Shown piece by piece: positions 1 to 64,000 of a DNA stretch of 64,000 nt. How positions within the stretch are numbered: position 1 is the stretch's first letter; every line of letters starts with the position of its first letter. This DNA comes from Candidatus Woesearchaeota archaeon (GTDB lineage Archaea; Nanobdellota; Nanobdellia; Woesearchaeales; ARS49). The translations under genes were made by a program, and so were the position numbers. The stretch spans positions 2,328 to 66,327 of the forward strand of contig JAGVZE010000015.1 of assembly GCA_018302815.1 (NCBI GenBank), in the 5' to 3' direction. The notes beneath the pieces are model-generated. The model made no database searches and was not told the DNA's origin. It saw nothing but the letters and a program-made list of their open reading frames with translations.

Positions 1-463
1 TGCATTTTTCTTCTTTCCGATAGTTGGATCCTTGGTCCTGCAAACGATGCCAGCAATAACCACCAATAAGCAAGCCAGATAATGGCAAGTAAATATTGTC
101 CGCCGGAAAAGGAAGCACAAATGAAAGCGCTGAAAAAGCAAAAGAACTCAGTATTGGCACGCTCCACCAGTTGCGCGATTTCATTTCAGACCACAACCTT
201 TTTGGATCGATGGCTCCTATCACTTCGATTATTGGAGTGTCAGCCGTACAACCCAAAAAGTTATCTACTGATGCTTTGATGGTTGGAAATTCCTCTTCCA
301 CCTCTGTTGCGTACATCACCTTGCCTGCAGGTCGTCCTTTGCATGCCTTTTGAATTCGTTCTAATTTTACTATCTCTTGTTTTAATAAATTTTCAAGTGG
401 TGTTAGCGTGTCTTCAGCGGTAATAAATATTCTGATAGCATCATTTGTCGGAATATCGTACAT
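1..463 (-). CDS. hypothetical membrane-associated protein (5' part only; continues beyond window start)
   Basis: Manual translation of the minus strand from ATG at 463..461 (MYDIPTNDAIRIFITAEDTLTPLENLL...) runs stop-free to position 1. An in-frame stop lies immediately upstream at 478..476. The C-terminal part is hydrophobic. It is absent from the ORF track, presumably because no stop lies within the window. Confidence 0.35.
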   Translation of the reverse strand, partial: MYDIPTNDAIRIFITAEDTLTPLENLLKQEIVKLERIQKACKGRPAGKVMYATEVEEEFPTIKASVDNFLGCTADTPIIEVIGAIDPKRLWSEMKSRNWWSVPILSSFAFSALSFVLPFPADNIYLPLSGLLIGGYCWHRLQDQGSNYRKEEKC

Positions 464-551
464 ATGACTGCGGTCCTATACTCCATTTAAAAACCTTATC
501 ACAACTCAACTCCAACAATCAATAAAAACTCTACAACACACTGTACTTTCT

Positions 552-1265
552 ATGCCAATTGAAGCAATCGTATTCGACATCGACAATACATTAGTCGATT
601 TTCACACAATGAAGCTTGCCTGCACACAGGCAGGACTTGATAAAATGATAGAGCGCGGAATGCCAATAACCGCAGACGAAGGCAAAAGGATAGTTCCTGA
701 AGTCTTTCGTAACTACGGATGGGAAGACCAACTCTTATTTCGGCACGTCGCGGAATTCGCAGGCGTTCGGCAAGAAGTCGAGCTTGAACGTTATTCCCAG
801 ATAGGCAAAATCGCGTACAGACGCAAACAACGAGAATTCTTGCAGCCATATGAGGGAGTATCCCCGACGCTTGAAGAATTAAAAAAGCGCAAAATCGCAC
901 TTGCAATCCTATCTGACGCTCCGCGATACAAAGTCTTCGACAGGTTATGCGACACAGACCTCGAACCATATTTCGAGAACAACGTGGTTGGAGCAGTTGA
1001 CGATTCCCACAAAAAACCGCACCCAAGCGCATTTGACACAGTTCTTTCGTTAATTGGACGAAAAACCCCTGAGAACGTGATGATGATAGGCGACCATCCT
1101 GTGCGAGACATACTTGGCGCTCGAAACTACGGCTTTGTCACAGCATGGGCAAAATATGGCTATTTCGCTCAACAAGGAGAAAATATAGAGTCTATACAAA
1201 CAAGAGCGCACTATGTCCTTGAACGCTTCAACGACATTCTCAAGAAAGTAGAAGAGCACAAGTAG
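552..1265 (+). CDS. HAD-superfamily hydrolase/phosphatase
   Basis: N-terminal DxDxT motif (FDIDNTLVD). C-terminal GDxxxD-like MMIGDHPVRDI. Size (237 aa) and motif spacing are typical of HAD phosphatases. Confidence 0.75.
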   Translation: MPIEAIVFDIDNTLVDFHTMKLACTQAGLDKMIERGMPITADEGKRIVPEVFRNYGWEDQLLFRHVAEFAGVRQEVELERYSQIGKIAYRRKQREFLQPYEGVSPTLEELKKRKIALAILSDAPRYKVFDRLCDTDLEPYFENNVVGAVDDSHKKPHPSAFDTVLSLIGRKTPENVMMIGDHPVRDILGARNYGFVTAWAKYGYFAQQGENIESIQTRAHYVLERFNDILKKVEEHK

Positions 1266-1308
1266 CTATTTAACAACCTTTTTAAACCTCAATAGCAGTA
1301 CCTGTGGC

Positions 1309-2064
1309 ATGAATTGGCTATATCCAATAATAAGCGTCATAATTGTCAGCGCTGTCGCCTTCATCGGCCTTTGGACATTCGCGATGAAAAGCAGCAACTT
1401 GCACAAAATAGTGCTTTACCTTGTAAGTTTTAGCGCAGGAGCGCTTCTTGGAGACGCATTCCTTCATTTATTGCCTGAAGCGGTTGAAGAAACCGGCTTT
1501 GGAATCGCGGTCAGTCTTTACATCTTATTAGGAATAATAATATCATTCGTCATAGAAAAGATAATCTGGAGACACTGCCATTTGCATAAATGCACAGCCG
1601 GACACCACCATGCAAGGCCGCAGCCATTCGCTTATTTGAACCTCATAGGCGATGGAGTGCACAACTTCATTGACGGACTTATTATCGGCGCAAGCTATCT
1701 TGTCAGCGTACCTGTAGGAATATCTACAACACTCGCAGTCATACTTCACGAAATTCCTCAAGAAATAGGAGATTTCGGCGTTTTAGTGCACGGCGGATTC
1801 GAGAGGACGCAGGCACTTTTCTATAATTTCGTCTCAGGCCTTGCGGCAATAATGGGGGTGGTGTTGGCGCTTTTCCTTAACCAGACAACAGCCGTTACCA
1901 ATTTCCTGGTTCCATTCGCAGCAGGAAACTTCATTTACATCGCGTGCACAGACCTACTTCCTGAACTGCACAAAAGCGTCAGCATAAAAGAAAGCCTCGC
2001 GCAAGTACTCATGTTCCTTCTTGGCATCGGAGTAATGGTAGCGCTGCTAGTTTTCCTCGAATGA
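1309..2064 (+). CDS. zupT: ZIP-family divalent metal (zinc) transporter
   Basis: Multi-TM protein with HEIPQEIGDFGVL signature and His-rich cytoplasmic loop (HCHLHKCTAGHHHA) typical of ZupT/ZIP transporters. Confidence 0.75.
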   Translation: MNWLYPIISVIIVSAVAFIGLWTFAMKSSNLHKIVLYLVSFSAGALLGDAFLHLLPEAVEETGFGIAVSLYILLGIIISFVIEKIIWRHCHLHKCTAGHHHARPQPFAYLNLIGDGVHNFIDGLIIGASYLVSVPVGISTTLAVILHEIPQEIGDFGVLVHGGFERTQALFYNFVSGLAAIMGVVLALFLNQTTAVTNFLVPFAAGNFIYIACTDLLPELHKSVSIKESLAQVLMFLLGIGVMVALLVFLE

Positions 2065-2615
2065 ACATGGAGCACATAGACATCATCGACGCACACGACA
2101 ATGAAATAGGCATAGCCACACGCGACGAAGTCCATCGCAAAGGACTCCTTCACCGGGGAATATGCGTGCTCATATTCGATTGGAACGGAAAAATATTCGT
2201 GCAGAAACGTTCTTCGATAAAAGATAATTTTCCAGGGCTTTACGAATGCGCCGTGAACGGCCACGTGCTCAGCAGCGAAGCGTACCATCAAGCGGCAGTG
2301 CGGGAATTGCGAGAAGAGCTAGATATAATCACTGCTCCTGCTAAAGTCAAAGAGATAACTCGATTCGGCTTCCATGAATCGAACGAACGGATGCTTGTGA
2401 CGCTCTATGCGCTAAAGGACTTTCACGGAAAAATGCTCCAAGATAGGGAGGAATTAAGTCAAGGTGAATTTTGGACGATGCAAAAACTTCAAAACGAGCT
2501 TAAGAAAAACCCCGCTAAGTTTTACCCCAGTTCTAAAAAATCTTTAGACTTATTCTCAGAATTCGACGCAGAACCCAGAGCATTTATGAACGTAAAGCGC
2601 ACAAAACTTAAATAG
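2061..2615 (+). CDS. Nudix hydrolase
   Basis: Nudix box GHVLSSEAYHQAAVRELREELDI (Gx5Ex7REuxEExGu). Start overlaps upstream stop by 4 nt (operon). Confidence 0.75.
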   Translation: MNMEHIDIIDAHDNEIGIATRDEVHRKGLLHRGICVLIFDWNGKIFVQKRSSIKDNFPGLYECAVNGHVLSSEAYHQAAVRELREELDIITAPAKVKEITRFGFHESNERMLVTLYALKDFHGKMLQDREELSQGEFWTMQKLQNELKKNPAKFYPSSKKSLDLFSEFDAEPRAFMNVKRTKLK

Positions 2616-2640
2616 TCCCGTTCTTGATGAATGTTCTTAG

Positions 2641-3600
2641 ATGAATGTTGTCGTCATCGGTGGAGGCACCGGAAGTTACACTGTTCTTAAAGGGCTAAAA
2701 CAGCTCACATCAGGCATAACTGCCATCGTTTCAATGTTCGACAGCGGAGGAAGCACAGGACTTCTTCGCGATGAATTCGGAGTCTTACCTCCGGGAGATG
2801 TTCGGCGCTGCCTCATTGCCCTTGCAGAAGATGAAACTCTTCGCGACCTATTTCAGTATCGATTCAAGACTGATAGCAGCCTGCACGGACATTCATTAGG
2901 AAATTTGTTTATTACAGCTTTAAAGCACATCACAGGAAGCGATGCGCAGGCAATAAAGCTCGCATCCCGCCTGCTTCGCATAAAAGGCACAGTGCTGCCC
3001 GTAACGCTTGGAAACGCGCACCTATTGGCGGAACTTGAAGATGGAACAACAATCAAAGGCGAAACGCACATCGACATTCCTGCGCATAACGGAGCGCTTA
3101 GAATCAGCAAGCTAAAACTCGATCCTCCTGTAACTGCAAATGATGAAGCTTTAGCAGCGATAGAAAAAGCAGACCTTGTGGTAATAGGACCCGGAGATTT
3201 ATTCACAAGCGTTCTTCCCAATCTTCTTGTCGATGGAGTTTCTTGCGCGCTTTCAAAGACAAAAGCGCTCAAAGTATACGTTTGCAATTTGATGACTAAA
3301 TTCGGCGAAACAACCAATTTCACAGCTTCAGAGCACCTCAAAGAAATCATAAAATACGGATGCAAACCGGACGTAATACTTTGCAATAACGCAAGTTATT
3401 CCCAAGAACTCATTAAAGCATATCATGAAAATAAGCAAACGCCTGTTGACATCGACAAAGAAGCAATAAGCCGATTAGGAGTTGAATTAGTGACGGCTGC
3501 GCTTTCTACTTCGCCGGACCTTATCAGGCATGATTCGCTCAAGCTCGCAAACGCTCTTTTACTTTTGAAGCAGAAGAACGATCGCGACAATAAGGAATAA
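2641..3600 (+). CDS. YvcK/CofD-family protein (UPF0052, gluconeogenesis factor/2-phospho-L-lactate transferase-like)
   Basis: N-terminal VVIGGGTGSYTVLKGLK and LPPGDVRRCLIALAE motifs characteristic of the YvcK/CofD family. Confidence 0.7.
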   Translation: MNVVVIGGGTGSYTVLKGLKQLTSGITAIVSMFDSGGSTGLLRDEFGVLPPGDVRRCLIALAEDETLRDLFQYRFKTDSSLHGHSLGNLFITALKHITGSDAQAIKLASRLLRIKGTVLPVTLGNAHLLAELEDGTTIKGETHIDIPAHNGALRISKLKLDPPVTANDEALAAIEKADLVVIGPGDLFTSVLPNLLVDGVSCALSKTKALKVYVCNLMTKFGETTNFTASEHLKEIIKYGCKPDVILCNNASYSQELIKAYHENKQTPVDIDKEAISRLGVELVTAALSTSPDLIRHDSLKLANALLLLKQKNDRDNKE

Positions 3601-3689
3601 AATCTGCGCGGCCTTCTCGTGATATGGGATAAAGCCCAAAAACAAAAGCACTAGCCCTAACAAATTAAGCACTCCTAACGTTCTCATAT

Positions 3690-4394
3690 TCATCCTGTAC
3701 TCACCCCGAGCGTGTAGTATATCATCCAGCCTGCAAGCGCGAGCAGCAAAAGTCCGATAGCAAGGCGCATAAGCCCCTTGTGCTTATTCCTCCACCGCTC
3801 AAGCTTGCTCCAATGGACGCCCTTAGTCACAAAAAATAGTATGACTACCAGCGGAAGCACGAAAATAAGATTGTATATGATGAGCAGAATAATGTTGTGT
3901 GTGGTGACGCCTGCAAGAGACATCAGCGCGAGAACAGCAAGGTACACAGCTCCAGTGCACGGAAGCTCAACAAGCGCAACAAATACGCCCAAGAACGCGG
4001 AAGTGAGCGGTGAATCCCCTACTTTTGTAACATATTTCTTTATACGTTCAGCTTCCGATGGAAAAATGGAAAGAGAGAACCCTCGTCCATACCAGAAGAA
4101 ATCTTTTATTTCTAACAGGCCGGCAAGAGCGATTATTCCAGCTATCACGTAATAACTAATGACGGAAAATCCTGCGAGCGAGCGGATAATAGGCAAAAGC
4201 ACCAAACCTGCGACTAAGTACGTGAGGAAAACGAATGTGATGTAAACAAGACCGTTGAAGAGCATATGGCTCTTGTGCGCGGTCTTAGCCAAATACGCGA
4301 GCATGAAAATCAACACTCCGAACGCGCACGGATTGATGCCGTCAATAAGGGCGGCGCCAACCACGATAGGCAAACTAATCTCAGCCATCAGCAA
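3690..4394 (-). CDS. ccdA: CcdA/DsbD-family thiol-disulfide transmembrane electron transporter
   Basis: Six-TM protein with ALIDGINPCAFGVLIF motif and second conserved Cys (ELPCTGAV) typical of CcdA. Confidence 0.75.
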   Translation of the reverse strand: MLMAEISLPIVVGAALIDGINPCAFGVLIFMLAYLAKTAHKSHMLFNGLVYITFVFLTYLVAGLVLLPIIRSLAGFSVISYYVIAGIIALAGLLEIKDFFWYGRGFSLSIFPSEAERIKKYVTKVGDSPLTSAFLGVFVALVELPCTGAVYLAVLALMSLAGVTTHNIILLIIYNLIFVLPLVVILFFVTKGVHWSKLERWRNKHKGLMRLAIGLLLLALAGWMIYYTLGVSTG

Positions 4395-4461
4395 AACTCA
4401 CACACGTTTTTCTTCTTCACTGCTTTCTTAGCTGTTTTCTTTTTCGCGGCCATCTTTCACC

Positions 4462-5058
4462 TCATTCAAATGTGATAACAATATCATCGCCATCTTTCCA
4501 AGCGTATTGGTCAAATTCAAGCTGCGGCGCTCCATTAACCATCATCCGCACTATGCCTGCTTTTTCATCAGAACATAAATCATCATTGCAATATTTTCCG
4601 ATGCATCGCGAGGAAAAAGGCAGGTCCATCTCAGTTAGGAACGCTCCAACTTTCAAGGGAGCATCATTTAACAATCGATGAGTCACAGGGTCGTATGGCA
4701 ATCTTTCGTGGAAATGGATGTAATTACGTTCTTTGTGCGTATGCGGACCTTCCAATGGACCGTGTTCGAGCGGGAACAATGTTTTCTCACCGCAAATATG
4801 AACTGCTATGTCCGCGTGGATATGGAACGTCTTTATGCATCGGTCTTCATAGCAAACCTCGAATTCCTCAATCTGCTCAACTGAAGAGCGATAAGTATAG
4901 ACTGAGTACACAAGAAACACAGTAAAACCTAACACTGCAATAAACCCAAGAAAGCGCAGCAAGGCGCTGCCTGTTCCCACACTCTTCTTTTTCATTACCC
5001 TTTCAAGAGCATTGGCCTTTAAAAACCTTTTTGCCAAAACATTTATAAACCCCCTCAC
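4462..5058 (-). CDS. membrane-anchored Cys/His-rich hypothetical protein (possible extracytoplasmic redox or metal partner of CcdA)
   Basis: ORF with N-terminal TM anchor (likely true start at MKKKSVG, approx 4995). Soluble domain carries CYEDRC, HIHADIAVHICGE, HTHKERNYIHFHE and CIGKYCNDDLC motifs. Lies immediately upstream of ccdA on the same strand (68-nt gap). Confidence 0.45.
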   Translation of the reverse strand: MRGFINVLAKRFLKANALERVMKKKSVGTGSALLRFLGFIAVLGFTVFLVYSVYTYRSSVEQIEEFEVCYEDRCIKTFHIHADIAVHICGEKTLFPLEHGPLEGPHTHKERNYIHFHERLPYDPVTHRLLNDAPLKVGAFLTEMDLPFSSRCIGKYCNDDLCSDEKAGIVRMMVNGAPQLEFDQYAWKDGDDIVITFE

Positions 5059-5073
5059 GGGCGTTTTTCATCT

Positions 5074-5298
5074 ATGAATAACTGGAAAATAACCTTTGAA
5101 GTATATGTGCAGAGGAACGGTATCCAAGAACGCCGAGTGCGCGAGACCTACGCGCAAGCAGATAATATCAGAACAGCTTGCGATTTATTCGCTGAAACAC
5201 TTTGGCCGGAAATGCAGGAAAAAGACAAAAAGAAAGAAACCCCTGAACTTATCGGCGCACAATACCGCGTAACTTCAATAGATCAGCATTTGAAATAG
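5074..5298 (+). CDS. small hypothetical protein
   Basis: 74-aa ORF in an otherwise gene-free interval. No recognisable motif. Confidence 0.25.
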   Translation: MNNWKITFEVYVQRNGIQERRVRETYAQADNIRTACDLFAETLWPEMQEKDKKKETPELIGAQYRVTSIDQHLK

Positions 5299-5337
5299 GC
5301 GTAACATTTAAAACTCTTCGCGCACAACGATAGTTCA

Positions 5338-6522
5338 ATGGAAAATATTCTTCTTAATTTTTTAGTACCACTCACCATTCTATTCTTTGTGCCGAAAATA
5401 ATTTTCAGGCTTTATTCCATACCTTTTCCAATAACTGAAATAGTGCTCGGCATCACAATTGGAAGCGTATTTCCCGGTTTTTTCGCGCAAGATGATATCC
5501 TTCAAGTCATATCTACTCTTGGAATAATAACTCTCTTCGTTCATTCTGGAATGGAAGTGGACCTTCATTTCATCCTACGAAGGAAGCGCTTTTTCATCGA
5601 GAATATCCTTCGAAGTATGGTTGTAATAACTCTAGTTGCGGTGCTCATAAAATATTTGTTCAAGACTTCCCTGATAATAGGATTTGTCGCGTCCCTTGGA
5701 TTCACAACACCTTCGGCAAGTTATATTTTTTCCATGCTCAGGCTGGAATCAAACAAACTTAAAAATTGGATAGGGGGCAAAGCCATAGCAGGAGAACTCC
5801 TTGCACTCATAATGGTCGTCGTATTGCTCAACATATCGAAACCTGTCAAACTCGCAATATCACTTGCAGCGGTAATATTGCTGGTGACGCTATTGCCATT
5901 CGTTCTGCGCGCGATTTACCGAATTGTATTCAGTAAACTCATAGGCCAAGAGTTCTCATTCATTTTTGTAGTCGCGGTGATATCCGCTTTCGTCACAGAG
6001 ATGCTAGGACTCCATTTCCTCTTTGGCGCGTTTCTTGCAGGCATCGTCTCGCGTGAATTCGTGCATCATCTTGTAAAAGCGAAGGAATATAAGCACGTCA
6101 CCGTAGAAACCGGCCAGCAGATAATCGAAGGCTTCTCTTATTTTGCCATACTCTTCGCCCCTTTCTATTTTTTCTCAGTTGGTCTTACACTAAGTTCCCA
6201 AGACATATCTTTTCCCCTTGTTCTTTCAACAATAGCGCTAGGGCTTGGAATTTTGGCTGTGCGCGTGCTTTTCATAGTCCTTCATCGACGTTCAAGAATA
6301 CAAGAACCAAGAGCGCGCAGTTTCCAAATATCGGTCGCAATACTTCCAACATTATTCTTTTCATTCGTCATAGCGGAGATACTTAGAACAAACTTTGAAG
6401 CAGATGTTTTACTATTTAATACGCTCATGGTATATGGACTTGTGAGCACAATAGTCGGATTCGTCCTACAAAGAATCACGACCTTAAAACGTCGTTTTAA
6501 ATCAATAAAAATACAATCGTAA
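5338..6522 (+). CDS. cation:proton antiporter (CPA family, Na+/H+ exchanger-like)
   Basis: About 12 TM helices. N-terminal region (ITEIVLGITIGSVFPGF...GMEVDL) is typical of CPA1/CPA2 exchangers. Paralogous to 7861..9042. Confidence 0.65.
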   Translation: MENILLNFLVPLTILFFVPKIIFRLYSIPFPITEIVLGITIGSVFPGFFAQDDILQVISTLGIITLFVHSGMEVDLHFILRRKRFFIENILRSMVVITLVAVLIKYLFKTSLIIGFVASLGFTTPSASYIFSMLRLESNKLKNWIGGKAIAGELLALIMVVVLLNISKPVKLAISLAAVILLVTLLPFVLRAIYRIVFSKLIGQEFSFIFVVAVISAFVTEMLGLHFLFGAFLAGIVSREFVHHLVKAKEYKHVTVETGQQIIEGFSYFAILFAPFYFFSVGLTLSSQDISFPLVLSTIALGLGILAVRVLFIVLHRRSRIQEPRARSFQISVAILPTLFFSFVIAEILRTNFEADVLLFNTLMVYGLVSTIVGFVLQRITTLKRRFKSIKIQS

Positions 6523-6856
6523 TCGCGGCGGCTATAATCGCAGAAATCAACACGAGCTTTATCGATTGAAAGATATCTTTCTTATTGTTCTGCGTTTGTA
6601 ATACCTTTTTCGCGGATCCTCGTTCTTTAAAGTTATATTCGCCACGCAGCCCATAATAAACACAAAAATTCTGCTTTGCCTGAACGAAACCTAGCACGGA
6701 AATAAAAAGAGGAACGAAAATAAGCCATTTGAACTCTGAGTGGAATAAAAAGAACGCTAAAAATACGCTAATCAACGCGAACAAAATACCTATCCGAACC
6801 CGCGAACGCTTTTCACGAGAACCGATGTTGCAGGTGCCGGGAACGTACGGGGTCAT
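6497..6856 (-). CDS. small integral membrane protein, hypothetical
   Basis: 119-aa ORF with two or three hydrophobic helices. Overlaps the 3' end of the antiporter gene by 26 nt. Confidence 0.35.
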   Translation of the reverse strand: MTPYVPGTCNIGSREKRSRVRIGILFALISVFLAFFLFHSEFKWLIFVPLFISVLGFVQAKQNFCVYYGLRGEYNFKERGSAKKVLQTQNNKKDIFQSIKLVLISAIIAAAITIVFLLI

Positions 6857-6996
6857 ACAGTCATTAGATGCGAGTATGTATAAAAAGCTAATTGGCGATT
6901 GGAATTTAAGATTAGTTCGTTTGTGATTCTTAATTCTTAGTTAAATTTATAAGGCAACGAGTGCGAGAATTTGAAAGGATAGACGATAATCCTTTT

Positions 6997-7080
6997 GCGG
7001 CCATGGCACAATCCGGTACTGCGTCGGTCTTGAAAACCGATTTCCGAAAGGATATCCCGGTTCAAATCCGGGTGGCCGCG
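6997..7080 (+). tRNA. tRNA-Ser (anticodon TGA)
   Basis: Acceptor GCGGCCA/TGGCCGC, 3-bp D stem GCA/TGC, anticodon arm TCGGT-CTTGAAA-ACCGA, long variable arm TTCCGAAAGGA, T arm CCCGG-TTCAAAT-CCGGG, discriminator G. No encoded CCA. Confidence 0.85.
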
Positions 7081-7130
7081 TATTTTTATTTCTCAAAAAC
7101 TTCGTTATTGTAATTTTTGTGTATATTGTC

Positions 7131-7220
7131 ACCCTGATTTGAACATCTGCGGACTGCTAGGCAGTCCTTGACATCAAAATTCTCGCGCCGCTCGAATTTC
7201 GATGAATCCGGGTGGCCGCG
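7131..7220 (+). repeat. tRNA-Ser(TGA)-attached structured repeat unit (inverted T-loop copy ... 7-bp hairpin ... direct copy of tRNA 3' terminus)
   Basis: 7131-7147 ACCCTGATTTGAACATC is the reverse complement of the tRNA T-loop/3' T-stem (14 of 15 nt). GGACTGCTAGGCAGTCC is a perfect 7-bp hairpin. 7204-7220 AATCCGGGTGGCCGCGT repeats the last 17 nt of the adjacent tRNA. The module 7137-7173 is homologous (inverted) to 22408-22444 at the tRNA-Glu locus. Confidence 0.6.
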
Positions 7221-7249
7221 TCTAATATTGGTTTGAATGAAGAAATCAG

Positions 7250-7795
7250 TTAAAGTTTATTCTTAGGAATGACAATCGAGCCTTCAGTTCTGTCTCCTAC
7301 GTGCTCTGCTTTTCCGTGATAGTAGAGATAACCTGCTATGACTGCAGCCGCGGCGTCACGCTCGTGCTGGTTGCCTGCGCCCTCAAGATTCGCGTTTAAA
7401 ACCTTTTTTACAAGCTTAGCCACAGCTATCTGCGTATTCTTGCGCGGAATCTTCGCTGAGTCAAAAACCGCTCCGGGGAACACTTCTATTAATTTTCCTC
7501 TGATGCTTTTCTTTAGCCTGATGCCTCTTTCTGTCAAAGGAATCATTGTTGGAAGAAGCGGAGAGAATATCTTGATTTTTCTTTTGAGAAGTTCAGATTC
7601 CGCTTTACGCCACATTCCTTTTTTGGGTTTTGAAAGCGGAGCGTCAATTGCTATGACGTGCGGACGCTCATCCTTTATCGCTTCTAGAATTTCTTTATCG
7701 CTTTTGACGGAAAAGGCGCGCACGCGGGAACCGTCATAAATGGCCATGCCAGTTATGCCTTTTTCAGATGCAAGATCAATCCCCAGAACCTTCAT
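7250..7795 (-). CDS. RNase H-fold nuclease (YqgF/RuvC-like, COG2410/DUF429-type)
   Basis: N-terminal MKVLGIDLASEKG...VIAIDAPLS has the pattern of RNase H-like resolvase/nuclease folds (catalytic Asp in GIDLA and IDAPL). Confidence 0.5.
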   Translation of the reverse strand: MKVLGIDLASEKGITGMAIYDGSRVRAFSVKSDKEILEAIKDERPHVIAIDAPLSKPKKGMWRKAESELLKRKIKIFSPLLPTMIPLTERGIRLKKSIRGKLIEVFPGAVFDSAKIPRKNTQIAVAKLVKKVLNANLEGAGNQHERDAAAAVIAGYLYYHGKAEHVGDRTEGSIVIPKNKL

Positions 7796-7860
7796 ACCTT
7801 AAGCCCATCAGTCACTCTTTTTAAACGTTATTGTCGCTGTGTGGGAGAACGTATACTGAT

Positions 7861-9042
7861 TCACTTCTTTTTGAGTAAATGCCTTAACATGAAGGGGGAT
7901 ATAAGCGTTGAAATAAGCGCCATGAAAATCAGCGAAGAGAATACTTGGGAAGATATGACTCCTGCGGTTAATGCAAATTGCGCTATAACGAGTTCAGTAT
8001 CGCCTTTCGCGTTCATCGCCCATCCTGCAATCCACGCCTCGTTCCAGTTGTGATATGATAAAACATACCCTGTCGCGCTTCCTACTACGGTGCCTGCAAT
8101 GGAGAGCAAAGTTATCACAATGCCAAAAGTCAGGTTCTGCCAAATCGCCAAGATATTAGTTTGGAATCCCACGTGGAAGAAGAAAAACGGAACAATAAAT
8201 CCGAACGCGAGCGTGTGCATCGAGTGAGTAATTTCCGCCTTCTCCCAGGGCCTATGGCCCTTATCTTTCAAAAGAACCTGACGCCAGATAACTCCGCTGA
8301 ATAACGCTCCGATAAGCGCGCCTATGCCTAAAATTTCGGCAAGGGAAGCCATGAACAAAGTGATTATCAGCGCGGCGGTGAATAACTGGGCTCGTTCAGG
8401 CTGCTGTTCCACAAGATACAATACAAAGGGGATGGCCCACAATCTGAACGCTACGACGAGAATCGCGAATAGAACCACTCCTGATGCGAGCTGAGCGATA
8501 GATGTGTGCATAACGCTTGTTTCGAGAACAGTGAGGACACTGGTAATTAGAAACAATTCCACAATATCATCAAACGATCCTGCGCTCACTATGAGCGCGC
8601 CAAGACGCGTGCGAAGCTTACCAAACTCTTCCATGAGGTCAAGAGCTATTGCAGTCGCGCTAACGCTCATACACACTCCAACAATCAGGCTCGTGCCATA
8701 TTCCATCCCGAATACATATCTGCTGGCCACAAATCCCAAGCTAAGCGGAAGAATAGTATTGAAAAATGAAATCCACCAAGAAGGCACTATCTCTTTGGTA
8801 ATTTGGCGCAGGTCTATTTGAATGCCAACAAAAAACAAAAGCAATATGGCTCCGATATCCGCTAAAAATCCTATCAGCCACGCGCTCTCCTGAGTGAAAA
8901 GGACATCTTTCAAAAACGGAATGCCGAATATCATCCCTGCAATTATATGGCTCACCACTCTTGGCACTTTAACTATCCTTAGAATCTCAGATAGGAAGAA
9001 CATCGCCGCGAGAGCGAGCAATAAGGTTACTATAGTGTTCAT
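7861..9042 (-). CDS. cation:proton antiporter (CPA family)
   Basis: 393-aa polytopic membrane protein. IIAGMIFGIPFL...FFVGIQIDL closely parallels 5338..6522 (paralog, convergent orientation). Confidence 0.65.
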   Translation of the reverse strand: MNTIVTLLLALAAMFFLSEILRIVKVPRVVSHIIAGMIFGIPFLKDVLFTQESAWLIGFLADIGAILLLFFVGIQIDLRQITKEIVPSWWISFFNTILPLSLGFVASRYVFGMEYGTSLIVGVCMSVSATAIALDLMEEFGKLRTRLGALIVSAGSFDDIVELFLITSVLTVLETSVMHTSIAQLASGVVLFAILVVAFRLWAIPFVLYLVEQQPERAQLFTAALIITLFMASLAEILGIGALIGALFSGVIWRQVLLKDKGHRPWEKAEITHSMHTLAFGFIVPFFFFHVGFQTNILAIWQNLTFGIVITLLSIAGTVVGSATGYVLSYHNWNEAWIAGWAMNAKGDTELVIAQFALTAGVISSQVFSSLIFMALISTLISPFMLRHLLKKK

Positions 9043-9134
9043 GGTCCTCTTTTAGCTCTATTCCAAGAATCAGAATATTTAAATATTCGCACTTTCGCGA
9101 AAACCTTGATATTCTTCATATTGGAGGGAGTTAA

Positions 9135-9707
9135 ATGAACATGACAACATTGGTCGGAAAGCCAGCACCAGAATTCACGACAGAAGCGTTTGTGAACGGA
9201 AAGAGCACCAAAGTTAGCCTTAAAGCCCTGCGCGGCAAATGGGTGATACTCGCGTTCTATCCTGCGGACTTCACTTTCATATGTCCGACAGAGCTTGGAG
9301 AACTTGCGGATATGTATGATTCGTTCAAAAAAATGAACGTGGAAGTACTATCTGTCAGCACGGACACAGTATTTGTCCATAAAGCATGGCACGACAACAG
9401 TCCGACCATCAAGAAAATCAGGTTCCCGATGCTCGCAGATCCGACACGCAAACTATGCTCTGATTACGGCACGCTCATCGAACATGAGGGACTTAGCCTT
9501 AGATGCACAGTAATAATCGATCCGAAAGGAGTAGTTCGAAGCTATGATATCCACGACAACAGCATCGGAAGGACAGTCCACGAAATAATGCGAAGGCTTC
9601 AAGCCGCGCAGTTCGTCGAAAAGAACCAAGGCCTTGTCTGTCCAGCGAGCTGGAAACCGGGACAAAAAACATTGAAACCTGGAATGGATCTTGTCGGCAA
9701 GATATAA
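9135..9707 (+). CDS. peroxiredoxin (typical 2-Cys Prx/AhpC-type)
   Basis: AFYPADFTFICPTEL peroxidatic-Cys motif, a resolving Cys near the C-terminus (GLVCPASW), 190 aa. Confidence 0.9.
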   Translation: MNMTTLVGKPAPEFTTEAFVNGKSTKVSLKALRGKWVILAFYPADFTFICPTELGELADMYDSFKKMNVEVLSVSTDTVFVHKAWHDNSPTIKKIRFPMLADPTRKLCSDYGTLIEHEGLSLRCTVIIDPKGVVRSYDIHDNSIGRTVHEIMRRLQAAQFVEKNQGLVCPASWKPGQKTLKPGMDLVGKI

Positions 9708-9791
9708 GCCACTTTTTTATTTTATTTACTTTATTTATTCTGCATTCGTTATTTTTTTCAACATTTCGCTAATGATAGTTAAAACTAAATC

Positions 9792-10619
9792 TTAACGCAC
9801 GAATGATGAAATCTCTTTCGCTAGACGCACGATTGTTGAGGCATGCGGCGATTTGATATATTTCCTTAATTCGCGCTCAGCCGCCCACAACGGCACTGCA
9901 TCATTAAAGTTGCACTCCCTGAAACAGCCGAACGCCTGTTTATAGAATTTTTTAGTATCCTGAAGTTCGCCAATTTCTGAACGTTTTACATCGAGTCGTT
10001 TGAGAATGTCCGCGATTCTCTCTATGCGCTCAGCGACCATTCTCATGTCCATTGCACGTATCAATGAAATCTGCGCCCTCGCGAATCGTCCTTCAGACAG
10101 AAAACGCCTGATTTGCATAACGAGAAGATAATAAAACCTGGTAAGCGACTCTTCAGTCGCATTCCTCACATCTTTAGGAGCGCTTGCGATAGCGTCATCA
10201 AACAGGTTGAGAGAAAGGAAAAACATCCGCGAAAGGCATTCATCGATCGTAAGCTCATCAATTGGAAAACATTTCACGACTAATTTGTCTTTTGATTCTT
10301 CCACAAGTTGAACGTTCATGAACGTGCGCAAAAAAGAGCGCGCATCAGAATCGGGCCGTTCTTTAATGTTGAGCGTAATTTCCTGCGCGCCGCTGAAATA
10401 TTCGCGGAAAAACCTGCGCTCTCCGCTAACATCAAATGGAATTGAAACTTTCCTATTTTCGACTTTACCCGTGAATTCAGGAGCTATCAACAGAGCGCCG
10501 TTATCAGCCACGCTCATCCTAACAGTGGAGCCTTTTTTGAGCCTAAGAGTATTCGCCCACTCCTTTGGAACAGTAACAAGCAACGACTTGCCTATCTCCT
10601 GAAGTTTTCGCTCTTTCAT
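9792..10619 (-). CDS. AbrB/SpoVT-domain plus PhoU-like domain regulator (archaeal phosphate-uptake-regulator type)
   Basis: N-terminal swapped-hairpin motif (GKSLLVTVPKEWANTLRLKKGSTVRMSV), followed by about 200 aa of helical repeat region resembling PhoU. Confidence 0.5.
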   Translation of the reverse strand: MKERKLQEIGKSLLVTVPKEWANTLRLKKGSTVRMSVADNGALLIAPEFTGKVENRKVSIPFDVSGERRFFREYFSGAQEITLNIKERPDSDARSFLRTFMNVQLVEESKDKLVVKCFPIDELTIDECLSRMFFLSLNLFDDAIASAPKDVRNATEESLTRFYYLLVMQIRRFLSEGRFARAQISLIRAMDMRMVAERIERIADILKRLDVKRSEIGELQDTKKFYKQAFGCFRECNFNDAVPLWAAERELRKYIKSPHASTIVRLAKEISSFVR

Positions 10620-10712
10620 ATACTTGCGCGTCTTTTGCTTGTGTTATTAAATTTTTCCATCTTTAAAGATTTATAGAAAGAGTTTATAGATTCCTGCAGC
10701 TATCCGATTTTC

Positions 10713-11975
10713 ATGAAAAAGGCAGAATTTATCGAAACAATCACTCAAATGAAAAAATACAGAGCGGCGTACCTGCGTCTCTACGAACTGCATTCGCCAA
10801 TCAGAGATTTCTTGAATGATGTCAAGAAAGAATATCAATCATACGATGACGCTGATTGGAAGATGCCCGGAAGCGAAGCCGCGCTAGACTCATCAGTTAA
10901 AAAGAGAACACTTGAATTATTGGCTTCGCAAAAAGATACTGATATCGCAAAAATATTACAGCCGTATGATATATGCTCGCTGCGCGTGGAAGGAGGGTAT
11001 GAAGTTTTGCCGATCAACGCGCCATCGAGGCAATTCGGTTCATACGGCCTTCCCGGAAGCGTTTTTCTTGAAAGACTTTTAGAAACGCAGGAAAGCTACG
11101 CAAAACTTCGCTCAGCTTCCGCTGACGAACTCGACCTGATAGCTTCAGGAATGACAAAATCTTTCAACTATTCATGCGGGTGCCATTACAAAACGCCCTG
11201 TAAAAACTGCAAAACAGTCCACGTCCTTGAAGCTTTCACAACGGCAGCCGATACTGCTAAATCGATGCTGAACTATTTTTACAAACAAAAATCAAAAACT
11301 CTGGAGCGGGAATATCCCATTATTGAATGGGACAGGGGAGTTAGCGCAGACTTGAAGTTTGACTTTGACTGGTTGAAAGACAAAAGTCCATATGATACTT
11401 TGAAGCTGCTTTGTCCAAAAGACAGAGAACTTCTCACATTAACGCAATTAACTTGTAAGCGTGATTCTGGATTCGTCAAAATCACTGCGAACCTTTCAGA
11501 TGAACGACAGGTATCTGAACTTTATTCTCTTCTTGAAGCCGTCAAGGAGTGGAAGTATACGCGAGAAGATGCATATGAACTTAGAACCGAACTCACACGA
11601 CTGCTCGAGCTTGAACATCTTGAGCAATATCTTAGCGGTTTCAATTCAAGAAAACCACCCAAATACGCATCACGCGGCGAAGACGCAAAAACAAAAGGCA
11701 TAGTTGACGGCATAGAATCTTTGATGAAACAAGCAGTCTGCACGCGTGAAGATTTAGCCGATCAAATTAAAAAACGTAAAGTTCAGCTGAGGGAGAAGTA
11801 CGGAATATTGGATTTGAATTTTTGCTGTGAAGATAAAGAATACAATGATGGTCCATCAATGTTTCCCCGAAAGCCTCAAGGAAGCATACGTTTTTACGAG
11901 AAGACTATGACTTCATTGAATGACATGGGACTGATAAAGCTGGCCAAAGATCATGTTCTCTCAATGATCCACTAA
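10713..11975 (+). CDS. hypothetical cytoplasmic protein with CxCH-x5-CxxC cluster
   Basis: 420-aa ORF, no TM. Cys cluster SCGCHYKTPCKNCKTV. Lies upstream of the second ccdA paralog on the same strand. Confidence 0.45.
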   Translation: MKKAEFIETITQMKKYRAAYLRLYELHSPIRDFLNDVKKEYQSYDDADWKMPGSEAALDSSVKKRTLELLASQKDTDIAKILQPYDICSLRVEGGYEVLPINAPSRQFGSYGLPGSVFLERLLETQESYAKLRSASADELDLIASGMTKSFNYSCGCHYKTPCKNCKTVHVLEAFTTAADTAKSMLNYFYKQKSKTLEREYPIIEWDRGVSADLKFDFDWLKDKSPYDTLKLLCPKDRELLTLTQLTCKRDSGFVKITANLSDERQVSELYSLLEAVKEWKYTREDAYELRTELTRLLELEHLEQYLSGFNSRKPPKYASRGEDAKTKGIVDGIESLMKQAVCTREDLADQIKKRKVQLREKYGILDLNFCCEDKEYNDGPSMFPRKPQGSIRFYEKTMTSLNDMGLIKLAKDHVLSMIH

Positions 11976-12006
11976 TCTTTTATAGGCAGCTTCGCATTTT
12001 TGCTTT

Positions 12007-12708
12007 ATGGCGCTCACTTTCATCATAGCTTTTATCGCAGGCATAGCGAGCTTTATTTCACCATGCGTACTGCCACTGGTTCCGGCTTTTCTTGGCCACA
12101 TCGCGGAGAATAAGATAGAGCGCGCAGGAAGAGCCGCACTTTTTTATCACAGTCTCTTATTCGTGTTAGGATTTAGCGCGGTATTCTCTTTATTAGGGGT
12201 GCTTCTCAACAGCGTGCTGTCCAATGTAGCGTACGAAGCACAGATATGGCTTGGACGAATCGCGGGCAGTGTAATAATATTATTCGGATTTCACATGCTT
12301 GGACTAATCAAACCGGCGTTCCTTGAGAAAGAACATAAATTCAAAGTGAAACGATTCAAAAGCAAAAGCCTGACCAGCTTCGTATTCGGAGCTGCATTCG
12401 CAGTCGGCTGGACACCGTGCGTGGGCGCGGTACTTGGAAGCATCCTTGCGCTCGCGGTCAGCATGCCCGGCGAAAGTTTCATACTGCTTCTAGCTTACTC
12501 GCTGGGCCTTGGAATACCCTTTTTAATCGTCGGACTTTTTGCCCATTCGTTCCTTGCGATCATACAAAAACGCTCAACATTCTTTTTGTATTTCAACGTG
12601 ATTGTGGGCATACTAATCACATTACTTGGAATATTTGTATTCACGGGAAGGCTGGCGCTTGCAGCAACTGGTTTAAGTTCGCTTGTCGCGCTGATTCTTC
12701 AGAAATGA
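12007..12708 (+). CDS. ccdA: CcdA/DsbD-family thiol-disulfide transmembrane electron transporter (second paralog)
   Basis: ISPCVLPLVPAF and GWTPCVGAVLG motifs (two conserved Cys in TM1 and TM4), six TM helices. Confidence 0.8.
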   Translation: MALTFIIAFIAGIASFISPCVLPLVPAFLGHIAENKIERAGRAALFYHSLLFVLGFSAVFSLLGVLLNSVLSNVAYEAQIWLGRIAGSVIILFGFHMLGLIKPAFLEKEHKFKVKRFKSKSLTSFVFGAAFAVGWTPCVGAVLGSILALAVSMPGESFILLLAYSLGLGIPFLIVGLFAHSFLAIIQKRSTFFLYFNVIVGILITLLGIFVFTGRLALAATGLSSLVALILQK

Positions 12709-13214
12709 ACAGCGTATGCGTGGCCTTTTCTGTGAAGCGGTTCAGTCTTCACGTGCCTGCGTTTGAATGGCGGCGCGCAGAACCATTGAGCAGGCTCGTA
12801 TCGGTCCAAAGATACATCAGAAATCTCTGATAATTCTTTACGGCCAAAACGTAGTATGTCGTCCAATCGTATCTGTTTTTTCATACGATATGAGAACATT
12901 TTCGGATTGTGCGCGCAAGAAGTCAAGTGGATGAATTTTCGGTCGATATCAATTGGAATCGCCAAGCAAAATTTTTGCTCATCACTCGTGTATGAAACGG
13001 CAGGAGCGTTGTTGTCAATTGAGCCATAAACCTCAAGGCCACGGTAATCGATAACAATCGCTCCCTGAGGATTCTCATTTCGCAACGTGTCTTGAAAAAC
13101 TTCTCTTATTAGATTATAGAAATATTCACCTTTCATAACGAACCAGCGGCCGGTCAAGGCCATAAACATTCTTGTGAATCTCATCACGCACTTCTGAAAA
13201 TCCTTTTTCATCAA
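12699..13214 (-). CDS. hypothetical protein
   Basis: 171-aa ORF. The N-terminal 88 nt overlap the 3' end of the GNAT gene, so the true start is probably an internal Met (approx 13136). No motif recognised. Confidence 0.35.
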   Translation of the reverse strand: MMKKDFQKCVMRFTRMFMALTGRWFVMKGEYFYNLIREVFQDTLRNENPQGAIVIDYRGLEVYGSIDNNAPAVSYTSDEQKFCLAIPIDIDRKFIHLTSCAHNPKMFSYRMKKQIRLDDILRFGRKELSEISDVSLDRYEPAQWFCAPPFKRRHVKTEPLHRKGHAYAVHF

Positions 13215-13650
13215 GAGTCATGGGCGCGCTCATCAGTTGAAGTTTAACCGGAATCTTGCGCGCTCCAGGGGGTTGCAAATATTCGAATGGGGCAGTACGG
13301 AAACCGCAACGCTCAAAAAACTTGACAGCAGGACTATCCGGAGGAACTTCGAGCAAAGTCGGGCACGCTTCGCTTCGCATCAACATGACTTCTTTTCCAC
13401 AGCCAAGATTTCTATATTTCTCATCCATCGCAAAATGTTCAATGAAATCAAAATTGTACAGATTCCAAACGCTCATCATTCCCATGACATTCTCTTTCTT
13501 TATCGCGAGAAGCGAATAATTGCTTTTATCAAAAAGCTTGAACTGCTCTTCCAAAGAACGCTGACCGTCGGCAGGAAAAGAAGAGCGGTATATATCCCAA
13601 ACTGCCCCGAATTCCTCATCCGTCGCGCTGTGCACTCGCAAAAGACGCAT
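13126..13650 (-). CDS. GNAT-family N-acetyltransferase
   Basis: Motif A region RNLGCGKEVM and FFERCGF C-terminal motif typical of the GNAT fold, 174 aa. Confidence 0.7.
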   Translation of the reverse strand: MRLLRVHSATDEEFGAVWDIYRSSFPADGQRSLEEQFKLFDKSNYSLLAIKKENVMGMMSVWNLYNFDFIEHFAMDEKYRNLGCGKEVMLMRSEACPTLLEVPPDSPAVKFFERCGFRTAPFEYLQPPGARKIPVKLQLMSAPMTLDEKGFSEVRDEIHKNVYGLDRPLVRYER

Positions 13651-13713
13651 AATTCCTGAAACTTCAACCTATTTAAAAAGCATACGACATAAAAATTGTT
13701 ACTTTATATAGTT

Positions 13714-14274
13714 TCAAGGTGGAAGCCTGCGTTGCTGCTTGAGCATAGAAACAACGACGTCCGCGAACACTTTGATATCGCTCCAATGTTGTGGGTTCGG
13801 ATATTGATCGTAAATCTCGTAGGGATAGTAAAAACTATGTTCGAATTGATGCATCGCGTCAGGAAAAGTCAATCCCGCCCCTGCGGCGAGGTGAACGTCT
13901 CCACTTGCCACTTCAGCCCAGCCCATTTGGTTTACACCCCAAGGAGTATAATTTAAAAGAGGAACTTCATACAAGTACATATGCCTGCGGGGCGCGTTAT
14001 ACGGAGCGCCGAACACGGCATTGTACATTTGCCAGTGCTGGTTGATGGCATCTAGCGCCCACGTTTGATCGTGCGCGTCCATAGATGCGGCGTAGTGGAT
14101 AGTGAACGGACCTACTACGCTTGTCGGACCGTTTGGCACGAAAGCTTTCTCTTGGCTTGCATTATTACACCCGGGAGAACTTCCACTCACAAAAACAGTG
14201 CTTGCGATAACAACTGAAGAAACCAATTTTTCCAGCGTTGTCTGTCCTCTTTTGTGTTGCACTGGATTACCCAT
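13714..14274 (-). CDS. secreted/lipoprotein-like hypothetical protein
   Basis: N-terminal hydrophobic segment ending in a lipobox-like Cys (VFVSGSSPGCNN). Trp/Tyr/Pro-rich mature region. Confidence 0.4.
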   Translation of the reverse strand: MGNPVQHKRGQTTLEKLVSSVVIASTVFVSGSSPGCNNASQEKAFVPNGPTSVVGPFTIHYAASMDAHDQTWALDAINQHWQMYNAVFGAPYNAPRRHMYLYEVPLLNYTPWGVNQMGWAEVASGDVHLAAGAGLTFPDAMHQFEHSFYYPYEIYDQYPNPQHWSDIKVFADVVVSMLKQQRRLPP

Positions 14275-14370
14275 ATTACGCCGTGTTTTTATAGTTTTCT
14301 TTATAATTTTAAAAGAAGTCTGTTTCGTATTGTCGATTAATTTATAAGTGGGAAATTCTTTCTTGTAGTT

Positions 14371-17300
14371 ATGAAAAGAGGCGAGTTTGCAATAGGACTA
14401 TTACTCACACTCTTCTCGTTAGGTCTTACCTTCGCGCTCCTTTCAATCGATTCGCCAAGCCACACGGGCTTTCAAGTGGCGGACGTACAGTCATTGCAAA
14501 GCAGCGGAAATGAAGAACGAGGAATCTTCGCATCACGAACCATACAAGTTGCGTGCACGAGTTGCGCAGACTGCACTACGTGCTCAGCGACAGTAGGAAA
14601 TACGTGCACGCTCAGCGGGCCTATGAGTGAAGCAGGAACATGCATAACTATTGGAGCAGATAACGTCACAATAGACTGCGCGGGAAATATTATTACGTTT
14701 GATACTGGTGGAGGCGGAATCGATGCGGGTATTCTTGCAACAAACAAAACTAATGTCACGCTTAACAACTGCACTATTATTGATAGCACTAGTTCAGGTG
14801 CAAGTGGAAGCGGCGTTAGCTTCATTAACGTCTCGCATAGTATGGTTGCAAATATAAGCATTTTCACTAACGGAACGACGGCCACGTTTGGCATTGGTTT
14901 TATCAACAGTTCCAACAATAACACTGCACAATCGAACACGATCTTTAGTCTTGGCACAACGGAGAGCGCAGGTATCGCGGTGAGAAACAGCAATGATAGT
15001 GTCATGAGAGAAAACATCATCAATGCGCAATACTCGTCAGCAAGTAATGCGGGAATCAGTATTCTTACAAATAGCTTGCGTTCACAAGTATTTAATAACT
15101 CAGTGGATGTCAATGGGATTTCTAGCACACTTGGAATTTCTGCAGGGTTTAACTCCAACTATACACAAATAGGCAATAATGTTGTTTCAACCACGGGAAC
15201 GGGTGCATTCAATATCGGCATTAATGTTGACAACGGTGCTTCGATTTCAAACATTGAAAATAATACGATTACGACCAATGGCACTAATGGTAATCATGGT
15301 ATACGCCTTGCGGGTTCAGCGAGCAATACTAGTATAAGAAACAATACAATTGAGACCAATGGAACGAATTCCAGTAACGGTATTTTATTAACGGGTATTA
15401 TCAATAATAATGTTGTTCGCAGCAATCAAATTTTCGCAAATGGTCAATTGGGCGGTTCTAATGCGGGCATCGTGCTTTCAGCGAGTACGGGGACAAATAA
15501 TACAGTCCAAGACAATTCAGTGATGACTGCAGGCGGTCCATCTGATTGGGGAATTAGTTTTGAAACAATCAATGGATCGACCATCCAAAATAACACGATT
15601 ACAACCAACGGAACCAGCCAGAATATGGGAATTCGCCTTGACTTTGAATCTGAGAATAACACTATTAGAAATAATTTGATAGCAACAGATGGGACAAGCA
15701 ATAACAGCTTCGGAATCACAGTATCCCGCTCGTATAACACTCTTGTTGAAAATAACCTGGTGCGCACATTTAACGCGCAAAGCCATGGCTTGCGCGTCAC
15801 GAGCGCGAGCAACAACACCACATTTGTCAACAACAGCGTTTACACAACAGGCACGAACAGCTTTGGCATCGCGATTGGCGGCGGAGCATTGGGAGCAGAT
15901 AGAAACTTTTTCAATGACACAAGACTATTCAACGTTACACAATGGATTTTGGTTTCTGACAGCAATGATACAAACTTCACCAACACCACGTTTGAAACTC
16001 CAAACGGCACAATAAACCTTCCCTCAAATTTCAGTTTGAATGGAACGCTCAATGTCACAAAAGCTCAGTTGAACATTTTGAATAACACTGCGTTCATCAA
16101 CACGACGAATGTGAGCCAGTTGAACACGAGCGCGATCGTCACGCTTTCGGGGTTGAACACCTCGACTCCAAGGCCAATCGTTGATTTTAACGATGATAGG
16201 TTGGCAGAGTATTGCGATTCGCCACAGTGCACGCTGTTGAGCTTCATCGGTGGCACTCTTAGATTTAACGTTTCAAGCTTTACCACTTACAGTTCTACCG
16301 GCAATGTGACTGTTGAGAAGAGCGACAGCCCTGATTCGGTTGGGGCAGGTAGCCAGTTGAGCTACACTATAACTATTAACAATACGGGAAATGATACGGT
16401 GTTCAACATTACTGTTGTTGAAACGTACCCTTCAGGAGTCGTGTTCGATTCCAGCAGCCCCTCTGCGAACATAAGCAATAACACTTGGCTCTTGGGCAAT
16501 CTTGCCAATGGCACGTTTACTACCATCAACATTACTTTAACGGTGAGCAGCGTTCTTGCCGATGGCACAGTCTTGAACAACACTGTGAACGTGACATTCT
16601 CAAATGCTGAAGGCATCAATGTTTCAGTAGTCGATACTGAAAACACCACTGTTGTAAGATTCCCTCAGATCAATGTCACGAAGACAGACAGTCCGGATCC
16701 GGTGAACAACGGCTCGACACTTGAGTACACGATAACGATCACTAACTTCGGGACAGGTGCTGCAGTCAATGTGACGTTGCTCGAAAATTATCCTGCCAAT
16801 ACAACCTTCAATGGGTCATCGCCCGCACCCGATGCTGGAAACAACTCCTTTTCACTTGGCAACTTAACTGAAGGCTCGAGCTTCACGGTCAACATAACAG
16901 TGAACGTGAGTGAAAATATGACTTCAGGAATCCTCAATAACACTGCGATCGTGTCGTTCATCAACACAACCGGCGCAAACATCACAATGAACGTCTCAGA
17001 GCTCACAACAGTCACAACACCAAGCGCTCCAACACCTGCGCCGAGCGGAGGAGGCGGCGGGGGCGGAACGAATTTCGCACGCAACGCTCAGATAAACAGA
17101 ACACTGCCGCAGGTCCAACAGCCAGTCGTGCAACAGGCAACAGCCTCTGTCCAAAGCGCGTCAACGCAAGAAGTCCTTACTCAAGAGCCAATACAAGAAC
17201 CGATACTCACTCCTGCGCCAGAACCCGCGCCTCAAGTAGAGCCACAGCCAATATCTTTGCCCAAAACACGCAGCAAGACCGCAATCTTGCCAATAATTGT

Positions 17301-17460
17301 GCTAATAGTTCTAGCTCTTCTAATTCTAATAGCGATGACTCGAAAAGAACCTCCTTCAAAATCGAAACCTGCGCGTGTGAACAAATTTGATGATGAACTT
17401 AAAGAGCTCAAGAAACAATTGGAGCAGACAAACAAAGTATTGAAACATAAAATCAAGTAA
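14371..17460 (+). CDS. cell-surface protein: parallel beta-helix repeats plus two DUF11-like domains, C-terminal TM anchor
   Basis: Signal/TM at N-terminus. Repeated NNT(I/V)xxNG(T/I) beta-helix-type repeats. Two conserved-repeat DUF11-like domains (SDSPDSVGAGSQLSYTITINNTGND..., TDSPDPVNNGSTLEYTITITNFGTG...). Gly-rich and Pro/Gln-rich linker, then hydrophobic anchor (AILPIIVLIVLALLILIAM) and Lys-rich tail. Very dense N-x-S/T sequons. Confidence 0.75.
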   Translation: MKRGEFAIGLLLTLFSLGLTFALLSIDSPSHTGFQVADVQSLQSSGNEERGIFASRTIQVACTSCADCTTCSATVGNTCTLSGPMSEAGTCITIGADNVTIDCAGNIITFDTGGGGIDAGILATNKTNVTLNNCTIIDSTSSGASGSGVSFINVSHSMVANISIFTNGTTATFGIGFINSSNNNTAQSNTIFSLGTTESAGIAVRNSNDSVMRENIINAQYSSASNAGISILTNSLRSQVFNNSVDVNGISSTLGISAGFNSNYTQIGNNVVSTTGTGAFNIGINVDNGASISNIENNTITTNGTNGNHGIRLAGSASNTSIRNNTIETNGTNSSNGILLTGIINNNVVRSNQIFANGQLGGSNAGIVLSASTGTNNTVQDNSVMTAGGPSDWGISFETINGSTIQNNTITTNGTSQNMGIRLDFESENNTIRNNLIATDGTSNNSFGITVSRSYNTLVENNLVRTFNAQSHGLRVTSASNNTTFVNNSVYTTGTNSFGIAIGGGALGADRNFFNDTRLFNVTQWILVSDSNDTNFTNTTFETPNGTINLPSNFSLNGTLNVTKAQLNILNNTAFINTTNVSQLNTSAIVTLSGLNTSTPRPIVDFNDDRLAEYCDSPQCTLLSFIGGTLRFNVSSFTTYSSTGNVTVEKSDSPDSVGAGSQLSYTITINNTGNDTVFNITVVETYPSGVVFDSSSPSANISNNTWLLGNLANGTFTTINITLTVSSVLADGTVLNNTVNVTFSNAEGINVSVVDTENTTVVRFPQINVTKTDSPDPVNNGSTLEYTITITNFGTGAAVNVTLLENYPANTTFNGSSPAPDAGNNSFSLGNLTEGSSFTVNITVNVSENMTSGILNNTAIVSFINTTGANITMNVSELTTVTTPSAPTPAPSGGGGGGGTNFARNAQINRTLPQVQQPVVQQATASVQSASTQEVLTQEPIQEPILTPAPEPAPQVEPQPISLPKTRSKTAILPIIVLIVLALLILIAMTRKEPPSKSKPARVNKFDDELKELKKQLEQTNKVLKHKIK

Positions 17461-19383
17461 TCAGAGAATATCAATTTCCTGCAATGAATTCTGAACTCTT
17501 TGCTGGGCTTCACGCAGAACGTCCTGCAGAGCACGATCAGGTGTGGCTTCCCTTACCTGTCCCATTTTATCGATTATCTGGCGCAGGAATCTCACTAAAT
17601 CACCTTCTATCATGCTAGTGTTATACATCATTTCGAAAATGGTTTGTCCCTCATAGCACGGCTTGATTAAAGAAGTGACTTCAAGAACATATTTTAGCCT
17701 GTCCTCGGTCTTAAAATACTGAACCTGGCGAATCTTTCCATACACCTCATCCACGTCGTTGGATTTGAATTTTTTATGGAATTGCATCTTATCGCGCCCT
17801 TCAAGGCAAATGCAAGCGAAAAGAAGCATCACCTGGTAGAGATTAAATCCAATATGAAAATCAGTGCCGAACATCTCGCCTATCAAAATTTCATCGGAAT
17901 AAATCTTTGACGCGAATTCTCCTTTGTGAGTCAGTTTGCCTTCTTTCAAATAGTTCATATTGTGCAATTTAGTATGGTAATTATCAAACGCGCTATGGCT
18001 CTTGAAATTCTTCATTTTGCCGAATTTGGCGCCGAACCTTTGGAACGAGTCGAAACTCTTGCACAGGATTTCATGGATTTCCTGAGCATCGTGCTTTTTT
18101 ATGAGGTTGAGAACGGTATTGATGGACAAACGGAACTGAGATGTTATCGGCGTCGTGTCAGCGTCTATGAGCGTCTTAACTTTGTTCGCATCAAAATCCC
18201 TGCGCGTGACCATCACGTACACGAATCCTTCTGTATCAAGACCTCTTCGTCCTGCTCTTCCTGCGATCTGGAAAAATTCCTTGCTGTTGATTTGGCGGAA
18301 AGATATGCCATCAAACTTTCGAATAGAATCAAACACGACAGTTTTTGCAGGCATATTGAGACCCACAGCGAACGTTTCTGTCGTGTAAAGAACTTGGATC
18401 TTTCCCTGAGCGAACAGGTCTTCCACTATATCTTTCATGATCGGCAAAAGACCTGCGTGATGAAATCCAATGCCAAACGGCAGGATAGTTCTTAACGTGC
18501 GCGTTGAATCAAGCTGGTTGATTTCTTCAGGAGCTTCTTTGAGCTTATCTCTTATGAACGCTGAAATGCTCGGCACAGCCTTGAACATCTGTTTTTTTGA
18601 AAGTTCGAACGCTTTCTGCTCGCACGCGCTTCTTGAAAAACAGAAATATAGCGCAGGAATTTTATCTTTCATTTCTTTCAGTAGTTGGTAATGAGATGGA
18701 GCTGGAGTTCTTGACCTGCGTTCGCGCGAACGGCCTCGCACATAGGAGTAATCAGGGATATCAATCACGTCTTTGATGTTCTTCAAAGTCGTGATGCCAA
18801 GGTCGCTATCGTAGAAATTTATGTGAAGCGGAATCGGACGCACGTCATGGCGAATGACTGCCACTTCGTGCTCTTTTATAGCCTGAATCCACGCGGCGAA
18901 CTCTTCTGCGTTAGGAATTGTTGCGGAAAGGCACAGCATACGGATGTGCGGCTTTGTGAAAATGATGGATTCCTCCCAAACGTAGCCTCGTTCTGGATCA
19001 TTGATGAAATGAATCTCATCAAAAACAATGTACGAAACATCGTGAAGCATAGGGTCATCAGTTATGGTCATATTTCTGTAAATTTCAGTGGTCATGATGA
19101 CTACCTTAGCATCAGAATTCCTGACAAGGTCCCCAGTTATGAGCCCCACATTCTGTTCGCCATACTGAGCGCAAAAATCCTTATATTTCTGGTTGGAAAG
19201 CGCCTTAATTGGAGCTGTGTAGATGACTCTAACACCTTTCTTTAAGTCGCGGTCGATGATGTAATCCGCGATAAGAGTCTTGCCAGAACCAGTAGGAGCT
19301 GAAACTACAACAGACTTGTTCTGGTCAATTGCCTCAATAGCTTCAATTTGGAACTTATCCAGCTCCAGCCCTTTATATATCAT
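17461..19383 (-). CDS. Ski2-like superfamily-2 DExH helicase
   Basis: Walker A SAPTGSGKT, DEIH box, SAT motif (LSATIPN), HAGL and QxxGRAGRRG motifs. 640 aa. Confidence 0.8.
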   Translation of the reverse strand: MIYKGLELDKFQIEAIEAIDQNKSVVVSAPTGSGKTLIADYIIDRDLKKGVRVIYTAPIKALSNQKYKDFCAQYGEQNVGLITGDLVRNSDAKVVIMTTEIYRNMTITDDPMLHDVSYIVFDEIHFINDPERGYVWEESIIFTKPHIRMLCLSATIPNAEEFAAWIQAIKEHEVAVIRHDVRPIPLHINFYDSDLGITTLKNIKDVIDIPDYSYVRGRSRERRSRTPAPSHYQLLKEMKDKIPALYFCFSRSACEQKAFELSKKQMFKAVPSISAFIRDKLKEAPEEINQLDSTRTLRTILPFGIGFHHAGLLPIMKDIVEDLFAQGKIQVLYTTETFAVGLNMPAKTVVFDSIRKFDGISFRQINSKEFFQIAGRAGRRGLDTEGFVYVMVTRRDFDANKVKTLIDADTTPITSQFRLSINTVLNLIKKHDAQEIHEILCKSFDSFQRFGAKFGKMKNFKSHSAFDNYHTKLHNMNYLKEGKLTHKGEFASKIYSDEILIGEMFGTDFHIGFNLYQVMLLFACICLEGRDKMQFHKKFKSNDVDEVYGKIRQVQYFKTEDRLKYVLEVTSLIKPCYEGQTIFEMMYNTSMIEGDLVRFLRQIIDKMGQVREATPDRALQDVLREAQQRVQNSLQEIDIL

Positions 19384-19434
19384 AAGACGATTTTATCGAC
19401 CTCACTATTTAAATACTCCTTCTGGTTTCTATGA

Positions 19435-20049
19435 TTGATGAAATCTCAATCAATTGTAATGTTATCCAGCGCATTGCTATTATTATTCTTATTCGGATGT
19501 GTTTTTGAGCCGGTGAACCCACCTAAAGATTCACCCGTGATTGAATCAGAAACTCATGTAGAACCTACATCGCAAGATAATCAAACAACTTCGCAGGGAT
19601 CCGCTGTTGAAGCGCCAGTCGAAGAACCAGCTTTCGCGCAAAATGAAACTGCGGCCACGCCTGCAGAATCAAATGAAACTTCAGCAAATCAAACGAATGA
19701 AACACAGAAAATTGAATCGGCCCAGCCAGCAGTAAAGCTTTCGCCAAGAGAACAGGTAGAAATGGCAAAGCTTGTCGAAAAAGCAGTCATGAATTCACAG
19801 TGTTATAAGTTAAGCTGGGATGGAATAGAAGCACATCAGAGCGAACGACCGCTAAGCGTTGCTGTAGAACACACAATGCAATATCGCGAAGGAAAGAGAT
19901 TCACGGTTTGGATACACTATTTCCTAAAGCAGTCCCGTTTAATCCTTGATAGAGAAAGCATAACTGCAACAGTAGATGACTTGGTTGTGACCTGCAACGC
20001 GACAAATTTCACTATAAACTGGGAAAGAGCGCTGCAGACCAACAATTAG
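19435..20049 (+). CDS. lipoprotein-like hypothetical protein with low-complexity linker
   Basis: Signal with lipobox-like LFLFGCVF. Thr/Glu/Asn/Gln-rich linker, then a globular C-terminal domain. msrA follows 4 nt downstream. Confidence 0.4.
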   Translation: MMKSQSIVMLSSALLLLFLFGCVFEPVNPPKDSPVIESETHVEPTSQDNQTTSQGSAVEAPVEEPAFAQNETAATPAESNETSANQTNETQKIESAQPAVKLSPREQVEMAKLVEKAVMNSQCYKLSWDGIEAHQSERPLSVAVEHTMQYREGKRFTVWIHYFLKQSRLILDRESITATVDDLVVTCNATNFTINWERALQTNN

Positions 20050-20052
20050 AGT

Positions 20053-20517
20053 ATGGCATTCGCAACTTTCGCAGCCGGATGTTTCTGGCACGTTGAAGAA
20101 GCGTTCAGAGTGATAATCGGCGTCAAATCGACCAAAGCCGGATATACTGGCGGCAAGACCAAAAAGCCAACGTACGAACAGGTCTGCACTGACACAACAG
20201 GGCACGCAGAAGCAGTGCTTATCGAGTACGATCCGGCAACCGTTCCTTACAAGAAGCTTCTTGACGTTTTTTTCGTGATACACGACCCAACGCAAGTCGA
20301 TAGACAGGGGCCTGATGAAGGAACACAGTACCGGTCAGCGATATTTTATCATGATGAGAATCAACGCAAAGCAGCAGAAAAAGCGTTAAAAGAAGAACAA
20401 AGGAAACATGATAAGCCCATAGCTACTAAAATAGTTCCTGCTGGCGAATTTTATAAAGCAGAAGATTACCATCAGCAGTACTTGATGAAACGTGGAAGAA
20501 AAACATGCGGCATATGA
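20053..20517 (+). CDS. msrA: peptide-methionine (S)-S-oxide reductase
   Basis: [11 protein letters not shown] active-site motif (GCFWG variant) and conserved downstream GYTGG and YHQQY elements. Confidence 0.9.
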
Positions 20518-20565
20518 TTGTTTTATATATCTTAAAACCAATTATCCTCTAAAAGAGGTGATATT

Positions 20566-20832
20566 ATGAAGAAAACACAAGAATGCAAACTTGGACTTAC
20601 TGTGGGTATTTTCTTAGCGGTTGTGCACGCAGTATGGCTCTTCGCGGTAGCGGTTATGCCAAGTGCGACAAAAAGCTTCCTTGATTGGGCGTTAAAAATG
20701 CATCACGTAAACTTAGTATACGCGCTTGCGCCTTTTAACCTGCTCAACGCAGTATTGCTTGTCGCATTCGCATTTTTAGTTGGGTATGTATTTGGCTGGC
20801 TTCTTGGCACTATTTACAAGAGAGTCCAGTAA
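20566..20832 (+). CDS. small two-TM membrane protein, hypothetical
   Basis: 88 aa with two hydrophobic helices. Good spacing after msrA. Confidence 0.35.
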   Translation: MKKTQECKLGLTVGIFLAVVHAVWLFAVAVMPSATKSFLDWALKMHHVNLVYALAPFNLLNAVLLVAFAFLVGYVFGWLLGTIYKRVQ

Positions 20833-20905
20833 TTTTTTATTTCTATTTCATGGATACACAATGTTTATATATCGGTTATCCGATATTCGCTTTTTGGTGA
20901 TTTGA

Positions 20906-21505
20906 ATGAAACTCAAACAACTCGTGATGAAGAGATACGCCACAAAGGAATTTGATGGAAAAGTCATACCTCAAGATAAAGTAAATGAACTTTTTGAACT
21001 AATACGAATGGCTCCTACCTCGTTTAACATCCAGCCTTGGAAAGTCAAAGTAGTGACTGATAAAATGACAAAGGAAAAACTCTTTCCAGTATCATGGAAT
21101 CAGAAACAGATAACTACGTGCAGCCATCTCTTGGTTTTTTGCGCCGATAATGATATTCTTGGACTTGTAGATAAACTCGAAAAAGAAATGATTGCTGCAG
21201 GAGCTTCGCCTGAATCAATTAAAGGCTACGTTCAAATGATGCGTGATTTCGCAAAAGGACTAACTCCTGACCAGGCGCTTGTTTGGGCGCAAAAACAGGT
21301 ATATATTGCGCTTGAGAACGCGATGCTGGGCGCCACTGCCCTTGGGTTCGATAGCTGCCCGATGGAAGGCTTCAATTCCGCCGAATATCACAAGATATTG
21401 AAACTTCCAAAGAATCTGGTCGCAAGCGTGCTTTGCCCAATAGGGTATGCTGCAGATAAACCACTGCCTAAACTTCGATTCAAGAAAGAAGACTTGTTTT
21501 TTTGA
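20906..21505 (+). CDS. nitroreductase-family NAD(P)H-flavin oxidoreductase
   Basis: RYATKEF...APTSFNIQPWK N-terminal signature and C-terminal GxDSCPMEG region of the nitroreductase fold. Confidence 0.8.
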   Translation: MKLKQLVMKRYATKEFDGKVIPQDKVNELFELIRMAPTSFNIQPWKVKVVTDKMTKEKLFPVSWNQKQITTCSHLLVFCADNDILGLVDKLEKEMIAAGASPESIKGYVQMMRDFAKGLTPDQALVWAQKQVYIALENAMLGATALGFDSCPMEGFNSAEYHKILKLPKNLVASVLCPIGYAADKPLPKLRFKKEDLFF

Positions 21506-21550
21506 ATTTTTTCAGTTAGATTTATAAATGGGCGCAGTTGCGACCCTTGT

Positions 21551-22060
21551 ATGGAGAACTATATATTGCAGAATACAGTGGGTCCGCTCGTATTATGCGG
21601 AATACAAGGAACAGTAACGACACTCACGCCTCAAATTCCTCAAGGCCAAGGAATAGAATTCGGCATCTGGCAGCAGCAATTAAGAACCTCATTTTATACT
21701 GGATTCCACCGAAAACCGCCAGTTTACATAGTCGCGGACAGAACACGCCTTGCTGAAACATCAATAATCACAATCGGACTTGACTTCAAAGTCTCAAAAG
21801 AATTAATCAAACAAGTCGCCGGCTCATTCGGCCTTTGCCCAAGACAGGCAGACAAATCATTTGAAAGACGTATCAAAATAGACCTTTCAAACCTAGAACA
21901 AATGAAAGTCGATGAGTTCACAGAACTCTCCAAAAGGACAGGCATACCACTCGAATGCGCATTCGGAATGATACGCTACGCCAACTTCTTAACAATGCAA
22001 ATGGGAGTAGAACGAGACGATGCGATGAAACGAGCGCTTCAAGAGTATGGACCGAAGTAA
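21551..22060 (+). CDS. hypothetical protein
   Basis: 169-aa ORF, no recognisable motif. Confidence 0.35.
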   Translation: MENYILQNTVGPLVLCGIQGTVTTLTPQIPQGQGIEFGIWQQQLRTSFYTGFHRKPPVYIVADRTRLAETSIITIGLDFKVSKELIKQVAGSFGLCPRQADKSFERRIKIDLSNLEQMKVDEFTELSKRTGIPLECAFGMIRYANFLTMQMGVERDDAMKRALQEYGPK

Positions 22061-22082
22061 AATTTCTGATTTTAAATAAAAA

Positions 22083-22619
22083 ATACGCCGACGCCAGGAT
22101 TACTCGCAAACCTGCGGTTTGCGAGCTTTCAAATTCGCTTCGCTCATTTGAAATGAATCCAATTGTTCAAATCCCGTAACAAAGGTGACGATACAAAACT
22201 TCGTTTTTGAAATATGCCGACGCGGGGAGTCATACGACGCGAAGGATATCGCGAGGATGTCAACAACCACTCGTTAAAACAAGTGGCGTGTTTGACATAG
22301 TCACAATTAACCAATCCTGCTCGTGGTTGTTGAGCATGCTCGGAATGCCACCTAATTTGGTTTGCACAGGAGCAAACCACGATATAAAACCGGTGGCATT
22401 CCGACATGTCAAGGACTGTCATGCAGTCCGCAGATGTTCAAATCCGGCGTATAACCGCAGATTATGCTAGAACGAAGTTCTTTTGTAAAAATATATGCCG
22501 ACGCCGGGATTACACGCAAACTGCGGTTTGCGAGTTTTCAGGCTCGCTTCGCTCACCTGAAATGAACCTGTGGTTCAAATTCTTGTAGTGTCTGTTGAAA
22601 GAGCTTCGCTCTGAAAGTA
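22083..22619 (-). repeat. tandem array of three tRNA-Glu-associated structured repeat units (about 129, 281 and 127 bp)
   Basis: In the tRNA (minus) orientation each unit ends with AATCC(C/T)GGCGTCGGC(A/G)T, a copy of the tRNA-Glu 3' terminus; in unit B only the last 10 nt (GCGTCGGCAT) match. Each starts with an inverted T-loop segment (GTTCAAAT on the plus strand at about 22176, 22436 and 22573). Units A and C share a 9-bp hairpin (CTCGCAAAC-loop-GTTTGCGAG) and a second hairpin with a conserved loop GAGCGAAGCGA. Unit B carries modules shared with the Ser(TGA) and Ser(GGA) loci. Confidence 0.6.
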
Positions 22620-22694
22620 TGCCGACGCCGGGATTTGAACCCGGGTCTCAGCCGCGAGAGGGCCGAATACTTGACCGGACTATACTACATCGGC
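22620..22694 (-). tRNA. tRNA-Glu (anticodon CTC)
   Basis: Minus-strand sequence GCCGATG-TA-GTAT-AGTCCGGTCAA-GTAT-T-CGGCC-CTCTCGC-GGCTG-AGAC-CCGGG-TTCAAAT-CCCGG-CGTCGGC-A. D-loop AGTCCGG is archaeal Glu-like. D stem is weak (G.U and U.G pairs). No encoded CCA. The ORFs called over it (22595..22780, 22635..22970) are spurious. Confidence 0.75.
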
Positions 22695-22808
22695 TTAATG
22701 GCCCGAAGTCGTCAGGGAACCCTTGCGCTCGGCACCGGATTTCTGACGCGGGCAGTGCTAAAAGACCGCTATCCGTTTAAAAAGGTATCGCTCGAGATTT
22801 CAGGAAAA

Positions 22809-23261
22809 CTAATCGAATTCGCACACGGTATAACAATTCTGTCCAGTGCCGTCATACTTGCTCCTGCAGACTTTTTCGCAGTCATATTTTGCCGAAGGAA
22901 CATCAGGGCCTCCGCATCTGCCCACTTGATTGCAGTATTGCGACAAACACTGCTTGTTCTCTGCGCATAATTCGCCATCAGAAAGACTAGTCAAAGCACA
23001 TCTGCCGCTCACACATTTGGTAGGTTTTGCGCAATCGCAATCAGTTTGGCACGATTCGCCAACAACGCTAAAACCTTTGCAGGGAAAAGTGACTTGCGAA
23101 GGCTCTGCTATGGCTGGCTGTTCTATCTGTTGAGCGCACGCTGATAAAATCAAGAGCAACAAAACCCATATCATGCCTTGCGTTCTTAAGGGTGCATTTA
23201 AAAGAATTTCTATTCCATTTCGCCACGTGTATACTCTGAAAGCACTTTTCAGTCCTAGCAA
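22809..23261 (-). CDS. secreted cysteine-rich small protein
   Basis: Signal peptide (MIWVLLLLILSACAQQ). Mature region with 14 Cys in CxxxC and CxxC spacing (knottin or granulin-like pattern). Confidence 0.45.
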   Translation of the reverse strand: MLGLKSAFRVYTWRNGIEILLNAPLRTQGMIWVLLLLILSACAQQIEQPAIAEPSQVTFPCKGFSVVGESCQTDCDCAKPTKCVSGRCALTSLSDGELCAENKQCLSQYCNQVGRCGGPDVPSAKYDCEKVCRSKYDGTGQNCYTVCEFD

Positions 23262-23296
23262 TCAATATTAATGAATTTTTTATCAGTATTCTTGAG

Positions 23297-24034
23297 GTGG
23301 TCCTAATGACTCAACAAATAATTGAATATTCCACTTGGAAACAACAGCTCAAAACAGAACCTGCAACCGCATTGCCTCTTACAAGCAAAGTGTACGATCA
23401 AGTCGTACGAGCAGACCAGCCTGATGCTTTTGTTGGAAAACTGGCGGGCGGTCCAATGGGCGGAGTCGTTTGGCCTATCTACAACGCCATCGGCGAACAA
23501 TACCCCTCTTATGACCGTGAGACAAAAGACCTCGCACTAAGAAGCCTTCTTACAGTATTCGATTCACTCAATAAGGCAGAAGTTGATGGATCCCGCGGTG
23601 ATGGACACACAACAGGAATACGAGAACCGCTGTTATTATCTGATATCGGCATTGTCGCATTGCGTTACTGGCCTGGAATGGATGAAGGAAAACAGATTAC
23701 AGCTAAACACAAAACATTTTTGCATATTGAAAGCGAATTCATGCGCGATGGAATGTTCGATCCAACAAAAGTTCGGAGCGATTTCCTTGTAGGCTACGCA
23801 CTTTTGCGCTCAGACATGAGTAAATTAGGCGAATCGTACGTTAGCGCAGCAGAACCAGCATTCTTAGAACGGACTTTGCGCGGAATCGTCGGCCTTCGCT
23901 TCGGTGGAGCTTTGGCGGAACCAGCAGAAGGCATGGCGCGATTACGAAAACTTCTGCCAAAATCAACGCATGAACGAATAGTTCAGTATTCAACAGAAGA
24001 CGGCTGGGCAGATTATAAACAGTTCACACGTTGA
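23297..24034 (+). CDS. hypothetical protein
   Basis: 245-aa ORF, soluble, no recognisable motif. Confidence 0.4.
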   Translation: MVLMTQQIIEYSTWKQQLKTEPATALPLTSKVYDQVVRADQPDAFVGKLAGGPMGGVVWPIYNAIGEQYPSYDRETKDLALRSLLTVFDSLNKAEVDGSRGDGHTTGIREPLLLSDIGIVALRYWPGMDEGKQITAKHKTFLHIESEFMRDGMFDPTKVRSDFLVGYALLRSDMSKLGESYVSAAEPAFLERTLRGIVGLRFGGALAEPAEGMARLRKLLPKSTHERIVQYSTEDGWADYKQFTR

Positions 24035-25379
24035 ACGCGCGCTGAACCACTTCGCTTAGCGCAGGATGCACATGCACTGTATTAGCTACTTGATCAGCAG
24101 TCAACCCAGCTTTCATCGCGATTATCACTTCGTGTATGAGGATGCTCGCGTCTGTTCCTAATATGTGGCAGCCAAGAATTTTGCGTGATTTCGGATCGAT
24201 TAGCACTTTAACAAAGCCATCTTTGTCCTGAATGGCAGCGCCATACCCTGTTTGAATGTATTTGTGATGTCCTTTCAGGTATTTGATGCCTTTTTTCTTC
24301 AATTCATCTTCAGTCATTCCAACGCTCGCGACCTGTGGAGAGGTGAATGCTGCGTGAGGCATAGCGGTGTAATCGACTGGAATCTTTTTTCCGAATGCGT
24401 TCTGGATCGCCGACTGAGCTTCAAGATTGGCGCTGTGCTTGAACATCCATTTGCCAGCGATATCACCTATTGCCCAGACATTTTTTGCTGACGTTTCCAT
24501 AAATTTATTGACATTGATGAATCCGCGCTCATCAGTTTTGATGCCTGCGGCTTTGACATCAAGGAAGTCAGTATTAGGAACACGCCCTGTCGCGATAAGC
24601 AAAGCATCACCAGTTATATTTTTCTTCTTCCCATTCACAGTGTAAGAAACAATTATTGCCTTGTCTTTCTTCGCAACAGAATCAGTTGACGCGTTCAATA
24701 GGACATTGAACTTTCGCCGGTATACTTCGGTAAACTTCTTCGCTATATCTGAATCCTCATTGCCCATCAGCAACGGACCACGCTGAATGATTGTTATTTT
24801 AGTTCCAAGCGAACCAAAGAAATGCGCGAGTTCGGCGCTTATGTATCCTCCGCCGATTATGATGAGACGCTTTGGCTGTCTTTTCAGGCGAAGCGCTTCA
24901 TCTGATGTCAAAAATGGCACTTTTTCAAGCCCTGGAATCTTCGCGATAGACGGTCTTGAACCGGCGCATACAAACACTTTGTCTGCAGATATTCTTTCTT
25001 CATTCACTTCTATCTCGCGCTTGCCAACAAACACCGCGCTTCCTTTGAAGACAGTGATGTTACGTTCTGATTTGTTTCCTTTTTCTATCTCTTTCGCATC
25101 AGAATCCACTATTTTTGAAACACGAGAAACTATTTTTTTCCAATTAAGCCCGGTTACTTTTGATTTAATCCCGAAAAGCGAACTGCTGCGGATAGTCTGC
25201 ATAACATCTGCTGAATGGATAAGCATTTTTGAAGGAATACAGCCTCTGTTAAGACATGTGCCGCCAAATGGACCTGCTTCAACCACTGCGACTTTAAGAC
25301 CCTGCTTTGCCGCATAGGAAGAGATGATGAGACCTGAACCTGCACCTATAACAAGAACGTCAAAATGCCTCTTTTTCAT
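24024..25379 (-). CDS. FAD-dependent pyridine nucleotide-disulfide oxidoreductase (dihydrolipoamide dehydrogenase family)
   Basis: N-terminal FAD fold FDVLVIGAGSGL. Redox-active disulfide motif GGTCLNRGCIPSK. Second NAD(P) Rossmann motif (LIIIGGGYISAE). C-terminal dimerisation HPALSE-like region. Confidence 0.8.
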   Translation of the reverse strand: MKKRHFDVLVIGAGSGLIISSYAAKQGLKVAVVEAGPFGGTCLNRGCIPSKMLIHSADVMQTIRSSSLFGIKSKVTGLNWKKIVSRVSKIVDSDAKEIEKGNKSERNITVFKGSAVFVGKREIEVNEERISADKVFVCAGSRPSIAKIPGLEKVPFLTSDEALRLKRQPKRLIIIGGGYISAELAHFFGSLGTKITIIQRGPLLMGNEDSDIAKKFTEVYRRKFNVLLNASTDSVAKKDKAIIVSYTVNGKKKNITGDALLIATGRVPNTDFLDVKAAGIKTDERGFINVNKFMETSAKNVWAIGDIAGKWMFKHSANLEAQSAIQNAFGKKIPVDYTAMPHAAFTSPQVASVGMTEDELKKKGIKYLKGHHKYIQTGYGAAIQDKDGFVKVLIDPKSRKILGCHILGTDASILIHEVIIAMKAGLTADQVANTVHVHPALSEVVQRAFNV

Positions 25380-25477
25380 AAACTGACTGAGAGCTTATTC
25401 TCTTATAAAGTTTTGCACCCCTGTCCCGTGATGAATTTAACGCAAGGTTTTTAAACAGTCATTGGGCGTTCGAGGAT

Positions 25478-26761
25478 ATGGGTGTATCACCTCAAGAACA
25501 AGCGAAATCATTAATTTTGGCAAACCTTGCGAAGAAAGGATATCGTAAACTTCCGTTTGAGATATCGGTAGAAGAAAGGCACTTCGGTGGCTTAACGCAA
25601 ACTTCAGTACGCATACCTTTGCTTTCTCTGTGCGATTCAACTATAGTTCCTTTTCTTCTGAAACAGCTAGGAATAGTTACAAACTGCGAGTTCAGCACTA
25701 CGACCTCTTATCGCAATGGGGATGAGAACCTTGTTATTTGGTATGACTTAGGCAAGGACGCGCGTTTAGAGATAATTCGTAAAGGCGATTTAACAGATAA
25801 AGATATAGACCTTGTAGCTGATCTTTATCACGTTTGCAACGATTATGTAATACAGAGAAAAAAAGAGAAGGATAGTGATGATGATGATGCAACCGCGAAA
25901 CGTGATTCAAAACTTCTCACTATAGAACAGAAATTGACTGCGGCAGGAGCAATCGTTCATCCTCCAGGAACGCTCGATTTCAACGTGCTTTCGGGCTATC
26001 AGACACTTAAGACAGAAGTTCAAGAAACGATAATTCTTCGAATGAAACATCCTGAAGTCTACGAACAAGTCATGAAGGCGACCAGACAGCGCGAGGAGAA
26101 GCCGACAGCGCAGACAGTTCTTTTTGAAGGACCTCCCGGAACAGGAAAGACAACAATGGGACGCATAATCGCCTCGATTGTCGAATGTCCATTTATTTAT
26201 CTTCCTTTTGAACAGGTGCGAAGCAAGTATTATGGCGAGAGCGAGAGGAACTTCGGCGAAGTATTTGATTTGTGCGCAGATTATCCTCAATCAGTGCTGT
26301 TTCTTGACGAAATCGATACATTCGCAGGCTCCAGAACCGGCGATTCTAACAACGAAATATCGGCTCGCTTGCTTGGCGTGCTTCTTCGCAAAATGGATGG
26401 TTTCAAAGAGAATCGAAATGTTCTTGTTATAGGCACGACAAACCGTCCAACTGATCTTGACCCCGCGCTCAAAAGCAGGTTCAAACGAAGAATATACTTC
26501 GATCTTCCAAATTGCGTCGAACGCGCATACATATTCGAAGCTTATGCGAAACATCTCAATTCTGATGAAGTAGTGCATCTTGCACAGCTGACTGATGGCT
26601 TTTCAGGAAGGGACATATTGAACGCATGTCAAGCGACAGAAGAGCGATGGGCAAGAAACATCATCGAAGGAAAGGCAAAAGACCCAACTCCTGCCTATTT
26701 TGCTTATAAAGCAACTCTTGAGCAAAGAACCGAGAAAACGAAGGAAAAGTTAGGATTTTAG
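25478..26761 (+). CDS. AAA+ ATPase with unique about 190-aa N-terminal domain
   Basis: Walker A GPPGTGKTT, Walker B VLFLDEIDTF, second region of homology (IGTTNRPTDLDPALKSRF) and sensor-2 helix region. The N-terminal domain has no recognisable motif. Confidence 0.7.
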   Translation: MGVSPQEQAKSLILANLAKKGYRKLPFEISVEERHFGGLTQTSVRIPLLSLCDSTIVPFLLKQLGIVTNCEFSTTTSYRNGDENLVIWYDLGKDARLEIIRKGDLTDKDIDLVADLYHVCNDYVIQRKKEKDSDDDDATAKRDSKLLTIEQKLTAAGAIVHPPGTLDFNVLSGYQTLKTEVQETIILRMKHPEVYEQVMKATRQREEKPTAQTVLFEGPPGTGKTTMGRIIASIVECPFIYLPFEQVRSKYYGESERNFGEVFDLCADYPQSVLFLDEIDTFAGSRTGDSNNEISARLLGVLLRKMDGFKENRNVLVIGTTNRPTDLDPALKSRFKRRIYFDLPNCVERAYIFEAYAKHLNSDEVVHLAQLTDGFSGRDILNACQATEERWARNIIEGKAKDPTPAYFAYKATLEQRTEKTKEKLGF

Positions 26762-26867
26762 CCTCTAAAAAGCATACCTTTATAAAGGGGGAATGTATAT
26801 TTTTTCTCAGTATATCGAATCGAACTCGTTCTTTCGATTATAACTAACCACAACGGGGGAAAACAAC

Positions 26868-27023
26868 ATGGGATTTGGAAATGATTTCGGCGCACCGCGT
26901 GAAATGCACGACGCAAAGTGCAGCGACTGCGGCGCAGAGACAAAAGTTCCGTTCAAACCAACTGACGGAAAACCAGTCTATTGCCGTGAATGCTACGCAA
27001 AGCGAAAGCCACGCAGGTTCTAA
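26868..27023 (+). CDS. small zinc-ribbon protein (51 aa) with basic tail
   Basis: Not in the ORF track (under 60 aa). ATG preceded by GGGGGA RBS-like sequence and a TTATAA box about 27 nt upstream. Encodes MGFGNDFGAPREMHDAKCSDCGAETKVPFKPTDGKPVYCRECYAKRKPRRF with C-x2-C-x17-C-x2-C and a KRKPRRF tail. Confidence 0.5.
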   Translation: MGFGNDFGAPREMHDAKCSDCGAETKVPFKPTDGKPVYCRECYAKRKPRRF

Positions 27024-27095
27024 GACTTAGACCGGCTTCATTTTTCTCTTTTTTATTTTTTCAACATTTTCTCTTAATTCTTAAAAGCAGTAGAT

Positions 27096-27106
27096 TTAAA
27101 AAGTAA
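27096..27106 (+). promoter_or_regulatory. putative archaeal TATA box for tRNA-Ser(GGA)
   Basis: GATTTAAAAAG, A/T-rich box centred about 28 nt upstream of the mature tRNA 5' end. Confidence 0.35.
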
Positions 27107-27128
27107 ACAGAGCGCTCAAAAACCACGT

Positions 27129-27211
27129 GCTGTCGTCGCATAACCTGGTATTGCACAGGCCTGGAAAGCCTGACCCGCAAGGGTATCCCGGTTCAAATCC
27201 GGGCGACAGCG
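27129..27211 (+). tRNA. tRNA-Ser (anticodon GGA)
   Basis: Acceptor GCTGTCG/CGACAGC, 3-bp D stem GCA/TGC, anticodon arm CAGGC-CTGGAAA-GCCTG, long variable arm, T arm CCCGG-TTCAAAT-CCGGG, discriminator G. No encoded CCA. Confidence 0.85.
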
Positions 27212-27257
27212 TATATTTTCAGTTAAATAATTTTGTTCTAATCCGCTATGTTCTTAA

Positions 27258-27316
27258 CCGCCCGGATTTGAACATCCTCGCGATATCCTTCGCGTCGTAT
27301 GACTTCTGGCCACAGC
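27258..27316 (+). repeat. tRNA-Ser(GGA)-attached structured repeat unit
   Basis: CCGCCCGGATTTGAAC is the reverse complement of the tRNA T-loop/3' T-stem (15 nt). The module CATCCTCGCGATATCCTTCGCGTCGTATGAC (27274-27304) is the reverse complement of 22229-22259 in unit B at the tRNA-Glu locus. It ends CCACAGCG, mimicking the tRNA 3' end CGACAGCG. Confidence 0.55.
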
Positions 27317-27348
27317 GTGTAGTTTAGTCAAATAATCTCTTTTCAATT

Positions 27349-27804
27349 CTACTTGCAACTCTTAATCCCAAAAACCCATCTTTTGTCCTTGTCAAGCGAA
27401 CTTTTCCAAAGAGGCAGAAACTCCTTCCAAGAATATGATTCGTTCGGACCGTGCCACGGGTCGATAAGATAAATCTTTGAAGACGTAATAGATTTAACAA
27501 CCGCATAATGTCCCACCTTTTCTTTCGGGTCAAAGAAATTTATGATAAGTTCGAACCCGTCTTTAAGCATACGATTGATTTCACTTTGCTGGGCGTTCCT
27601 TAGAACGATATAGTCCATATTTAGTTTTTCAGCGAGTTGCGGAAACTGCTTATTCCAAGTGCCGCACATAGATGACGAACCCATCAATTTCTTTAACGCC
27701 GTCTCGGACTTTTTTATTCCGAATGACGCGAGAATCATTCGCATGCAAGCGGCGCCGCACGTGTAATCGGTTTGTTGTTTGAAGAAAGGTATTTTCATTG
27801 TCAC
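27349..27804 (-). CDS. papain-like cysteine peptidase, C39-family domain protein
   Basis: QQTDYTCGAACMRMIL (oxyanion Gln plus catalytic Cys) and a downstream GHYAVV His, as in bacteriocin-processing C39 domains. 151 aa, no transporter fusion. Confidence 0.55.
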   Translation of the reverse strand: MTMKIPFFKQQTDYTCGAACMRMILASFGIKKSETALKKLMGSSSMCGTWNKQFPQLAEKLNMDYIVLRNAQQSEINRMLKDGFELIINFFDPKEKVGHYAVVKSITSSKIYLIDPWHGPNESYSWKEFLPLWKSSLDKDKRWVFGIKSCK

Positions 27805-27857
27805 TCTTTTTAAAAATTCATTTTCTTCTTTAAATAAAAATGTTTGGATTCAGAATT

Positions 27858-28193
27858 TCATTCTTTGAATAAATCAGGCACGGATTCTCTTACCGTGCGC
27901 TCAAGGTCTGCGATAAGTTTCGGGTCTTTGAACCTGCAATCCTCGCCGATTCCGAGACAATAAATGTTCTTTGTGGCAGGGAATCGCTTGAGTAACTCTT
28001 CTTTATGTCCATACTCCATAACAAATGTGTAATGCGCCCAGTTGAGAAGCTCTTGCGTCACGGGATTTCCACCATAAAGTCCCGCGGACTTCGTTGGAAA
28101 ATGCCTTCTGAAAACAAGCTCTGCGGTCCTGCTTCTAATCTTATTGTAGCTGCAGATGAACAGAAGATGGCTGTTATCGTTGAAGTCAGTCAT
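27858..28193 (-). CDS. low-molecular-weight protein-tyrosine phosphatase/ArsC-like (LMW-PTP fold)
   Basis: P-loop LLFICSYNKIRS (CX5R(S/T)). 111 aa. Start/stop overlap with the downstream gene. Confidence 0.65.
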   Translation of the reverse strand: MTDFNDNSHLLFICSYNKIRSRTAELVFRRHFPTKSAGLYGGNPVTQELLNWAHYTFVMEYGHKEELLKRFPATKNIYCLGIGEDCRFKDPKLIADLERTVRESVPDLFKE

Positions 28194-28519
28194 GCTATTT
28201 TGTCACCGTTTTCGACTTTTCTCTCAGGAGCGAGCAAAATAGTGCCTCTCGAATCAGCCACTGCGCCAAGGATAAGAACTTCAGAAATGAACGGACCTAC
28301 CTGTCTTGGAGGGAAATTCACGACTGCAATCACTTGACGCCCAACCAACGATTCGGGAGAGTAAAGTTGGGTTATCTGCGCGCTTGACTTTTTGACGCCA
28401 AGAAGTCCGAAATCAACAAATACCTTGAACGCAGGCTTTTTGGCTTCTGGGAACTCTTCAACTTTCACAATAGTTCCTACTCGGATGTCCAATTTGTGAA
28501 AGTCTTCAATAGTTGCCAT
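28190..28519 (-). CDS. tRNA-binding protein (CsaA/Trbp111/EMAP-like OB domain)
   Basis: LDIRVGTIVKVEEFPEAKK...VIAVVNFPPRQVG matches the MetRS C-terminal/CsaA tRNA-binding domain. Start set at MATIEDF to avoid overlap with tRNA-Met. Confidence 0.7.
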   Translation of the reverse strand: MATIEDFHKLDIRVGTIVKVEEFPEAKKPAFKVFVDFGLLGVKKSSAQITQLYSPESLVGRQVIAVVNFPPRQVGPFISEVLILGAVADSRGTILLAPERKVENGDKIA

Positions 28520-28532
28520 TTTGAAAAATATA

Positions 28533-28609
28533 TGGTGGCGGTGGCGTGATTTGAACACGCGACAACCGGCTTATGAAACCGGTGCTCTGCCAGGCTGAGC
28601 TACACCGCC
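28533..28609 (-). tRNA. tRNA-Met (anticodon CAT; elongator-type, G1:C72)
   Basis: Minus strand GGCGGTG-TA-GCTC-AGCCTGGCA-GAGC-A-CCGGT-TTCATAA-GCCGG-TTGTC-GCGTG-TTCAAAT-CACGC-CACCGCC-A-CCA. The 3' CCA is genomically encoded. Confidence 0.85.
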
Positions 28610-28645
28610 GTATCGAGAACGAACGATAAAGAGTGTTTAAAAAGG

Positions 28646-29056
28646 TTATGCCAAGGCTCGCGTTATGGCCTCTTTGGCAAAGGTCATTTCTTCATTGGTG
28701 AGCTTTTGGCTCGGCCAGTGCCTAAGGCCGTCTTTCTCAAACCGTGGAATAATGTGGAAATGAGTGTGAAAAATGACCTGTCCTGCGGCGGGCTTGGTAT
28801 TGACTCCGAGATTGACTCCATCGGCTTTTACTGCGGACATCACTGCCTTGGAAATCTTTTTGGCGCGAACGATCATATCGTGCAGAACGTCATCAGGTGT
28901 TTCCAATAAGTCAGAATGGTGCTCTTTTGGAACAACAAGGGTATGACCTTTATTAACGGGAGCTATGTCGAGAAATGCGACTATCTTGTCATTCTCGTAA
29001 ACAAAATCAGCAGGAATCTCTTTCCTTATTATTTTGCAGAAAACGCAGTCGTTCAT
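28646..29056 (-). CDS. HIT-family (histidine triad) nucleotide hydrolase
   Basis: HTHFHIIPR histidine-triad motif. N-terminal CVFCKI. Start placed at MNDCVFCKII, whose ATG overlaps the upstream gene's TGA stop by one nucleotide (TGATG). Confidence 0.8.
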   Translation of the reverse strand: MNDCVFCKIIRKEIPADFVYENDKIVAFLDIAPVNKGHTLVVPKEHHSDLLETPDDVLHDMIVRAKKISKAVMSAVKADGVNLGVNTKPAAGQVIFHTHFHIIPRFEKDGLRHWPSQKLTNEEMTFAKEAITRALA

Positions 29057-29241
29057 TTCTTCGTTTTCAATACGGATTTGAGCGCATCGACATTCTCTTT
29101 GTAAGACGTCTGCCTTCTGGAATCCCATCGCAGGTTAAGCGAGCAGAACTTCTCGCAAGACATATCAGCTTCAACCATTTCCTTGCTGCTAAATCCCTTC
29201 GCTTTCCTTTGATTGCCACGGTGTACGACAATTGCTTGCAT
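29053..29241 (-). CDS. small basic hypothetical protein (62 aa)
   Basis: Sits between the HAD and HIT genes with a 1-nt overlap (TGATG) and 2-nt spacing, suggesting co-translation in one operon. No motif recognised. Confidence 0.35.
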   Translation of the reverse strand: MQAIVVHRGNQRKAKGFSSKEMVEADMSCEKFCSLNLRWDSRRQTSYKENVDALKSVLKTKK

Positions 29242-29243
29242 TT

Positions 29244-29882
29244 TTATTCCTCCACCAATTTAAGAACTTCTGTTAGCGTTAAAACCTTGTTCTCGAATTC
29301 ACGTCTTCCTTTTCTGTCGAGAAGGTAGCCCTTGATTCCTGCTTTTTCAGCGCCCATAATATCTGTCTCGATACTGTCTCCAACAGCGATGACATCACCT
29401 TTCTTGAGCTTCATTTTCTTGAGAGCATTCTCGAAGAGTCCATCGTTCTTGAGACTGCCTTCCTTGTAGCTGATGAATGTCTGATCGACCAGGTCGGTCA
29501 TCCCGAACCTTTCAAGGACAGGCTCGACATTGTTCGAAGGAGCGTTACTGATGATAGCTATCTTGATTTTCTTCTCTTTTAGCTGTTTTAAAGTATCAAG
29601 AGTGTCCGGATAGATGGATGCCATGAGGCGGTTCTTGTTCCAAACGCCGATGAGCTTATCGATAACTATTGGTATCGGACGGACATTAAAGCTGTTGCAA
29701 GCTTCAGTAAACATCAAAGCCTGATCAGCGTATTCCTTAGTCATCACAACGCGCTCAAACTGCTCGACGAACTGGCCGAACGGCACGCGAACCCTTAAAA
29801 TCTTATAGCTTTGCTTAAGCGGTGAGTACGTACCGTTCTCCACCAATGTTCCCCAAAAATCAAAGAATACTGCTTTGACCAT
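29244..29882 (-). CDS. HAD-superfamily hydrolase
   Basis: N-terminal FFDFWGTLV (DxDx(T/V)-type motif I). Motif III K..ISNAP. Motif IV GDSIETDI. Confidence 0.75.
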   Translation of the reverse strand: MVKAVFFDFWGTLVENGTYSPLKQSYKILRVRVPFGQFVEQFERVVMTKEYADQALMFTEACNSFNVRPIPIVIDKLIGVWNKNRLMASIYPDTLDTLKQLKEKKIKIAIISNAPSNNVEPVLERFGMTDLVDQTFISYKEGSLKNDGLFENALKKMKLKKGDVIAVGDSIETDIMGAEKAGIKGYLLDRKGRREFENKVLTLTEVLKLVEE

Positions 29883-30026
29883 ATGTTCACAAGAACAGGG
29901 TTGTTTTAAAAAGGTTTCGCCTTGCCACTCATTTTAAGGTCTTTTTGTAAGGCAAGGTTTAAATACTTGTATCGTTACCGATATGTTGTATCCGATATAT
30001 CGGATACGACCTATTGGAACTAACCT

Positions 30027-30530
30027 ATGGCTTGCCCGATGATACGCGGATATCTGAAGCTCATCGTATTGAAAGCTATAGCTGAAGGCCCAAAATCAGG
30101 CTATGCCTTGATGAAACATGTTGAAAATTCCACGGGAAGCAAGCCGTCCTCCGGAAGCATGTACCCCCTTCTTGAACAGCTAAAAACAGACAAGATGGTG
30201 ACCACTCGCGGCGTTGGCAGGACAACGGAATACACTCTTTCCCATATTGGCAAAACGGCTCTTGAAGAGCTTGAAGCGCAGCGAGCCAAGATAGCTGATA
30301 ATTTCGCGGACGGAATGCGAATGCTTAGCGCGCTTACAGGAGACCAAGCGCCCCAAGAGATAATCGATATGCTGCACCGCGGCGAAGTTCCATTCAAAGA
30401 GATAAATCCTGAACTTGAGAATCTCAAAAACATGCTATTCGAGCATCTTAAGGAAGGCACACTGCACGTGAACGCTCCAAGAATAAAGAAAATATTATCC
30501 AAAACCTGCAAGGAGCTCAAGACAATATGA
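30027..30530 (+). CDS. PadR-family transcriptional regulator
   Basis: Winged-helix signature GYALMKHVENSTGSKPSSGSMYPLLEQLKTDKMV typical of PadR. Overlaps the downstream ABC ATPase gene by 4 nt. Confidence 0.8.
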   Translation: MACPMIRGYLKLIVLKAIAEGPKSGYALMKHVENSTGSKPSSGSMYPLLEQLKTDKMVTTRGVGRTTEYTLSHIGKTALEELEAQRAKIADNFADGMRMLSALTGDQAPQEIIDMLHRGEVPFKEINPELENLKNMLFEHLKEGTLHVNAPRIKKILSKTCKELKTI

Positions 30531-31225
30531 AGCCAATCATTGAACTACGCAACGTATGGAAAACATACAAGATGGGCGGAACCCCAGTCCACGCACTTCA
30601 GGGAATAGACCTATCGGTTCGACCAGGAGAGTTCCTCGCAATCCAAGGACCTTCAGGAAGCGGAAAGAGCACAGCGATGAATCTTGTGGGCTGCCTTGAC
30701 GTTCCTACAAAAGGAGACATCTATCTTGACGGCAACAACATAAGCAAATTAACAGAATCCGATCTTGCGCAAATACGCGGAAAAAAAATAGGATTCATCT
30801 TCCAAAAATTCAACCTCATAGAGACATTGACCGCGCTCGAGAACGTGACGCTTCCAATGACATTCCAAGGAGTTCCAGAGCAAGAGAGGCTCAAGCGGGC
30901 AGAAAAACTTCTAAGCCAATTTGGACTTGGTGATCGAATGGATCATAAGCCGAACCAGCTTTCGGGCGGACAACAGCAAAGAGTCGCCATCGCGCGCTCT
31001 CTTGCCATAGACCCGCCAGTCATCCTTGCAGATGAACCGACAGGAAACCTTGACAGCAAGACAGGACGCGAAGTAATGGAGTTTTTGCGCGAGCTAAACA
31101 AACATTATGGAAAAACAATAGTTCTTGTCACGCACGATGATGTTCTAGCGCACGTCGCGGACAGAATAGAATTTCTCAAAGACGGCAAAATCACAAAAAC
31201 AAAAACACTACGAGGTGCGAAATGA
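30527..31225 (+). CDS. ABC transporter ATP-binding protein (MacB/LolD-type)
   Basis: Walker [11 protein letters not shown]-loop, ABC signature [13 protein letters not shown], Walker [13 protein letters not shown]-loop VTHD. Confidence 0.9.
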
Positions 31226-32397
31226 GAATCGGGACATTAGTATTGGCGCTTCTGCTCCTCTCTGTTAGCGCGTTAGCTATCGGGGGAGCCGAAGTCACAG
31301 CGAGCATACTCAGGTATGATCCAACGCCTGCGGAGCAGGGAAACACAGTGGACGTTTGGGTCCAACTATCAAATTCTGGAACAAAAGCAGACAGAGTAAC
31401 AATCAAATTTGTGCCCGAATTCCCATTCAGCCTGCCTGAAGGACAAGAGCAGGAGATAGATGTTGGAGTCATCGCGGCCACTGAAGCCAAAGTCGTCAAA
31501 TTCACAGTCTACGTCGACTCAACAGCACCGAATGGCGAGAGAGACATAAAATTCCTCTACAAGTACTCCTCGACAGATGAATGGGTGTACCTTGAGACCC
31601 CACTTAGTATAGAGACGCAAAACGCGGTTCTTGTCATCGAAGACTATTCGGTCGAACCAAAACTTGTCGTGCCGGGTCAAAACGCGATGGTGCGCATGAC
31701 CCTTGCAAATGAAGGCAAGATAGATGTCAAGAATCTTGACGTAAGCTTGAACCTCAACGACAGCACGTTTAGCACAATCGGCTCTGGAACCAAAAAACGA
31801 ATAGATTCAGTTCCTGCAGGAAAAAGCGTCACAGTAAGCTTCACGCTCGCATCAGACACAAGCACGCAAGTGAAACTCTACTCAATTCCTGTGGAACTTA
31901 GTTTTCAGGATGAACGCAATAAAGAATATACTGACACTGCGAAAATAAGCCTTGCAGTCAACGCGCCTCCAGAACTTTCTTTAAGCGTCGATTCAACTGA
32001 CTTCGCTTCAAAAACAAGCCCGGGAACAGTCACGCTTAAAGTCGTGAACAAGGGAGTCGTGAACGTCAAATACCTGAGCGTCACACTCGCTCAAACCGGC
32101 GATTATGAAATCTTAAGTCCGAGCAATGAAGAATATGTGGGAAACCTCGACAATGACGATTTCGAGACTGTGGACTTTGTCATAAAGCCGCTTGTCGAAA
32201 ACCCTCGGCTTTCAGTCAACGTGCAATTCAAAGACCCATATAATCTGGACTTCGCCCAAAGCTACACTATGCCTTTGAGAATAATAACTGACAAGGACCT
32301 CGGAAAAAGCTCAACCCCAATCGGGACAATCGCAGTATTGGTCCTTCTTGCGGCAGGCGGCGCGTACTGGTACAGACGGCACAAGAAAAAGCGATAA
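31222..32397 (+). CDS. cell-surface protein associated with ABC module (COG1361/CARDB-like beta-sandwich repeats, C-terminal TM anchor)
   Basis: Signal peptide, repeated beta-rich segments, C-terminal hydrophobic anchor (IGTIAVLVLLAAGGAYWY) and a basic tail RRHKKKR. Gene order matches archaeal ATPase, S-layer-like protein, FtsX-permease cassettes. Confidence 0.5.
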   Translation: MRIGTLVLALLLLSVSALAIGGAEVTASILRYDPTPAEQGNTVDVWVQLSNSGTKADRVTIKFVPEFPFSLPEGQEQEIDVGVIAATEAKVVKFTVYVDSTAPNGERDIKFLYKYSSTDEWVYLETPLSIETQNAVLVIEDYSVEPKLVVPGQNAMVRMTLANEGKIDVKNLDVSLNLNDSTFSTIGSGTKKRIDSVPAGKSVTVSFTLASDTSTQVKLYSIPVELSFQDERNKEYTDTAKISLAVNAPPELSLSVDSTDFASKTSPGTVTLKVVNKGVVNVKYLSVTLAQTGDYEILSPSNEEYVGNLDNDDFETVDFVIKPLVENPRLSVNVQFKDPYNLDFAQSYTMPLRIITDKDLGKSSTPIGTIAVLVLLAAGGAYWYRRHKKKR

Positions 32398-32418
32398 AGC
32401 AAAAGCTGGGACTACGCA

Positions 32419-33633
32419 ATGCTTAAAGATTATTTTGCCATCGCATACGGAAGCCTTAGGAAGAGATTCCTTCGCACCTCGCTCACAATGCTCGGCATTT
32501 TTATCGGCATCGCAGCAGTAGTCTCGCTAATCAGTTTAGGACAAGGCCTTTCTGACGCGATAAACCAGCAATTCGCGAGCGTCGGAACAGATAAAGTAAT
32601 AGTACAGGGCGCGTCACCCGGATTCGGACCCCCAGGTCAAACGGCAGCAGGGAAAGTTACCAAAGACGACCTAGAACTGGTTAGGCGCGTACCCGGTGTC
32701 GCAAGAGCGGCAGGACGACTGCTAAAATCAGCCACGCTCGAATTCGCAGATGAGACACGCGTTGAATTCCTTGCCAGCCTTCCACACGATCCTGAAGATA
32801 GAGACCTTGTTGTCGAAGCCAATGGGCTCAAAGTTCAATCCGGAAGGATGCTAAAAAGCTCAGATAACGGAAAAGTCCTTGTCGGCAATAATTACGCTGG
32901 CACAGATGATTTCAAAAAACCAATAGTGCCCGGAAGCAAAATCCTTCTCAATGGCGAACAATTTGATGTCGTTGGAGTTTTAAAGAAAATCGGCAGCGGA
33001 CGCGATGACAGCATAATCATGAACGAAGACGACATTCGCGAGCTCATAGGAGAAGATGAAGAATACAGCGCGGTCTTCGCCCAAGTAGGCGCAAACGAAA
33101 ACCCATCACAGGTAGCGGATAGAATCCTTCGAGCGATGCGCAAAGACCGCCACCAAAAAGAAGGATTCGAGGACGTGACTGTCAGCACGAGCGAAGAACT
33201 CATCGCCAGCATCAACACTATCATCGGAGTTGTACAAGCAGTGTTCGTAGGAATCGCGGCAATCAGTTTACTTGTAGGCGGAATCGGAATAATGAACACG
33301 ATGTACACTTCAGTGATGGAGCGCACGCGAGACATTGGCGTTATGAAAGCCATCGGAGCGCGCAATTCAGATATACTGTGGATATTCCTACTTGAAAGCG
33401 GACTGCTTGGAATGGCAGGAGGCGCGATAGGGGTCCTTATTGGAATTGCTCTTAGCACTTTCGTTGAACTCATAGGGCAGGGGATTATGGGCGATGTTCT
33501 CAAAGCATCATTTCCATGGTATCTGATAGTGGGAGCCTTGGCGTTCAGCTTCTTTGTAGGCGCACTTTCAGGAGTGTTTCCTGCACGGCAGGCAAGCAAG
33601 CTACCCCCTGTTGAAGCGCTGCGAGGCGACTAA
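32419..33633 (+). CDS. ABC transporter permease, FtsX/MacB-type
   Basis: N-terminal TM, large extracytoplasmic domain, C-terminal three-TM FtsX domain (GIGIMNTMYTSVMERTRDIGVMKAIGA). Confidence 0.8.
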   Translation: MLKDYFAIAYGSLRKRFLRTSLTMLGIFIGIAAVVSLISLGQGLSDAINQQFASVGTDKVIVQGASPGFGPPGQTAAGKVTKDDLELVRRVPGVARAAGRLLKSATLEFADETRVEFLASLPHDPEDRDLVVEANGLKVQSGRMLKSSDNGKVLVGNNYAGTDDFKKPIVPGSKILLNGEQFDVVGVLKKIGSGRDDSIIMNEDDIRELIGEDEEYSAVFAQVGANENPSQVADRILRAMRKDRHQKEGFEDVTVSTSEELIASINTIIGVVQAVFVGIAAISLLVGGIGIMNTMYTSVMERTRDIGVMKAIGARNSDILWIFLLESGLLGMAGGAIGVLIGIALSTFVELIGQGIMGDVLKASFPWYLIVGALAFSFFVGALSGVFPARQASKLPPVEALRGD

Positions 33634-34852
33634 AATGAAAGAACATCTTTGGCTCGCACTGCGCTCTCTTAGCAAACGAAGAAAACGCGCAGCGCTGACA
33701 ATGATAGGCGTCTTCATAGGAATCGCAGCGGTCGTAGCCCTCGTGTCGTTAGGACAGGGACTCTCCAAAACCATCAACGACCAATTCGAGAAAGTCGGAG
33801 CCGACAAGATAATCATACAAGCAAAAGAAAGCGCAGGAGGATTCACAGGAGAAAACGCTCCTGGACAGCTCACCGAAACAGAACTTGACATCGCGCGCAA
33901 AACAAATGGAGTTACCCGAGTCACAGGACAGCTATTTCGCGCGATAAACGTACAGTACAATGACATCCAGCGCACCATGTTTGTGGTCAGCATGCCCCCA
34001 AAAGCGCAGGACGCAGACCTTGCGATAGCAGTCAATACCTGGGAAGCAGAACAAGGCAGAATGCTAACCCACCGAGACAAGCAAAAAGCAGTCATAGGAT
34101 ACAATCTTGCGAATAAGAACACTTTTGTGCGCAATATGCGAATCGGCGATAAAATACTCGTCGGCACAGAACAATTCGAAATCGTAGGCGTACTCAAGCG
34201 AATCGGCGATCCCACTGCTGATGGAGGAATAGTAATGCCAGAAGATGACGCCCGATTAGTTCTCAACGATACGGCGAGCTATTCAATGATAATCGCCCAA
34301 AGCGCGCGAGGAGAGCACCCTGCTGAAGTTGGCGAACGAATCGAGAAAGCAATCAGGCGCGATAGGCATCAAAAAGAAGGCAAAGAAGATTTCACAGTGC
34401 AGACAAGCACGGAACTAATCGCATCATTTAACACAGTCTTCAATATTATTCAAGTAGTGTTCGTTGGCATAGCATCGATAAGCTTGTTAGTAGGAGGCGT
34501 TGGAATAATGAACACAATGTACACTGCAGTTCTCGAGCGAACACGCGAAATAGGAGTCATGAAAGCAATCGGCGCTCGAAACGAAGACATCTTGACGCTC
34601 TTCTTGATAGAAAGCGGCCTTCTTGGATTCGCAGGCGGGCTTGTGGGAGTCATAATCGGAGCAGGAATAAGCAAAATGGTGGAGTTTGGCGCCAACGCGT
34701 CTTTTGGACCGGGGACAATAGTCGCAGTATATCCTTTGTGGCTCGTCCTTGGAAGCCTTCTTTTCAGCACCCTTGTTGGCGCGGTAAGCGGCATCCTTCC
34801 CGCAAGAAGAGGTTCGCATCTTAAACCAGTGGACGCTCTAAGGTCAGAATAG
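33611..34852 (+). CDS. ABC transporter permease, FtsX/MacB-type (paralog)
   Basis: Same architecture and FtsX box (GVGIMNTMYTAVLERTREIGVMKAIGA) as 32419..33633. Overlaps it by 23 nt. Confidence 0.8.
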   Translation: MKRCEATKMKEHLWLALRSLSKRRKRAALTMIGVFIGIAAVVALVSLGQGLSKTINDQFEKVGADKIIIQAKESAGGFTGENAPGQLTETELDIARKTNGVTRVTGQLFRAINVQYNDIQRTMFVVSMPPKAQDADLAIAVNTWEAEQGRMLTHRDKQKAVIGYNLANKNTFVRNMRIGDKILVGTEQFEIVGVLKRIGDPTADGGIVMPEDDARLVLNDTASYSMIIAQSARGEHPAEVGERIEKAIRRDRHQKEGKEDFTVQTSTELIASFNTVFNIIQVVFVGIASISLLVGGVGIMNTMYTAVLERTREIGVMKAIGARNEDILTLFLIESGLLGFAGGLVGVIIGAGISKMVEFGANASFGPGTIVAVYPLWLVLGSLLFSTLVGAVSGILPARRGSHLKPVDALRSE

Positions 34853-34904
34853 TTTTCCTAAATTTGTCATAACGATTAAAAAGGGCCTTACTTTTACGCG
34901 CGCT

Positions 34905-35249
34905 ATGAGCAAATCAAGACGGATGATACTTGACTTTCAAAAAGCGAAAGGCCAAAAAATAGATGACATAATCAGCGAACTTCTTCAAGAACCCTGCAGG
35001 CAAATAAAGGAGATAGTGGTGGCAGAACTTCTTCTTGTGCGCTCTTGGCCCACCGTTGAAACAACAACCGGACAAATGCAAGGAGTTTATCTTAGCCCGT
35101 CAAGAGTGCTAACTCCAAAAGGAATCGTATTGTACGGTTCATGCGATGAAAAAATAATTCCTGAAAGCAAAAGAGAACACTTAGAAGATTATGTTAATTA
35201 TTGCAAAGAAGCAATCGATGCGATACACCTTCTCCAGCAAGGCTTATAA
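34905..35249 (+). CDS. hypothetical protein
   Basis: 114-aa ORF downstream of the permease pair. No motif. Confidence 0.3.
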   Translation: MSKSRRMILDFQKAKGQKIDDIISELLQEPCRQIKEIVVAELLLVRSWPTVETTTGQMQGVYLSPSRVLTPKGIVLYGSCDEKIIPESKREHLEDYVNYCKEAIDAIHLLQQGL

Positions 35250-35272
35250 ATTCGTATTCTCTCCCTTTTTTC

Positions 35273-35671
35273 ATGCCCGTAGCAGAAGAAAACGACATAG
35301 CGACATATCTCGTGCTAGTCAAGTCCTTGAATGCGATACTCACAAACATACGAATTGGACAAGGACCTCTTGATGTCGTTGAGAGCGTGAAAAAACAATT
35401 ACTTGTACTGGATAAGCTGCCACGAGAGGATTTTGATCAAAGGAAAATCTTGGCTGAAGCTCGGCAACGTTTATTTGATTTGTTGAAGGCAGCGGCTTTA
35501 GCCAAAGACAATCGCACGGTGCTTATCGCTTACATAAGAACGCTCGGCATACTCAACGCAAATATCGGCAAGATGATGGCAAACCCGATAGTTCTTGGAC
35601 AACTGCGAGGAGTCCTCACGTCTGCTATGAGCGTACTTGAATCTATGACTCCTATCGGCGCTGGAAAATAG
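35273..35671 (+). CDS. hypothetical helical protein
   Basis: ORF 35201..35671 trimmed to the internal Met (MPVAEEND) to remove overlap with the upstream ORF. No motif. Confidence 0.3.
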   Translation: MPVAEENDIATYLVLVKSLNAILTNIRIGQGPLDVVESVKKQLLVLDKLPREDFDQRKILAEARQRLFDLLKAAALAKDNRTVLIAYIRTLGILNANIGKMMANPIVLGQLRGVLTSAMSVLESMTPIGAGK

Positions 35672-35684
35672 AGTATTTTAGAAT

Positions 35685-36053
35685 TCAAAACAGCTTGACC
35701 CACTCGACGCCTTTCATCGCTTTTATCTTATCTAGTATTTCTTGAGGCAGTTTGCCCCAAACCTCAAAAACATATTGTCCATTCACAGTCGATGGGCCAA
35801 AAGTCCTGCAAAAAAGAAGCTCAACTATCTCTTTTTTAGTCGAAGGCTCATTCATTTGGACGCGAACGAAATATAACTCTTCCTTATCTCTTTTCAATTT
35901 GCGCTCATCTAAAAATTTGTTCAGATGCTCGGGCAGTTCCAATCTGGGAAGGGTTGTGACGTCGCCTCTCCAACCGCAGAATAGGCACTCATCAATATTT
36001 CCAATACGCTTGAATCCGCCCCACAAACAATCAGGGCAATGCTCTGCGCTCAT
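35685..36053 (-). CDS. zinc-ribbon domain protein, tandem paralog 1 of 3
   Basis: N-terminal CPDC...C-x2-CGW zinc ribbon plus about 80-aa C-terminal domain ending GVEWVKLF. ATG at 36053..36051 overlaps the TGA of the upstream paralog by one nucleotide (TGATG). The ORF track extends to TTG at 36059. Confidence 0.55.
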   Translation of the reverse strand: MSAEHCPDCLWGGFKRIGNIDECLFCGWRGDVTTLPRLELPEHLNKFLDERKLKRDKEELYFVRVQMNEPSTKKEIVELLFCRTFGPSTVNGQYVFEVWGKLPQEILDKIKAMKGVEWVKLF

Positions 36054-36430
36054 CACCAAACCTCGACTTTCTCAACGCCCTTCATGTTCTTCAATTCGGC
36101 AAGCATCGCGCTTGTGGGCTTCTTGTTCATCCTCACAATCACGCAGTCTTTGCCATCGCTAGGCGCATTGCCGCAACCATTCACGTGCAGAACGTCAATA
36201 ACATCAAACTGGATGTCCGCTCCAGCCGCATGATAAATTCTCACGTAAAATAATTTGCCTGCTTTTTTTAATGCTCTATCTTGTGCAAGAGATTCAGTCA
36301 CTTCTTCGGTAAGCCACGAACGGAATTGCTCATCGAGTTTCCCTGTCCAGCCGCACATCTGGCACTGATCATTACCATCCGCTTTTTTGAAATTACCGTC
36401 ACTGCAGTAAGGGCAAAATACGCCGCTCAT
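36053..36430 (-). CDS. zinc-ribbon domain protein, tandem paralog 2 of 3
   Basis: CPYC...C-x2-CGW ribbon. C-terminus GVEKVEVW. Same TGATG junction with the upstream paralog, inside the conserved junction sequence GTTTGGTGATGAGCG. Confidence 0.55.
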   Translation of the reverse strand: MSGVFCPYCSDGNFKKADGNDQCQMCGWTGKLDEQFRSWLTEEVTESLAQDRALKKAGKLFYVRIYHAAGADIQFDVIDVLHVNGCGNAPSDGKDCVIVRMNKKPTSAMLAELKNMKGVEKVEVW

Positions 36431-36843
36431 CACCAAACCTCAATACGCTCGATACCTATTATCGTTTTGGCTTTGGCAAGGCTCTCTTCGCTTGGCCTTG
36501 ATTCGAGCCGCATAAGGAATCCGGAAATTCCTGCGGAACTAGAGCTAGAAGAACTGCGCGCGCCAAGAACGTGCATTAACATAAATTCACTGTCATTCGA
36601 CGCATCTTTCTTCAAATAGCCGCGCACGAAAAACAACGCATTCTGCTTTTTTAAATCACGATCGCCTGAAAGCTGTTCGAGCATCTCCATAGTCGGCATT
36701 TTTCTTGGAAGGCGTTCAAAGCTGCCAATCCAGCCGCACATCTGACACTGGTCGTACGGCGATTTGAGACTGCCAAAACAAGGGCCCGCTGTTACGTGCT
36801 TGAAATCGCTCTGACCGCAGTCAGGACACATAGCTCCGCTCAT
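36430..36843 (-). CDS. zinc-ribbon domain protein, tandem paralog 3 of 3 (first in operon)
   Basis: CPDC...C-x2-CGW ribbon, Ser-rich insertion, C-terminus GIERIEVW. ATG at 36843. Confidence 0.55.
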   Translation of the reverse strand: MSGAMCPDCGQSDFKHVTAGPCFGSLKSPYDQCQMCGWIGSFERLPRKMPTMEMLEQLSGDRDLKKQNALFFVRGYLKKDASNDSEFMLMHVLGARSSSSSSSAGISGFLMRLESRPSEESLAKAKTIIGIERIEVW

Positions 36844-36885
36844 AAACCTGGCTCAATATTCTTCCTTTAAATACCCTTTCAATTG

Positions 36886-36902
36886 AACCGAAAGCTTTAT
36901 AA
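36886..36902 (+). promoter_or_regulatory. putative BRE/TATA promoter of DEAD-box helicase leader
   Basis: CGAAAGCTTTATAAGTG contains the TATA-like TTTATAA with a purine-rich BRE-like stretch upstream. It lies about 230 nt upstream of the helicase ATG. Confidence 0.35.
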
Positions 36903-36924
36903 GTGGACTTGAGGCTTATCCTCT

Positions 36925-37129
36925 ATAGAGATAGAAAGGTAGGCAGGTAAAAGCCTGTGTGTAGAGTCTTGTTCTTTTGAACGGGGCTCGCGTGGTACTA
37001 TCTTTCTGTCCACCCGTGTCTGAAATCCGCAGAAAACTATAGCGTCTTGTACGGATTTCCGAACACGTTAGAAACGCCTTGAGCGTTTCCAACGAGTGAA
37101 CCGTCGTTATGCAGGTTCGGAGAACTAAA
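36925..37129 (+). ncRNA. long structured 5' leader (candidate cis-regulatory RNA) of DEAD-box helicase gene
   Basis: About 200-nt noncoding interval with stable hairpins: GAAATCCG...CGGATTTC (8 bp, 37023-37060) and GAAACGC-CTTGA-GCGTTTC (7 bp, 37071-37089). The antisense ORF called here (36916..37347) is implausible. Confidence 0.3.
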
Positions 37130-44915: not shown

Positions 44916-46016
44916 TTAGCTTCTTGCCTCCGCGATAACTTCACTAATCCTTGCGAACCCATCTGCTTGAATAAGATTCACAAGCTCGCGATTGATTTTC
45001 GAAATGACAGTCGGACCTTCGTAAATCATGGACGTCACCAATTGGACGAGCGAAGCGCCATTCTTTAGCTTCTCATACGCGTCTTTTCCTGTGAATATTC
45101 CTCCGCAGCCCATAAGGATTTTATCTGTGCGTTTGCTCACAAACGAGAGCGCATTGTTAGACTGAGCCTGCACGGGCAAACCGCTGAGCGCGCCCTTTGG
45201 CGAAAGCGCATCGAGTTGTTCCTTGCTAGTATTCATTCCAACACGGTTTGTGCGCAAATTGCTGATGATAAATCCAGTAACCCACGGGTGCTTATCCGCG
45301 ATGTCGACGACTTCTCCAAGCTCGGCTTGGGTGAAATCGCTCTTGATTTTAAGAAACACAGGCTTTAGATGTTTCTCTTTCGCGATAGCCTTCAAAAGTA
45401 AATCGAGCTTATTCGGGTCCTGATAAGTGATGCCATCAGAAGTATTAGGACAGCTCACATTGATAGTTGTGTACGCGCCCAAATGATGCATTCTAAGGAA
45501 CGCCTTGCGGTAATCCTGAATGCCCTCTTCTAAACCGAGCGAAGGGTCGTTTGTTTTGGCAACACTAAAACCGATCGGGATTTTGAATCTCGCGCTTGCC
45601 AGACGATGCGAAATCACGTCCGCTCCTTGGTTGTAAAGCCCGTAATTCACAAGAATCGATTTCTCCTGCGGAAGCCTGAACAACCGCGGCCTTGGATTAC
45701 CAAGGCACGGTGCGCCAGTTATAGAACCAAGTTCTGCATGGCCAAAACCAATCTCTGGCAAAATTTTGTACAATTGAGCGTTCTTATCAAACCCTGCCGC
45801 AAGCCCAACAGGATTCTTGAAATCTATTCCAGCGACATTATTTCGTAAGGATGGGTGCTCATAATAAAACATCGCGCGAGTCAGCGCACGGCCAAATCCG
45901 GTGTTTCCAAGCGCTTTGCCTGTGCGCATCATTCTATCGTGCACGTTTTCAGGATCAAACTTAAAGAAAACAGGTTTTAGCACGTTTTTGTAGATTTGTT
46001 CTATCATTTCATCCAC
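44916..46016 (-). CDS. pyrD: dihydroorotate dehydrogenase, class 2 (quinone-type)
   Basis: Collinear with class-2 PyrD: FDPENVHDRMMRTG N-terminal extension, NPVGLAAGFDKN, GFGHAELGSITGAPCLGNPRPRLFRL, active-site Ser region NVSCPNT, C-terminal GCGGIFTGKDAYEKLKNGASLVQL. Confidence 0.85.
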   Translation of the reverse strand: MDEMIEQIYKNVLKPVFFKFDPENVHDRMMRTGKALGNTGFGRALTRAMFYYEHPSLRNNVAGIDFKNPVGLAAGFDKNAQLYKILPEIGFGHAELGSITGAPCLGNPRPRLFRLPQEKSILVNYGLYNQGADVISHRLASARFKIPIGFSVAKTNDPSLGLEEGIQDYRKAFLRMHHLGAYTTINVSCPNTSDGITYQDPNKLDLLLKAIAKEKHLKPVFLKIKSDFTQAELGEVVDIADKHPWVTGFIISNLRTNRVGMNTSKEQLDALSPKGALSGLPVQAQSNNALSFVSKRTDKILMGCGGIFTGKDAYEKLKNGASLVQLVTSMIYEGPTVISKINRELVNLIQADGFARISEVIAEARS

Positions 46017-47700
46017 CTCTGTGCGCCATCGGCGTACTGAATAAGAATATGTTTATTCCGATAATTACCAGCAACAACAATGTGTGTGGCAAAACAATTT
46101 TGATAGCTCCTAGCACTGAACCTTCTTTCACAAGAGCTATCCTGTACGCGACATATAGAGTGCCTATGCCTCCTACTCCTATAAGCGCGAATTGCAAACC
46201 TGAAATCACAGGTGAACTGGCAAGAGCACCTTCAAATGCCACTTTGCCTGTCACCAAACCAGCGAATGCTCCTATGATGGACTTTCCTTCCGCTAGCAAG
46301 TGGAACAAATTGTGCGCAAGATGCCCTGCCACATCAATTGGAATGAACGCGTAACCAAAAGCCGCGAAATTCGAAGCAGTAGACCCTTTGACCGATTGCA
46401 GCCTGCTCGATATAAAACTCGTAATGCTCATAAGTAACAATGGAATCGCTATAGCAGCGAAGTAAAGTATCGTTATGGCTACCTTCTCGCCAAATCCCCA
46501 ACCCATCACGACGCGTTGAAGGTCGCTCCAAACAGCAAGCATGCCAAGATTCTGGATTATGACGATACCAACCATCAATTTCGCAAAAAAACTCTCTGAG
46601 AAACTAACCTTAGCATGGCTCCAAAGCTCTGAAGCTATGCTTCGCGCTTTAAGCGCTATATTGTCATTAGGACAATTCTTGATGCAGCTGGCGCAAAGAT
46701 TGCAATTACGCATACCTGCCTTAGCAGGCATCGTAGAAAAATAAGGACAGCCAGGAGCCTTGCCGCTTCCAAAAAAGCAAGCCTTTGCCTTACAAGTCGC
46801 GCAAACTTCCGGATTCTTTGTCTCTATCGAAATGCCTGAAAGCATGGAGTAGTTCCCGCTAACTCCTCCAAGGAAGCAAATGTGCTTGCAGAAAGTGCGC
46901 CGCTCGTAAGTGGCGCTGATGATGACGACTCCAAATAATATCAGGACGAACACCGATCCTGACAGCCAAGGAGTATCAACCATTCCATATAACCTATCAA
47001 ATAACGTGATAGCGATGAATATTCCATCAGTAATCCAAATGCCATATTTGACAAGAAAACGCCCCGGCCTTCGCGCAGGGTGGATGAATTTTTGGACAAA
47101 ATCGCCAATGATTGGAAGCGGACATATGACGCACCAAATCCTGCCGAACAATATGAACGTCAAAGGAACAAGAGGCCACCACAAAGTCCAAGCAAGAATC
47201 GAACCCGGATTGCGTGAATATGAAAGAGAACCGAAAAAGAAGAAATAAAAGATAAAAATGAAAAAGATAAAAGTAGGTATTTGGAGCATTAACGGATAAG
47301 CCCTGCTTTTCATTAATTTGTTAATAATTGAGAACTCCAAAAGGTCCTTGCCCGCAAGCCCCCTGAAGAAGAAAATGAATCCGATGAGCAGAATACTTGC
47401 TAAAACAAACGTGATTCCGGTCACAATAGGAGACTTCTCCTGAACCATACTTGAATGGTCATGACCGCCGCTATCTGCTTGTTCGCCAGTTATTACTGGC
47501 TCCTGCGCAAGCATAACGTGGCCTGTATGCTCTTCGTGACCGCTGTTGACAACTTGTTCGGCTACTATAGTATTGTTTACAGTAGTGTTCTGCATAGGCA
47601 TTACGTGGCCTGTATGCTCTGAATGGATGTCTGAAACTGCCAGTACACTACCCGAAAGCAGGGCCACCAACAACCAAAACATTGTGAGTTTCGCTCGCAT
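46009..47700 (-). CDS. membrane-bound 4Fe-4S polyferredoxin (NapH/FixG-CcoG-like) with N-terminal His/Met-rich metal-binding region
   Basis: Signal/TM, then HSEHTGHVMPMQ...GHEEHTGHVMLAQ...GGHDHSSM. Multiple TM helices. Two ferredoxin-type Cys clusters (CATCKAKACFFGSGKAPGCPYF and CNLCASCIKNCPNDN). Overlaps pyrD start by 8 nt. Confidence 0.6.
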   Translation of the reverse strand: MRAKLTMFWLLVALLSGSVLAVSDIHSEHTGHVMPMQNTTVNNTIVAEQVVNSGHEEHTGHVMLAQEPVITGEQADSGGHDHSSMVQEKSPIVTGITFVLASILLIGFIFFFRGLAGKDLLEFSIINKLMKSRAYPLMLQIPTFIFFIFIFYFFFFGSLSYSRNPGSILAWTLWWPLVPLTFILFGRIWCVICPLPIIGDFVQKFIHPARRPGRFLVKYGIWITDGIFIAITLFDRLYGMVDTPWLSGSVFVLILFGVVIISATYERRTFCKHICFLGGVSGNYSMLSGISIETKNPEVCATCKAKACFFGSGKAPGCPYFSTMPAKAGMRNCNLCASCIKNCPNDNIALKARSIASELWSHAKVSFSESFFAKLMVGIVIIQNLGMLAVWSDLQRVVMGWGFGEKVAITILYFAAIAIPLLLMSITSFISSRLQSVKGSTASNFAAFGYAFIPIDVAGHLAHNLFHLLAEGKSIIGAFAGLVTGKVAFEGALASSPVISGLQFALIGVGGIGTLYVAYRIALVKEGSVLGAIKIVLPHTLLLLVIIGINIFLFSTPMAHRGG

Positions 47701-47758
47701 AACACGAGAAACCCTTGAAACACCTTATAGGTATACTGGTGAAACCAGTTTCACTGTC

Positions 47759-48256
47759 CTATTTCAGAATAACCGCGTTCGTCATACCCCGACGACGCCT
47801 CTCGATAATTCCTTTCGCTTCAAGCTTGTCAAGAATACGCGTAACTTTAACCTTTGATAAACCCGTCTTTTCCACAAGCTCATTTTGGAAAATCATGCCA
47901 TCTGCCTTGGCTATGAGATCAAACATGGTTGATTCTTCAGAGCCCAAACCCTTTGCTGCCTTTCGTGCTTTACTTACTGCCTTTTCCTCGGGACTTTTTT
48001 TAAGAAACAAGACAAGACCAAACGTGAACAAAGCGATATCCGCGAACAAACCCGCATATTTAAGTGAGGCCAACGTGTTCAACTGAACAAACGGACAGGA
48101 TCTTCCATCATCATGCGTACATTCGCCTGAAGGCCCCACTTCATGACCCTCAAGAAGCGCCTGCTCGGCAGCACTCGCATAGGCAAAACCCAGTACGAAT
48201 AGAACAATAGCAGCAAACATAATGCCGATTCCGATGGCTTGATTGAATTTCATCAT
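47759..48256 (-). CDS. membrane-tethered winged-helix transcriptional regulator
   Basis: N-terminal TM helix, extracytoplasmic stretch with GHEVGPSGECTHDDGRSCPF (possible metal/redox sensor), second TM, then C-terminal wHTH (LSKVKVTRILDKLEAKGIIERRRRG). Confidence 0.5.
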   Translation of the reverse strand: MMKFNQAIGIGIMFAAIVLFVLGFAYASAAEQALLEGHEVGPSGECTHDDGRSCPFVQLNTLASLKYAGLFADIALFTFGLVLFLKKSPEEKAVSKARKAAKGLGSEESTMFDLIAKADGMIFQNELVEKTGLSKVKVTRILDKLEAKGIIERRRRGMTNAVILK

Positions 48257-48339
48257 ACTATTATAAAAAAAGAGAGTATTTAAATATTTACGTTCGCACT
48301 GGAAAATCATGAATTGCCTTGTTCTAAATCAGGGCAAAC

Positions 48340-48909
48340 TTGGAAAATGAGGTGAGTTCATATGGAAAAAACAACAAACTGGGCTTTCTTGATTTCGGCA
48401 TAATTGGACGCCTTCCAAAAGATACGCGCAAGAAGCTTTTACTAATTTTAAGCCATCTTGTGCGCAAAGAATTCGATGAGGCCATCAAGCACACATTAGA
48501 AATAGCGCAGATTTGCGCAGAATCTGACATTCAAGGGTATGAAAGCAAGCTATACGGTATCTTCACTTCTTGGTACGGTTCACAGCTCAAAGAAGGAACG
48601 CTCACAAGAGCGTTCTTCAACGCCATTGCACAAGGAATCCACCATAAAGTATATTTCGCATCTGACTTAGTTCTTTTCTCAAAAATGCTTGTAACAACAG
48701 AATCAGTCGGAGCGCTTCTTAATCCGGATTTTGACATCAGCGTTGACGCAAGACCGTTCATCGAAGAAACTATGAGAGCGGAAATGAGCCCCATCAAATT
48801 CATCAAAGGATTCATCAGGAACGCATTAGAACATGGAGAATTCATCGAGGAATTGCCAACACATATAATCAAACTAATAAAGAAAATTGAAGAACACGAA
48901 CATTTCTAG
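48340..48909 (+). pseudogene. ABC1/UbiB-family atypical kinase, C-terminal fragment only
   Basis: Begins essentially at the kinase DFG motif (GFLDFGIIGRLPKDTRKKLLLILSHLVRKEFDEAIKHTLEI, collinear with the UbiB/ABC1 region after DFG). The roughly 300 N-terminal residues with the ATP-binding lobe are absent. Only 29 nt separate it from the upstream divergent gene. Confidence 0.5.
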
Positions 48910-48916
48910 GTCAGAC

Positions 48917-49531
48917 TTATGCAACGACTTTCGGTTTTGTCTTTGAAATTTCTGCCGCGCCAGAACCTTTCTTAGCTTCGCGCATGACTACATTCCTGCC
49001 CTTGACTTTGGTCGCTGCATCTTCAACGATAATCGAGCAGTGGCACGGAACTTTGTGAGACGCTTTCTTTAGCGCCTGTCTTGCAAGAGCGATATGCTCT
49101 TTAGTTGTCTTGATTGTAAAAATAGGCTGACCCTTCTTGACTTGCGCCGCAAGACCTATTGGCTTACCATAATTGTGAGCCATACCAGTAGACAAACGGT
49201 CCGCACCAGCGCCTGACGCGAGCGGGTTCTCACGAACGATATGATGAGGATACAAACGCATTTGCATAAAATAACCGGCTTTTCCAAGAACTTTCTCGAG
49301 CGTACGGTTAGACGTCTGACGAGCGCTCTCAAGCGAAGCGTCACGAATCTGCAAAGTGTCACCTGCTATCAAGTGGACACTAAGAGGATATTGAGCCTGA
49401 GAACCACCCGCATAACGGGAAATGCGAACCTGAGGACGGGCACGAATGTAACAGAGCTTTTTATATTTCGAGAAGCGAGTATACGCCCTTTTTATACCCC
49501 TGTAACACTTCCAATTACGAAGCTTCGCCAT
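48917..49531 (-). CDS. rpl10e: 50S ribosomal protein L10e (uL16)
   Basis: MAKLRNWKCYRGIKRAYTRFSKYKKLCYIRARP...MRLYPHHIVRENP...KPIGLAAQVKKGQPIF is archaeal L10e throughout. Confidence 0.9.
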   Translation of the reverse strand: MAKLRNWKCYRGIKRAYTRFSKYKKLCYIRARPQVRISRYAGGSQAQYPLSVHLIAGDTLQIRDASLESARQTSNRTLEKVLGKAGYFMQMRLYPHHIVRENPLASGAGADRLSTGMAHNYGKPIGLAAQVKKGQPIFTIKTTKEHIALARQALKKASHKVPCHCSIIVEDAATKVKGRNVVMREAKKGSGAAEISKTKPKVVA

Positions 49532-49567
49532 GACTCAACGCTGGAGATTGGTCCTTTATAAAGCTTC

Positions 49568-52500
49568 CTATTTGCGTCGCGTTCTTGTTCTTGCGGCGTT
49601 TTCCTGCCATTGCCGCAATCTCTTATCAACCCTCGCTAAGTCCTTTTTAATAGCTAGAAGATCCACGTCTTTTTTGTTCGAGCCTTTTTTACGCCTCGCT
49701 CGAATAAATAAGCCAATCAGTCCCATAATTGCAACGAGAGCCAAAAGTTCAGATGATGCGATTTCCCAAAGACCTGCAGTTATAGAGCCAAGATTGCCCT
49801 GCACTTGTCCTGCCGCAACCGAAAGTCCAGTTGGGTTTTCAACAGTAGCTAGGAATCCTGCCGCCAAGGTTATGATTGTTATGGCCAGCGCATTCAATGT
49901 TTTACGCGCAATAGGTTTGTCCAGTTTTCGCAGCTCTATGATGACCATTCCATCAGCTATTTGTTTCACTTTGACAGTCATATCGTCCTTGCCATCATTG
50001 TCTGCGTCGATGAACGCCCATCGTTTTGGCATCAATCGCAGTTGTTTACCAGAAACGCTAAATGTGGCGCAGTTCTTTGCCACTCGCTCGATGTGTAGTT
50101 CGGTTCGAACATCATTTACCGTGAACAGCACGCGGTCTTTAACACGAAGCGCAACAGTAGTCATAACGCTTCCTGCAAGGCGGAATGTTCGAGCTCTGTG
50201 CCGCGTAGATACCTTTTCGTCTTTCTTGCGATTGTATGCCAAGTAATACGCGATGAACAGGATAACTGCCAAAACAATGAGTGAACTCCAACCACTGCCA
50301 AATCCGTTCTCCTGATCCGAAGTTTTCCTATCTAACGCGCGGCCCACCATCTCTCCTATGTCTTTATTCAACGCTCCGGCCGGAGTTTCTCTGTTTAGCA
50401 CATTGGTTGCCTTAACATCATCCGCACTGTTTTTATTCGTGAAGAATCCTGCAGAGTCAGATTTTGTCAGTTCGAGGAGCAGCGATGCTTTCGCCTTTTC
50501 CACGCCAAGCAAAGTCACTTTCAAATCGCGCAAACCATCCGCGTTCAAGTCAACATCAATAGTCTGTCCAGGATATATCGCGAATTCCTGCAATGGATCC
50601 TTGGTTCTGAACCAGACAGGAAGAACTGATGATTCTAGCATTATCAATGAGAATTCTTGCTCGGGAGTCCTAATAATCACCTTATCGAGTTTGCCAAGAT
50701 AGGGCGTTGTGAAATTACCTGCGCTCATGCTGTACGTTTTCGCCTGTCCGCCTGCGCCACCGCCCCCTCCGCCCCCACCAGAACGTCCAGAGCCTGCTGA
50801 AGCGCCCTGTTGGACTGAGAACGCGCTAAATGCGTTAGTTTGGATTGTGAACGTGTCAGCACTTTTGTTTTGTACTGCTGCGTGAGAACTCCATGTTCCT
50901 TCGCACGTTCGCGTTGTGAAATTCCAATTCGCACATTTAACTATGCTTAGCAAATCTTCATTCGTGTAACCAGAACCGGCATAACTTATCACCAGTTCTG
51001 CTGACGTGAAATTGTACGTGCTGTTGAAACCATACGTTATTAGGAAATCTTCAACGGAAGTAAGGTCGACCCCGAGAGTATCATTGTCAAATATCGATAG
51101 GTTGATAGAGTTCAATCTTGTGAGGAGTGCCCCTCCAAACTGAGTGTAGAATAAATCGTATACTATATCAGAAATCTCTTCAGTTGTAGTTCCGTTGAAA
51201 ATCTGCAAGTCTATTCTAGTATTTGTGCTGGCCAGGAATACAGTTAAGTTTGATTCAATCCCATTAAGAGTGCTGTTAACGACATTGAAAGTAATATTCC
51301 TTCTCAAAGTACCTGCGAAGAACAGGTCAATCACAGGAACCACTCCTAGCGTTCCGTTTACCCAGTATGTGATGTTGTGCCGGCCAGGAATCACCACGGT
51401 GTACGCAGTCGGAGATGGAAGAACAATTATTGTTCCATTGGGCAAAGTAATGTTAACGAGCACCGGAACGCCATTTGCGGTCCCGTTAAGCGACACGTTT
51501 TGCCCTACAATAGGATCGTATGGGCTCGTCGTAGCGTTAATAATTGGAACACCACCTATCACGGTGATATTCGCAACGTGCGTGACATTGCTGTTGCCGG
51601 CACTATCATTTATCGTCATGTTAAGCGTATAATTTCCGGGAGTGAGATTCGCAGGAATAGTGAAATTTATCGGCAGCTGCGAACTGCTGTTAATCGTAAT
51701 CGGACCCTGAACCACCGTAACATTTCCTGAGCTGTTGTATAGAATGAATGTTATGTTTATCGGGAACTCACTGCTAGTGAAGTTCACTGAAACATTCTCT
51801 TCAGACTGGTTGTTGATTATTGGTGATTGAGGACTTGTCGTGACATTCGTAATGTTTGGAGGCGCATTCTCTGAAACGTTAAACGAGGTCTGCGTGTCGT
51901 TCACATTCCCGCTCGTGTCATTTGCTATGAATGTGACGTTATATTGCCCTGATAGGTTAGGAATCAGGAACGAAGCATTATACTTGCTCCCGGCCGCAAA
52001 TGAAAGGTTGATTATCTGAGTCGTGCCATTCGGAAACGTTATATTGGCAACAACTTTGTCAACCGCAACATTATCAGTCACATTCACGCTTATCTCAATC
52101 GTCTGGCTCTTGTTGAACGTAGCATTCGGCCGCGGGTCAAAAATGAGCGGAGGCATGATGTCAACAACTGTTATGTTCGCGACGTGAACCTCCACATTGT
52201 TGCCATTCGAATCGTTCACAGTCATATTGAGCGTGTAATTCCCAATGCTCAGGTTCGCAGGAATTGTGAAGTTAATAGGCAGGTCTGAACTGCTGTTCAC
52301 CTGCGTTGGGCCCTGAACAACGATAACGCTTCCAGTGCTATTGTACAATATGAAAGTCACATTAATCGGGAACTCACTGCTCGTGAAGTTCACCGAGACA
52401 TTTTGCTCAGACTGATTGTTCGTTATCGGCGAAGCAGGACTTGTCGTAATGTTTGTGTGCGGAACCGCAAAAGACGCGTTATATTTGTTTCCAACGGCAA

Positions 52501-54115
52501 GCGACAAGTTGACAATCATGCTCGTACCATTCGGGAATGTTATGTTCGCGCGCACTGAATTCACGCCAATGTTGTCAGTCACGTTCGCAGCTATCTCAAT
52601 CGTCTGGCTCGTGTTGAATGTCGAATTCGCAGAAGGACGGACATCGAAAACGAGCGGCGCACTTATGTCTGTCACGTCAAAGAAACCCGTCTCAGTATTG
52701 TTTGAATTGCCCGTCGTGTCGTTCGCCAAAATCCTGAACGTATATGTTCCGTTTAGCTCTGGAGTCGTGAAATTCGCGCTGTACTTGGTCCCATTTTCCA
52801 AAAACAGCTGGATGAGCTGGAACGTGCCGTTGGGGAAGCTGACATTAACAAAGACCGAACCTATGCCAATATTATCAGTCACATTCGCCGACAAGGTTAT
52901 GTTCTGATTCGTGGCAAAATTCGTGCCGTTCATCGGCTGCAAGTCAATAACCTGCGGAGGCTCGCCGTCAGCAGACACGAAAAATGTAGTTTGCGTATTG
53001 TTGAGATTGCCGCTTGTATCGTTCGCGATGAATGTGATGTTGTATTGCCCTGTGAGGTTTGGCACGGTGAATGACGCGTTGTACTTGTTTCCTGCGGCAA
53101 GCGTTAAGTTGATTATTTGGGAGGTTCCGTTGGGGAATGTTATGTTCGCGCGCACAGTGCTTACCTGCACGTTGTCTGTCACGTTCGCTGATATCTCTAT
53201 CGTATCGCTCGTGTTGAATGAGGAGTTTTGCGCTGGGCGAACATCGAAAACGAGCGGAGGAGTGATGTCTATTACTGTTATGTTTGCGACGTGAACCTCC
53301 ACATTGTTGCCGTTCGAATCGTTCACAGTCATATTGAGCGTGTAATTCCCAATGTTCAGGTTCGCAGGAATTGTGAAGTTAATAGGCAGGTCTGAACTGC
53401 TGTTCACCTGCGTTGGGCCCTGAACAACGATAACGCTTCCTGTGCTATTGTACAATATGAAAGTCACATTGATCGGGAACTCATCGCTTGTGAAATTCAC
53501 AGTCACATTCTGAACACTTTGATTGTTAGTTATGGGCGAACCAGGACTTGTTGTAACATTTGTGATATTCGGAGCCCTAAAGTCGCTTGCGACAAAGAAC
53601 GAGGTAGTAGAACCGTTAATGTTTCCGCTGGTGTCGTTTGCGATGAATGTGATGTTGTATTGACCTGTTAGGTTTGGTATGCTGAATGATGAGTTGTACT
53701 TGTTTCCTGTTGTGATCGTCAGGTTTATGAGTTGTGATGTGCCATTGGGGAATGTGATGTTCGCCTGGACAACTCCAACTTGAACGTTGTCGGTCACGTT
53801 CGCAGATATCTCAATAGTGTCGCTCGTGTTGAATGTCGAGTTCGCAGAAGGGCGGACATCGAATACGAGCGGAGGAGTAATGTCGATGACCGTGATGTTC
53901 GCAACGTGCGTCTCAATGCTGTTGCCATTCGAATCATTCACAGTCATATTCAAGACGTAAGTTCCAATGCTAAGATTCGCAGGAATGGTGAAGTTTATCG
54001 GCAACTGTCCGCTGCTGTTGATTTGCGTTGGGCCCTGCACTACGATGACTGCTCCAGTACTGTTATAAAGAATGAACGTAACATTAATCGGGAACTCACT
54101 GCTCGTGAAGTTCAC
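49568..54115 (-). CDS. giant surface adhesin-like protein, C-terminal portion (repeat modules, Gly-rich linker, C-terminal TM anchor)
   Basis: Repeated about 95-aa modules (ANITFPNGT...VTDN...). Extreme density of N-x-S/T sequons. GGGGGGGAGG linker. C-terminal hydrophobic anchor (LLALVAIMGLIGLFI) plus RARRKKG tail. Begins with the same module that ends the upstream ORF. Confidence 0.75.
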   Translation of the reverse strand: MNFTSSEFPINVTFILYNSTGAVIVVQGPTQINSSGQLPINFTIPANLSIGTYVLNMTVNDSNGNSIETHVANITVIDITPPLVFDVRPSANSTFNTSDTIEISANVTDNVQVGVVQANITFPNGTSQLINLTITTGNKYNSSFSIPNLTGQYNITFIANDTSGNINGSTTSFFVASDFRAPNITNVTTSPGSPITNNQSVQNVTVNFTSDEFPINVTFILYNSTGSVIVVQGPTQVNSSSDLPINFTIPANLNIGNYTLNMTVNDSNGNNVEVHVANITVIDITPPLVFDVRPAQNSSFNTSDTIEISANVTDNVQVSTVRANITFPNGTSQIINLTLAAGNKYNASFTVPNLTGQYNITFIANDTSGNLNNTQTTFFVSADGEPPQVIDLQPMNGTNFATNQNITLSANVTDNIGIGSVFVNVSFPNGTFQLIQLFLENGTKYSANFTTPELNGTYTFRILANDTTGNSNNTETGFFDVTDISAPLVFDVRPSANSTFNTSQTIEIAANVTDNIGVNSVRANITFPNGTSMIVNLSLAVGNKYNASFAVPHTNITTSPASPITNNQSEQNVSVNFTSSEFPINVTFILYNSTGSVIVVQGPTQVNSSSDLPINFTIPANLSIGNYTLNMTVNDSNGNNVEVHVANITVVDIMPPLIFDPRPNATFNKSQTIEISVNVTDNVAVDKVVANITFPNGTTQIINLSFAAGSKYNASFLIPNLSGQYNVTFIANDTSGNVNDTQTSFNVSENAPPNITNVTTSPQSPIINNQSEENVSVNFTSSEFPINITFILYNSSGNVTVVQGPITINSSSQLPINFTIPANLTPGNYTLNMTINDSAGNSNVTHVANITVIGGVPIINATTSPYDPIVGQNVSLNGTANGVPVLVNITLPNGTIIVLPSPTAYTVVIPGRHNITYWVNGTLGVVPVIDLFFAGTLRRNITFNVVNSTLNGIESNLTVFLASTNTRIDLQIFNGTTTEEISDIVYDLFYTQFGGALLTRLNSINLSIFDNDTLGVDLTSVEDFLITYGFNSTYNFTSAELVISYAGSGYTNEDLLSIVKCANWNFTTRTCEGTWSSHAAVQNKSADTFTIQTNAFSAFSVQQGASAGSGRSGGGGGGGGAGGQAKTYSMSAGNFTTPYLGKLDKVIIRTPEQEFSLIMLESSVLPVWFRTKDPLQEFAIYPGQTIDVDLNADGLRDLKVTLLGVEKAKASLLLELTKSDSAGFFTNKNSADDVKATNVLNRETPAGALNKDIGEMVGRALDRKTSDQENGFGSGWSSLIVLAVILFIAYYLAYNRKKDEKVSTRHRARTFRLAGSVMTTVALRVKDRVLFTVNDVRTELHIERVAKNCATFSVSGKQLRLMPKRWAFIDADNDGKDDMTVKVKQIADGMVIIELRKLDKPIARKTLNALAITIITLAAGFLATVENPTGLSVAAGQVQGNLGSITAGLWEIASSELLALVAIMGLIGLFIRARRKKGSNKKDVDLLAIKKDLARVDKRLRQWQENAARTRTRRK

Positions 54116-54142
54116 CGAGACATTTTGCTCAGACTGATTGTT

Positions 54143-54218
54143 CGTTATCGGCGAAGCAGGACTTGTCGTAATGTTTGTGTCGTTATCGGCGAAGCAGGAC
54201 TTGTCGTAATGTTTGTGA
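54143..54218 (-). repeat. 38-bp tandem duplication (2 copies) that frameshifts the giant surface-protein gene
   Basis: CGTTATCGGCGAAGCAGGACTTGTCGTAATGTTTGTG(T/A) occurs twice in tandem (54143-54180, 54181-54218). The paralogous module at about 52402-52440 has one copy. 38 is not divisible by 3. The upstream ORF stops at 54145 and the downstream ORF restarts at 54115. Confidence 0.7.
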
Positions 54219-57200
54219 CATTCGGCGCAGAAACATCCTGCGCGATAACTGTGAAATTCGCGCTCAGGAACGTCTGCTTCGGGAATGTTATCGTCTTTGC
54301 AGTTCTGTTCACCACGCTCTCATTAGTTATGTTGAAAGTTCCTGTCGAATTCGTGATAGCCACAAAGAATACGAAATCGCTGTCATTGCCCGGTATGTAC
54401 GCGGAATAATCCGTGAAAACAGTCACGTTCTCGATTCGCACGTTTGCAGTGAATATGGTGAACACGCTGATGTCCCATCGTTTCAATCCTGTGGTGTTTA
54501 CCGCCAAAAGCTCGTCATCACGCAGAGCATCCTTGTGCCTAACTTCAGCAGTTTCATTCACTATGGTGAATGGCGGCACAACTTCAGTGTCATACACTAT
54601 AACATCGTCAGTTAGGACTGTCACAAGCTCAGGAGCTCCAAGCGACGCGTTATCAGTCGCCCATAACTGGCCTGTTGAATTATAAACACGCACTGTGTTG
54701 TTAATCACGCTTGGCTTGTATTGAGAGAGAGTCTCCAAAACGTTGAAATATCTAAGGAAAAGCGACGTATTCAACGAATTATTCAGCTGAGCGGTGTGAT
54801 TTATTGTAATGTTCAGCGTGCTTTGCGGCCCCATGGTGTAGTTTGGCTCTGACTGCCTAAACGCAATCTGCGTCGCTGTGATCTGCGATGGCTGGGCGTG
54901 GAATACTTCAATGCTTGCCGGCTCATCCGAATAGTTATAGAATAATGTCACGTTGATTGTAGTGTTCGACAAAAGGAGCGGCGAGGCGCTGCACCTGACG
55001 CTTAGCGCAAGGAAATTGTTCTGGTCTATCGTGGCTCCATTTATTGAGACGTTCTGCTCGATCACGCTCGGAGAGGTTGAAGCGGTTGAATTTCCGCAGG
55101 ACTCAAAAATATTCTCCAAATTCGTGTTGAGAATGTGGAAGCATAACTGCGGATCGCACGTGTCGTTTTGTGAAACAGACAAATTCAGCCTCAATGCCGC
55201 GTTTCCAAGGAAAGTGTAAACCCTCAGGAAGCTGCAGTTCACATCAGTGTTTGAGCCGCAGAAGAAAAAGTCCGCCAGCGAAACATTCGTCGCGTTCGGC
55301 GAGAGAGCGACTTCAAATGAACGATTCAGCACAGTCGAAGTGTTAGGCTCATCTTTAGATAACCACGTGGTAGAGTTCGATATATTGCTCCCATCGCCTC
55401 CGAAAAGAATGTTGCGCGTCTCTATCAGGTAATTGAGCCAGATGATATTCGCGCTTGTCGAGTTCGTCGCATTTGAATAACTCGCGTCAGAGCACGTTGC
55501 AGTGAAGCTCGTGTTCGCAAATTCTCTGAACGTGTCCAGCGAGCCAGTATAGTTGCCTGTGCTCGCGTTGAACGTCAGCGCAGTTGTGATTGCGGTGTTA
55601 TTTGAAACTACTGAACACGTTCCTGTGCTTATCGAACTATTAGTCAAAACGTCAAAGAAGCGAACCTGGAACGGTATGTAAAATTTGATGCCAAAGTCAG
55701 GATTCTCCTCTGCGGTCGCGGCAGTTCCTTGCAGATACGTCGTCTGATTAATTGAAATCGCAAGCGCGCTCAATCCGGTCACGGTAAAGTTTGTCTGCGC
55801 AGTGTTATTGACATTTCCGAACGTGTCATTCGCTATGAACGTCACATTGTACGTTCCGGCGATGGAGGGAATGACAAAAGAGGCGTTGAAATACGAACCG
55901 CTCAAATTCGTAAGGTTCACAACGTAAATTGTTCCATTCGGGAATGTGATGTTCGCGGTGACGTTTTCTATCGCGTAGTTATCGGTAACATTGGCAGCTA
56001 TCTCTATTGTGCTTGCGGCGGAAAATGACGAATTCACCGCAGGACTTATCGCAGTCACTTGAGGGTAAATCAAGTCAACAACATTGAACGTCCTTGAAGT
56101 CACAAGAGAATTATCGGATGAATCGTAAACAAATATCGTCCAAGTGCCAAGATTATGCGATATGTTCGTCGCGAGCTCATCATCAACAGTCCCGTTAACA
56201 TCCACTGAAATGTTCGCGCTAGTCCTTGTTTGATTCACACCATCGAACCACACAAAGAAAATACTCGATATACCCTGCAAGTTGAATGAGCGAGCGTAAA
56301 TCGTGCTGAAAATCTCAAAAGACTCGGAAAGTGTGGTTCGCGCGGAATCATTGAAGACCGAAACACCGCGCGGAGTAGTGTTTATAGTGATATTGCGAGA
56401 AATGGCAGAATCCACTGATGAATTCGCGAACACACGGGTGAATTCATTATCGCTCAAGGTAACATTGTTCGGAACATCAATACGCACATACAACGTGCTT
56501 TTGCCGCCGAATGGAGCTAATGATCCAACGTCCACAACCGTGTCGCCATCAGTGTCGGTGAGCGCGACAAAATCATCATTAACAAATGTCGCGTTCCAGC
56601 CTTCTATTTGATTGAAGCTGAAATCTATTGCGTCGGACTGATTTCCATTATTTGTGACATTCAATTGGAAATAATTCCTTGTGCCTGCAGTTACTGATGT
56701 GGTGTAGTTTTGGACAAGGATCAATCTATCAAGAATGGTCGTGGTCATCGTGGCATTCGTGAAAATAGCAGAATTGACTGAAGAATTCAATCTGATCGTA
56801 GTGGTATCATTTGTGCCTATGCTTGTTCCCCCTGGGACTTGGATGCGAACAATGATATTTTTTGAATCACCAAAAGTCATGCTGCCAGTGTCTATACTTC
56901 CATCACTGTTCGTGTCAGTTAGTAGAGTGCCGTTCGCGAAAAGAACGGTGATGGTCCAGTTATTGGCGGATGTCGTGTTCACATTCAAAATATCGCTGAA
57001 CGCCTGGAAATTGTACACGGTGAAATTGAATGATACGCTAAGGCCCGCTGAGCCGTTAGCGGACTGATTTTTTGGACTGATGGCGATATCGCTGCTAACT
57101 GTCGTAATATCAGTCACGGTTTTGTTATCTCCGCTTGAAGCGGCAGTGATGTTTCTTGTATCAACAGTACCAGTAGTTGCTGAAACTGGGACATTTAGTC

Positions 57201-59601
57201 GCACTATGAGTGTCGTGAAATTGTCAGCGCCCAAATTCAGATTCGGCCGGCCGTTAGCATCGCTATCCGTGATGATTGATTCATTCGCAAAAGGATAGAA
57301 AAACGTCGCATTCCACGTTTGCGTGGAGGAGTTCATCAATTGAACAACTGTTTGATTATTTCCGCAGTTCATCAAGTCATGCGCGTAAAACACAGTGGTC
57401 CCGTTCCTAACCGCTTTCGCCTGATCTGGCCTGAACAAAAGGAACGAGCTTGACGCAACAAGAACCCCGCCCACGTTATCCTGCAATTGGGTTGGAAGAT
57501 TCGTTCCAGAGCCCTGTCCAACAGCAGCTTTGAAGTTGAGAGGTGAAGGACCTGAGAAACCCAAACTGCTCCAGGGAATTCGTCCTTCGAGTTCAGTTCC
57601 TGCAAGAGAACCTCCAGTTATGCCGCTTTCGACTGTTGTGTTGAGCGCGATTCCTCCAGGCATATCAAATCCATCACCAAGCATAGGATCAGATGTATTT
57701 GCAGGCAAATAATTGTACACATCAGAATCGTAATTTCGCGTTGAACCGCTCCAGACGAATTTCGCCACTCTGTCGGTCGCACTCATCGCGGCATCGAGAT
57801 TCTTGTCCACGTAGACTATGGCGGAAATTTGATTCCTTCCGAATGCTAAACGACCGAAATAAAAGTACAAGTTTGTGTTATCATACGTGTACGCGAATTT
57901 GGTCATATCCCTATCAGACGTTCCGGGCACGTCAGGATCGCCCTGAAGCAATGTAAGATCAGTCACAAAATTATTCGGATTTGTAAGAACGCCATCCCAA
58001 TCGGTCAGTACACCATTTATAGTTATATTCGCGGTCGTCACTGATCCTGCAGACCCGCTAATTTCAGAACAAGAAGGGACTATGCTGTCAATCACTGATA
58101 AAGTGGTTGAGCTAGTACTATTGGATCCGCTTGTATCATTGAAGTGTAAAGTGTAATTCCAAAGCCCCAAGAAAAACGTATTTGGAGTTATCACTATATC
58201 CTGCCCCGAAGTCCACGATCTTGGACCATCAAAAACAGTGCCATTTCTGGTCACCGTGTACGTTCCGCCTGTTCCATTAAGCTGCCAGCGAATCGAGGCA
58301 TCACTTCCAATCTCCACTGTCTGATTCGCAGGACTTGAAGATCCTAGCGATTGAGATGAATATGACACATTGAAAAAGAAAACGTCCCATTCAATATCCT
58401 TGTTTCCTCCGACAGTACGCTGAAGCTCCGCGTACGCCTGAGAATCATTATTGCCTGATCCGAAGAAGTTCGCGCAAGTCCAACTTTTTGAAGCAGTCAC
58501 GTTTTGGCATACAATTCCCGGATTCGCAGAAACACCAGGACAAGTGGTGTTCACCGCGGTGAAATTAGTTCCATTCTGATTACTGACTGCGATAGTGCAG
58601 TTCACAGGAGAAAGACCGGTAGCTCCCCACCATTCAATACAAAGCGATACGCTTTGAATGGACTGGCAATCAGCAATGCTTGAGTTGCGCTGAACAAATC
58701 TTACTCCGCCGAAAGCGTTCGCGTTGCTTGCCTGATGAATCTCAGTCAAACCATCATTGCAGCGCAGCAAATCAGCTCCCGCCCCGCAAGCGGCTGAAGG
58801 ATAAACACCATCACACGCAGTCGACCAAGCATTCGAAGCCACCAAGTCCTCTGCGACGCACGTCGTGATGCTTTCGGCAAAACCGGGATCGTCAGCCGTC
58901 AAAATAAACGAGTATTCTTCGCCCGGTACGATGTCCATCAATTTCACCCATTCGCCCAAGCAACTTTGAGAAGCAAAATCCCACTCCTTGCATTTGTGAA
59001 GAACAGTTCCCTTCGCCAACGCAGTCACAATTCCACTGCTAAAATTCAGAGAAGTCGGATTTATAGCGTACACTTCTTTGAATCGAGCTAATTCGCCTGT
59101 TTCTTGAACATCGTCAATGCCAATAACATCATTCTCTTCGCTTGTCAAGAACGCATCATACAATTCAATTTTTTGAATGGACATTCTTTGCGGCTCTAAA
59201 ACGACATCATATATTCCGCTTTGGACGCTACGAGCGCTTCGCGAAACGCGCACGTTTCCTAGGATGGCTTCTTGCCTGCTATTTTTCATCGTAAGCAAAG
59301 GCGTATCGGGCTTCGGATTTGTTTCGCTCGCGGCAGTAGAAAGAGCAGTAAGATCGTCGATAGAGCATTTTTCGCATTGAATGTCAACAGACTCGTTCAA
59401 ATCAGCGATTGTTTGACCGGTAATAGTATCAAAGTTTGATATTGCGACAAGACTGCCTATGAATAATATTGCAAGAAGTAAAACATGAGTGAACTTGAAT
59501 CGTTTTTTAGAATAATCACTAGCTTGAGATACTCTCGCGTCTCTTTTTTCATAAACATACTGATTAGTATGCTCGTCCATATACTCTTTTTGATGCGCCA
59601 C
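54145..59601 (-). CDS. giant surface adhesin-like protein, N-terminal portion (signal anchor plus repeat modules)
   Basis: N-terminal signal anchor (FKFTHVLLLAILFIGSLVAISNF). 1818 aa of beta-rich Asn/Thr/Ser-rich sequence with the same ANITFPNGT/VTDN modules as the downstream ORF. Together the two parts give about 3,330 aa. Confidence 0.75.
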   Translation of the reverse strand: MAHQKEYMDEHTNQYVYEKRDARVSQASDYSKKRFKFTHVLLLAILFIGSLVAISNFDTITGQTIADLNESVDIQCEKCSIDDLTALSTAASETNPKPDTPLLTMKNSRQEAILGNVRVSRSARSVQSGIYDVVLEPQRMSIQKIELYDAFLTSEENDVIGIDDVQETGELARFKEVYAINPTSLNFSSGIVTALAKGTVLHKCKEWDFASQSCLGEWVKLMDIVPGEEYSFILTADDPGFAESITTCVAEDLVASNAWSTACDGVYPSAACGAGADLLRCNDGLTEIHQASNANAFGGVRFVQRNSSIADCQSIQSVSLCIEWWGATGLSPVNCTIAVSNQNGTNFTAVNTTCPGVSANPGIVCQNVTASKSWTCANFFGSGNNDSQAYAELQRTVGGNKDIEWDVFFFNVSYSSQSLGSSSPANQTVEIGSDASIRWQLNGTGGTYTVTRNGTVFDGPRSWTSGQDIVITPNTFFLGLWNYTLHFNDTSGSNSTSSTTLSVIDSIVPSCSEISGSAGSVTTANITINGVLTDWDGVLTNPNNFVTDLTLLQGDPDVPGTSDRDMTKFAYTYDNTNLYFYFGRLAFGRNQISAIVYVDKNLDAAMSATDRVAKFVWSGSTRNYDSDVYNYLPANTSDPMLGDGFDMPGGIALNTTVESGITGGSLAGTELEGRIPWSSLGFSGPSPLNFKAAVGQGSGTNLPTQLQDNVGGVLVASSSFLLFRPDQAKAVRNGTTVFYAHDLMNCGNNQTVVQLMNSSTQTWNATFFYPFANESIITDSDANGRPNLNLGADNFTTLIVRLNVPVSATTGTVDTRNITAASSGDNKTVTDITTVSSDIAISPKNQSANGSAGLSVSFNFTVYNFQAFSDILNVNTTSANNWTITVLFANGTLLTDTNSDGSIDTGSMTFGDSKNIIVRIQVPGGTSIGTNDTTTIRLNSSVNSAIFTNATMTTTILDRLILVQNYTTSVTAGTRNYFQLNVTNNGNQSDAIDFSFNQIEGWNATFVNDDFVALTDTDGDTVVDVGSLAPFGGKSTLYVRIDVPNNVTLSDNEFTRVFANSSVDSAISRNITINTTPRGVSVFNDSARTTLSESFEIFSTIYARSFNLQGISSIFFVWFDGVNQTRTSANISVDVNGTVDDELATNISHNLGTWTIFVYDSSDNSLVTSRTFNVVDLIYPQVTAISPAVNSSFSAASTIEIAANVTDNYAIENVTANITFPNGTIYVVNLTNLSGSYFNASFVIPSIAGTYNVTFIANDTFGNVNNTAQTNFTVTGLSALAISINQTTYLQGTAATAEENPDFGIKFYIPFQVRFFDVLTNSSISTGTCSVVSNNTAITTALTFNASTGNYTGSLDTFREFANTSFTATCSDASYSNATNSTSANIIWLNYLIETRNILFGGDGSNISNSTTWLSKDEPNTSTVLNRSFEVALSPNATNVSLADFFFCGSNTDVNCSFLRVYTFLGNAALRLNLSVSQNDTCDPQLCFHILNTNLENIFESCGNSTASTSPSVIEQNVSINGATIDQNNFLALSVRCSASPLLLSNTTINVTLFYNYSDEPASIEVFHAQPSQITATQIAFRQSEPNYTMGPQSTLNITINHTAQLNNSLNTSLFLRYFNVLETLSQYKPSVINNTVRVYNSTGQLWATDNASLGAPELVTVLTDDVIVYDTEVVPPFTIVNETAEVRHKDALRDDELLAVNTTGLKRWDISVFTIFTANVRIENVTVFTDYSAYIPGNDSDFVFFVAITNSTGTFNITNESVVNRTAKTITFPKQTFLSANFTVIAQDVSAPNVTNITTSPASPITTQTLRQVLLRR

Positions 59602-59756
59602 TATGTACTACGCATTTACCCGTATACCCCCTTTTTAGTGCGTTAAATGTATTATTCCTTTATAAATTGTTGTGCTTGCGCGTACAACTTCAGAATTCAA
59701 CGTACTGGTTATTTAGCCGTTAACATTTGTTTATATCTTCACGTAGCATCTCTTTC

Positions 59757-60542
59757 TTAATCGAGACCGCACAATCTGCTCCCTGCAAGCTGGGCATATG
59801 CCTGAATGCCTGCCTCGTGCTTCAACGGATAGGGCCCTTCGCCTGAAACCAGAATTGCCATGCCCTTCTCTTTATGAATAAGGTCCGCAAGAGTGTGTTT
59901 ATCCAGCCCAAATTCGCAACGCCTTCGAACCTTTGCCATCATTTCGAGCCTTTTCACAGGGTTATCATCTTGCTCAATTATCCTTGCCCTATCAACTTCA
60001 AGAGAATCTTTAGTCACGACATCTTGCTCTATGATGTAGAGCGCACCATCAGTCTCTTCGTTCTCCTGCAAGAAAACTTTCATCTTGACAGTTTCGCCAT
60101 TTGCAAGCATCTCATCGAGCGAGCCGAATACGCGGGCGAAGTAGCGAGTTGTATTCAAGACATTGTTCCATTCATCAATTTTGCTTTCTTCCAACTTTTT
60201 CAATTTGTCAAGAAGCGCACCCATAACGTATTTATCATGCTCTTCAAGCGATATGTGCGCAAGTTCGTAGAGTTTCTTTCTCTCTTTATTAATATCCAAT
60301 TGATTTTTTCTCATCGTGCACCCCAGCAGGTGGCCTGCCACAGCGGATATCAGTCCTCCCGCATAAACACCGATATATTCGGGAGCAAGAGCGAAAATAG
60401 GAAGCGCGCCTATCGCGCAAATACCTGCCTGTTTGTAATCAACTTTTTCAACCCAATGCCCGTGCGCGAACCCGGCGCAGAATCCTGTGAACATGCCTGC
60501 GGCAATCCATGCCTCTTCAGACACGCGTGAACCTCGCGTCAA
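59757..60542 (-). CDS. hypothetical membrane protein (N-terminal 2-3 TM plus soluble domain)
   Basis: 261 aa. Last gene of a five-gene same-strand cluster upstream of the giant surface gene. Confidence 0.4.
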   Translation of the reverse strand: MTRGSRVSEEAWIAAGMFTGFCAGFAHGHWVEKVDYKQAGICAIGALPIFALAPEYIGVYAGGLISAVAGHLLGCTMRKNQLDINKERKKLYELAHISLEEHDKYVMGALLDKLKKLEESKIDEWNNVLNTTRYFARVFGSLDEMLANGETVKMKVFLQENEETDGALYIIEQDVVTKDSLEVDRARIIEQDDNPVKRLEMMAKVRRRCEFGLDKHTLADLIHKEKGMAILVSGEGPYPLKHEAGIQAYAQLAGSRLCGLD

Positions 60543-61245
60543 GATCGTACAGTTGAAGACCGGACGATTTCATTTGGTCCTCTGCCAGCAGGCGGGCTAT
60601 CGCGAGCAAACACTGGCGGTCTTCATCCTTGACAACACTCATCATATTCTGCACCCGAAGATAGACCACATCGTCTTGCGTGCGTCTTCGTTCAGGATTG
60701 AACGTGAGAGTTATCCTATCGGACTGAGATTTGAGGCTATTGTCCTTTTTGCTTAGCGGGCCGTTCATGGTGGTGTCGTACCACGCGTAAATCCTATCAA
60801 GAAGATGTTTGTCATCATCGATAGCGACAACAAGCCCCTGGAGCTTTTTCTCATCGCGAAGAAAATCGTACAGAATTTCCGCCCTAAATCGTTCCGTGCT
60901 CTTTCCAACTTCGCTTTGCATTTTGCAAATATCTATTATCGATCCTAAATTTTTTGAGCCATTCCTGAATTTATCAAGCATCCTTGAAATCTCAAAAGAA
61001 TCCTCAACGCTAAAATCATCATATTTGCCTTCGTGCAATTGGTAAATTCCGAGCGCAAGTTTTCTAACTTCGAGTTTTCGGCCTTCACCTTCATACTTGC
61101 CAGTAATATCCGGACAGCGGTTCAATTCCTCGGAAAAAATATCATCCCACGATTTGCCGGCAGCGTATCCGAACGAACCAAAACGCACTCCAGCACGTTT
61201 TCGAGCGTTAGAATACCCTCTTGGGCTTAGCGTGATTATCGTCAC
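60517..61245 (-). CDS. hypothetical soluble protein
   Basis: 242 aa, no motif. Overlaps the downstream gene by 26 nt. Confidence 0.4.
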   Translation of the reverse strand: MTIITLSPRGYSNARKRAGVRFGSFGYAAGKSWDDIFSEELNRCPDITGKYEGEGRKLEVRKLALGIYQLHEGKYDDFSVEDSFEISRMLDKFRNGSKNLGSIIDICKMQSEVGKSTERFRAEILYDFLRDEKKLQGLVVAIDDDKHLLDRIYAWYDTTMNGPLSKKDNSLKSQSDRITLTFNPERRRTQDDVVYLRVQNMMSVVKDEDRQCLLAIARLLAEDQMKSSGLQLYDLDARFTRV

Positions 61246-61315
61246 TTAAGACAGCAAAGGCGTTCACGTATAAAAATGATGTGACAAAAAACGTCAAATT
61301 GGGCACAGTTTATTC

Positions 61316-62353
61316 TCAAATAAATTCTATGCGTTTCAACAGCTCCAGATGATCGGCCTTGGCCAGCTGCTTTTTGAACTCATAGTTGCAGGTTTTCGAA
61401 AGCGCGTCACGCTCTTGCTCCAGTGAATGGATCCGCTCGCTCGCTGCTTTGTCTGTTTTCAAATACCAACCGCTGCATTCTTTTGATAAAGCGCGCTCGC
61501 TATCCTGCTGGTGCGCCTTCACTTCCTCGCGGATTCCTCGATAGTCAGCTTTTGCGTATTTTGTGACTTCAAGATTACCTTTGAACCGCAACGTCATGAA
61601 CTGAAACCTATCAATATGCGCTCCGGACTGACACGGAAAGGTTATTTCTGGACTGTGACAGTCCGGAGCTCTTGTCAGCATGCTCTTGTTTCCAATCTTG
61701 TACTGCCTGCCCGCAGGATTGTTCGATGGGCTCACGAGCTCTTTTATCGTCCCTAAAGGAATTGATAACAGTATCAGCGGCGCCATAAATTTGTAAAGAC
61801 CACTGCGATCAGGGTCCTCGTAGCCAAGCATTCCGCGGATCATCATATAAGGAACATTGATCGGCCAGATGAGCGTGTATACCGCAGTCATGCCGAATAC
61901 AACTGCGCCGTCTTTCACGGTTGACCAGTCAGGCTTTTTCATCCAATCAAGAAAACCGCTCTCCCTGATGTCAAGATTCGCAGTCATCTGCTCATAGCAG
62001 TTTGAAATCTCCTGTTCAATGCTGGCGTGTCTTGTCTGTGTTGAAGTTGTAACCCCTCTCGCGGCAAGTTCCATCTCCGGCGAAAAATGTTCAGCTCGCT
62101 CCAAGAAGAGATTCTGTGCGGGCAATCGTGCGTCGTATCTATTATTCAACTTTGAAGTGTCAAGCACACAATATCTCACTTTCGTTCCTTCGACTTCTTT
62201 AACGCCAACGATGTTGTTTTCTTCGTCAGTGATCGGTTGTTCATATCGGTGCGGAACTTTCTCGTACGCAATCGCAGAGCCATTTGTGAGTTCGACAATC
62301 ACTCCTTCTGTTCCAACCTTTGTGATTTTCTGCACTTTTTCAGTCAAGCTCAT
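61316..62353 (-). CDS. hypothetical two-TM protein, paralog A (MSLTEKV family)
   Basis: N-terminus MSLTEKVQKITKVGTEGVIVELTNGSAIAYEK is near-identical (about 70% at nucleotide level) to the N-terminus of the gene immediately upstream. Central TM hairpin between two soluble domains. Confidence 0.5.
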   Translation of the reverse strand: MSLTEKVQKITKVGTEGVIVELTNGSAIAYEKVPHRYEQPITDEENNIVGVKEVEGTKVRYCVLDTSKLNNRYDARLPAQNLFLERAEHFSPEMELAARGVTTSTQTRHASIEQEISNCYEQMTANLDIRESGFLDWMKKPDWSTVKDGAVVFGMTAVYTLIWPINVPYMMIRGMLGYEDPDRSGLYKFMAPLILLSIPLGTIKELVSPSNNPAGRQYKIGNKSMLTRAPDCHSPEITFPCQSGAHIDRFQFMTLRFKGNLEVTKYAKADYRGIREEVKAHQQDSERALSKECSGWYLKTDKAASERIHSLEQERDALSKTCNYEFKKQLAKADHLELLKRIEFI

Positions 62354-63345
62354 TTTAGTCCTCCTGTAACTTTGATCAAAGCATAATGCTCTTCTTTTGA
62401 GATGCTTCGTTCGAATTCGTAGAATCTTTCGATCAATGCGTCACGTTCATTAATAGTTCCATACAGTTGAGCCTTCACATCCTGATCGATTTTAAAGAAC
62501 CATTTTGCGCTCTTAAAATCATTGAACTTTTCCTTGTGCGCGTAGACTTGCCGGCCTTCACTGCAGTAGATTGTGTTTGCCTGCCTTGCCTGTTTCTTGC
62601 CATCATATAGGCTTAAACCGTCAGGAAGAACTATTGAATACGTATCGAACTGCTTTGGAGTTCCACGATCATCGTATTTGAAGATTAGCGCCGCAGCATC
62701 ATAGCTTTTGGTTTTACTTAAGGCCTTTTTATTCTGTACGCGATAAGCAGTTTTTGTTGGATTGATAAGTTCTGCAATCGAATGGTAAATCACTTGCGGC
62801 AAAGCCAGCGGAGCCAAAATTATCGCGGTTCCTAACGCGTTCGCCGCCTGCGATGGATTCATAAAATAATACGAAATCATCGCGGTAGGAGCTGCTATTG
62901 GCCAAATGGCCGTGAGCCCTGCGAAAGCGGCAACATTCAATGCGATTTCTTTCCATTGCCTGCGCGCGAACTTTTCTATCTGCAGGGGCTTCACTATAGA
63001 ATCATAGCACGACTCAATAGTTTTCTCCAGCTCGGCGTGCTTTTTTTGAGCAGACGTCACTGGCTTTTGCAGATATCTCTCAAAAGATTCTGAAAACTTG
63101 CCTTCTCGTTCTGGACCAAGACTTCTGTTGATTCCACAGTCAATCGAAGGACCCAAGACAAGGTACGATAAAGTGTTCGCTTCAACACGATTCGTTCCAT
63201 CAACAAAACCATTATCATCTATTACGACATTTTCAACAGTCCTTGACCGTTTTTCATACGCGATGCCAAACCCATTGCAGAATTCAACAACCGCTCCATT
63301 TTTTCCAACCTTTGTGATTTTTCGCACTTTTTCTGTTAAGCTCAT
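62350..63345 (-). CDS. hypothetical two-TM protein, paralog B (MSLTEKV family)
   Basis: MSLTEKVRKITKVGKNGAVVEFCNGFGIAYEK N-terminus. Same domain layout as paralog A. ATGA overlap with paralog A. Confidence 0.5.
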   Translation of the reverse strand: MSLTEKVRKITKVGKNGAVVEFCNGFGIAYEKRSRTVENVVIDDNGFVDGTNRVEANTLSYLVLGPSIDCGINRSLGPEREGKFSESFERYLQKPVTSAQKKHAELEKTIESCYDSIVKPLQIEKFARRQWKEIALNVAAFAGLTAIWPIAAPTAMISYYFMNPSQAANALGTAIILAPLALPQVIYHSIAELINPTKTAYRVQNKKALSKTKSYDAAALIFKYDDRGTPKQFDTYSIVLPDGLSLYDGKKQARQANTIYCSEGRQVYAHKEKFNDFKSAKWFFKIDQDVKAQLYGTINERDALIERFYEFERSISKEEHYALIKVTGGLK

Positions 63346-63346
63346 T

Positions 63347-63994
63347 TTAGTCCTCCATTCCTATCTGTTTCAATATTTCCTTTTGATCTTCACTCTCAAC
63401 CAATCGGTCAAACTCGCGCCACTCCTGCCACAATTCTCGCTTTCGTTTCAACGAGGTATAGAGCGCGGTTTTCACTGCGGGGTCAATTGAGGTGTAAAAC
63501 TTTGATTCGCGGTACTGCGGATGTTCTTCTCCTTCGCGTCGGCGCTGTTCATCCACAAACTCGTTCGCTCCGATACGTGATATGCTCAATCCATCCGCGA
63601 ATGAGAGGTTCATATGCTCGAAACTTTCCGGCGTTCCGTAGAATTCAACCGCGGCGTCACCATCCTCGCAGGTTTTTTTCAATGCCTGCCTGTTTCCAAC
63701 CGATCCAACCGAGTAGTATTTTCCCGAGCCAGAGATAAGCTCTTTTCCAAGATGGTATGCGAATGAGATCGGGCTGAATAACGCCATCAGCGGCATCAAT
63801 GGATACAATGCCAGTCCGAGAGCGCCCGAGCCCATATGTTGGCCTTTCTTTGATTCTTTCATCAAGTAATACATGACAATTGGATACAGCGGGCAGGCTA
63901 GCGTAGCGACAGCGCCCATCGCTAATATGGATGTCATCTGTGCGAGACTTTCACCGATCGCGAAATCCCTGTATGTATGCTCCTTGACATCCAA
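63347..63994 (-). CDS. hypothetical membrane protein
   Basis: 215 aa with N-terminal TM helices and a charged C-terminal domain. Start is within 6 nt of the window end, so it may extend further. Confidence 0.4.
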   Translation of the reverse strand: MDVKEHTYRDFAIGESLAQMTSILAMGAVATLACPLYPIVMYYLMKESKKGQHMGSGALGLALYPLMPLMALFSPISFAYHLGKELISGSGKYYSVGSVGNRQALKKTCEDGDAAVEFYGTPESFEHMNLSFADGLSISRIGANEFVDEQRRREGEEHPQYRESKFYTSIDPAVKTALYTSLKRKRELWQEWREFDRLVESEDQKEILKQIGMED

Positions 63995-64000
63995 TGGCGC

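Follow-up and report, generated by a model that had tools for sequence, protein, structure and literature searches.

tRNA genes are classic landing sites for viruses, plasmids and genomic islands, and the elements described at such sites are kilobase-sized and carry an integrase of their own. The tyrosine integrases of the T-loop class cross over near position 57/58 of the tRNA; this T-loop sublocation class was reportedly distinguished by Williams in 2002, and a repeat starting in the T-loop is said to be the hallmark of its enzymes. The short units described here, which occur in the window (the whole 64-kb stretch of DNA that was analysed) and in other archaeal and bacterial genomes, share with the tyrosine-recombinase islands, proviruses and plasmids found at tRNA genes an intact tRNA, a direct repeat of its 3' end starting in the T-loop, the organization in arrays, and a presence or absence bounded by repeats. 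Indeed, direct repeats of the 3' part with the intact tRNA at one end were found (17 nt, exact, in the window; 0-3 mismatches in about 30 loci), as were occupied and empty sites bounded by repeats (L070, and the rearranged locus of L074/L075; loci from other genomes and contigs are numbered L). Unlike the integrated islands, the units measure 60-240 nt rather than kilobases, ORF scans revealed neither an integrase in or beside them nor genes inside them, they possess an inverted copy of the T-arm and obligatory hairpins, and their interior moves between tRNAs.

Other described systems resemble the units in part. CIMEs and MITE-like elements also retain only their ends, occur in many short copies per genome and have short inverted repeats (GGATT...AATCC), and they depend on an enzyme acting in trans, as the units would. 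However, neither a parent or autonomous relative nor an enzyme was found for the units, whose inverted ends (GGATTTGAAC / GTAACAATCC) are imperfect and whose target duplication, unlike the short one made by a transposon, extends over 17 to about 50 nt and starts from a fixed tRNA position. Integron attC sites and the CTX phage site are, like the units, imperfect palindromes of 60-140 nt that may form arrays, that conserve structure over sequence and in which a folded stem rebuilds a duplex site; the units, in contrast, aim at the T-loop of a tRNA, carry almost no cargo and show no link to IntI or Xer. Their arms, NNGGATT(TGAAC) and AATCCNN, do not correspond to the attC motifs R'' (RYYYAAC) and R' (GTTRRRY), GTTCAAA being a misfit to GTTRRRY, and rather than IntI and attI we found an array headed by a tRNA gene, with no recurrent recombinase family nearby. 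REP/REPIN sequences (RAYT) and the palindromes derived from IS200/IS605 are, as the units are, short intergenic hairpin doublets spreading inside a genome, with perfect stems and, commonly, loops of the C-GAA-G or C-TTC-G type, but they contain no copy of the end of a neighbouring gene and have no tie to tRNAs; moreover, no HUH transposase was seen at the units. Finally, archaeal split tRNAs and tRNAs with T-loop introns recall the units in their DPANN-type hosts and in the module that, in a second subtype of unit, lies exactly at 57/58 of the direct T-arm copy; in the units, though, the functional tRNA is complete and upstream, and the interrupted copy is devoid of positions 1 to about 49.

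Organization of the units in the window

The window contains four tRNA genes, three of which are listed with their units in Table 1, the fourth being Met-CAT (28533-28609, minus strand); the layout described below is present behind three of the four. Read in the orientation of the tRNA, it consists of the tRNA itself, a T-rich spacer with a small hairpin, the T-loop and 3' T-stem copied in inverted orientation, one to several hairpins, and the tRNA 3' end repeated as a direct copy, the unit lying 30-55 nt 3' of the intact tRNA. The inverted copy terminates in GAAC and the direct copy begins inside the T-loop, usually at A58. In the main layout the inverted copy ends in GATTTGAAC-ATC, followed by two hairpins and by the 3'-end copy from near A58.

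Table 1. Coordinates of the tRNA genes and of the parts of their units in the window.
Feature	Position	Strand	Basis
tRNA-Ser(TGA), target gene; T-loop to 3' end (7060-7081) is the segment copied	6996..7081	+	ARAGORN; Rfam tRNA 57.6 bits
Spacer: T-run with TTTCTCA motif, then small AAAAC-TTC-GTT hairpin	7082..7129	+	sequence
Inverted copy of tRNA positions 53-67 (CACCCTGATTTGAAC), then ATC; the family 12-mer GATTTGAACATC is 7136-7147	7130..7147	+	
Hairpin 1, perfect, GGACTGC-TAG-GCAGTCC; within the 42-nt block common to Glu unit B	7151..7167	+	sequence; folds
Second inverted copy of the tRNA 3' region, degenerate (CTCGCGCCGCTCGAATTTCGA)	7182..7202	+	read by eye; agrees with the reverse complement of 7060-7081 at about 15/21 positions
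Direct repeat AATCCGGGTGGCCGCGT, exact 17-nt copy of the tRNA 3' end	7205..7221	+	equals 7065-7081
tRNA-Glu(CTC), head of a three-unit array	22620..22694	-	ARAGORN; Rfam
Unit A', second subtype	22495..22619	-	97-98% identical in relative L070
Unit B, composite	22214..22494	-	inverted-repeat comparison; RNA fold z -7.1; L070 comparison
Unit A, 84-86% identical to A'; decayed tRNA 3'-end copy AATCCTGGCGTCGGCGT at its end	22085..22213	-	whole unit missing in L070
tRNA-Ser(GGA)	27128..27212	+	ARAGORN; Rfam
Short Ser-GGA unit: perfect 15-nt inverted tRNA copy CGCCCGGATTTGAAC, module common to Glu unit B, decayed 3'-end copy TCTGGCCACAGCGT	27258..27318	+	

The sequence-only reading had described the unit behind tRNA-Ser(TGA) as starting with the T-loop and 3' T-stem of that tRNA in inverted form, containing a perfect hairpin and ending with the last 17 nt of the tRNA, and all three features were confirmed at the positions given in Table 1. 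The inverted copy at 7130-7144 is the reverse complement of 7060-7074 with a single mismatch (14/15 nt), and the terminal repeat spans from A58 of the T-loop to one base beyond the discriminator. In minimum-energy folds hairpin 2 arises from pairing between the degenerate second inverted copy and the terminal direct copy, and in a DNA fold of 7055-7150 (z -2.5) the spacer is the loop of a single-strand hairpin of 14/15 bp between the tRNA 3' region and the first inverted copy. The TTTCTCA-type motif of the spacer recurs at other loci, 3' of tRNA ends and of their copies. As for the core of the unit, it had been proposed to be homologous to part of Glu unit B with hairpin-preserving substitutions. 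The homology holds, since 7133-7174 matches 22406-22447 in inverted orientation (90% over 42 nt); the second part of the proposal needs a small correction, the differences being those of the loop and of the closing pair, with no compensatory stem changes.

The array behind tRNA-Glu is heterogeneous, its order being A'-B-A. Units A' and A belong to the second subtype, in which an inverted T-loop (..ATTTGAACC), a short loop and a direct GGTTCA are followed by a two-hairpin module inserted exactly between T-loop positions 57 and 58, before AATCC...; in A' the succession is GAATTTGAACC as inverted T-loop, loop, GGTTCA, a 51-nt module at 57|58, and AATCCCGGCGTCGGCAT. Unit B is homologous to the Ser-TGA unit at its tRNA-proximal end and identical to the Ser-GGA unit at its distal end, and it embeds a 142-nt double hairpin (22264-22405) with TTGACAT repeats on both sides, which is missing in L070. 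Upstream of the same tRNA-Glu we also observed (22695-22790, minus strand) about 80 nt unusually rich in G+C between a TATA-like TTTTTAAAC and the tRNA 5' end, possibly a structured leader or a further small RNA.

As for the short Ser-GGA unit, its inverted copy and its tRNA form a perfect 15-bp hairpin (DNA fold z -6.0), and its segment 27272-27304 is the exact reverse complement of 22228-22260 in unit B (33/33 nt). To judge from the sequence, this unit resembles a version of unit B that has lost its interior between two ACATC repeats. In general, the repeat copies closest to the tRNA are exact and the distal ones are decayed. The decayed 3'-end copy of the Ser-GGA unit (27305-27318) carries the acceptor-stem allele ..GGCCACAGCG of a relative's tRNA-Ser(GGA) (L074, 2810-2854) and not the ..GGGCGACAGCG of the window tRNA; the allele ..GGGCCACAGCG of the tRNA-Ser(GGA) in L074/L075 is thus kept in the window solely in this terminal copy, which, on the basis of one informative site, would fit a displaced older 3' end.

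Two further stretches of the window contain repeats. The intergenic region 42620-42750 begins with the T-loop-like GGTTCGATACC, shares GCCTGAAAACTCGC with Glu unit A', and consists of two interleaved 20-nt inverted repeats (X, Y, X', Y') followed by a T-run; it has the appearance of an attenuator or pseudoknot, or of a further hairpin element. The region 51300-56050, which probably encodes a repeat protein, is made up of long repeats in tandem that are 60-90% identical and have periods of about 300, 600 and 615 nt.

Relationship between the units and their tRNA

The 12-mer GATTTGAACATC can be parsed as GATTTGA-ACA-TC, which gives, in order, the left arm of a T-loop palindrome, its loop and the beginning of its right arm; L035 and L026 possess this palindrome in full. 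Its occurrence in the window exceeds chance: three exact copies are present in 64 kb, about 0.008 being expected (with one mismatch allowed, the mean of shuffled sequences is 0.56), and all three lie 36-54 nt downstream of a tRNA and in its orientation.

The idea that the terminal segments copy the local tRNA and that the interior is common between loci had been advanced from the sequence, and it was borne out both by the block identities within the window and by a permutation test on 38 units. Beyond the universal AATC, the inverted copy agrees with its own tRNA at 4.03 of 8 positions and with other tRNAs at 2.64 of 8, and not one of the 20,000 permutations attained the observed value. Two partners are available to the inverted copy within a single strand. 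It may pair with the tRNA (15 perfect pairs for Ser-GGA, 14/15 for Ser-TGA) or with the terminal copy, which in folds and in the alignment gives a closed three-way junction.

Distribution in other genomes

Contigs carrying an identical neighbour protein come from groundwater metagenomes and harbor an identical unit. A scan of metagenome contigs with a degenerate pattern of the module gave one true match (L016) and seven chance matches, in a collection that is incomplete for the window organism (the window's own contigs were not returned by the scan); in L016 a tRNA-Phe is followed by the same architecture, with an exact 16-nt copy of its own 3' end. A genome scan for a T-loop followed 42-72 nt later by the 12-mer returned 40 loci, mostly from MAGs titled Woesearchaeota, Nanoarchaeia/Nanobdellota or "uncultured Methanosarcinales", together with bacteria. 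The copy of the local tRNA 3' end, which was not part of the pattern, is present with 0-3 mismatches in 23 loci of archaea and 5 of bacteria, where its distance from the T-loop is mostly 100-126 nt, and in a shifted or decayed form in six more; altogether, about 27 archaeal and 7 bacterial loci of the 40 exhibit the architecture, the uniformity of which is partly built in because the search required the 12-mer. Four bacterial loci and one archaeal locus are chance matches. All the real matches are small (about 60-240 nt) and contain no gene. Among the bystander tRNAs of the archaeal loci retrieved, about one third of a dozen or so informative ones have a unit. These data support the proposal that a family of tRNA-directed insertion units exists and that its members stand in arrays.

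The contigs of the "uncultured Methanosarcinales" MAGs carry an intron-containing tRNA-Ile(UAU), as does the Woesearchaeota locus L041 (L025, 3077-3189; L041, 608-725); the label is therefore doubtful and may be wrong.

Evidence for a turnover of units and for interiors common to different tRNAs

The comparison of related genomes revealed whole units and inner hairpin segments that are present in some and absent in others, with breakpoints at repeats. In L070, whose coding background is 85% identical to that of the window, the orthologous tRNA-Glu is followed by A' and a short B: unit A (22085-22213) is absent, and so is a 149-nt inner segment of B (22257-22405), made up of the 142-nt double hairpin and one TTGACAT. 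L074 and L075 have a tRNA-Ser(GGA) with no unit, in a rearranged locus, and L048 contains at least three units, against a single one at its orthologue L039. The insertion polymorphism that the sequence-only reading had asked for is thus seen in these three comparisons; near-identical strains showed no polymorphism at the units. The non-tRNA DNA common to the L070 and window arrays is about 95% identical, compared with 85% for the coding background.

Arrays were found elsewhere as well. Tandem units are present in L044 and L036, and the array of L042 comprises two identical 125-nt units, a short unit, a 1.2-kb segment flanked by repeats, and another unit. This segment (3623-4836, in a tRNA-Ser(GGA) array) has copies of the tRNA 3' end on both sides, the right-hand one starting from GTTCAAATCC, and contains one ORF of 329 aa, for which no Pfam match was found. 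In several loci the duplication extends past the tRNA end through the spacer (about 50 nt in L045; also L041 and L039/L048), which fits either the re-integration of a circle derived from the locus or a long staggered duplication of the target. Upstream of tRNA-Ser(GCT), L039 (reverse strand) and L048 also contain direct repeats of the tRNA 5' end (GTCGGGGTCGCAT...), spaced by about 65-90 nt, with two copies in the former and one in the latter; therefore, the duplication of tRNA ends in these genomes is not confined to the 3' side.

Different tRNAs of one genome have interiors in common, whereas the ends are specific to the local tRNA. At the syntenic tRNA-Ser(TGA) locus L019 the interior of the unit cannot be aligned with that of the window unit, and the same is true at the same tRNA in L068, where a neighbour protein is 87% identical and the terminal copy starts from G52 and not from A58. 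Conversely, a tRNA-Ile unit (L025) and a tRNA-Ser unit (L027) of one MAG have about 61 of 63 nt in common, from GGATTTGAAC to AATCC, with different spacers and repeats. A simple circle carrying a tRNA 3' end cannot explain this pair, because only the block with T-loop-like ends is common; hence, moves between tRNAs need recombination at T-loop-like ends, or some other mechanism.

The same comparison bears on the idea that the units are by-products of local replication or repair, generated with no mobility when, in a heavily transcribed gene, the T-arm hairpin provokes template switching or snap-back synthesis. Such an origin would account for both arms copying the local tRNA, for inner breakpoints that vary (G52 in L068, C56 in L042, A58 in most loci), and for L046, where the inverted copy extends a terminator palindrome across the whole tRNA 3' end. 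Yet it leaves unexplained the conserved ATC, the hairpins, heterogeneous arrays such as A'-B-A, and the non-tRNA interior common between loci and genomes; the sharing of interiors at unrelated tRNAs argues strongly against it, and we consider it highly improbable.

DNA element or RNA gene

The stems of the units are almost all of the Watson-Crick type. G.U pairs number 20 and 21 of about 500 on the two strands, a strand test based on these counts showed no asymmetry, and for 17 of 21 units it is the opposite strand that has a slightly better fold. A T-run lies between each tRNA and its unit and another one after the terminal copy, and no TATA-like box at a fixed distance upstream of the units was seen by eye. 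In L070, two changes within hairpin 1 of unit B are uncompensated; compensatory stem changes in hairpin 1 are found in the orthologous units of L039 and L048 and of L025 and L056. RNAalifold, run on a MAFFT alignment, recovered the closing stem alone, including pairs changed on both sides, because the hairpins are too variable in length to align. The Watson-Crick stems with no G.U strand bias, the T-run with no TATA-like box, and the uncompensated changes of L070 favour an element acting at the DNA level.

It is rather unlikely, in our opinion, that the units instead encode small structured RNAs, either within the tRNA 3' trailer or independently transcribed, whose closing stem would imitate the T-stem and whose 3' tail would be the 3' strand of the acceptor, and which would take part in tRNA processing, quality control or decoy binding. 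The constant orientation of the units with respect to their tRNA, the T-run after the terminal copy (as after a tRNA), the fold of unit B (z -7), the closing stem backed by the alignment with its double-sided changes, the compensatory changes of hairpin 1 in orthologous units, and array DNA that is about 95% identical next to genes that are 85% identical are all in agreement with such RNAs. They are, however, difficult to reconcile with a T-run terminator placed between tRNA and unit and no TATA-like box at a fixed distance (by eye), with G.U pairs that are rare and equal on both strands and a slightly better fold of the opposite one (17/21), and with the two uncompensated changes of L070; nor would they be expected to have modules unalignable at the same tRNA of relatives, identical tandem copies and indels of whole units, to be absent from about half or more of the other tRNAs in the loci retrieved, and to have no match in Rfam. 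The compensatory changes, the trailing T-run and the conservation of the array could reflect selection on a function, a recent spread, or the import of the locus by recombination. As for the tRNA-templated mobile ncRNA that the sequence-only reading had offered as an alternative, the data speak neither for nor against it.

Neighbouring genes, recombinases and database searches

The RNase H-fold gene that had been noticed beside the Ser-TGA unit is indeed a neighbour, and it encodes a DUF429 protein (Pfam, E 4.7e-7). Its association with the unit is incidental, because the syntenic L019 has a unit and not this gene; the nuclease was therefore rejected as a partner of the units. An all-versus-all comparison of neighbouring ORFs gave no family present in more than three loci, and a Pfam analysis of 105 ORFs of at least 170 aa, located within 4 kb of the units in 27 archaeal loci, revealed no recurrent recombinase: the 25 commonest families, among which a lone integrase would not show, are only housekeeping ones. 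The expectation of an intact element combining an integrase with the same ends was not borne out among the 40 genome loci, where every real match is a small unit. Scans of viral contigs with two module sequences gave nothing, or chance matches in coding regions, and the AAA ATPase, used as a protein query, had no relatives in the genome contigs. In Rfam 15 only the tRNAs reach the gathering score, and permissive scans of both loci, which included self-cleaving three-way-junction ribozymes, stayed at chance level. The published literature that was searched does not describe this architecture, and reports only kilobase-sized integrated elements, annotation problems with tRNA fragments, split tRNAs and archaeal integrons.

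Some other candidates were considered and dropped. A hammerhead-like three-way junction was discarded since the junction UGAACAUC is not a hammerhead core and Rfam gave no match. A casposon-type insertion would require terminal inverted repeats beside the target duplication at the tRNA end, and none is present; a retroviral-type primer-binding site is at variance with the sense orientation of the 3'-end copy and with the absence of a CCA complement. Guides of the bridge-RNA (IS110) type were rejected because the two segments matching the tRNA overlap rather than abut and no recombinase ORF is present.

The outcome of these searches is also relevant to the possibility that ordinary integrated plasmids or viruses, kilobases in size, have decayed and left the units as scars, that is, a duplicated attachment site with pieces of arms left after the deletion of genes. 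Direct repeats of the tRNA 3' end starting in the T-loop are typical of integrating elements, archaeal cases of which are on record (PMC9897764); a 1.2-kb segment with an ORF is flanked by repeats in the array of L042, and the distal repeats are decayed. But random deletion should yield neither a narrow range of sizes (the period from repeat to repeat is mostly 100-126 nt) nor a single architecture at about 30 loci. Near-identical blocks at different tRNAs of one genome and identical tandem copies also count against this origin. Moreover, no integrase fragment or recurrent ORF was found nearby, and the viral contigs scanned with the modules contain chance matches in coding regions only. On the whole, we regard an origin of the units from such scars as quite unlikely.

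Possible mechanism of mobility

The interpretation to which we assign about an even chance is that the family consists of miniature, gene-less hairpin DNA elements, non-autonomous, directed to the T-loop and 3' end of tRNA genes, and moved in trans. A recombinase encoded elsewhere would cut and rejoin within the T-loop near position 57/58; the insertion would keep the tRNA intact while displacing or duplicating its 3' end, and the inverted T-arm copy might allow the element, probably single-stranded, to fold into a stem that mimics the duplex target. Counting against this interpretation, the compensatory changes in L039/L048 and L025/L056 and the conservation of the array fit a selected function equally well.

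A more specific proposal can be made by analogy with the CTX phage, for which one-strand exchange with a folded single-strand site yields a succession of target hybrid, loop, inverted arm, cargo and, once more, target hybrid. The units might be attachment cassettes of this kind, in which the inverted T-arm copy and the 3'-end copy, folded together in a single strand, would mimic a duplex T-loop and be exchanged on one strand by a recombinase of the host or of a helper; we put this forward tentatively, as a somewhat improbable solution.

Significance of the units

The units have consequences for assembly and annotation. Four metagenome contigs of the same strain (L004, L007, L008 and L009) end inside tRNA-Ser(TGA) or at the start of its unit, which suggests that the repeats of the units break assemblies. 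In a Logan contig (L064, SRR3989338, 700-997) Glu unit A is followed by the distal module of unit B and then by the Ser-GGA unit with its tRNA, both in reverse complement; the join reflects either an assembly chimera (k=31) formed through the 33-nt repeat (22228-22260 / 27272-27304) or a real inversion of the 5-kb segment that these two inverted copies enclose. One assembly thus joins two loci via a common module; the units also create tRNA-fragment annotations, and they may drive inversions between tRNA loci.

The units are far smaller than the elements known from tRNA genes, and they are gene-less and have a defined fold; nevertheless, they turn over, stack in arrays and share interiors between tRNAs. 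We suggest that they belong with tRNA-targeted insertion elements, with a modest chance that they represent a new kind of folded-site mini-cassette. If they are moved in trans, they would be the mark of a recombination activity specific for the T-loop, present in little-known episymbiotic archaea and apparently in some bacteria as well. If the folded-cassette proposal is correct, they would constitute a new class of tRNA-directed mini-cassette, common to DPANN-type archaea and bacteria.

Follow-up and report, generated by a model that had tools for sequence, protein, structure and literature searches.

Short hairpin-forming units behind archaeal tRNA genes carry an inverted copy of the T-arm and a direct copy of the tRNA 3' end

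The DNA directly behind three of the four tRNA genes in a 64,000-nucleotide stretch of a Candidatus Woesearchaeota contig (hereafter the window) is made up of units that belong to a widespread archaeal family of short, non-coding, hairpin-forming sequences tied to tRNA 3' ends. Read in the orientation of the tRNA, they follow a common plan in which the tRNA gene is succeeded by a T-rich spacer (38-51 nt) that contains a small hairpin with a GAA or TTC loop, then by an inverted copy of tRNA positions about 53-67, a hairpin-forming body and, last, a direct copy of positions about 58-73, which starts within the T-loop and runs to the discriminator base; unit lengths are 95-281 bp. The architecture and its tRNA specificity recur across archaea, the stems covary and are symmetrical between strands, and the units vary in copy number between relatives and share modules. 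We tentatively regard them as a variant of the tRNA-targeted insertion element, with a substantial chance that they are a new kind of element or of cis-structure; they are neither CRISPR nor a known RNA family, and ordinary att remnants are very unlikely.

The most complex array lies behind tRNA-Glu(CTC), an intact gene on the minus strand at 22620-22694 (ARAGORN; 56.8 bits against the Rfam tRNA model), whose T-arm and 3' end are the source of the sequence copied in every unit of the array. In the tRNA direction the gene is followed by unit C (22619-22493), unit B (22492-22212) and unit A (22211-22083), all on the minus strand, and past unit A by a convergent gene of 169 aa with its stop codon at 22060; there are no ORFs within the units. 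The original prediction that three units lie here, each ending in a copy of the tRNA 3' end, is borne out by the 16-mer TGCCGACGCCGGGATT, the reverse complement of the tRNA-Glu 3' end, which occurs at 22620 in the tRNA itself, at 22496 in unit C without mismatch, and at 22215 in unit B and 22086 in unit A with two mismatches each; at three mismatches or fewer the window holds five matches against 0.30 expected. The direct copies thus span 22496-22511 (16/16), 22215-22230 (14/16) and 22086-22101 (14/16), the outer ones being slightly more decayed than the inner one, and unit B, which had been credited with only the last 10 nt of the tRNA end, keeps 14 of 16. An inverted T-arm copy, which had been placed at the very start of each unit, is present in all three and sits 38-48 nt past the preceding tRNA-end copy: GTTCAAATCCCG in unit A (22165-22176, 12/12), GTTCAAATCC in unit B (22436-22445, 10 nt) and a degenerate GGTTCAAAT in unit C (22572-22580, 9 nt). 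The 16-nt tRNA-end repeats are spaced at 129, 281 and 124 nt with homologous structured DNA between them, in keeping with the earlier exclusion of CRISPR. Three other identities for the tRNA-derived sequence were rejected. Copies made by reverse transcription of mature tRNA do not fit, as the copies are without CCA; a split or permuted tRNA of the Nanoarchaeota type does not fit a complete tRNA-Glu (the same 56.8 bits) followed by units that reproduce positions about 58-73 alone and lack a 5' acceptor strand; and a bulge-helix-bulge or intron reading does not fit an intact tRNA and arms that pair without bulges.

Units A and C are homologous (84% identity over 90 nt), while unit B is of another kind. 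Unit C contains a spacer hairpin, AGAGC-GAA-GCTCT (22600-22612), followed by hairpins hp2 (22536-22562) and hp1 (22512-22535), and unit A presents the same series at 22194-22209, 22127-22153 and 22103-22125; the hairpin pattern common to both occurs twice in the window against an expectation of zero. Hairpin 1 had been described as perfect in both units, which holds for unit A, where it is a perfect 10 bp, while in unit C it contains an A.A (T.T) mismatch. A tRNA-like cloverleaf that can be drawn for unit A was discarded, its shape not being kept in unit C. Unit B has a spacer hairpin at 22469-22481 and two body modules, M1 (about 22406-22435) and M2 (22228-22260), with a nested, highly palindromic insert of about 146 nt (22261-22406, without assigned strand) located by pairwise alignment. 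This insert carries the perfect inverted repeats I2 (13-nt) and I9 (11-nt), its exact ends being ambiguous by about 4-7 nt (bounding repeat ATGT(C/T)AA). The spacer hairpins of the array are bordered by A- and T-runs. On the plus strand, A/T-rich TATA-like boxes can be read just upstream of each unit and T-runs after the spacer hairpins.

The feature had been taken as belonging to one tRNA, but the architecture turns out to be a general one for tRNA 3' ends: units built on the same plan, missed by the earlier reader, follow both tRNA-Ser genes of the window on the plus strand. One assembly (L005) fuses unit B to sequence from 27.2 kb, which may reflect an inversion mediated by M2 and which gave a lead to the tRNA-Ser units. 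The unit behind tRNA-Ser(TGA) (6996-7081) occupies 7082-7220, is 90.5% identical to unit B over 42 nt, and contains an inverted copy, CCCTGATTTGAAC (7132-7144), and a direct copy of its own tRNA end, AATCCGGGTGGCCGCG (7205-7220, 16/16). That behind tRNA-Ser(GGA) (27128-27212) occupies 27213-27317 and consists of an inverted copy, CGCCCGGATTTGAAC (27259-27273), which matches its own T-arm and the start of the acceptor strand in 15 of 15 positions, module M2 (27271-27304) and a degenerate tRNA-end copy (27302-27317, 11/16). Unit B accordingly shares one module with each serine locus, M1 with the Ser(TGA) unit (90% over 42 nt) and M2 with the Ser(GGA) unit as a stretch of 33 identical nucleotides. 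The same four-part layout is therefore found at three of the four tRNAs of the window, with no unit behind the fourth, tRNA-Met (28533-28609). The inverted and direct copies match the local tRNA at each locus (Glu CGGGATTTGAAC, Ser(TGA) CACCCTGATTTGAAC and Ser(GGA), given above), so both copies are derived from, or matched to, the local tRNA. All three window arrays sit between the tRNA and a convergent gene. When the Ser(GGA) locus was sought in relatives through its neighbour proteins, contigs stopped before the tRNA or synteny was gone.

Further copies exist in related and in unrelated genomes. A single metagenome scan, with a pattern consisting of a T-arm and its inverted copy within 40-70 nt, returned 37 loci, a minority of which are convergent tRNA pairs and 23 of which have a single tRNA. 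The direct copy was not part of the query, yet a direct copy of the tRNA 3' end is found 100-170 nt downstream in 19 of the 23 single-tRNA loci, and in 14 of those it is perfect over 12 nt. The loci fall into halophile-like GC-rich groups (tRNA-Ala GGC/CGC, Gly TCC and Pro), Thermococcales-like groups (Pro, Glu and Arg) and others, several of them being arrays (L063, L073, L085 and L086/87/89), and the layout is also present behind tRNA-Gly(TCC) of the cultured Natronorubrum bangense JCM 10635 (NZ_CP031306, near 823,150-823,440). A covariance model built from units A and C and the copy of unit C in the relative L091 (see below), a search that the original prediction had proposed, retrieved a full-length homologue behind tRNA-Ser(GCT) of another organism of 44% GC (L053; 33.7 bits, E about 1e-6-1e-5), which ends in the tail of its own tRNA-Ser(GCT). 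Individual motifs, namely the hairpin loop GAGCGAAGCGAG of units A and C and ATTCTCGCGCCGC of the Ser(TGA) unit, recur in distant groups, but what is common to the lineages as a whole is the design and not the sequence. BLAST of all units against all fetched loci places unit copies solely directly behind tRNAs. Identity of the direct copy starts within the T-loop at a point that differs between groups, G53 in halophile-like, T55 in Thermococcales-like sequences and A58 here, giving a target duplication of 16-26 nt with a variable start. As to the three origins first proposed for the feature, a MITE-like family comes closest, while plain decayed att remnants fit poorly. A classical MITE in the strict sense was rejected, there being no terminal inverted repeat inside the tRNA-end repeats, the sole long inverted repeat being target-derived and the start of the duplication being variable, and a casposon-like reading was set aside for want of terminal inverted repeats inside the duplicated ends.

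The relative L091, a contig from the same aquifer study with the same gene order as the window, allows the units to be compared with their surroundings. Identity is 76% for the neighbour protein, 85% for the flanking DNA, 61-82% at third codon positions and 77-87% in short intergenic spacers, and the tRNA-Glu is identical to that of the window. Against this background unit C is the same in 124 of 127 nt (97.6%). Unit B is present in a short form of 91-96% identity, with M2 abutting M1 in place of the 146-nt insert, and unit A is missing altogether, the indel being bordered by the repeated ATA[C/T]GCCGACGC. In L091 the M1 hairpin is broken without compensation. The presence-absence comparison proposed at the outset therefore reveals that units and sub-units are gained or lost between close relatives, and that those retained are far more conserved than neutral DNA. 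This conservation reflects either purifying selection or recent exchange, and may have come about through a recombination tract anchored on the tRNA. A third polymorphism is seen in the Thermococcales-like group, where L087 has an extra tandem unit, 100% identical, compared with L086 and L089.

These comparisons bear on the simplest account of the locus, in which the units are decayed, stacked attL/attR scars of integrase-bearing viruses or plasmids that reused this tRNA and whose cargo has been deleted. Integration at tRNA genes classically leaves direct repeats of a tRNA 3' part that start in the T-loop (PMC9897764; PMC5861418), and the slightly greater decay of the outer copies also speaks for scars. 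However, we consider this account very unlikely: an inverted copy specific for the target is present in every unit, lengths stay uniformly within 95-281 bp across more than 20 independent loci that showed neither integrase nor cargo, most loci retain perfect tRNA-end copies and the stems covary. Nor would scars be expected to show 97.6% identity, as unit C does, against about 85% for flanking genes and 61-82% for third codon positions, or to recur as the A/C type at a different tRNA in another organism.

The original prediction had noted compensatory changes in hp2 of units A and C around a conserved loop and had argued from them for selection on secondary structure. The changes are real, the stem being TTTCAAAT/ATTTGAAA in A and TTTCAGG/CCTGAAA in C around the conserved loop GAGCGAAGCGA, and a second compensated pair of positions lies in the spacer hairpin; between A and C all stem differences in these two hairpins are compensated, with four pairs changing cleanly on both sides. 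With the L053 homologue included, both partners differ in 12 of 36 pairs and 95% of cells are paired; none of 500 shuffles reaches as high a covariation and sliding the partners collapses the signal, in an alignment that was fitted to the model. A similar picture emerges from ten halophile-like units, in which the stem beside the T-arm arms takes the forms GGAAG/CTTCC, GCCAG/CTGGC and ATCAG/CTGAT, with no G.U intermediates at covarying pairs in the alignment. Since the stems covary, the hairpins are maintained, and to this extent the argument for selection on structure stands. The further step from covariation to a transcribed RNA finds no support, all compensations leading from one Watson-Crick pair to another, G.U pairs being rare and equal between the strands, and the two strands folding equally. 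Over 24 distinct units, 53 G.U pairs are predicted for the tRNA-sense strand as against 69 for its complement, folding energies are equal, and the spacer hairpin loop occurs in either orientation among units (GAA or TTC). Units A and C do possess two G.U pairs on the tRNA-sense strand which are mismatches on the other, but this is too little to weigh. Watson-Crick to Watson-Crick changes and G.U pairs without strand bias thus point to DNA hairpins or cruciforms, or to a structure read on both strands, in preference to a one-strand RNA.

Structured small RNAs, derived from the tRNA trailer or independent of it and transcribed from either strand, could nevertheless be imagined to affect the cognate tRNA or the way it is processed, serving as decoy, sponge or processing signal. 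Compensatory stem changes about a conserved loop, conservation between two genomes that far exceeds the neutral level, folding z-scores of about -2.5 and the two tRNA-sense G.U pairs of A and C are all compatible with such RNAs, as are the TATA-like boxes upstream on the plus strand with T-runs after the spacer hairpins, and the perfect acceptor-stem-like minihelix found in a second type of halophile unit. In our view they are unlikely nonetheless, given the lack of strand asymmetry over the 24 units in G.U pairs or folding energy, covarying pairs without G.U intermediates, loops in both orientations, an M1 hairpin broken without compensation in L091, and the gain and loss of whole units and inserts between relatives. 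Rfam likewise offers no support: over 21900-22900, at the gathering score and at E up to 10, only the tRNA matches are credible, and over 12 related loci no match to the units was obtained.

In halophile-like genomes a unit is found at the same tRNA-Ala(GGC) locus in at least eight lineages with perfect tRNA-end copies; in halophile-like loci of different lineages often only the tRNA and the unit can be aligned, and identity within the unit alone is 84-92% compared with 74-83% for neighbouring coding DNA. In L060, a stretch of foreign low-GC DNA has its start exactly within the T-loop of the unit's direct copy and not in the tRNA. Such observations suit a cis-acting DNA feature of the host, inherited vertically under selection, which would serve as a bidirectional terminator or insulator separating the tRNA from the convergent gene next to it, or as a decoy or spare tRNA 3' end that absorbs integration events or provides a template for repair. 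Selection on a feature of this kind would account for the persistence at tRNA-Ala(GGC) over many halophile-like lineages, for a sequence identity that equals or exceeds that of coding DNA, and for the perfect tRNA-end copies. The position of the three window arrays between tRNA and convergent gene, spacer hairpins whose A- and T-run flanks resemble bidirectional terminators, and strand symmetry are also in accord with it. However, a terminator has no need to carry the T-arm of the tRNA in both orientations, close relatives differ in the number and content of their units, bodies have been exchanged between tRNA loci, and the function proposed is conjecture, so that a host feature of this type appears improbable to us.

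The reading that we favour, if tentatively, is that the units are non-autonomous, tRNA-end-specific hairpin elements which insert at the T-loop, or domesticated descendants of such elements. We infer mobility, the hairpin as the active form and the participation of an enzyme from the layout. In a single strand the inverted copy would pair with the direct copy, and the resulting stem would mimic the T-arm and acceptor region of the tRNA gene as a duplex. The element could then recombine in or beside the T-loop and deliver a replacement 3' end, whereby the tRNA would survive, the site would be regenerated and the stacking of C, B and A would be explained. By analogy, the layout of hybrid site, spacer, inverted arm, loop and hybrid site may be seen as the residue of integration through a folded-hairpin attachment site, and the start of identity at position 53, 55 or 58 would fit strand exchange within a 7-nt overlap.

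Several considerations weigh against a mobile element. Gain and loss of units between direct repeats of 10-20 nt can proceed by slippage or unequal crossing-over with no dedicated enzyme; the persistence at tRNA-Ala in at least eight halophile-like lineages is more suggestive of vertical descent under selection than of active mobility; and one body, M2, equipped with arms for two tRNAs is awkward for an element that bears its own target copy. Furthermore, no recombinase and no autonomous parent was found in our searches. Pfam identified no integrase, transposase or Rep among window ORFs of at least 150 aa, and there is no TnpA or TnpB among the window ORFs. The genes downstream of 14 metagenome loci are mostly housekeeping, with no recombinase-type gene save one TnpB-like ORF recognised by eye 1.4 kb from the unit of L065. 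Viral and phage collections gave no relative of module M2 or of the A/C hairpin motif (no match, or chance coding matches) and none of a Thermococcales-like unit, the general layout pattern in viral contigs returned chance matches and phage tRNA clusters only, and BLAST of a plasmid collection yielded nothing for the Thermococcales-like unit and only a chromosome-like Natronorubrum replicon for the halophile unit. An 18-mer of module M1 had only chance bacterial matches in genome contigs of species representatives, and no fully autonomous, full-length relative of the units was seen in any of these searches. Full-text literature searches returned no description of the architecture and no match to any described element. 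It is possible, if on balance doubtful, that the units constitute an undescribed class of tRNA-3'-end-specific hairpin elements in several archaeal lineages, a judgement that covers two versions jointly: mobile DNA that folds into a mimic of its target, or a conserved cis-element of tRNA loci in which an exact sense and antisense copy of the T-arm and tail would be kept for a putative function.

Archaeal viruses and plasmids integrate chiefly at tRNA 3' ends, and the small DNA left there is usually dismissed as a scar. Here such a 'scar' has a fixed, target-specific hairpin design in Woesearchaeota-like DPANN, halophile-like and Thermococcales-like sequences, and can be better conserved than the neighbouring genes. 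Should the units be mobile, tRNA T-arms would be the substrate of a recombination system that has so far gone unrecognised and may work through folded DNA; should they belong to the host, they would represent a hidden layer of tRNA-locus biology. On the practical side, the units break metagenome assemblies at tRNA loci and could be mistaken for tRNA fragments.

Among known systems, integrated elements of 9-23 kb, integrase included, leave tRNA fragments behind (PMC9897764), and SNJ2-type integrases use a 14-bp core in tRNA 3' ends (PMC5861418). Like our units, Thermococcales islands and SNJ2-type proviruses have a direct repeat of the tRNA 3' part from the loop onwards, leave the tRNA intact and may be stacked. 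However, these integrase-type elements hold 9-23 kb and an integrase between the repeats (PMC9897764; PMC5861418), whereas the units comprise 95-281 bp with no linked integrase and, unlike att repeats, contain in inverted orientation a copy of the target able to pair with the direct one. Examined as att remnants, the window units do show direct repeats of the tRNA 3' part (at 22496, 22215, 22086 and 7205-7220) but neither integrase nor kb-scale cargo. Haloquadratum harbours small non-coding mobile repeats, the IS605-derived PATEs and SMR-A, of which elements of about 110 bp insert into palindromes by a mobilisation mechanism that is partly unknown (PMC3119063). The units resemble PATEs and SMR-A, which measure about 50-150 bp, in being short and non-coding, in their palindromes and nesting in palindromes, and in core loss mediated by repeats (PMC3119063), but the latter are scattered across the genome with no link to tRNA ends and no target copies, while the units are seen only directly behind tRNAs. 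Tested as PATEs of the IS200/IS605 type, the units have palindromes and are flanked by long repeats, with no TnpA or TnpB in the window.

CIMEs are kb-sized, att-flanked deletion derivatives of identifiable ICEs that can be mobilised in trans. They share with the units direct-repeat flanks of att type, the lack of a recombinase of their own and the possibility of tandem accretion at one site, but the units have no identifiable parent element and, at 95-281 bp, are far below kb size. Folded-hairpin recombination sites offer a formal parallel. The attP(+) site of CTX phage is a folded hairpin that is used by XerCD at dif (IMEX elements), and the attC sites of integrons are folded-hairpin recombination sites that obey the same logic. 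An integron attC array as such was rejected, as there is no integrase and no ORF in the units, and the arms ATTTGAAC/GTTCAAAT deviate from RYYYAAC/GTTRRRY at the fourth base. In comparison with IMEX elements the hairpin arm layout is present, the target is a tRNA and not dif, and no Rep or replicon was found. The units differ from CTX attP and attC in that their target is the tRNA T-arm instead of dif or attI, with tRNA-specific arms, and in having no Xer-exploiting replicon, IntI gene or cassette ORF. In common with both, they display inverted target-like arms tens of nucleotides apart, a predicted stem that would mimic a duplex, a site that would be regenerated, and tandem arrays; their structure is conserved more than their sequence, and their arms, of the form ...GAAC / GTTC..., contain the AAC/GTT triplets of attC.

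In at least seven independent assemblies, contigs (L003-L008, L094 and L091, the last from a related genome with the same gene order) end within or just ahead of the arrays of units that follow tRNA-Glu and tRNA-Ser(GGA), short-read assemblies being broken by the unit repeats or by strain heterogeneity within these repeats. One such contig, L005 (Logan SRR3989338), was compared against window positions 22228-22260 and 27271-27304, the two copies of the body module M2 that lie in unit B and the tRNA-Ser(GGA) unit respectively. It covers the 169-aa gene, unit A and the M2 end of unit B in turn, and beyond that point matches, at 100% identity and in reverse, first the Ser(GGA) unit and then tRNA-Ser(GGA). 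This join is either an assembly chimera formed via the 33-nt common M2 or a genuine inversion of about 5 kb between the M2 copies, present in a subpopulation.

At 20-35 nt upstream of tRNA-Glu, the sequence (window 22695-22760) shows no evident TATA-like box. An ORF on the same strand, encoding a cysteine-rich protein of 150 aa (22809-23261), precedes the tRNA by 115 nt, and the two may be co-transcribed. Elsewhere in the window, the intergenic region 42600-42760 between divergent genes, which gave zero tRNA calls, holds two interleaved 20-nt inverted repeats, with arms GGTTCGATACCCCGCAGCTTGCTGCG / CGCAGCAAGCTGCGGGGTAT and GAAATTGCCTGAAAACTCGC / GCGAGTTTTCAGGCAATTTC. One of the arms resembles a T-arm (GGTTCGATACC), and a 14-nt match to unit C (CCTGAAAACTCGC) falls inside the same region.

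Among the halophile-like loci, the tRNA-Ala unit of L060 (about 2100-3437) breaks exactly within the T-loop of the direct copy (..CTCTGGGTTC|CTGTGAATTC..) and is followed by about 1.3 kb of low-GC DNA encoding a 405-aa protein without a Pfam match; the second half of the interrupted site was not found. In L065, the tRNA-Ala unit has a 397-aa ORF 1.4 kb away (1423-2616 downstream of the tRNA end), whose C-terminus bears the kind of zinc-finger/RuvC-like motif that is typical of TnpB proteins of the IS1341 type; identified by eye only, this ORF is the sole transposon-type gene seen near any unit.

Behind tRNA-Arg(TCG), the Thermococcales-like contigs carry one full unit and, after it, a second, truncated one (L089, 4033-5500; L086, about 2630-2985, minus strand). 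Directly where the truncated unit stops in L089, a CRISPR array (repeat CTTCCACACTATCCAGTGCTTCTGAAAC) starts, and at the equivalent position in L086 the CRISPR repeat is present as a single copy.

The halophile arrays of L058, L071, L073 and L085 contain a second unit type of about 65-85 nt that is devoid of the inverted T-arm. In its place the acceptor 3' strand is copied inverted (for example GGACTCGCCG...CGGCGAGTCCA), giving a perfect minihelix that resembles the acceptor stem and ends at the discriminator base.

Follow-up and report, generated by a model that had tools for sequence, protein, structure and literature searches.

The 59 nt at positions 27258-27316 most likely represent the cargo end of a ~105-nt, gene-less insertion in the 3' flank of tRNA-Ser(GGA). 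Five such units were found at three tRNA genes of the 64-kb stretch of DNA analyzed here (hereafter the window), and three more in the closest relative lineage. We interpret the units, on a balance that tips modestly in favor of this view, as miniature, non-autonomous cassettes that were inserted by recombination in the T loop. Direct repeats, sites without a unit in relatives, the tandem arrangement at tRNA-Glu, a mosaic of modules and a sharp identity boundary all agree with this interpretation. The units are most likely mobile-element debris rather than a signal for tRNA processing.

The window has a G+C content of ~44%, its proteins are similar to proteins of Woesearchaeota-like DPANN archaea, and identical sequence is also present in aquifer metagenomes. 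ARAGORN and Rfam identified four tRNA genes in it, three of which carry attached units; the flank of the fourth, tRNA-Met, has none. At all three unit loci the unit is located between a convergent protein gene and the tRNA, i.e. in the 3' UTR of that gene.

The unit downstream of tRNA-Ser(GGA)

The unit begins with an AT-rich trailer, the first ~30 nt of which are homologous in a four-way alignment to an older trailer at the far end of the unit, where a convergent C39 peptidase gene has its stop codon (27349-27351). Between the two trailers lie an inverted copy of part of the tRNA, a hairpin module that we designate M1, and a displaced copy of the segment from tRNA position A58 to the 3' end (27197-27212 in the live gene; Table 1). 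The initial annotation had described a 31-nt module, CATCCTCGCGATATCCTTCGCGTCGTATGAC, at 27273-27303 (+), whose exact reverse complement occurs at 22229-22259 in the tRNA-Glu locus, and this was borne out: a search of the window allowing up to three mismatches returned two matches, compared to none in 100 shuffled sequences, and in BLAST the identity of M1 between the Ser(GGA) and Glu loci extended to 33 nt. Likewise, the inverted T-loop copy at 27259-27273 is the exact reverse complement (15/15) of GTTCAAATCCGGGCG at 27191-27205 of tRNA-Ser(GGA), as had been noted. GTTCAAATCCGGGCG itself has five matches in the window at up to two mismatches, compared to 0.15 expected, and all of them fall within tRNAs or units.

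The annotation further pointed to an imitation of the tRNA 3' end, CCACAGCG, which is indeed present at 27310-27317, one base beyond the end position first given. By itself this 8-mer has little meaning. Because of the alignment with the closest relative, however, it clearly reads as part of a decayed direct duplicate that comprises the tRNA from A58 to its 3' end and ~28-30 nt of trailer. In that relative (L038) the displaced copy, AATCCGTGCGACAGCG+TATATTTT, matches the live 3' end at 15/16 positions, and together with its trailer the L038/L039 copy (AATCCGTGCGACAGCG + TATATTTTAGTCAAG) repeats the live 3' end and trailer almost perfectly in direct orientation. The distance and orientation between module and mimic were also found to be alike, 6 nt at the Ser locus and 5 nt at the Glu locus. 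Both palindromes on account of which the module had been called a candidate protein-binding site, TCGCGA and GATATC, are present, but they are simply parts of one hairpin, CGCGA-TATCCT-TCGCG. M1 is possibly a recombinase or arm-binding site, and under the insertion reading a protein would bind it. The description of a discrete, tRNA-attached unit whose flank copies the tRNA both in inverted and in direct orientation therefore stands.

Table 1. Positions of tRNA genes, units and their parts in the window
Feature	Position	Strand	Basis or remark
Live tRNA-Ser(TGA)	6996..7081	+	ARAGORN, Rfam
Ser(TGA) unit	7082..7220	+	One unit, B-type modules M3 + M4
Ser(TGA) trailer/spacer	7082-7129		
Ser(TGA) inverted copy, positions 53-67	7130-7144		14/15
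Ser(TGA) ACATC-M3	7143-7170		
Ser(TGA) ACATC-M4	about 7171-7204		
Ser(TGA) direct copy, A58 to 3' end	7205-7220		Exact, 16/16
Glu unit U1, A-type, outermost	22084..22212	+	D8, D10; absent from L029
Glu unit U2, B-type	22213..22493	+	Mosaic of M3, M5, M1
U2 3'-end copy	22213-22230		
U2 M1	22229-22259		
U2 nested ~150-nt block	22260-22409		
U2 M3	22406-22432		
U2 T-loop copy	22436-22450		Followed by spacer
Glu unit U3, A-type, nearest tRNA	22494..22617	+	D8; 97.6% identical to L029
U3 copy of tRNA-Glu 3' end, 18 nt	22494-22511		
U3 degenerate T-loop copy GTTCAAAT	~22575-22582		Approximate, worked out by hand
Live tRNA-Glu(CTC)	22620..22694	-	ARAGORN, Rfam
Live tRNA-Ser(GGA)	27128..27212	+	ARAGORN; Rfam tRNA 56.3 bits
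Ser(GGA) unit	27213-27317	+	Trailer, inverted copy, M1, displaced 3' end
AT-rich trailer/spacer with T runs, Ser(GGA) unit	27213..27257	+	Sequence; four-way alignment
Inverted copy of tRNA-Ser(GGA) positions 53-67 (GTTCAAATCCGGGCG + 1 nt)	27258..27273	-	Exact 15/15; identical in L038/L039
Module M1: ACATC head + hairpin CTCGCGATATCCTTCGCGTCG + (T)ATG	27272..27301	+	31-nt module of the initial annotation is 27273-27303
Displaced, decayed direct copy of tRNA positions 58-73 (ACTTCTGGCCACAGCG)	27302..27317	+	12/16 vs live end; L038 alignment
Old trailer	27318..27348	+	Displaced 3' end to C39 peptidase stop codon
tRNA-Met	28533-28609	-	ARAGORN, Rfam

A common plan at three tRNA genes

All units follow one plan, which in the direction of the tRNA runs from the live gene through an AT-rich trailer or spacer of 35-50 nt, an inverted copy and the cargo to a direct copy. 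The inverted copy corresponds to positions 53 to 67/68 of the local tRNA and ends in ...GATTTGAAC; where the tRNAs differ from each other, each inverted copy matches its own tRNA (..GGGTG, ..GGGCG and ..CGGCGT). The direct copy extends from A58 of the local tRNA to the 3' end plus 1-2 nt, and the cargo consists of one to four hairpin modules, which in most units (B-type) are headed by ACATC. Units measure ~105-145 nt with the exception of one of 281 nt, the breakpoints at 53 and 57/58 are alike in the five units, and the insertion junction is always located 3' of TTCA in the T loop. The tRNA-Glu locus harbors three tandem units that are delimited by four 18-nt copies of TAYGCCGACGCSRGGAKT (direct-repeat family D8). 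Its units U1 and U3 are 82-87% identical, and the trailer after U2 is homologous to that after Ser(TGA). On the other side of tRNA-Glu, the leader (22695-22775, - strand) is unusually long and GC-rich, with ~75 nt from a TATA-like box to the mature 5' end; a hairpin in this leader folded no better than shuffled sequence (z -0.8).

Under the insertion reading, a site-specific recombinase would make the crossover between positions 57 and 58 of the T loop, and the incoming DNA would carry a replacement 3' end, so that the tRNA stays intact while the resident 3' end is pushed downstream. tRNA-targeting integrative elements, archaeal ones among them, are known to behave in this way. The inverted copy would serve the attachment site as a second half-site or as a partner in folding, and it could be the mark of a site that folds as a single strand. 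Repeated rounds of insertion would produce the three-unit array at tRNA-Glu, M1 would be an arm hairpin of the element beside the crossover, next to the displaced 3' end, and the junction of an excised circle would read ...GCGTCGTATG joined to AATCCGGGCGACAGCGTATATTTT. The identity of M1 at the Ser and Glu loci would then stem from recent copying or from gene conversion between co-resident cassettes.

Hairpin modules and folding of the units

The A-type cargo of U1 and U3 consists of three hairpins, with two compensatory base pairs between the two units. B-type cargo is a string of hairpin modules, each with an ACATC head; ACATC occurs 9 times in ~330 nt of cargo, compared to a background of 0.0011 per nt. 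We distinguished M1 (CTCGCGATATCCTTCGCGTCG), M2 (ATCGCAACGCCAAGCGTTGCTCG), M3 (TGCGGACTGCTAGGCAGTCCTTG), M4 (AAAATTCTCGCGCCGCTCGAATTTCG) and M5, a ~150-nt block, and the modules end in a short conserved head and tail, ACATC ... GATG. Their arrangement follows fixed rules: either M1 or M4 always adjoins the displaced 3' end, with ...CG(G/A)ATG joined to AATCC, and M3 always adjoins the inverted copy. Modules are shared across tRNAs, M1 between Ser(GGA) and Glu and M3 between Ser(TGA) and Glu, and the four copies of M1 at the Ser(GGA) and Glu loci of two lineages have an identical 26-nt core. The nested block of U2, which is absent from the related Glu locus L029, contains two long hairpins and is edged by 7-nt direct repeats, ATGTCAA; either it was inserted with a target duplication or, where absent, it was lost by microhomology deletion.

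The sharing of modules bears on whether a mobile element is needed at all, as template switching at the palindromic T arm during replication, acting independently at each tRNA, could in principle build a similar structure. Such a local error would be in keeping with the naturally palindromic T arm, with the origin of both the direct and the inverted copy in the adjacent tRNA, and with the inclusion of the native trailer in the Ser(GGA) duplication. However, M1 and M3 are foreign cargo that each recurs at two different tRNAs, the grammar of modules and the breakpoints are alike in five units, and the Ser(TGA) and Glu U2 trailers are homologous. We consequently consider a purely local origin very unlikely.

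All units were predicted to fold more stably than shuffled sequence on both strands, with z values from -2 to -6.4, and in these folds the inverted copy formed the closing stem on both strands. One way to account for the folds is that the units were adopted as RNA-level hairpin stacks, which would serve as terminator, insulator or mRNA stabilizer and stop antisense read-through into the tRNA, like bacterial REP/BIME elements, or which would yield a small RNA antisense to the 3' end of the tRNA. Consistent with this idea are the location of the unit between convergent gene and tRNA at all three loci, the T runs in which most units end on the strand of the convergent gene, the folding scores themselves and the one hairpin with two compensatory pairs. 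We nevertheless regard an RNA-level role as distinctly improbable: relatives do without any unit, folding shows no consistent strand preference, hairpin M3 is broken in L029, and the units have neither an Rfam match nor C/D or H/ACA boxes. Furthermore, the identity of the Ser(GGA) unit between lineages includes the synonymous sites of an adjacent zinc-ribbon (zf) gene (155/156 nt), which speaks for recent transfer and not for selection.

The closing stem also raises the question of whether the cassettes are hairpin or single-strand mobile elements, which would either move as folded single strands or represent IS200/IS605-like miniature ends, an alternative that we judge unlikely. In the single-strand version, the inverted copy would pair with an element-borne 3'-end copy to form a duplex mimicking the T loop and the 3' T stem, and a host recombinase would join this duplex with the tRNA gene, as for CTX-phi attP and integron attC; in the IS200/IS605-like version, the hairpins would be the element ends and insertion would take place 3' of TTCA in the T loop. 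The inverted copy follows the sequence of its own tRNA even where the tRNAs diverge from one another, keeps a similar distance of ~35-50 nt to the tRNA end throughout the units and closes the predicted folds on both strands, while the size of the units is plausible for single-stranded circles and the ACATC ... GATG heads and tails are reminiscent of cleavage or guide motifs. Against it, no Y1/HUH transposase, Xer-type recombinase or single-stranded replicon was found in the window or the fetched loci, the integron R/L box consensus is absent, and the idea derives from geometry only. In addition, IS200/IS605 elements make no target duplication, whereas the units have direct repeats of 16-18 nt or longer. 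With a similarly low probability, the units may form an undescribed class of archaeal miniature cassettes, each with a replacement tRNA 3' end and an inverted copy of its target. As single-stranded DNA, or conceivably RNA, such a cassette would fold into a duplex resembling the T loop and 3' T stem, and a host recombinase would splice it into the T loop; it would be an archaeal counterpart of CTX-phi attP or integron attC, and the ACATC-headed hairpins would be exchangeable modules.

Occupied and empty sites in relatives

Relatives were reached via homologues of the neighboring genes, and the comparison covers a few short contigs from two to four related lineages. In the closest lineage (L038/L039), whose flanking genes have 80-85% nucleotide identity to those of the window, the Ser(GGA) unit was kept and contained an additional 28-nt hairpin module, M2, bounded by ACATC repeats. 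The Glu locus of the closest lineage (L029) contained only U3 and a short U2, made up of 3'-end copy, M1, M3 and T-loop copy, and had neither U1 nor the ~150-nt nested block; whole modules have thus been gained or lost. More distant relatives had no Ser(GGA) unit. In L026, whose C39 peptidase is 77% identical, tRNA-Ser(GGA) differed from that of the window only at base pair 6:67 and ended 2 nt from the C39 stop codon. L008/L009 differed at the same pair only and had a plain 55-nt trailer, and in L008/L009 and L027 (a 61-68% lineage) the tRNA-Ser(GGA) gene was inverted between the same neighbors, again without a unit. Occupied and empty sites with breakpoints at the repeat are therefore both represented among relatives, the empty ones being L026 and L008/L009 for the Ser(GGA) unit and L029 for U1. 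No variation in the units was observed among same-population contigs (L001-L005, L018-L025 and L033-L037).

These comparisons were informative for the expectation that the module would be conserved beside tRNAs in relatives, which held for the closest lineage, where the module was found next to the same tRNAs (Ser in L038/L039, Glu in L029), and failed for L026 and L008/L009, which lack the unit. They also bear on the cis-acting function that the initial annotation had proposed, namely control of 3' processing or termination through pairing of the inverted copy with the nascent T arm and binding of a factor to the module. The 15-nt perfect complementarity of the inverted copy to its own T loop and 3' stem, and the retention of the unit in the closest lineage, are compatible with this model. 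However, the nearly identical tRNAs of L026 and L008/L009 have no unit beside them, nor has tRNA-Met in the window, and both number and content of modules vary between close lineages. Moreover, the mimic decays like a pseudogene, and hairpins form on both strands with no consistent strand preference. The T runs between tRNA end and inverted copy (TTTT at Ser(GGA), TTTTT at Ser(TGA) and only TTT at Glu) would act as terminators upstream of the inverted copy, and most tRNA transcripts should stop before it, since runs of four to five T come first. A role in tRNA 3' processing or termination is accordingly not upheld by the comparison, and the cis-acting model appears highly improbable.

The slot between the AAA ATPase and C39 peptidase genes was rearranged among relatives (window 26762-27128; L026 689-760; L008 2759-2854; L027 2680-2728). 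The 51-aa zf gene in this slot is present in the window and L038 and absent in L026, and in the window a promoter-like sequence is duplicated on both sides of it; in the 61-68% lineage the slot contains a 144-aa gene, and the tRNA-Ser(GGA) gene is inverted along with its promoter. Because L026 also lacks the zf gene, the slot is to all appearances a rearrangement hot spot. The base pair that distinguishes the tRNAs, 6:67 (27133 / 27206 in the window), is C6-G67 in the window and L038 and G6-C67 in L026 and L008/L009, a compensatory double change. C67 is also what the displaced copy of the window has kept, and this would fit the arrival of the whole live tRNA with a young tract. We considered whether the mimic is an ancestral 3' end, given that it shares C67 with the L026 and L008 tRNAs, but the L038 copy has G67 and the agreement is suggestive only; it could reflect coincidence (roughly 8% by our own estimate) or conversion in L038.

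Divergence between the window and the closest lineage

Identity along the Ser(GGA) locus was compared between the window and L038. Identity was 85.5% in the AAA ATPase gene (73% at third codon positions) and 79.7% in the C39 peptidase gene (62% at third codon positions). Between these genes it rose to 95% in the AAA-zf spacer, 155/156 nt in the zf gene, 99% in the zf-tRNA spacer, 100% in tRNA-Ser(GGA) and ~97% in the unit up to the end of M1, and from the first base after M1 it was ~79%. Thus, a tract of ~500-600 nt (~26790-27297), comprising the zf gene, the tRNA and the unit up to M1, is 97-100% identical while its flanks are 80-85% identical, and the drop from ~97-100% to ~79% coincides precisely with the border of cargo and displaced 3' end. 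As the synonymous sites of the zf gene are identical too, the pattern indicates that the tract is young and was recently exchanged between lineages. For the same reason, the high identity of the Ser(GGA) unit could be ruled out as proof of selection on it.

Two aspects of the Ser(GGA) locus argue against the insertion reading. First, its direct duplication extends ~30 nt past the tRNA end, which is longer than typical attachment-site identity. Second, the high-identity tract reaches ~400 nt beyond the 5' side of the tRNA and takes in the zf gene, and it may therefore be the product of homologous recombination and not of integration.

At the Glu locus, identity to L029 falls with distance from the tRNA, from 97.6% in U3 to 89-94% in U2 and 78% in the neighboring gene (67% at third positions). 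This gradient fits the expectation that new arrivals next to the tRNA push older inserts outward, as in tycheposons, where new arrivals displace older ones outward from the tRNA (bioRxiv 10.1101/2020.12.28.424599). Finally, the identity of M1 between the loci runs 3 nt into the window's displaced copy (GTATGACT), unlike the Ser copy of L038 (GGATGAAT), and on this ground the sequences point to recent gene conversion between co-resident cassettes.

Searches for a parent element and for other identities

No ORF was found in the units, and Pfam scans together with a precomputed annotation covering most of the window revealed no recombinase or transposase gene. The cassettes encode nothing and would therefore depend on a recombinase from elsewhere, possibly supplied from another part of the genome. 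In BLAST, the Glu array matched no phage or plasmid. Words of 18-22 nt taken exactly from the module had either chance matches in coding regions or none in species-representative genomes, a metagenome collection and viral contigs, the metagenome word search being a weak one in that the collection did not return the window's own JGI contig. Patterns of the other modules and the junction GATGTTCAAATCCGG had only chance matches in viral contigs, a synteny search with the AAA ATPase in species genomes returned nothing, and a full-length parent element was not found in these searches.

Several other identities were tried and rejected. An unannotated, split or permuted tRNA is not compatible with the cloverleaf drawn by eye, in which the T stem is unpaired and a 3' acceptor strand is missing, and ARAGORN and Rfam gave only the four normal tRNAs. 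In the units, Rfam returned no family: only tRNAs reached the gathering threshold, all else being chance-level hits at E <= 10. A C/D-box or H/ACA RNA was dismissed as the boxes are absent, and an archaeal tRNA intron as the tRNAs upstream of the units are complete and uninterrupted according to ARAGORN and Rfam; inspection by eye for a BHB motif showed only a relaxed, BHB-like pairing (AUCC with GGAU). Classical MITEs, which derive from DDE transposase elements, have element-borne terminal inverted repeats and a target-site duplication of 2-10 bp. In the units, the inverted arms are target-derived and differ between tRNAs, and the direct repeats are 16-18 nt or longer. An IS200/IS605-type miniature element would match the hairpins and the fixed TTCA junction but not the long direct duplication, and a casposon-like origin was rejected since the unit ends, inspected by eye in the Ser(TGA) unit, have no terminal inverted repeats.

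In the Logan collection, contigs from three Rifle aquifer samples (SRR2090162, SRR2090153 and SRR3989344) break off at 27165 within tRNA-Ser(GGA), and a single contig from SRR3989344 does so at 7045 within tRNA-Ser(TGA). These ends resembled integration variants but probably reflect merging in the 31-mer graph with co-occurring relatives that share the tRNA core and have a different acceptor stem.

Relation to known integrative systems

tRNA genes are classic landing sites for mobile DNA, usually of large elements with an integrase or of random debris. In his 2002 work, Williams reportedly described the T stem-loop as a sub-site for tyrosine-recombinase integration into tRNA genes. Integration at this sub-site is known, as are tandem integration and module exchange in archaea (PMC8371274). 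Like tRNA-targeting elements with a tyrosine recombinase (PMC8371274; bioRxiv 10.1101/2020.12.28.424599), the units are inserted directly 3' of an intact tRNA and have a partial direct copy of the 3' part of the tRNA at their far end; tandem inserts are separated only by partial tRNA copies, with the youngest next to the tRNA, and co-resident elements have modules in common. The direct repeat, the intact tRNA and the occupied and empty sites of such elements were all observed here, but no integrase was found in or near the units. Further unlike these elements, the units contain no gene of any kind and are uniformly ~105-145 nt, each has an extra inverted copy of target positions 53-67, and the cargo is built from short, ACATC-headed hairpins.

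The uniform miniature size, the absence of genes and, above all, the tRNA-matched inverted copy are thus the non-standard features, and they also weigh against the insertion reading. An integrase scar accounts for the direct repeat but not for the inverted copy, random decay of large elements should not yield a uniform, tiny plan, double-stranded circles of unit size are unfavorable, and neither a parent element nor a recombinase was seen. By analogy, these features suggest that the attachment site might consist of a pair of inverted arms, which perhaps act in the form of a folded single strand like CTX-phi attP or integron attC. CTX-phi attP(+) and attC likewise have two inverted, target-like copies with a variable loop between them that can fold into a target-mimicking duplex, and once CTX-phi is integrated, both arms persist at a single junction. 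Here, in contrast, no single-stranded replicon, Xer or IntI was seen, the attC R/L consensus is absent, and the domain is Archaea.

Other systems resemble the units in part. Bacterial REP/BIME elements, BOX mosaics and IS200/IS605-derived miniatures are also short intergenic hairpin modules in variable number with a short conserved flanking motif. However, the modules described here occur in one or two copies each in 64 kb and not in high, near-identical copy number, they are tied to tRNA 3' ends with a target duplication, and no RAYT or TnpA was seen. Casposons at tRNA 3' ends generate target duplications of 14-18 nt and tandem arrays that share the duplicated segment; the units differ from them in having no terminal inverted repeats (by eye, Ser(TGA)) and no Cas1 or polymerase gene. 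The Caldiarchaeum tRNA-Thr locus (PMC3293823) shows a similar population-level heterogeneity and tRNA fragments left by integration or recombination, yet there a 1.8-kb element with a recombinase gene, introns or split genes are involved, whereas the units are non-coding and the tRNA is uninterrupted.

Three of four tRNA genes in 64 kb of a small DPANN-type genome are thus accompanied by gene-less cassettes with a fixed grammar and an inverted copy that covaries with the tRNA. If the cassettes are autonomous insertion units, they would point to a recombination mechanism and enzyme so far undescribed in archaea, would show turnover of tRNA flanks and exchange between lineages in reduced genomes, and would represent a plausible first step on the way to T-loop introns and to split tRNA genes. 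Even if no more than scars, they account for odd tRNA-like fragments that can confuse annotation.

Other repeats and structured blocks in the window

An extremely structured intergenic block at 42612-42750 (fold z ~-9 on both strands) has no tRNA beside it. It contains a module that is closed by CATCC...GGATG and in which the T-arm-like GGGTTCGATACCCC precedes GCAGC, then a perfect hairpin of 21 bp (AGAAATTGCCTGAAAACTCGC / GCGAGTTTTCAGGCAATTTCT) with TTATTTTTT after it, and a 20-bp inverted pair interleaved with that hairpin. The block has 14 nt, GCGAGTTTTCAGGC, in common with Glu units U1 and U3 and is perhaps related to the tRNA-linked units as an orphan. Further repeats were noticed in two regions, 51500-54220 and 35685-36843. 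Two giant ORFs of 1515 and 1818 aa contain repeats of 300 nt and 215 nt with 61-91% identity; their counterpart in L022 is a single surface-type protein of 3360 aa. Separately, three tandem ORFs of ~125-137 aa share a 25-nt repeat and have no Pfam match.

Follow-up and report, generated by a model that had tools for sequence, protein, structure and literature searches.

Among described proteins, the closest in layout to those reported here are NikR and the members of the Lrp/AsnC family. NikR is about 130 aa long and joins a small N-terminal binding module, a ribbon-helix-helix (RHH), by way of a helix to a beta-alpha-beta-beta-alpha-beta C-domain, which tetramerizes and binds ligand. Lrp/AsnC proteins possess a winged helix-turn-helix and a RAM domain, and in archaea, paralogs such as FL11 and DM1 combine into mixed, amino-acid-responsive oligomers. 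The DPANN archaea have tiny genomes with very few recognizable regulators, and a large part of their proteome is recorded as "hypothetical."

Two further bodies of work should be kept in mind when examining the present locus. The first concerns CPxCG-related zinc finger proteins, defined by two Cys/His patterns 7–40 residues apart, at least one of them CPxCG-like (Tarasov et al. 2008, PMC2253796); the detailed analysis in that study was confined to proteins of <100 aa, most likely single-domain, and one member of the class, Brz of Halobacterium salinarum, is a transcription regulator (PMC2253796). The second concerns short gene overlaps. For the −1 and −4 types (TGATG and ATGA, respectively), experiments in one archaeon and one bacterium demonstrated strict termination-reinitiation coupling (Huber et al. 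2019, 2023; PMC6728339, PMC10666635), and short overlaps are statistically enriched among genes encoding the subunits of heteromeric complexes (PMC10666635).

The window (the whole stretch of 64,000 nucleotides that was analyzed, from the MAG of a Candidatus Woesearchaeota archaeon, and hence DPANN archaeal DNA) contains three consecutive minus-strand genes, each with an ATG start codon, which GenBank labels "hypothetical protein." These are gene A (36843..36430, 137 aa; MBS3148654.1 / J4219_07250), gene B (36430..36053, 125 aa; MBS3148653.1 / J4219_07245), and gene C (36053..35685, 122 aa; MBS3148652.1 / J4219_07240). The N-termini of all three read MS(G/A)xxCPxC and are followed later by a second knuckle, CxxCGW, giving the zinc-ribbon motifs CPDC...CQMCGW in A, CPYC...CQMCGW in B, and CPDC...CLFCGW in C. 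The opposite ends are alike as well, with GIERIEVW, GVEKVEVW, and GVEWVKLF, respectively, sharing the pattern G(V/I)E(R/K/W)(I/V)(E/K)(V/L)(W/F). In gene A, the zinc ribbon carries an insert of 10 aa, and the ferredoxin-like C-domain, which follows a charged helix, contains a Ser-rich loop.

Pairwise protein identity is 39% for A-B, 31% for A-C, and 27% for B-C, and nucleotide identity among the three lies between 45% and 51%. An HMM of the family matches each protein over its full length (profile positions 1–128), with E values of 1e-37 for A, 3e-40 for B, and 2e-29 for C, so that by sequence the homology among them is far beyond chance. When the genes are compared with those of a relative that is ~88% identical (L002), the dN/dS ratios are 0.17, 0.09, and 0.12 for A, B, and C at dS values of 0.23–0.66, from which it follows that all three are functional coding genes under purifying selection and that none is a decaying duplicate. 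The original prediction of three minus-strand zinc-ribbon paralogs is thus borne out, as is its suggestion of old diversification rather than recent amplification, which agrees with the low identity (27–39%), the purifying selection, and the placement of A/B and C in separate branches of a neighbor-joining (NJ) tree, itself weakly resolved.

How widespread such proteins appear to be depends on the search employed. Word-indexed searches returned a mere handful of relatives, and a locus search with a narrow alignment found three genomic and two metagenomic loci. An exhaustive search of 1.84 billion representatives (50% identity), using a profile from the family alignment, gave 103 proteins at E<1e-3. 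Roughly 65 are full-length (115–139 aa) with the same architecture, and the others are either fragments or bacterial proteins with multiple zinc ribbons that are unrelated. The consensus of the family reads MSGPxCPDCG...CxxCGWxG..LPRKxL..E....(charged helix)..GKLFFxR............L..........KP..E......KGVxxVxV. Four cysteines are invariant in 53 sequences, the W is conserved in 96% and the G in 98%, and L, R, P, and GV are also conserved; A, B, and C all possess the CPxC...CxxCGWxG cysteines, GKLFFxR, KP, and GVxxVxV, except that C has KL for KP. Where the carriers have names, they are Woesearchaeota and Thermoplasmatota MAGs, and the GC content of the host contigs ranges from 29% to 71%.

Against curated collections, the family gave no match in Pfam, NCBIfam, PADLOC, or PHROG beyond sub-threshold generic zinc-ribbon matches. 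A whole-family profile run against PDB sequences matched generic zinc ribbons alone (RpoM/TFS, eIF5, aIF2-beta, and ribosomal zinc-ribbon proteins), and a profile of the C-domain matched no PDB sequence at E<0.1. The Pfam profiles for ACT, ACT_4-7, RAM, and NikR_C recognized none of the 53 members at E<=0.1. Two more specific candidates were discarded. The "..GV..V.V" C-terminus called to mind a kinship with aEF-1beta or HMA, and none of the 53 members matched an EF1_GNE or HMA profile. One relative (P0008) carries the JGI name UPF0148 / COG1645 (Pfam Auto_anti-p27), which falls below the Pfam threshold: the profile matches four of the 53 members, at a best E of about 1e-3 and in the zinc ribbon only, and none of A, B, and C. 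The earlier statement that the C-terminal domain could be placed in no known family therefore stands for the Pfam, NCBIfam, and PDB sequence searches, and together with the exhaustive search these results indicate a family that is rare and lacks a curated model.

With respect to their cysteines, the three proteins fall into the CPxCG motif class (A, CPDCG...CQMCG; B, CPYCS...CQMCG; C, CPDCL...CLFCG), the two patterns being 23 residues apart in A and 13 in B and C, and a bound zinc would be expected. They differ from the class as it was analyzed in being 122–137 aa long with an extra folded domain of about 70 aa, which AlphaFold2 modeled confidently for B. That Brz is a transcription regulator lends support to the guess that A, B, and C may be regulatory, although there is no sequence homology to Brz beyond the cysteines. 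The charge of the proteins is near-neutral (pI 6.1–7.6 for A, B, and C; family median 6.3) and not clearly basic, as it is in many DNA binders, a point against the explanation preferred below.

An AlphaFold2 model of gene B built from an eight-sequence alignment (pLDDT 90, pTM 0.81) predicts a zinc-ribbon hairpin, a charged helix (42–56), and then a beta-alpha-beta-beta-alpha-beta ferredoxin-like plait consisting of strand 61–67, helix 74–81, short strands 86–93, strand 96–101, helix 107–114, and strand 119–124. When this model was compared with the PDB using Foldseek, the top matches were to NikR (E 1e-3 to 1e-2), followed by Lrp/AsnC proteins and ACT domains; whole-chain TM values were 0.35–0.4, and the ACT domain 3ibw reached 0.57–0.61 across the C-domain. 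All of these matches are weak, and the modeled resemblance to NikR, Lrp/AsnC, and ACT is one of fold only.

The likeness to NikR extends to size and to the order of the parts, namely a small N-terminal binding module, a helix, and the plait. However, the N-terminus of A, B, and C is a four-Cys zinc ribbon rather than an RHH, no RHH or NikR_C profile matches, and the His/Cys residues of the nickel site are absent, no His/Cys column after residue 30 being conserved in at least 50% of the family. In the case of Lrp/AsnC, the C-domain resembles the RAM domain of Escherichia coli Lrp (2gqq) and of Pyrococcus PH1519/PH0061 (Foldseek E about 1e-2), and the mixed oligomers formed by archaeal members are the behavior that we propose for A, B, and C. 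The differences are that the winged helix-turn-helix is missing, that the linker and zinc ribbon are unrelated, and that neither HTH_AsnC nor AsnC_trans_reg/RAM is matched in Pfam. The B model likewise has the fold of the ACT superfamily, whereas no curated ACT-clan sequence profile recognizes the family. By sequence, then, A, B, and C lie outside NikR, Lrp/AsnC, the Pfam ACT families, and UPF0148, since they lack a defining feature of each. Going by the model, they are best regarded as a new combination of domains, with a zinc ribbon joined to an ACT-like plait, and they belong to an uncurated archaeal family whose genes form chained paralog arrays. The plait is among the commonest of folds; the label "ACT-like" should not, therefore, be taken to establish ligand sensing.

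Both gene junctions read TGATG, the last base of the stop codon being the first base of the next ATG, which agrees with the one-nucleotide overlap described at the outset. The original prediction also noted that the junction sequence is identical at both places. This is correct, but its extent was understated: at the A/B junction (36424..36441, minus strand), 18 nt (GAGGTTTGGTGATGAGCG) cover the E-V-W codons, the TGA/ATG overlap, and the M-S codons, and the same 18-mer, GAGGTTTGGTGATGAGCG, recurs at the B/C junction (36047..36064, minus strand). From this identity it had been concluded that the unit that duplicated included the junction, a conclusion that we do not support, since present-day constraint explains the identity better.

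Three constraints are stacked on these 18 nt. The codons GAG GTT TGG encode E-V-W, the end of the conserved last beta-strand. Embedded within them is GAGGT, a Shine–Dalgarno (SD)-like motif, found on the minus strand at 36437-36441 for the A/B junction and at 36060-36064 for B/C, in both cases 6 nt upstream of the ATG. Finally, ATGAGCGG encodes the family-wide M-S-G start, with the same DNA found in distant relatives. A second long run of identity between A and B, 16 nt over the QMCGW codons, indicates that the junction is not a unique signature and that long identical runs mark conserved motifs. Judged by sequence, the identity of the junctions is thus best explained by stacked constraints and not as a relic of duplication.

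SD-like motifs are not confined to the junctions. In the window, SD-like 5-mers occur at −20..−3 in 19/66 genes (29%) versus 3.8% of random positions, the usual form being GAGGTG, 5–8 nt before the ATG. The internal junctions of a four-copy array elsewhere (L014) have GGAGGTG or GAGGT at the equivalent place. By contrast, genes that end an array (the window's C, L014d, and L3b) lack an SD-like motif in their last codons; gene C ends AAG CTG TTT TGA. Stop/start overlaps by themselves are ordinary in the window, with about six −4 overlaps found elsewhere whatever the function of the genes.

Like the experimentally coupled pairs, A, B, and C are co-directional, have a −1 (TGATG) overlap, and carry an SD motif inside the upstream gene. 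The difference is that the genes here are paralogs of one another and that two to four of them are chained in arrays. Given the overlaps, it is probable that the three proteins are produced jointly and serve as subunits of a single complex, possibly a regulatory one. Fixed stoichiometry of the three products, which the original prediction also proposed, is a reasonable inference by analogy with the coupled pairs.

On the upstream side, a putative archaeal operon promoter, GGGTATTTAAAGG, lies at 36864..36876 on the minus strand and contains a TATA box, TATTTAAA (36866-36873, minus strand), 23–30 nt upstream of the ATG of gene A. A TATA box at about −30 is seen at many first genes within the window. 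In the close relatives L001 and L002, the TATA box and its purine-rich 5' flank are kept, and the spacer to the ATG diverges. A TATA box this close to the start codon implies a leaderless or near-leaderless mRNA, and A-B-C is probably transcribed in this way as an operon. On such an mRNA, B and C would be reachable only through internal initiation or reinitiation.

The explanation we lean toward, with a confidence only slightly better than even, is that of a three-gene operon with coupled translation, the products of which form a hetero-oligomer acting as a small-ligand-responsive binder. A single TATA promoter would give rise to the near-leaderless mRNA of a self-contained operon, and translation of gene A would begin at its 5' end. 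Ribosomes terminating at the TGA of A, and then of B, would reinitiate at the overlapping ATG, aided by the GAGGT inside the codons, and this would ensure a near-equimolar supply of three anciently diverged paralogs at one place. The ACT-like domains would then oligomerize, producing a hetero-oligomer that displays several zinc ribbons and basic helices. Such a complex could bind nucleic acid or the transcription/translation machinery in response to a small ligand, in the manner of NikR and Lrp/AsnC but with another kind of reading head. What the analysis shows are the genes, their homology and purifying selection, the family with its recurring overlapped arrays, and a predicted fold; coupled translation, hetero-oligomerization, zinc binding, ligand sensing, and a regulatory role are inferred.

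Whether paralogs need each other can be assessed from the arrangement of the family in other genomes. Scanning all fetched loci with the family HMM distinguished five independent array lineages and nine single-copy lineages. The arrays include the triplet of the window with its close relatives L001 and L002, which are metagenomic contigs with the same three genes (in L001, copy C is interrupted by a scaffold gap); a quartet in L014 with overlaps ATGA, TTGA, and ATGA; and three pairs, namely L003 (overlap TGATG), L004/L005 (overlap GTGA, the second copy being frameshifted), and L010, where the copies are 75 nt apart and the second has its own SD. Conservation of the array in relatives, which had been put forward as a check, is therefore found; arrays are present in relatives, and no confident homology to a characterized family has emerged. 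The single-copy lineages (L006, L007, L008, L011, L016, L018, L019, L020, and L022) make up about two thirds of the loci examined, so hetero-oligomerization cannot be obligatory across the family.

The predominance of single copies, which makes paralogous partners dispensable at most family loci, also speaks for another explanation, in which A, B, and C are independent homo-oligomeric regulators or sensors with differing specificities, linked for co-regulation only and forming no mixed complex. It would sit well with the two dispersed copies (L006 and L018) in one Thermoplasmatota genome, JANQNL01, and with the function-blind occurrence of stop/start overlaps in the window described above. Against these points must be set the recurrence, in distant lineages, of overlapped arrays of two to four diverged subtypes. 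In the NJ tree, which is weakly resolved, copies a and b of L014 group with the window's A and B, L16, L4a, and L10b, and copies c and d fall with Thermoplasmatota genes that occur singly and, loosely, with the window's C; the copies of one array are not throughout each other's closest relatives. The tree thus indicates that arrays mix subtypes of ancient divergence, a pattern more in keeping with hetero-oligomers than with recent amplification. There are also natural fusions, which place several domains on a single chain: P0076 consists of a zinc ribbon and two C-domains (the first, extra one modeled at pLDDT<50), and P0089 is twice a zinc ribbon with two C-domains. As the enrichment of short overlaps among heteromeric subunits points the same way, we regard independent homo-oligomers as a rather unlikely explanation, perhaps one chance in five.

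The neighborhood of the genes provides little guidance to function. In the window, A-C are flanked by a divergent DEAD-box helicase gene and two convergent small genes with no assigned function. No functional neighborhood is conserved across the family loci, where most neighbors have no Pfam match and those recognized include DJ-1/PfpI, MsrB, an M48 peptidase, GH57, and aCPSF1 with the proteasome. At some of these loci, the family member is closely linked to an unrelated gene. Within one subclade, it lies downstream and overlaps (ATGA) a gene for an unrelated protein, of 294–296 aa in L003 and L019 and of 126–169 aa in L020/21, L022, and L009. In L004/5, a DJ-1/PfpI gene lies 2 nt upstream.

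Such linkage allows one to picture the family as a zinc-ribbon adaptor or a redox (zinc-thiolate) switch that pairs with whichever protein is encoded upstream, a paralog in the arrays and an unrelated protein elsewhere, and that would serve stress response or proteostasis rather than regulation through nucleic-acid binding. The four invariant cysteines could form a redox-labile zinc site, and some neighbors are of the stress type: MsrB overlaps downstream in L016, an M48/HtpX-type peptidase is located 24 nt upstream in L018, and a thioredoxin is present within 6 kb in L014. These neighbors, however, occur at only 3–4 of some 14 independent loci and vary from one to the next, none is present at the window locus, and the Pfam, NCBIfam, and PDB searches revealed no likeness in sequence to zinc redox switches already described. 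An adaptor or switch of this kind strikes us as rather unlikely, yet as a serious competitor of the ligand-responsive hetero-oligomer, which is still the preferred explanation.

A comparison of the window with L001 shows both flanks to be 100% identical and, between them, a 2.3-kb tract at 77–99% identity per 100-nt bin, or about 88% overall. The tract holds A, B, and C together with the two convergent small genes, which suggests that two old haplotypes circulate in otherwise identical backgrounds. A variable tract between identical flanks might be expected if the cluster were strain-variable island cargo, that is, a toxin-antitoxin, defense, or symbiont-host interaction module and not a housekeeping regulator. 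We consider this most improbable: PADLOC defense models and PHROG gave no match, the dN/dS values of 0.09–0.17 signify purifying and not diversifying selection, neither an integrase or transposase nor repeats were found at its flanks, and at 46.8% GC the tract differs little from the window as a whole (44.9%). The mosaic could also stem from ordinary homologous recombination or mixed-strain assembly. Upstream of the operon, the stretch that is fully conserved has an unusual predicted structure.

The A/B/C arrays are interesting without being startling. The family delineated here is compact, folds confidently in prediction, lacks a curated model, and repeatedly forms chained paralog arrays. Should the ligand-responsive hetero-oligomer prove true, it would be a new regulator architecture for archaea and a clean natural case of stoichiometry control via chained termination-reinitiation, with the SD placed inside a conserved C-terminal beta-strand. 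If not, this would be one more uncharacterized small-protein family, deserving of a Pfam entry and unsurprising to the specialist. A bolder proposal, which we offer as speculation and consider doubtful, is that these proteins represent a new class of combinatorial sensors or transcription regulators in archaea (DPANN and Thermoplasmatota), with mixed ACT-like oligomers whose composition is fixed by chained arrays of two to four paralogs and with a zinc-ribbon reading head on each subunit.

Some minor observations concern the ends of the operon. Upstream of gene A, a loose likeness to the junction (TTGAG..GGTTTATGAGCGG) might suggest the relic of a pseudogene, a possibility that we rejected because no upstream frame is open or similar. 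A conserved noncoding RNA at this place was likewise rejected, as the 100% identity is explained by the stretch being the flank of a recombination tract, and Rfam gave no match. Downstream, a T-rich stretch, CTCTATTTTCC (35663..35673, minus strand), is found 12–22 nt past the stop codon of gene C and, on its sequence only, might possibly act as an archaeal oligo-T terminator.

Comparison of the window with L001, one of the two metagenomic contigs that carry the same triplet of tandem paralogs (A, B, and C), gives a mosaic identity profile around positions 34700-36970. The flanks on either side, 37170-36971 and approximately 34700-33883, are 100% identical to this scaffold, with the tract between them showing 77-99% identity per 100-nt bin and about 88% overall. 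This divergent 2.3-kb tract (34700-36970) contains A, B, and C, two small convergent genes, and the 3' end of a permease gene. From the alignment, one appears to be looking at two old haplotypes set in backgrounds that are otherwise identical; they could stem from import by recombination, from balancing selection, or from an assembly of mixed strains.

The two small genes, both on the plus strand and converging on the array, encode products of 114 aa (34905..35249) and 132 aa (35273..35671), neither of which has a match in Pfam. They are kept beside the triplet in both L001 and its companion contig L002, and no counterpart of either was found near family members in the other family loci.

Tandem copies of these zinc-ribbon and plait proteins also occur elsewhere. 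In locus L014, four family members lie in a row (5597-7183), chained by ATGA, TTGA, and ATGA overlaps, the second of which involves a TTG start; because of this start codon, copies 3 and 4 have been shortened to 83 and 98 aa in public gene calls. A second tandem copy with a GTGA overlap is present in L004 (1135-1500) and in L005. In the L004 copy the zinc ribbon and the C-domain are in different reading frames, and the split is common to both assemblies, which come from an organism of 71% GC. A genuine frameshift, a pseudogene, or a sequencing error present in both could explain it. Natural fusions are found as well, namely P0076 (209 aa), in which a zinc ribbon is followed by two C-domains, and P0089 (397 aa), in which one chain holds two units, each of a zinc ribbon and two C-domains. 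The AlphaFold2 model of P0076 leaves the extra C-domain unresolved.

In one subclade, the gene upstream of the family member, joined to it by an ATGA overlap, is unrelated to the family. One such partner (294-296 aa; L003 5763-6653 and L019 4120-5004) contains a hydrophobic stretch, has a basic tail, and is located downstream of proteasome and aCPSF1 genes in these Woesearchaeota-like loci. The other (126-169 aa; L020 2296-2805, L022 3418-3798, and L009 ~969-1223) carries the motif GLKEYTE...PKSGAGHDF. Neither partner has a match in Pfam.

Most first genes in the window possess a TATA box (TTTAAA, TTTATAA, or TATTTAAA) approximately 30 nt upstream of the ATG, a spacing which implies that their mRNAs would be leaderless. 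A Shine-Dalgarno motif of the GAGGTG type is present at approximately 29% of the window's genes, mostly operon-internal ones. The 209-nt spacer (36900-37108) between gene A and the plus-strand DEAD-box helicase gene (37109..38395) has unusually strong predicted folding on both strands (z = -5.4 for the minus strand and -4.2 for the plus strand), a strength matched by none of 200 shuffles. Structure prediction places two adjacent hairpins here (37019-37062 and 37063-37097), and an Rfam search of the spacer returned no match. A second TATA-like element (36894-36903) is a candidate promoter of the helicase gene; transcription from this point could give a long, structured 5' leader, in contrast to the mostly leaderless-looking genes of this genome.

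Elsewhere in the window, two very large ORFs adjoin on the minus strand, at 49568..54115 (1515 aa) and 54145..59601 (1818 aa).

What the first reader, a model, noticed from the sequence alone, without database searches (positions are those of the whole stretch)
54143..54218. A roughly 10 kb giant adhesin-like gene is broken by a 38-bp tandem duplication
ORFs 54145..59601 (1818 aa) and 49568..54115 (1515 aa) are one gene. The first ends and the second begins inside the same repeat module (TSPASPIT...NFTSSEFPINVTF). Exactly at the junction the 38-mer CGTTATCGGCGAAGCAGGACTTGTCGTAATGTTTGTG(T/A) is present twice in tandem, whereas the paralogous internal module near 52402 has it once. A 38-bp insertion shifts the frame and a stop follows at 54145. 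This is either a genuine on/off slipped-duplication switch, early pseudogenisation of the major surface protein (about 3,330 aa, signal anchor, hundreds of N-glycosylation sequons, C-terminal TM anchor), or an assembly artefact caused by the 1.5-kb near-identical internal repeats.
Basis: seen in the sequence. Interest (0 to 1): 0.6.

Follow-up and report, generated by a model that had tools for sequence, protein, structure and literature searches.

The report
Assembly error splits giant archaeal surface-protein gene
The 38-base tandem duplication that splits this roughly 10-kb surface-protein gene of a groundwater Woesearchaeota archaeon is really in the window, but it is almost certainly a scaffolding error of one deposited genome, because other assemblies of the same population carry one copy and an intact 3,360-residue gene.

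Summary
Window 54142-54179 and 54180-54217 are a perfect 38-nt tandem duplication. It is the only perfect tandem duplication in the 64 kb. Removing one copy fuses the two ORFs.

The interpretation as a biological switch or pseudogene is not supported. Exact-protein look-ups recovered the same organism from many independent assemblies of Rifle-type samples. Two independently assembled ENA contigs carry the whole gene as one 3,360-aa ORF with a single 38-mer. One of them (scaffold_486) differs from the window by nothing else except a second indel: the window lacks 108 nt at 52457|52458. That sequence completes an Ig-like domain.

Both indels sit at the same phase of a 119-nt exact repeat shared by two modules. 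They lie exactly where the first unique 100-mer after the repeat begins. A de Bruijn contig built at k=100 would start there. k=100 is the maximum k published for the IDBA-UD assemblies of Rifle DPANN genomes.

The split products exist only as NCBI MBS3148675.1 and MBS3148674.1, on one contig. The best reading is that three contigs were joined with wrongly trimmed overlaps (+38, -108).

A real minority allele cannot be fully excluded without reads (about 0.1). Interest is low, apart from correcting a public record.

The parts
54180..54217 (-). Copy of the 38-mer that comes first along the gene. Inferred to be the end of the left-hand (upstream) contig piece.
   Evidence: matches 54142-54179 at 38/38. 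Independent assemblies have only one copy at this position.
54142..54179 (-). Copy of the 38-mer that comes second along the gene. It is the first 38 nt of the 99-nt stretch with which the right-hand piece begins. The stop codon of ORF-N (54145-54147) lies inside it.
   Evidence: From 54179 downwards the window is 100% identical to scaffold_486 for 1,722 nt.
54081..54179 (-). Module-1 copy of the 99-nt exact repeat. This is the last k-1 = 99 nt of the 119-nt repeat seen in the intact assemblies.
   Evidence: It equals 52359-52457. In scaffold_486 the repeat extends 20 nt further upstream, giving 119 nt. The first unique 100-mer after the repeat starts at the first base of the 38-mer.
52359..52457 (-). 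Module-3 copy of the same 99-nt exact repeat.
52457..52458 (-). Second lesion. 108 nt (36 codons) are missing from the window between these two bases. The Ig-like domain before module 3 is therefore truncated ('...NKYNASFAVP|HTNITTSP').
   Evidence: Scaffold_486 (L005 6967-7074) and L029 carry the 108 nt, which encode QVTGQYNITFIANDTDNNVNATVTTFFVAIDVSAPNV. This aligns with the tail of the five other Ig-like copies. 88 of the 108 nt share no 20-mer with the window.
54145..59580 (-). ORF-N, the N-terminal 1,811 aa of the giant protein as deposited (NCBI MBS3148675.1, J4219_07355). The mechanical ORF runs to GTG 59601.
49568..54115 (-). ORF-C, the C-terminal 1,515 aa as deposited (NCBI MBS3148674.1, J4219_07350). 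Its 'start' is an internal Val codon of the module.
49568..59580 (-). The whole gene for the giant surface protein. It is 3,360 aa in intact assemblies. It has an N-terminal signal-anchor-like segment, a lineage-specific N-terminal region of about 1,260 aa, Ig-like repeat modules (Big_7, Big_13, DUF4625), dense N-glycosylation sequons and C-terminal membrane segments.

Best explanation
The duplication is a local assembly or scaffolding error in one deposited metagenome-assembled genome. It is not a feature of the organism.

The real gene is a single ORF of 10,083 nt (3,360 aa). It encodes a giant, heavily N-glycosylated surface protein with Ig-like repeats, in a Rifle-aquifer Woesearchaeota (DPANN) archaeon. 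Two of its modules, 1,830 nt apart, share a 119-nt exact repeat. This is the only repeat in the gene that a de Bruijn graph at k=100 cannot resolve.

At k=100 the contigs downstream of each repeat copy begin with the last 99 nt of the repeat. That start is the first base of the 38-mer. The upstream contigs end 99 nt into the repeat, so neighbouring contigs truly overlap by 79 nt.

The window looks like three such pieces joined with wrongly trimmed overlaps. At module 1 the left piece keeps 38 nt too many, which gives the perfect tandem duplication, a frameshift and a stop. At module 3 the left piece is cut 108 nt too short, which gives an in-frame deletion that truncates an Ig-like domain.

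Shown: both indels, their exact coincidence with the k=100 boundary, and their absence from independent assemblies. Inferred: the exact software step, for example overlap trimmed by a distance estimated from read pairs, or Ns removed without removing the duplicated overlap.
For: (1) The same organism was recovered by exact-protein look-up. More than 20 contigs from JGI, Logan and ENA assemblies of several samples are 99.6-100% identical to the window, with no indel anywhere outside this gene.

(2) ENA scaffold_486 (77,463 nt) matches the window with zero mismatches over 9.8 kb + 1.7 kb + 13.5 kb. It differs only by one 38-mer instead of two, and by 108 extra nt at window 52457|52458. Its gene is one 3,360-aa ORF.

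(3) A second, independent MEGAHIT contig (L029, ERZ27254752) differs by 23 SNPs, so it is not a copy of the first. It has the same architecture: 10,083 nt, with single 38-mers at gene nt 5364 and 7194.

(4) The intact product is on record on 4 contigs. The split products are on one NCBI contig only. The 40-mers that span the two window-specific junctions occur in none of the 29 loci fetched.

(5) The 108 nt restore a complete Ig-like domain that aligns with five paralogous copies. 88 of the 108 nt are unique sequence that an assembler could not invent.

(6) In the intact gene the only repeated 100-mers start at nt 5344-5363 and 7174-7193. The first unique 100-mers after them start at 5364 and 7194. 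These are exactly the two breakpoints. No 120-mer is repeated.

(7) Rifle DPANN genomes were assembled with IDBA-UD using -mink 40 -maxk 100 -step 20 (PMC8204110).

(8) Chen et al. 2020 (PMC7111523) report that IDBA-UD is prone to local assembly errors. These include duplicate sequence at scaffold joins where the flanks overlap, and errors in repeat-rich protein genes.

(9) The two copies are 100% identical, there is no microhomology at the ends of the unit, and there is no other disabling change in 10 kb.
Against: No reads were available, so the absence of read support for the two junctions is inferred, not shown.

I could not prove that the NCBI contig (J4219 locus tags) came from the IDBA-UD maxk-100 assemblies. 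That link rests on the organism's occurrence in Rifle samples and on the paper's methods.

The left-hand piece ends (58 nt into the repeat, and 88 nt before it) are not themselves k-mer boundaries, so an extra trimming step has to be assumed.

Finding a one-copy allele in other assemblies is also what a real on/off polymorphism would produce.
Confidence: 0.86

Rival explanations
1. A real minority haplotype acting as an on/off switch. A spontaneous 38-bp tandem duplication inactivates the adhesin-like gene, and precise loss of one copy restores it, as in pneumococcal capsule phase variation.
For: The duplication is perfect, disrupts the frame and is exactly revertible. One-copy and two-copy versions both exist in public sequence. 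The gene shows real inter-module exchange between strains (L029 carries M2/M3-type sequence in module 4). Surface proteins are typical targets of phase variation. Reversible duplication is documented for serotypes 3, 8 and 37 (cited in PMC4243769).
Against: The two-copy version occurs only in one assembly. There it comes with a second, unrelated-looking 108-nt loss at the equivalent phase of the paralogous repeat, on a background with zero SNPs relative to the one-copy scaffold. Both breakpoints fall exactly on the k=100 contig boundary, which biology has no reason to respect. There is no microhomology flanking the unit, whereas slippage normally uses short direct repeats. The 108-nt loss truncates an Ig-like domain in the middle of the fold.
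Confidence: 0.08
2. Early pseudogenisation. The strain behind the NCBI genome has really lost the gene through a duplication and a deletion.
For: Two lesions in one gene is what decay looks like. DPANN genomes are reduced.
Against: There is no other stop, frameshift or substitution in 10 kb relative to the intact allele. The flanking 54 kb are identical to intact-allele assemblies. The breakpoints coincide with an assembler-specific boundary. The split products are on a single contig in the whole collection.
Confidence: 0.04
3. Programmed -1 ribosomal frameshifting or translational bypass reads through the duplication and makes a full-length protein with about 13 extra residues.
For: The downstream frame is open for 175 nt upstream of the ORF-N stop, so a -1 shift anywhere in 54147-54322 would fuse the two ORFs.
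Against: There is no X XXY YYZ slippery heptamer in the overlap. Relatives and sibling assemblies encode the protein in one frame.
Confidence: 0.01

Closest known systems
Local assembly and scaffolding errors of IDBA-UD-type metagenome assemblies (Chen et al. 2020, Genome Res, PMC7111523)
   Same: The duplicated sequence sits at a join whose flanks really overlap. The error lies in a repeat-containing protein gene. The contig ends are defined by the largest k. The error produces a falsely split gene in a public database.
   Different: The window has no Ns at the join, whereas the paper describes Ns plus duplicate sequence. The second join is a loss rather than a duplication. The responsible software step is inferred, not documented for this record.
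Pneumococcal capsule phase variation by spontaneous tandem duplication in cap3A, cap8E and tts (Waite et al. 2001, 2003, as cited in PMC4243769)
   Same: A perfect tandem duplication of tens of bases inside an ORF for a surface structure shifts the frame and is precisely revertible.
   Different: In pneumococcus both states were shown in clonal cultures, with measured switching. Here the two-copy state is seen only in one assembly, at an assembler-specific boundary, together with a second lesion.
Giant Ig-repeat surface proteins of DPANN archaea and other bacterial and archaeal adhesins (Big_7, Big_13, DUF4625, PKD-like repeats)
   Same: The real gene is 3,360 aa. It has an N-terminal signal-anchor-like segment, tandem Ig-like modules, dense N-glycosylation sequons and C-terminal membrane segments. 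Homologues of 2,000-2,832 aa occur in other Woesearchaeota.
   Different: The N-terminal region of about 1,260 aa matches no Pfam family and no solved structure by sequence. Its function (host attachment or S-layer-like) is inferred only.

Membership tests
Scaffold-join or overlap-trimming assembly artefact | The duplicated copies are identical and lie at a contig boundary predicted by the assembler's k | tested here: met
   The copies match 38/38. Both window-specific breakpoints equal the first base of the first unique 100-mer after the only repeat of at least 100 nt. maxk 100 is published for Rifle DPANN assemblies.
Scaffold-join or overlap-trimming assembly artefact | Absent from independent assemblies of the same population | tested here: met
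   Scaffold_486 and L029 have one copy and an intact 3,360-aa ORF. The junction 40-mers are absent from all 29 loci. The intact product is on 4 contigs and the split products on 1.
Scaffold-join or overlap-trimming assembly artefact | No perfectly matching read spans the junction | not testable with these tools
   No read data are accessible. This is the decisive test.
Tandem-duplication phase variation (cap3A type) | A perfect, frame-disrupting, precisely revertible tandem duplication inside the ORF | tested here: met
Tandem-duplication phase variation (cap3A type) | Both states coexist in one population as bona fide alleles | tested here: inconclusive
   The two-copy state is found in one assembly only, linked to a second artefact-like lesion. 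No reads are available.
Tandem-duplication phase variation (cap3A type) | Measured reversible switching of the phenotype | not testable with these tools
   The organism is uncultured.
Programmed -1 ribosomal frameshift | A slippery heptamer X XXY YYZ in the overlap of the two frames | tested here: not met
   None in 54147-54322.
Pseudogene | Accumulated further disabling or unconstrained changes | tested here: not met
   Removing one 38-mer restores a stop-free frame of 3,331 codons. There are zero substitutions relative to the intact allele.
Ig-like repeat surface protein (Big_7, Big_13, DUF4625) | Significant matches to Ig-like domain profiles above the curated cut-off | tested here: met
   For ORF-C: DUF4625 100.7 bits, Big_13 83.9 bits, Big_7 81 bits.

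The most novel reading that the evidence does not exclude
The two-copy allele is real and coexists with the one-copy allele in the aquifer population. A DPANN archaeon would then switch its largest surface protein off and on by gain and loss of a 38-bp tandem duplication, possibly coupled to recombination between the two copies of the 119-nt repeat. This would be the first phase-variation-like switch described in DPANN archaea.
Probability: 0.07. Interest if true: 0.55.

Novelty: not a real feature. Interest (0 to 1): 0.1.

Why it matters
The biological interest is small. The organism most likely has an ordinary intact giant surface-protein gene.

The practical value is curation. Two NCBI proteins, MBS3148675.1 (1,811 aa) and MBS3148674.1 (1,515 aa), are halves of one 3,360-aa protein. 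The deposited contig also lacks 36 codons at a second site.

The case also gives a clean, checkable signature for this class of error. The signature is a perfect tandem duplication with no flanking microhomology, whose edge coincides with the first unique k-mer after an exact repeat slightly longer than the assembler's largest k. This could be used to flag false 'broken genes' and false phase-variation candidates in metagenome-assembled genomes.

Tried and rejected
- **Exact look-ups that found nothing.** ORF-N from GTG, ORF-C, the dihydroorotate dehydrogenase ORF from GTG, and ORF-N from ATG gave nothing in the look-up of encoding contigs. ATG-start neighbours worked.
- **Collection scans that found nothing.** The search for related loci in genome contigs and metagenome contigs, and exact 30-mer scans of both collections, returned nothing. 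No further alleles came from those collections.
- **Homologue search.** The search for homologous proteins with ORF-N returned only relatives of 60% identity or less. This was useful for family context, not for the allele question.
- **Slippage by microhomology: rejected.** The nearest shared 'ACAA' is offset by one base and would give a 37-nt unit, not 38.
- **Programmed frameshift: rejected**.
- **A k-1 = 38 (k = 39) untrimmed overlap.** I considered this first and replaced it with the k=100 model once the intact allele showed the repeat to be 119 nt.
- **Module-3 junction as an old, real in-frame deletion.** I considered this and rejected it when two independent assemblies showed the missing 108 nt.
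- **Solved structures.** A PDB sequence search with the full protein found nothing.

Full report
**1. The observation**

The minus-strand region 49568-59601 holds two long ORFs: 54145-59601 (1,818 codons from GTG) and 49568-54115 (1,515 codons).

At their junction, Tandem Repeats Finder reports a period-38 array. A direct scan shows that 54142-54179 and 54180-54217 match at 38/38. There is no matching base on either side of the array, so the unit is uniquely defined and has no flanking microhomology. It is the only perfect tandem duplication with a unit of 10-600 nt in the 64-kb window.

A third exact copy lies at 52420-52457 in a paralogous module.

Read along the gene, the first copy is in frame (...APNVTNITTSPASPIT). 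The second copy shifts the frame and leads to TAA at 54145-54147. Removing one copy gives one stop-free frame of 3,331 codons.

There are 224 N-x-S/T sequons against 72 +/- 7 in shuffles, an N-terminal hydrophobic segment, and three C-terminal ones. Pfam finds Ig-like families (DUF4625, Big_13, Big_7) in the C-terminal half.

**2. Anatomy of the repeats**

The C-terminal half holds four 'TTSPxSPI..NNQS..' modules alternating with Ig-like domains of about 100 aa.

Module 1 lies just after the junction. Module 3 is otherwise about 82% identical to it, yet the two share a 99-nt exact stretch (54081-54179 = 52359-52457). The duplicated 38-mer is exactly the upstream-most 38 nt of that stretch.

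In the window the sequence upstream of module 3 is a truncated Ig-like domain ('...NKYNASFAVP|HTNITTSP'). It lacks the roughly 36 residues that the other copies have.

So the duplication edge coincides, to the base, with a second odd junction 1.7 kb away. That was the clue that the two lesions are linked.

**3. The organism and independent assemblies**

The neighbours are archaeal: ribosomal protein L10e and a DUF7343 HTH protein. The closest homologues of the giant protein are 2,000-2,832-aa proteins of Woesearchaeota/Nanoarchaeota, with 45-60% identity over the N-terminal region of about 1,260 aa. All are intact ORFs.

Exact-sequence look-ups of ATG-start neighbours recovered the same population from many assemblies:
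- JGI 3300002223, 3300002502 and 3300025323
- Logan SRR2090153, SRR2090162 and SRR3989344
- several ENA analyses

These contigs are 99.6-100% identical to the window, with no indel anywhere outside the giant gene. Most of them break inside the gene.

Two contigs span the gene.

*ENA ERZ28563660 scaffold_486 (77,463 nt).* It matches the window with zero mismatches over 64000-54180, 54179-52458 and 52457-38917. It differs in only two ways:
- it has a single 38-mer at module 1;
- it has 108 extra nt at window 52457|52458.

*ENA ERZ27254752 k141_741702 (L029).* This is an independent MEGAHIT contig that differs by 23 SNPs. It has the same architecture.

In both contigs the gene is one ORF of 10,083 nt, or 3,360 aa.

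The 108 nt encode QVTGQYNITFIANDTDNNVNATVTTFFVAIDVSAPNV. This completes the Ig-like domain in register with its five paralogues. 88 of the 108 nt share no 20-mer with the window, so they are real sequence that the window lacks.

With these 108 nt in place, the exact repeat between modules 1 and 3 is 119 nt.

**4. Where the split version comes from**

The cluster look-up shows that the two window ORFs are NCBI MBS3148675.1 (1,811 aa, J4219_07355) and MBS3148674.1 (1,515 aa, J4219_07350), from 'Candidatus Woesearchaeota archaeon'. They are seen on one contig of 77,481 nt.

The intact 3,360-aa product is on three ENA contigs, and a 5-residue variant of it is on a fourth. The two junction 40-mers specific to the window occur in none of the 29 loci fetched.

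**5. Mechanism**

In the intact gene the only repeated 100-mers are the 20 that start at gene nt 5344-5363 and 7174-7193. The first unique 100-mers after them start at 5364 and 7194, which are exactly the first bases of the two 38-mers. These are the two points where the window departs from the intact assemblies. No 120-mer is repeated, which explains why MEGAHIT (k up to 141) resolves the gene.

At k=100 the following would happen:
- Contigs downstream of each repeat copy begin with the last 99 nt of the repeat.
- Contigs upstream end with its first 99 nt.
- The 119-nt repeat contig itself is below the minimum contig length.
- Neighbouring contigs therefore truly overlap by 79 nt and can be linked only by read pairs.

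The window equals left piece + right piece at both sites. At module 1 the left piece keeps 38 nt too many. At module 3 it is 108 nt too short. In other words, the overlap was trimmed by a wrong amount (41 and 187 nt instead of 79).

The fit to the k=100 boundary is shown. The trimming step is my inference.

Chen et al. 2020 (PMC7111523), from the same laboratory, state three relevant things. [quoted passage not shown] Scaffolding can leave duplicate sequence where the flanks overlap. Repeat-containing protein genes produce complicated errors.

**6. Rivals**

*A genuine on/off duplication* of the pneumococcal cap3A type (Waite 2001, cited in PMC4243769) would also give one-copy and two-copy versions. 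It does not explain four things:
- why the two-copy version is seen in only one assembly;
- why it comes with a 108-nt loss at the same repeat phase of the paralogue, on a background with zero SNPs;
- why both breakpoints fall on an assembler-specific boundary;
- why the unit has no flanking microhomology.

*Pseudogenisation* fails for the same reasons, and also because there is no other lesion in 10 kb.

*Programmed -1 frameshifting* lacks a slippery heptamer in the 175-nt overlap.

I put the artefact at about 0.86, a real minority allele at about 0.08, a fixed pseudogene at about 0.04 and recoding at about 0.01.

**7. What is really there**

The gene encodes a 3,360-aa cell-surface protein of a groundwater Woesearchaeota archaeon. 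Its parts are:
- an N-terminal signal-anchor-like segment;
- a region of about 1,260 aa conserved only among a few Woesearchaeota proteins, with no Pfam or PDB match;
- a unique middle region;
- four modules interleaved with Ig-like domains;
- a Gly-rich linker;
- three C-terminal hydrophobic segments.

A role in cell-cell attachment or as a surface-layer component is plausible for a DPANN episymbiont. This is inference from the architecture only.

**8. Verdict**

The biological interpretations are not supported. The feature is best filed as an assembly error in a public record. Novelty: not a real feature. Interest: low (0.1). The decisive test is mismatch-free read mapping across the two junctions.

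Noticed in passing
window 52457|52458: The window lacks 108 nt (36 codons) that two independent assemblies carry. The loss truncates an Ig-like domain in frame, so it is invisible to ORF-based checks.
   Followed up: yes
L029 gene nt 7935-7992 (corresponds to about window 51560-51620, module 4): 17 of the 23 differences between the two intact assemblies cluster in 58 nt. There L029 carries the sequence of modules 2/3 (found at gene offsets 6104 and 7319). This is either inter-module gene conversion between strains or a MEGAHIT chimera.
   Followed up: partly
whole NCBI contig versus ENA scaffold_486 (outside the window): The NCBI contig is 77,481 nt and scaffold_486 is 77,463 nt, a difference of +18. 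The two indels sum to -70, so about 88 further nt must differ outside the window or at the contig ends.
   Followed up: no
window 52206-52333 and 53313-53440: Module 3 is a mosaic. Its first 99 nt are identical to module 1. The next stretch of about 190 nt is nearly identical to module 2, with exact runs of 42 and 85 nt. This suggests past gene conversion among modules.
   Followed up: partly
window 14371-17460 (+): A second large predicted surface protein (1,029 aa) with right-handed beta-helix/NosD and DUF11/CLIPPER domains.
   Followed up: no
window 49568-50300 (C-terminus of the giant protein): After the first C-terminal membrane segment there are about 220 more residues with two further hydrophobic segments and a basic tail. 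A run of eight glycines precedes the region. The topology is unusual for a simple C-terminal anchor.
   Followed up: no
L001 3192-3350, L002 9739-10029, L003 9766-10026, L004 9730-10026: In the loci of homologous giant genes, a small ORF of 52-98 aa overlaps the called start of the giant gene. This may reflect a mis-called start or a separate leader ORF.
   Followed up: no
window 15478-36761: Two ENA MEGAHIT contigs (L016, L017) differ from the window by 9-10 SNPs and no indels. The population is nearly clonal across samples.
   Followed up: partly
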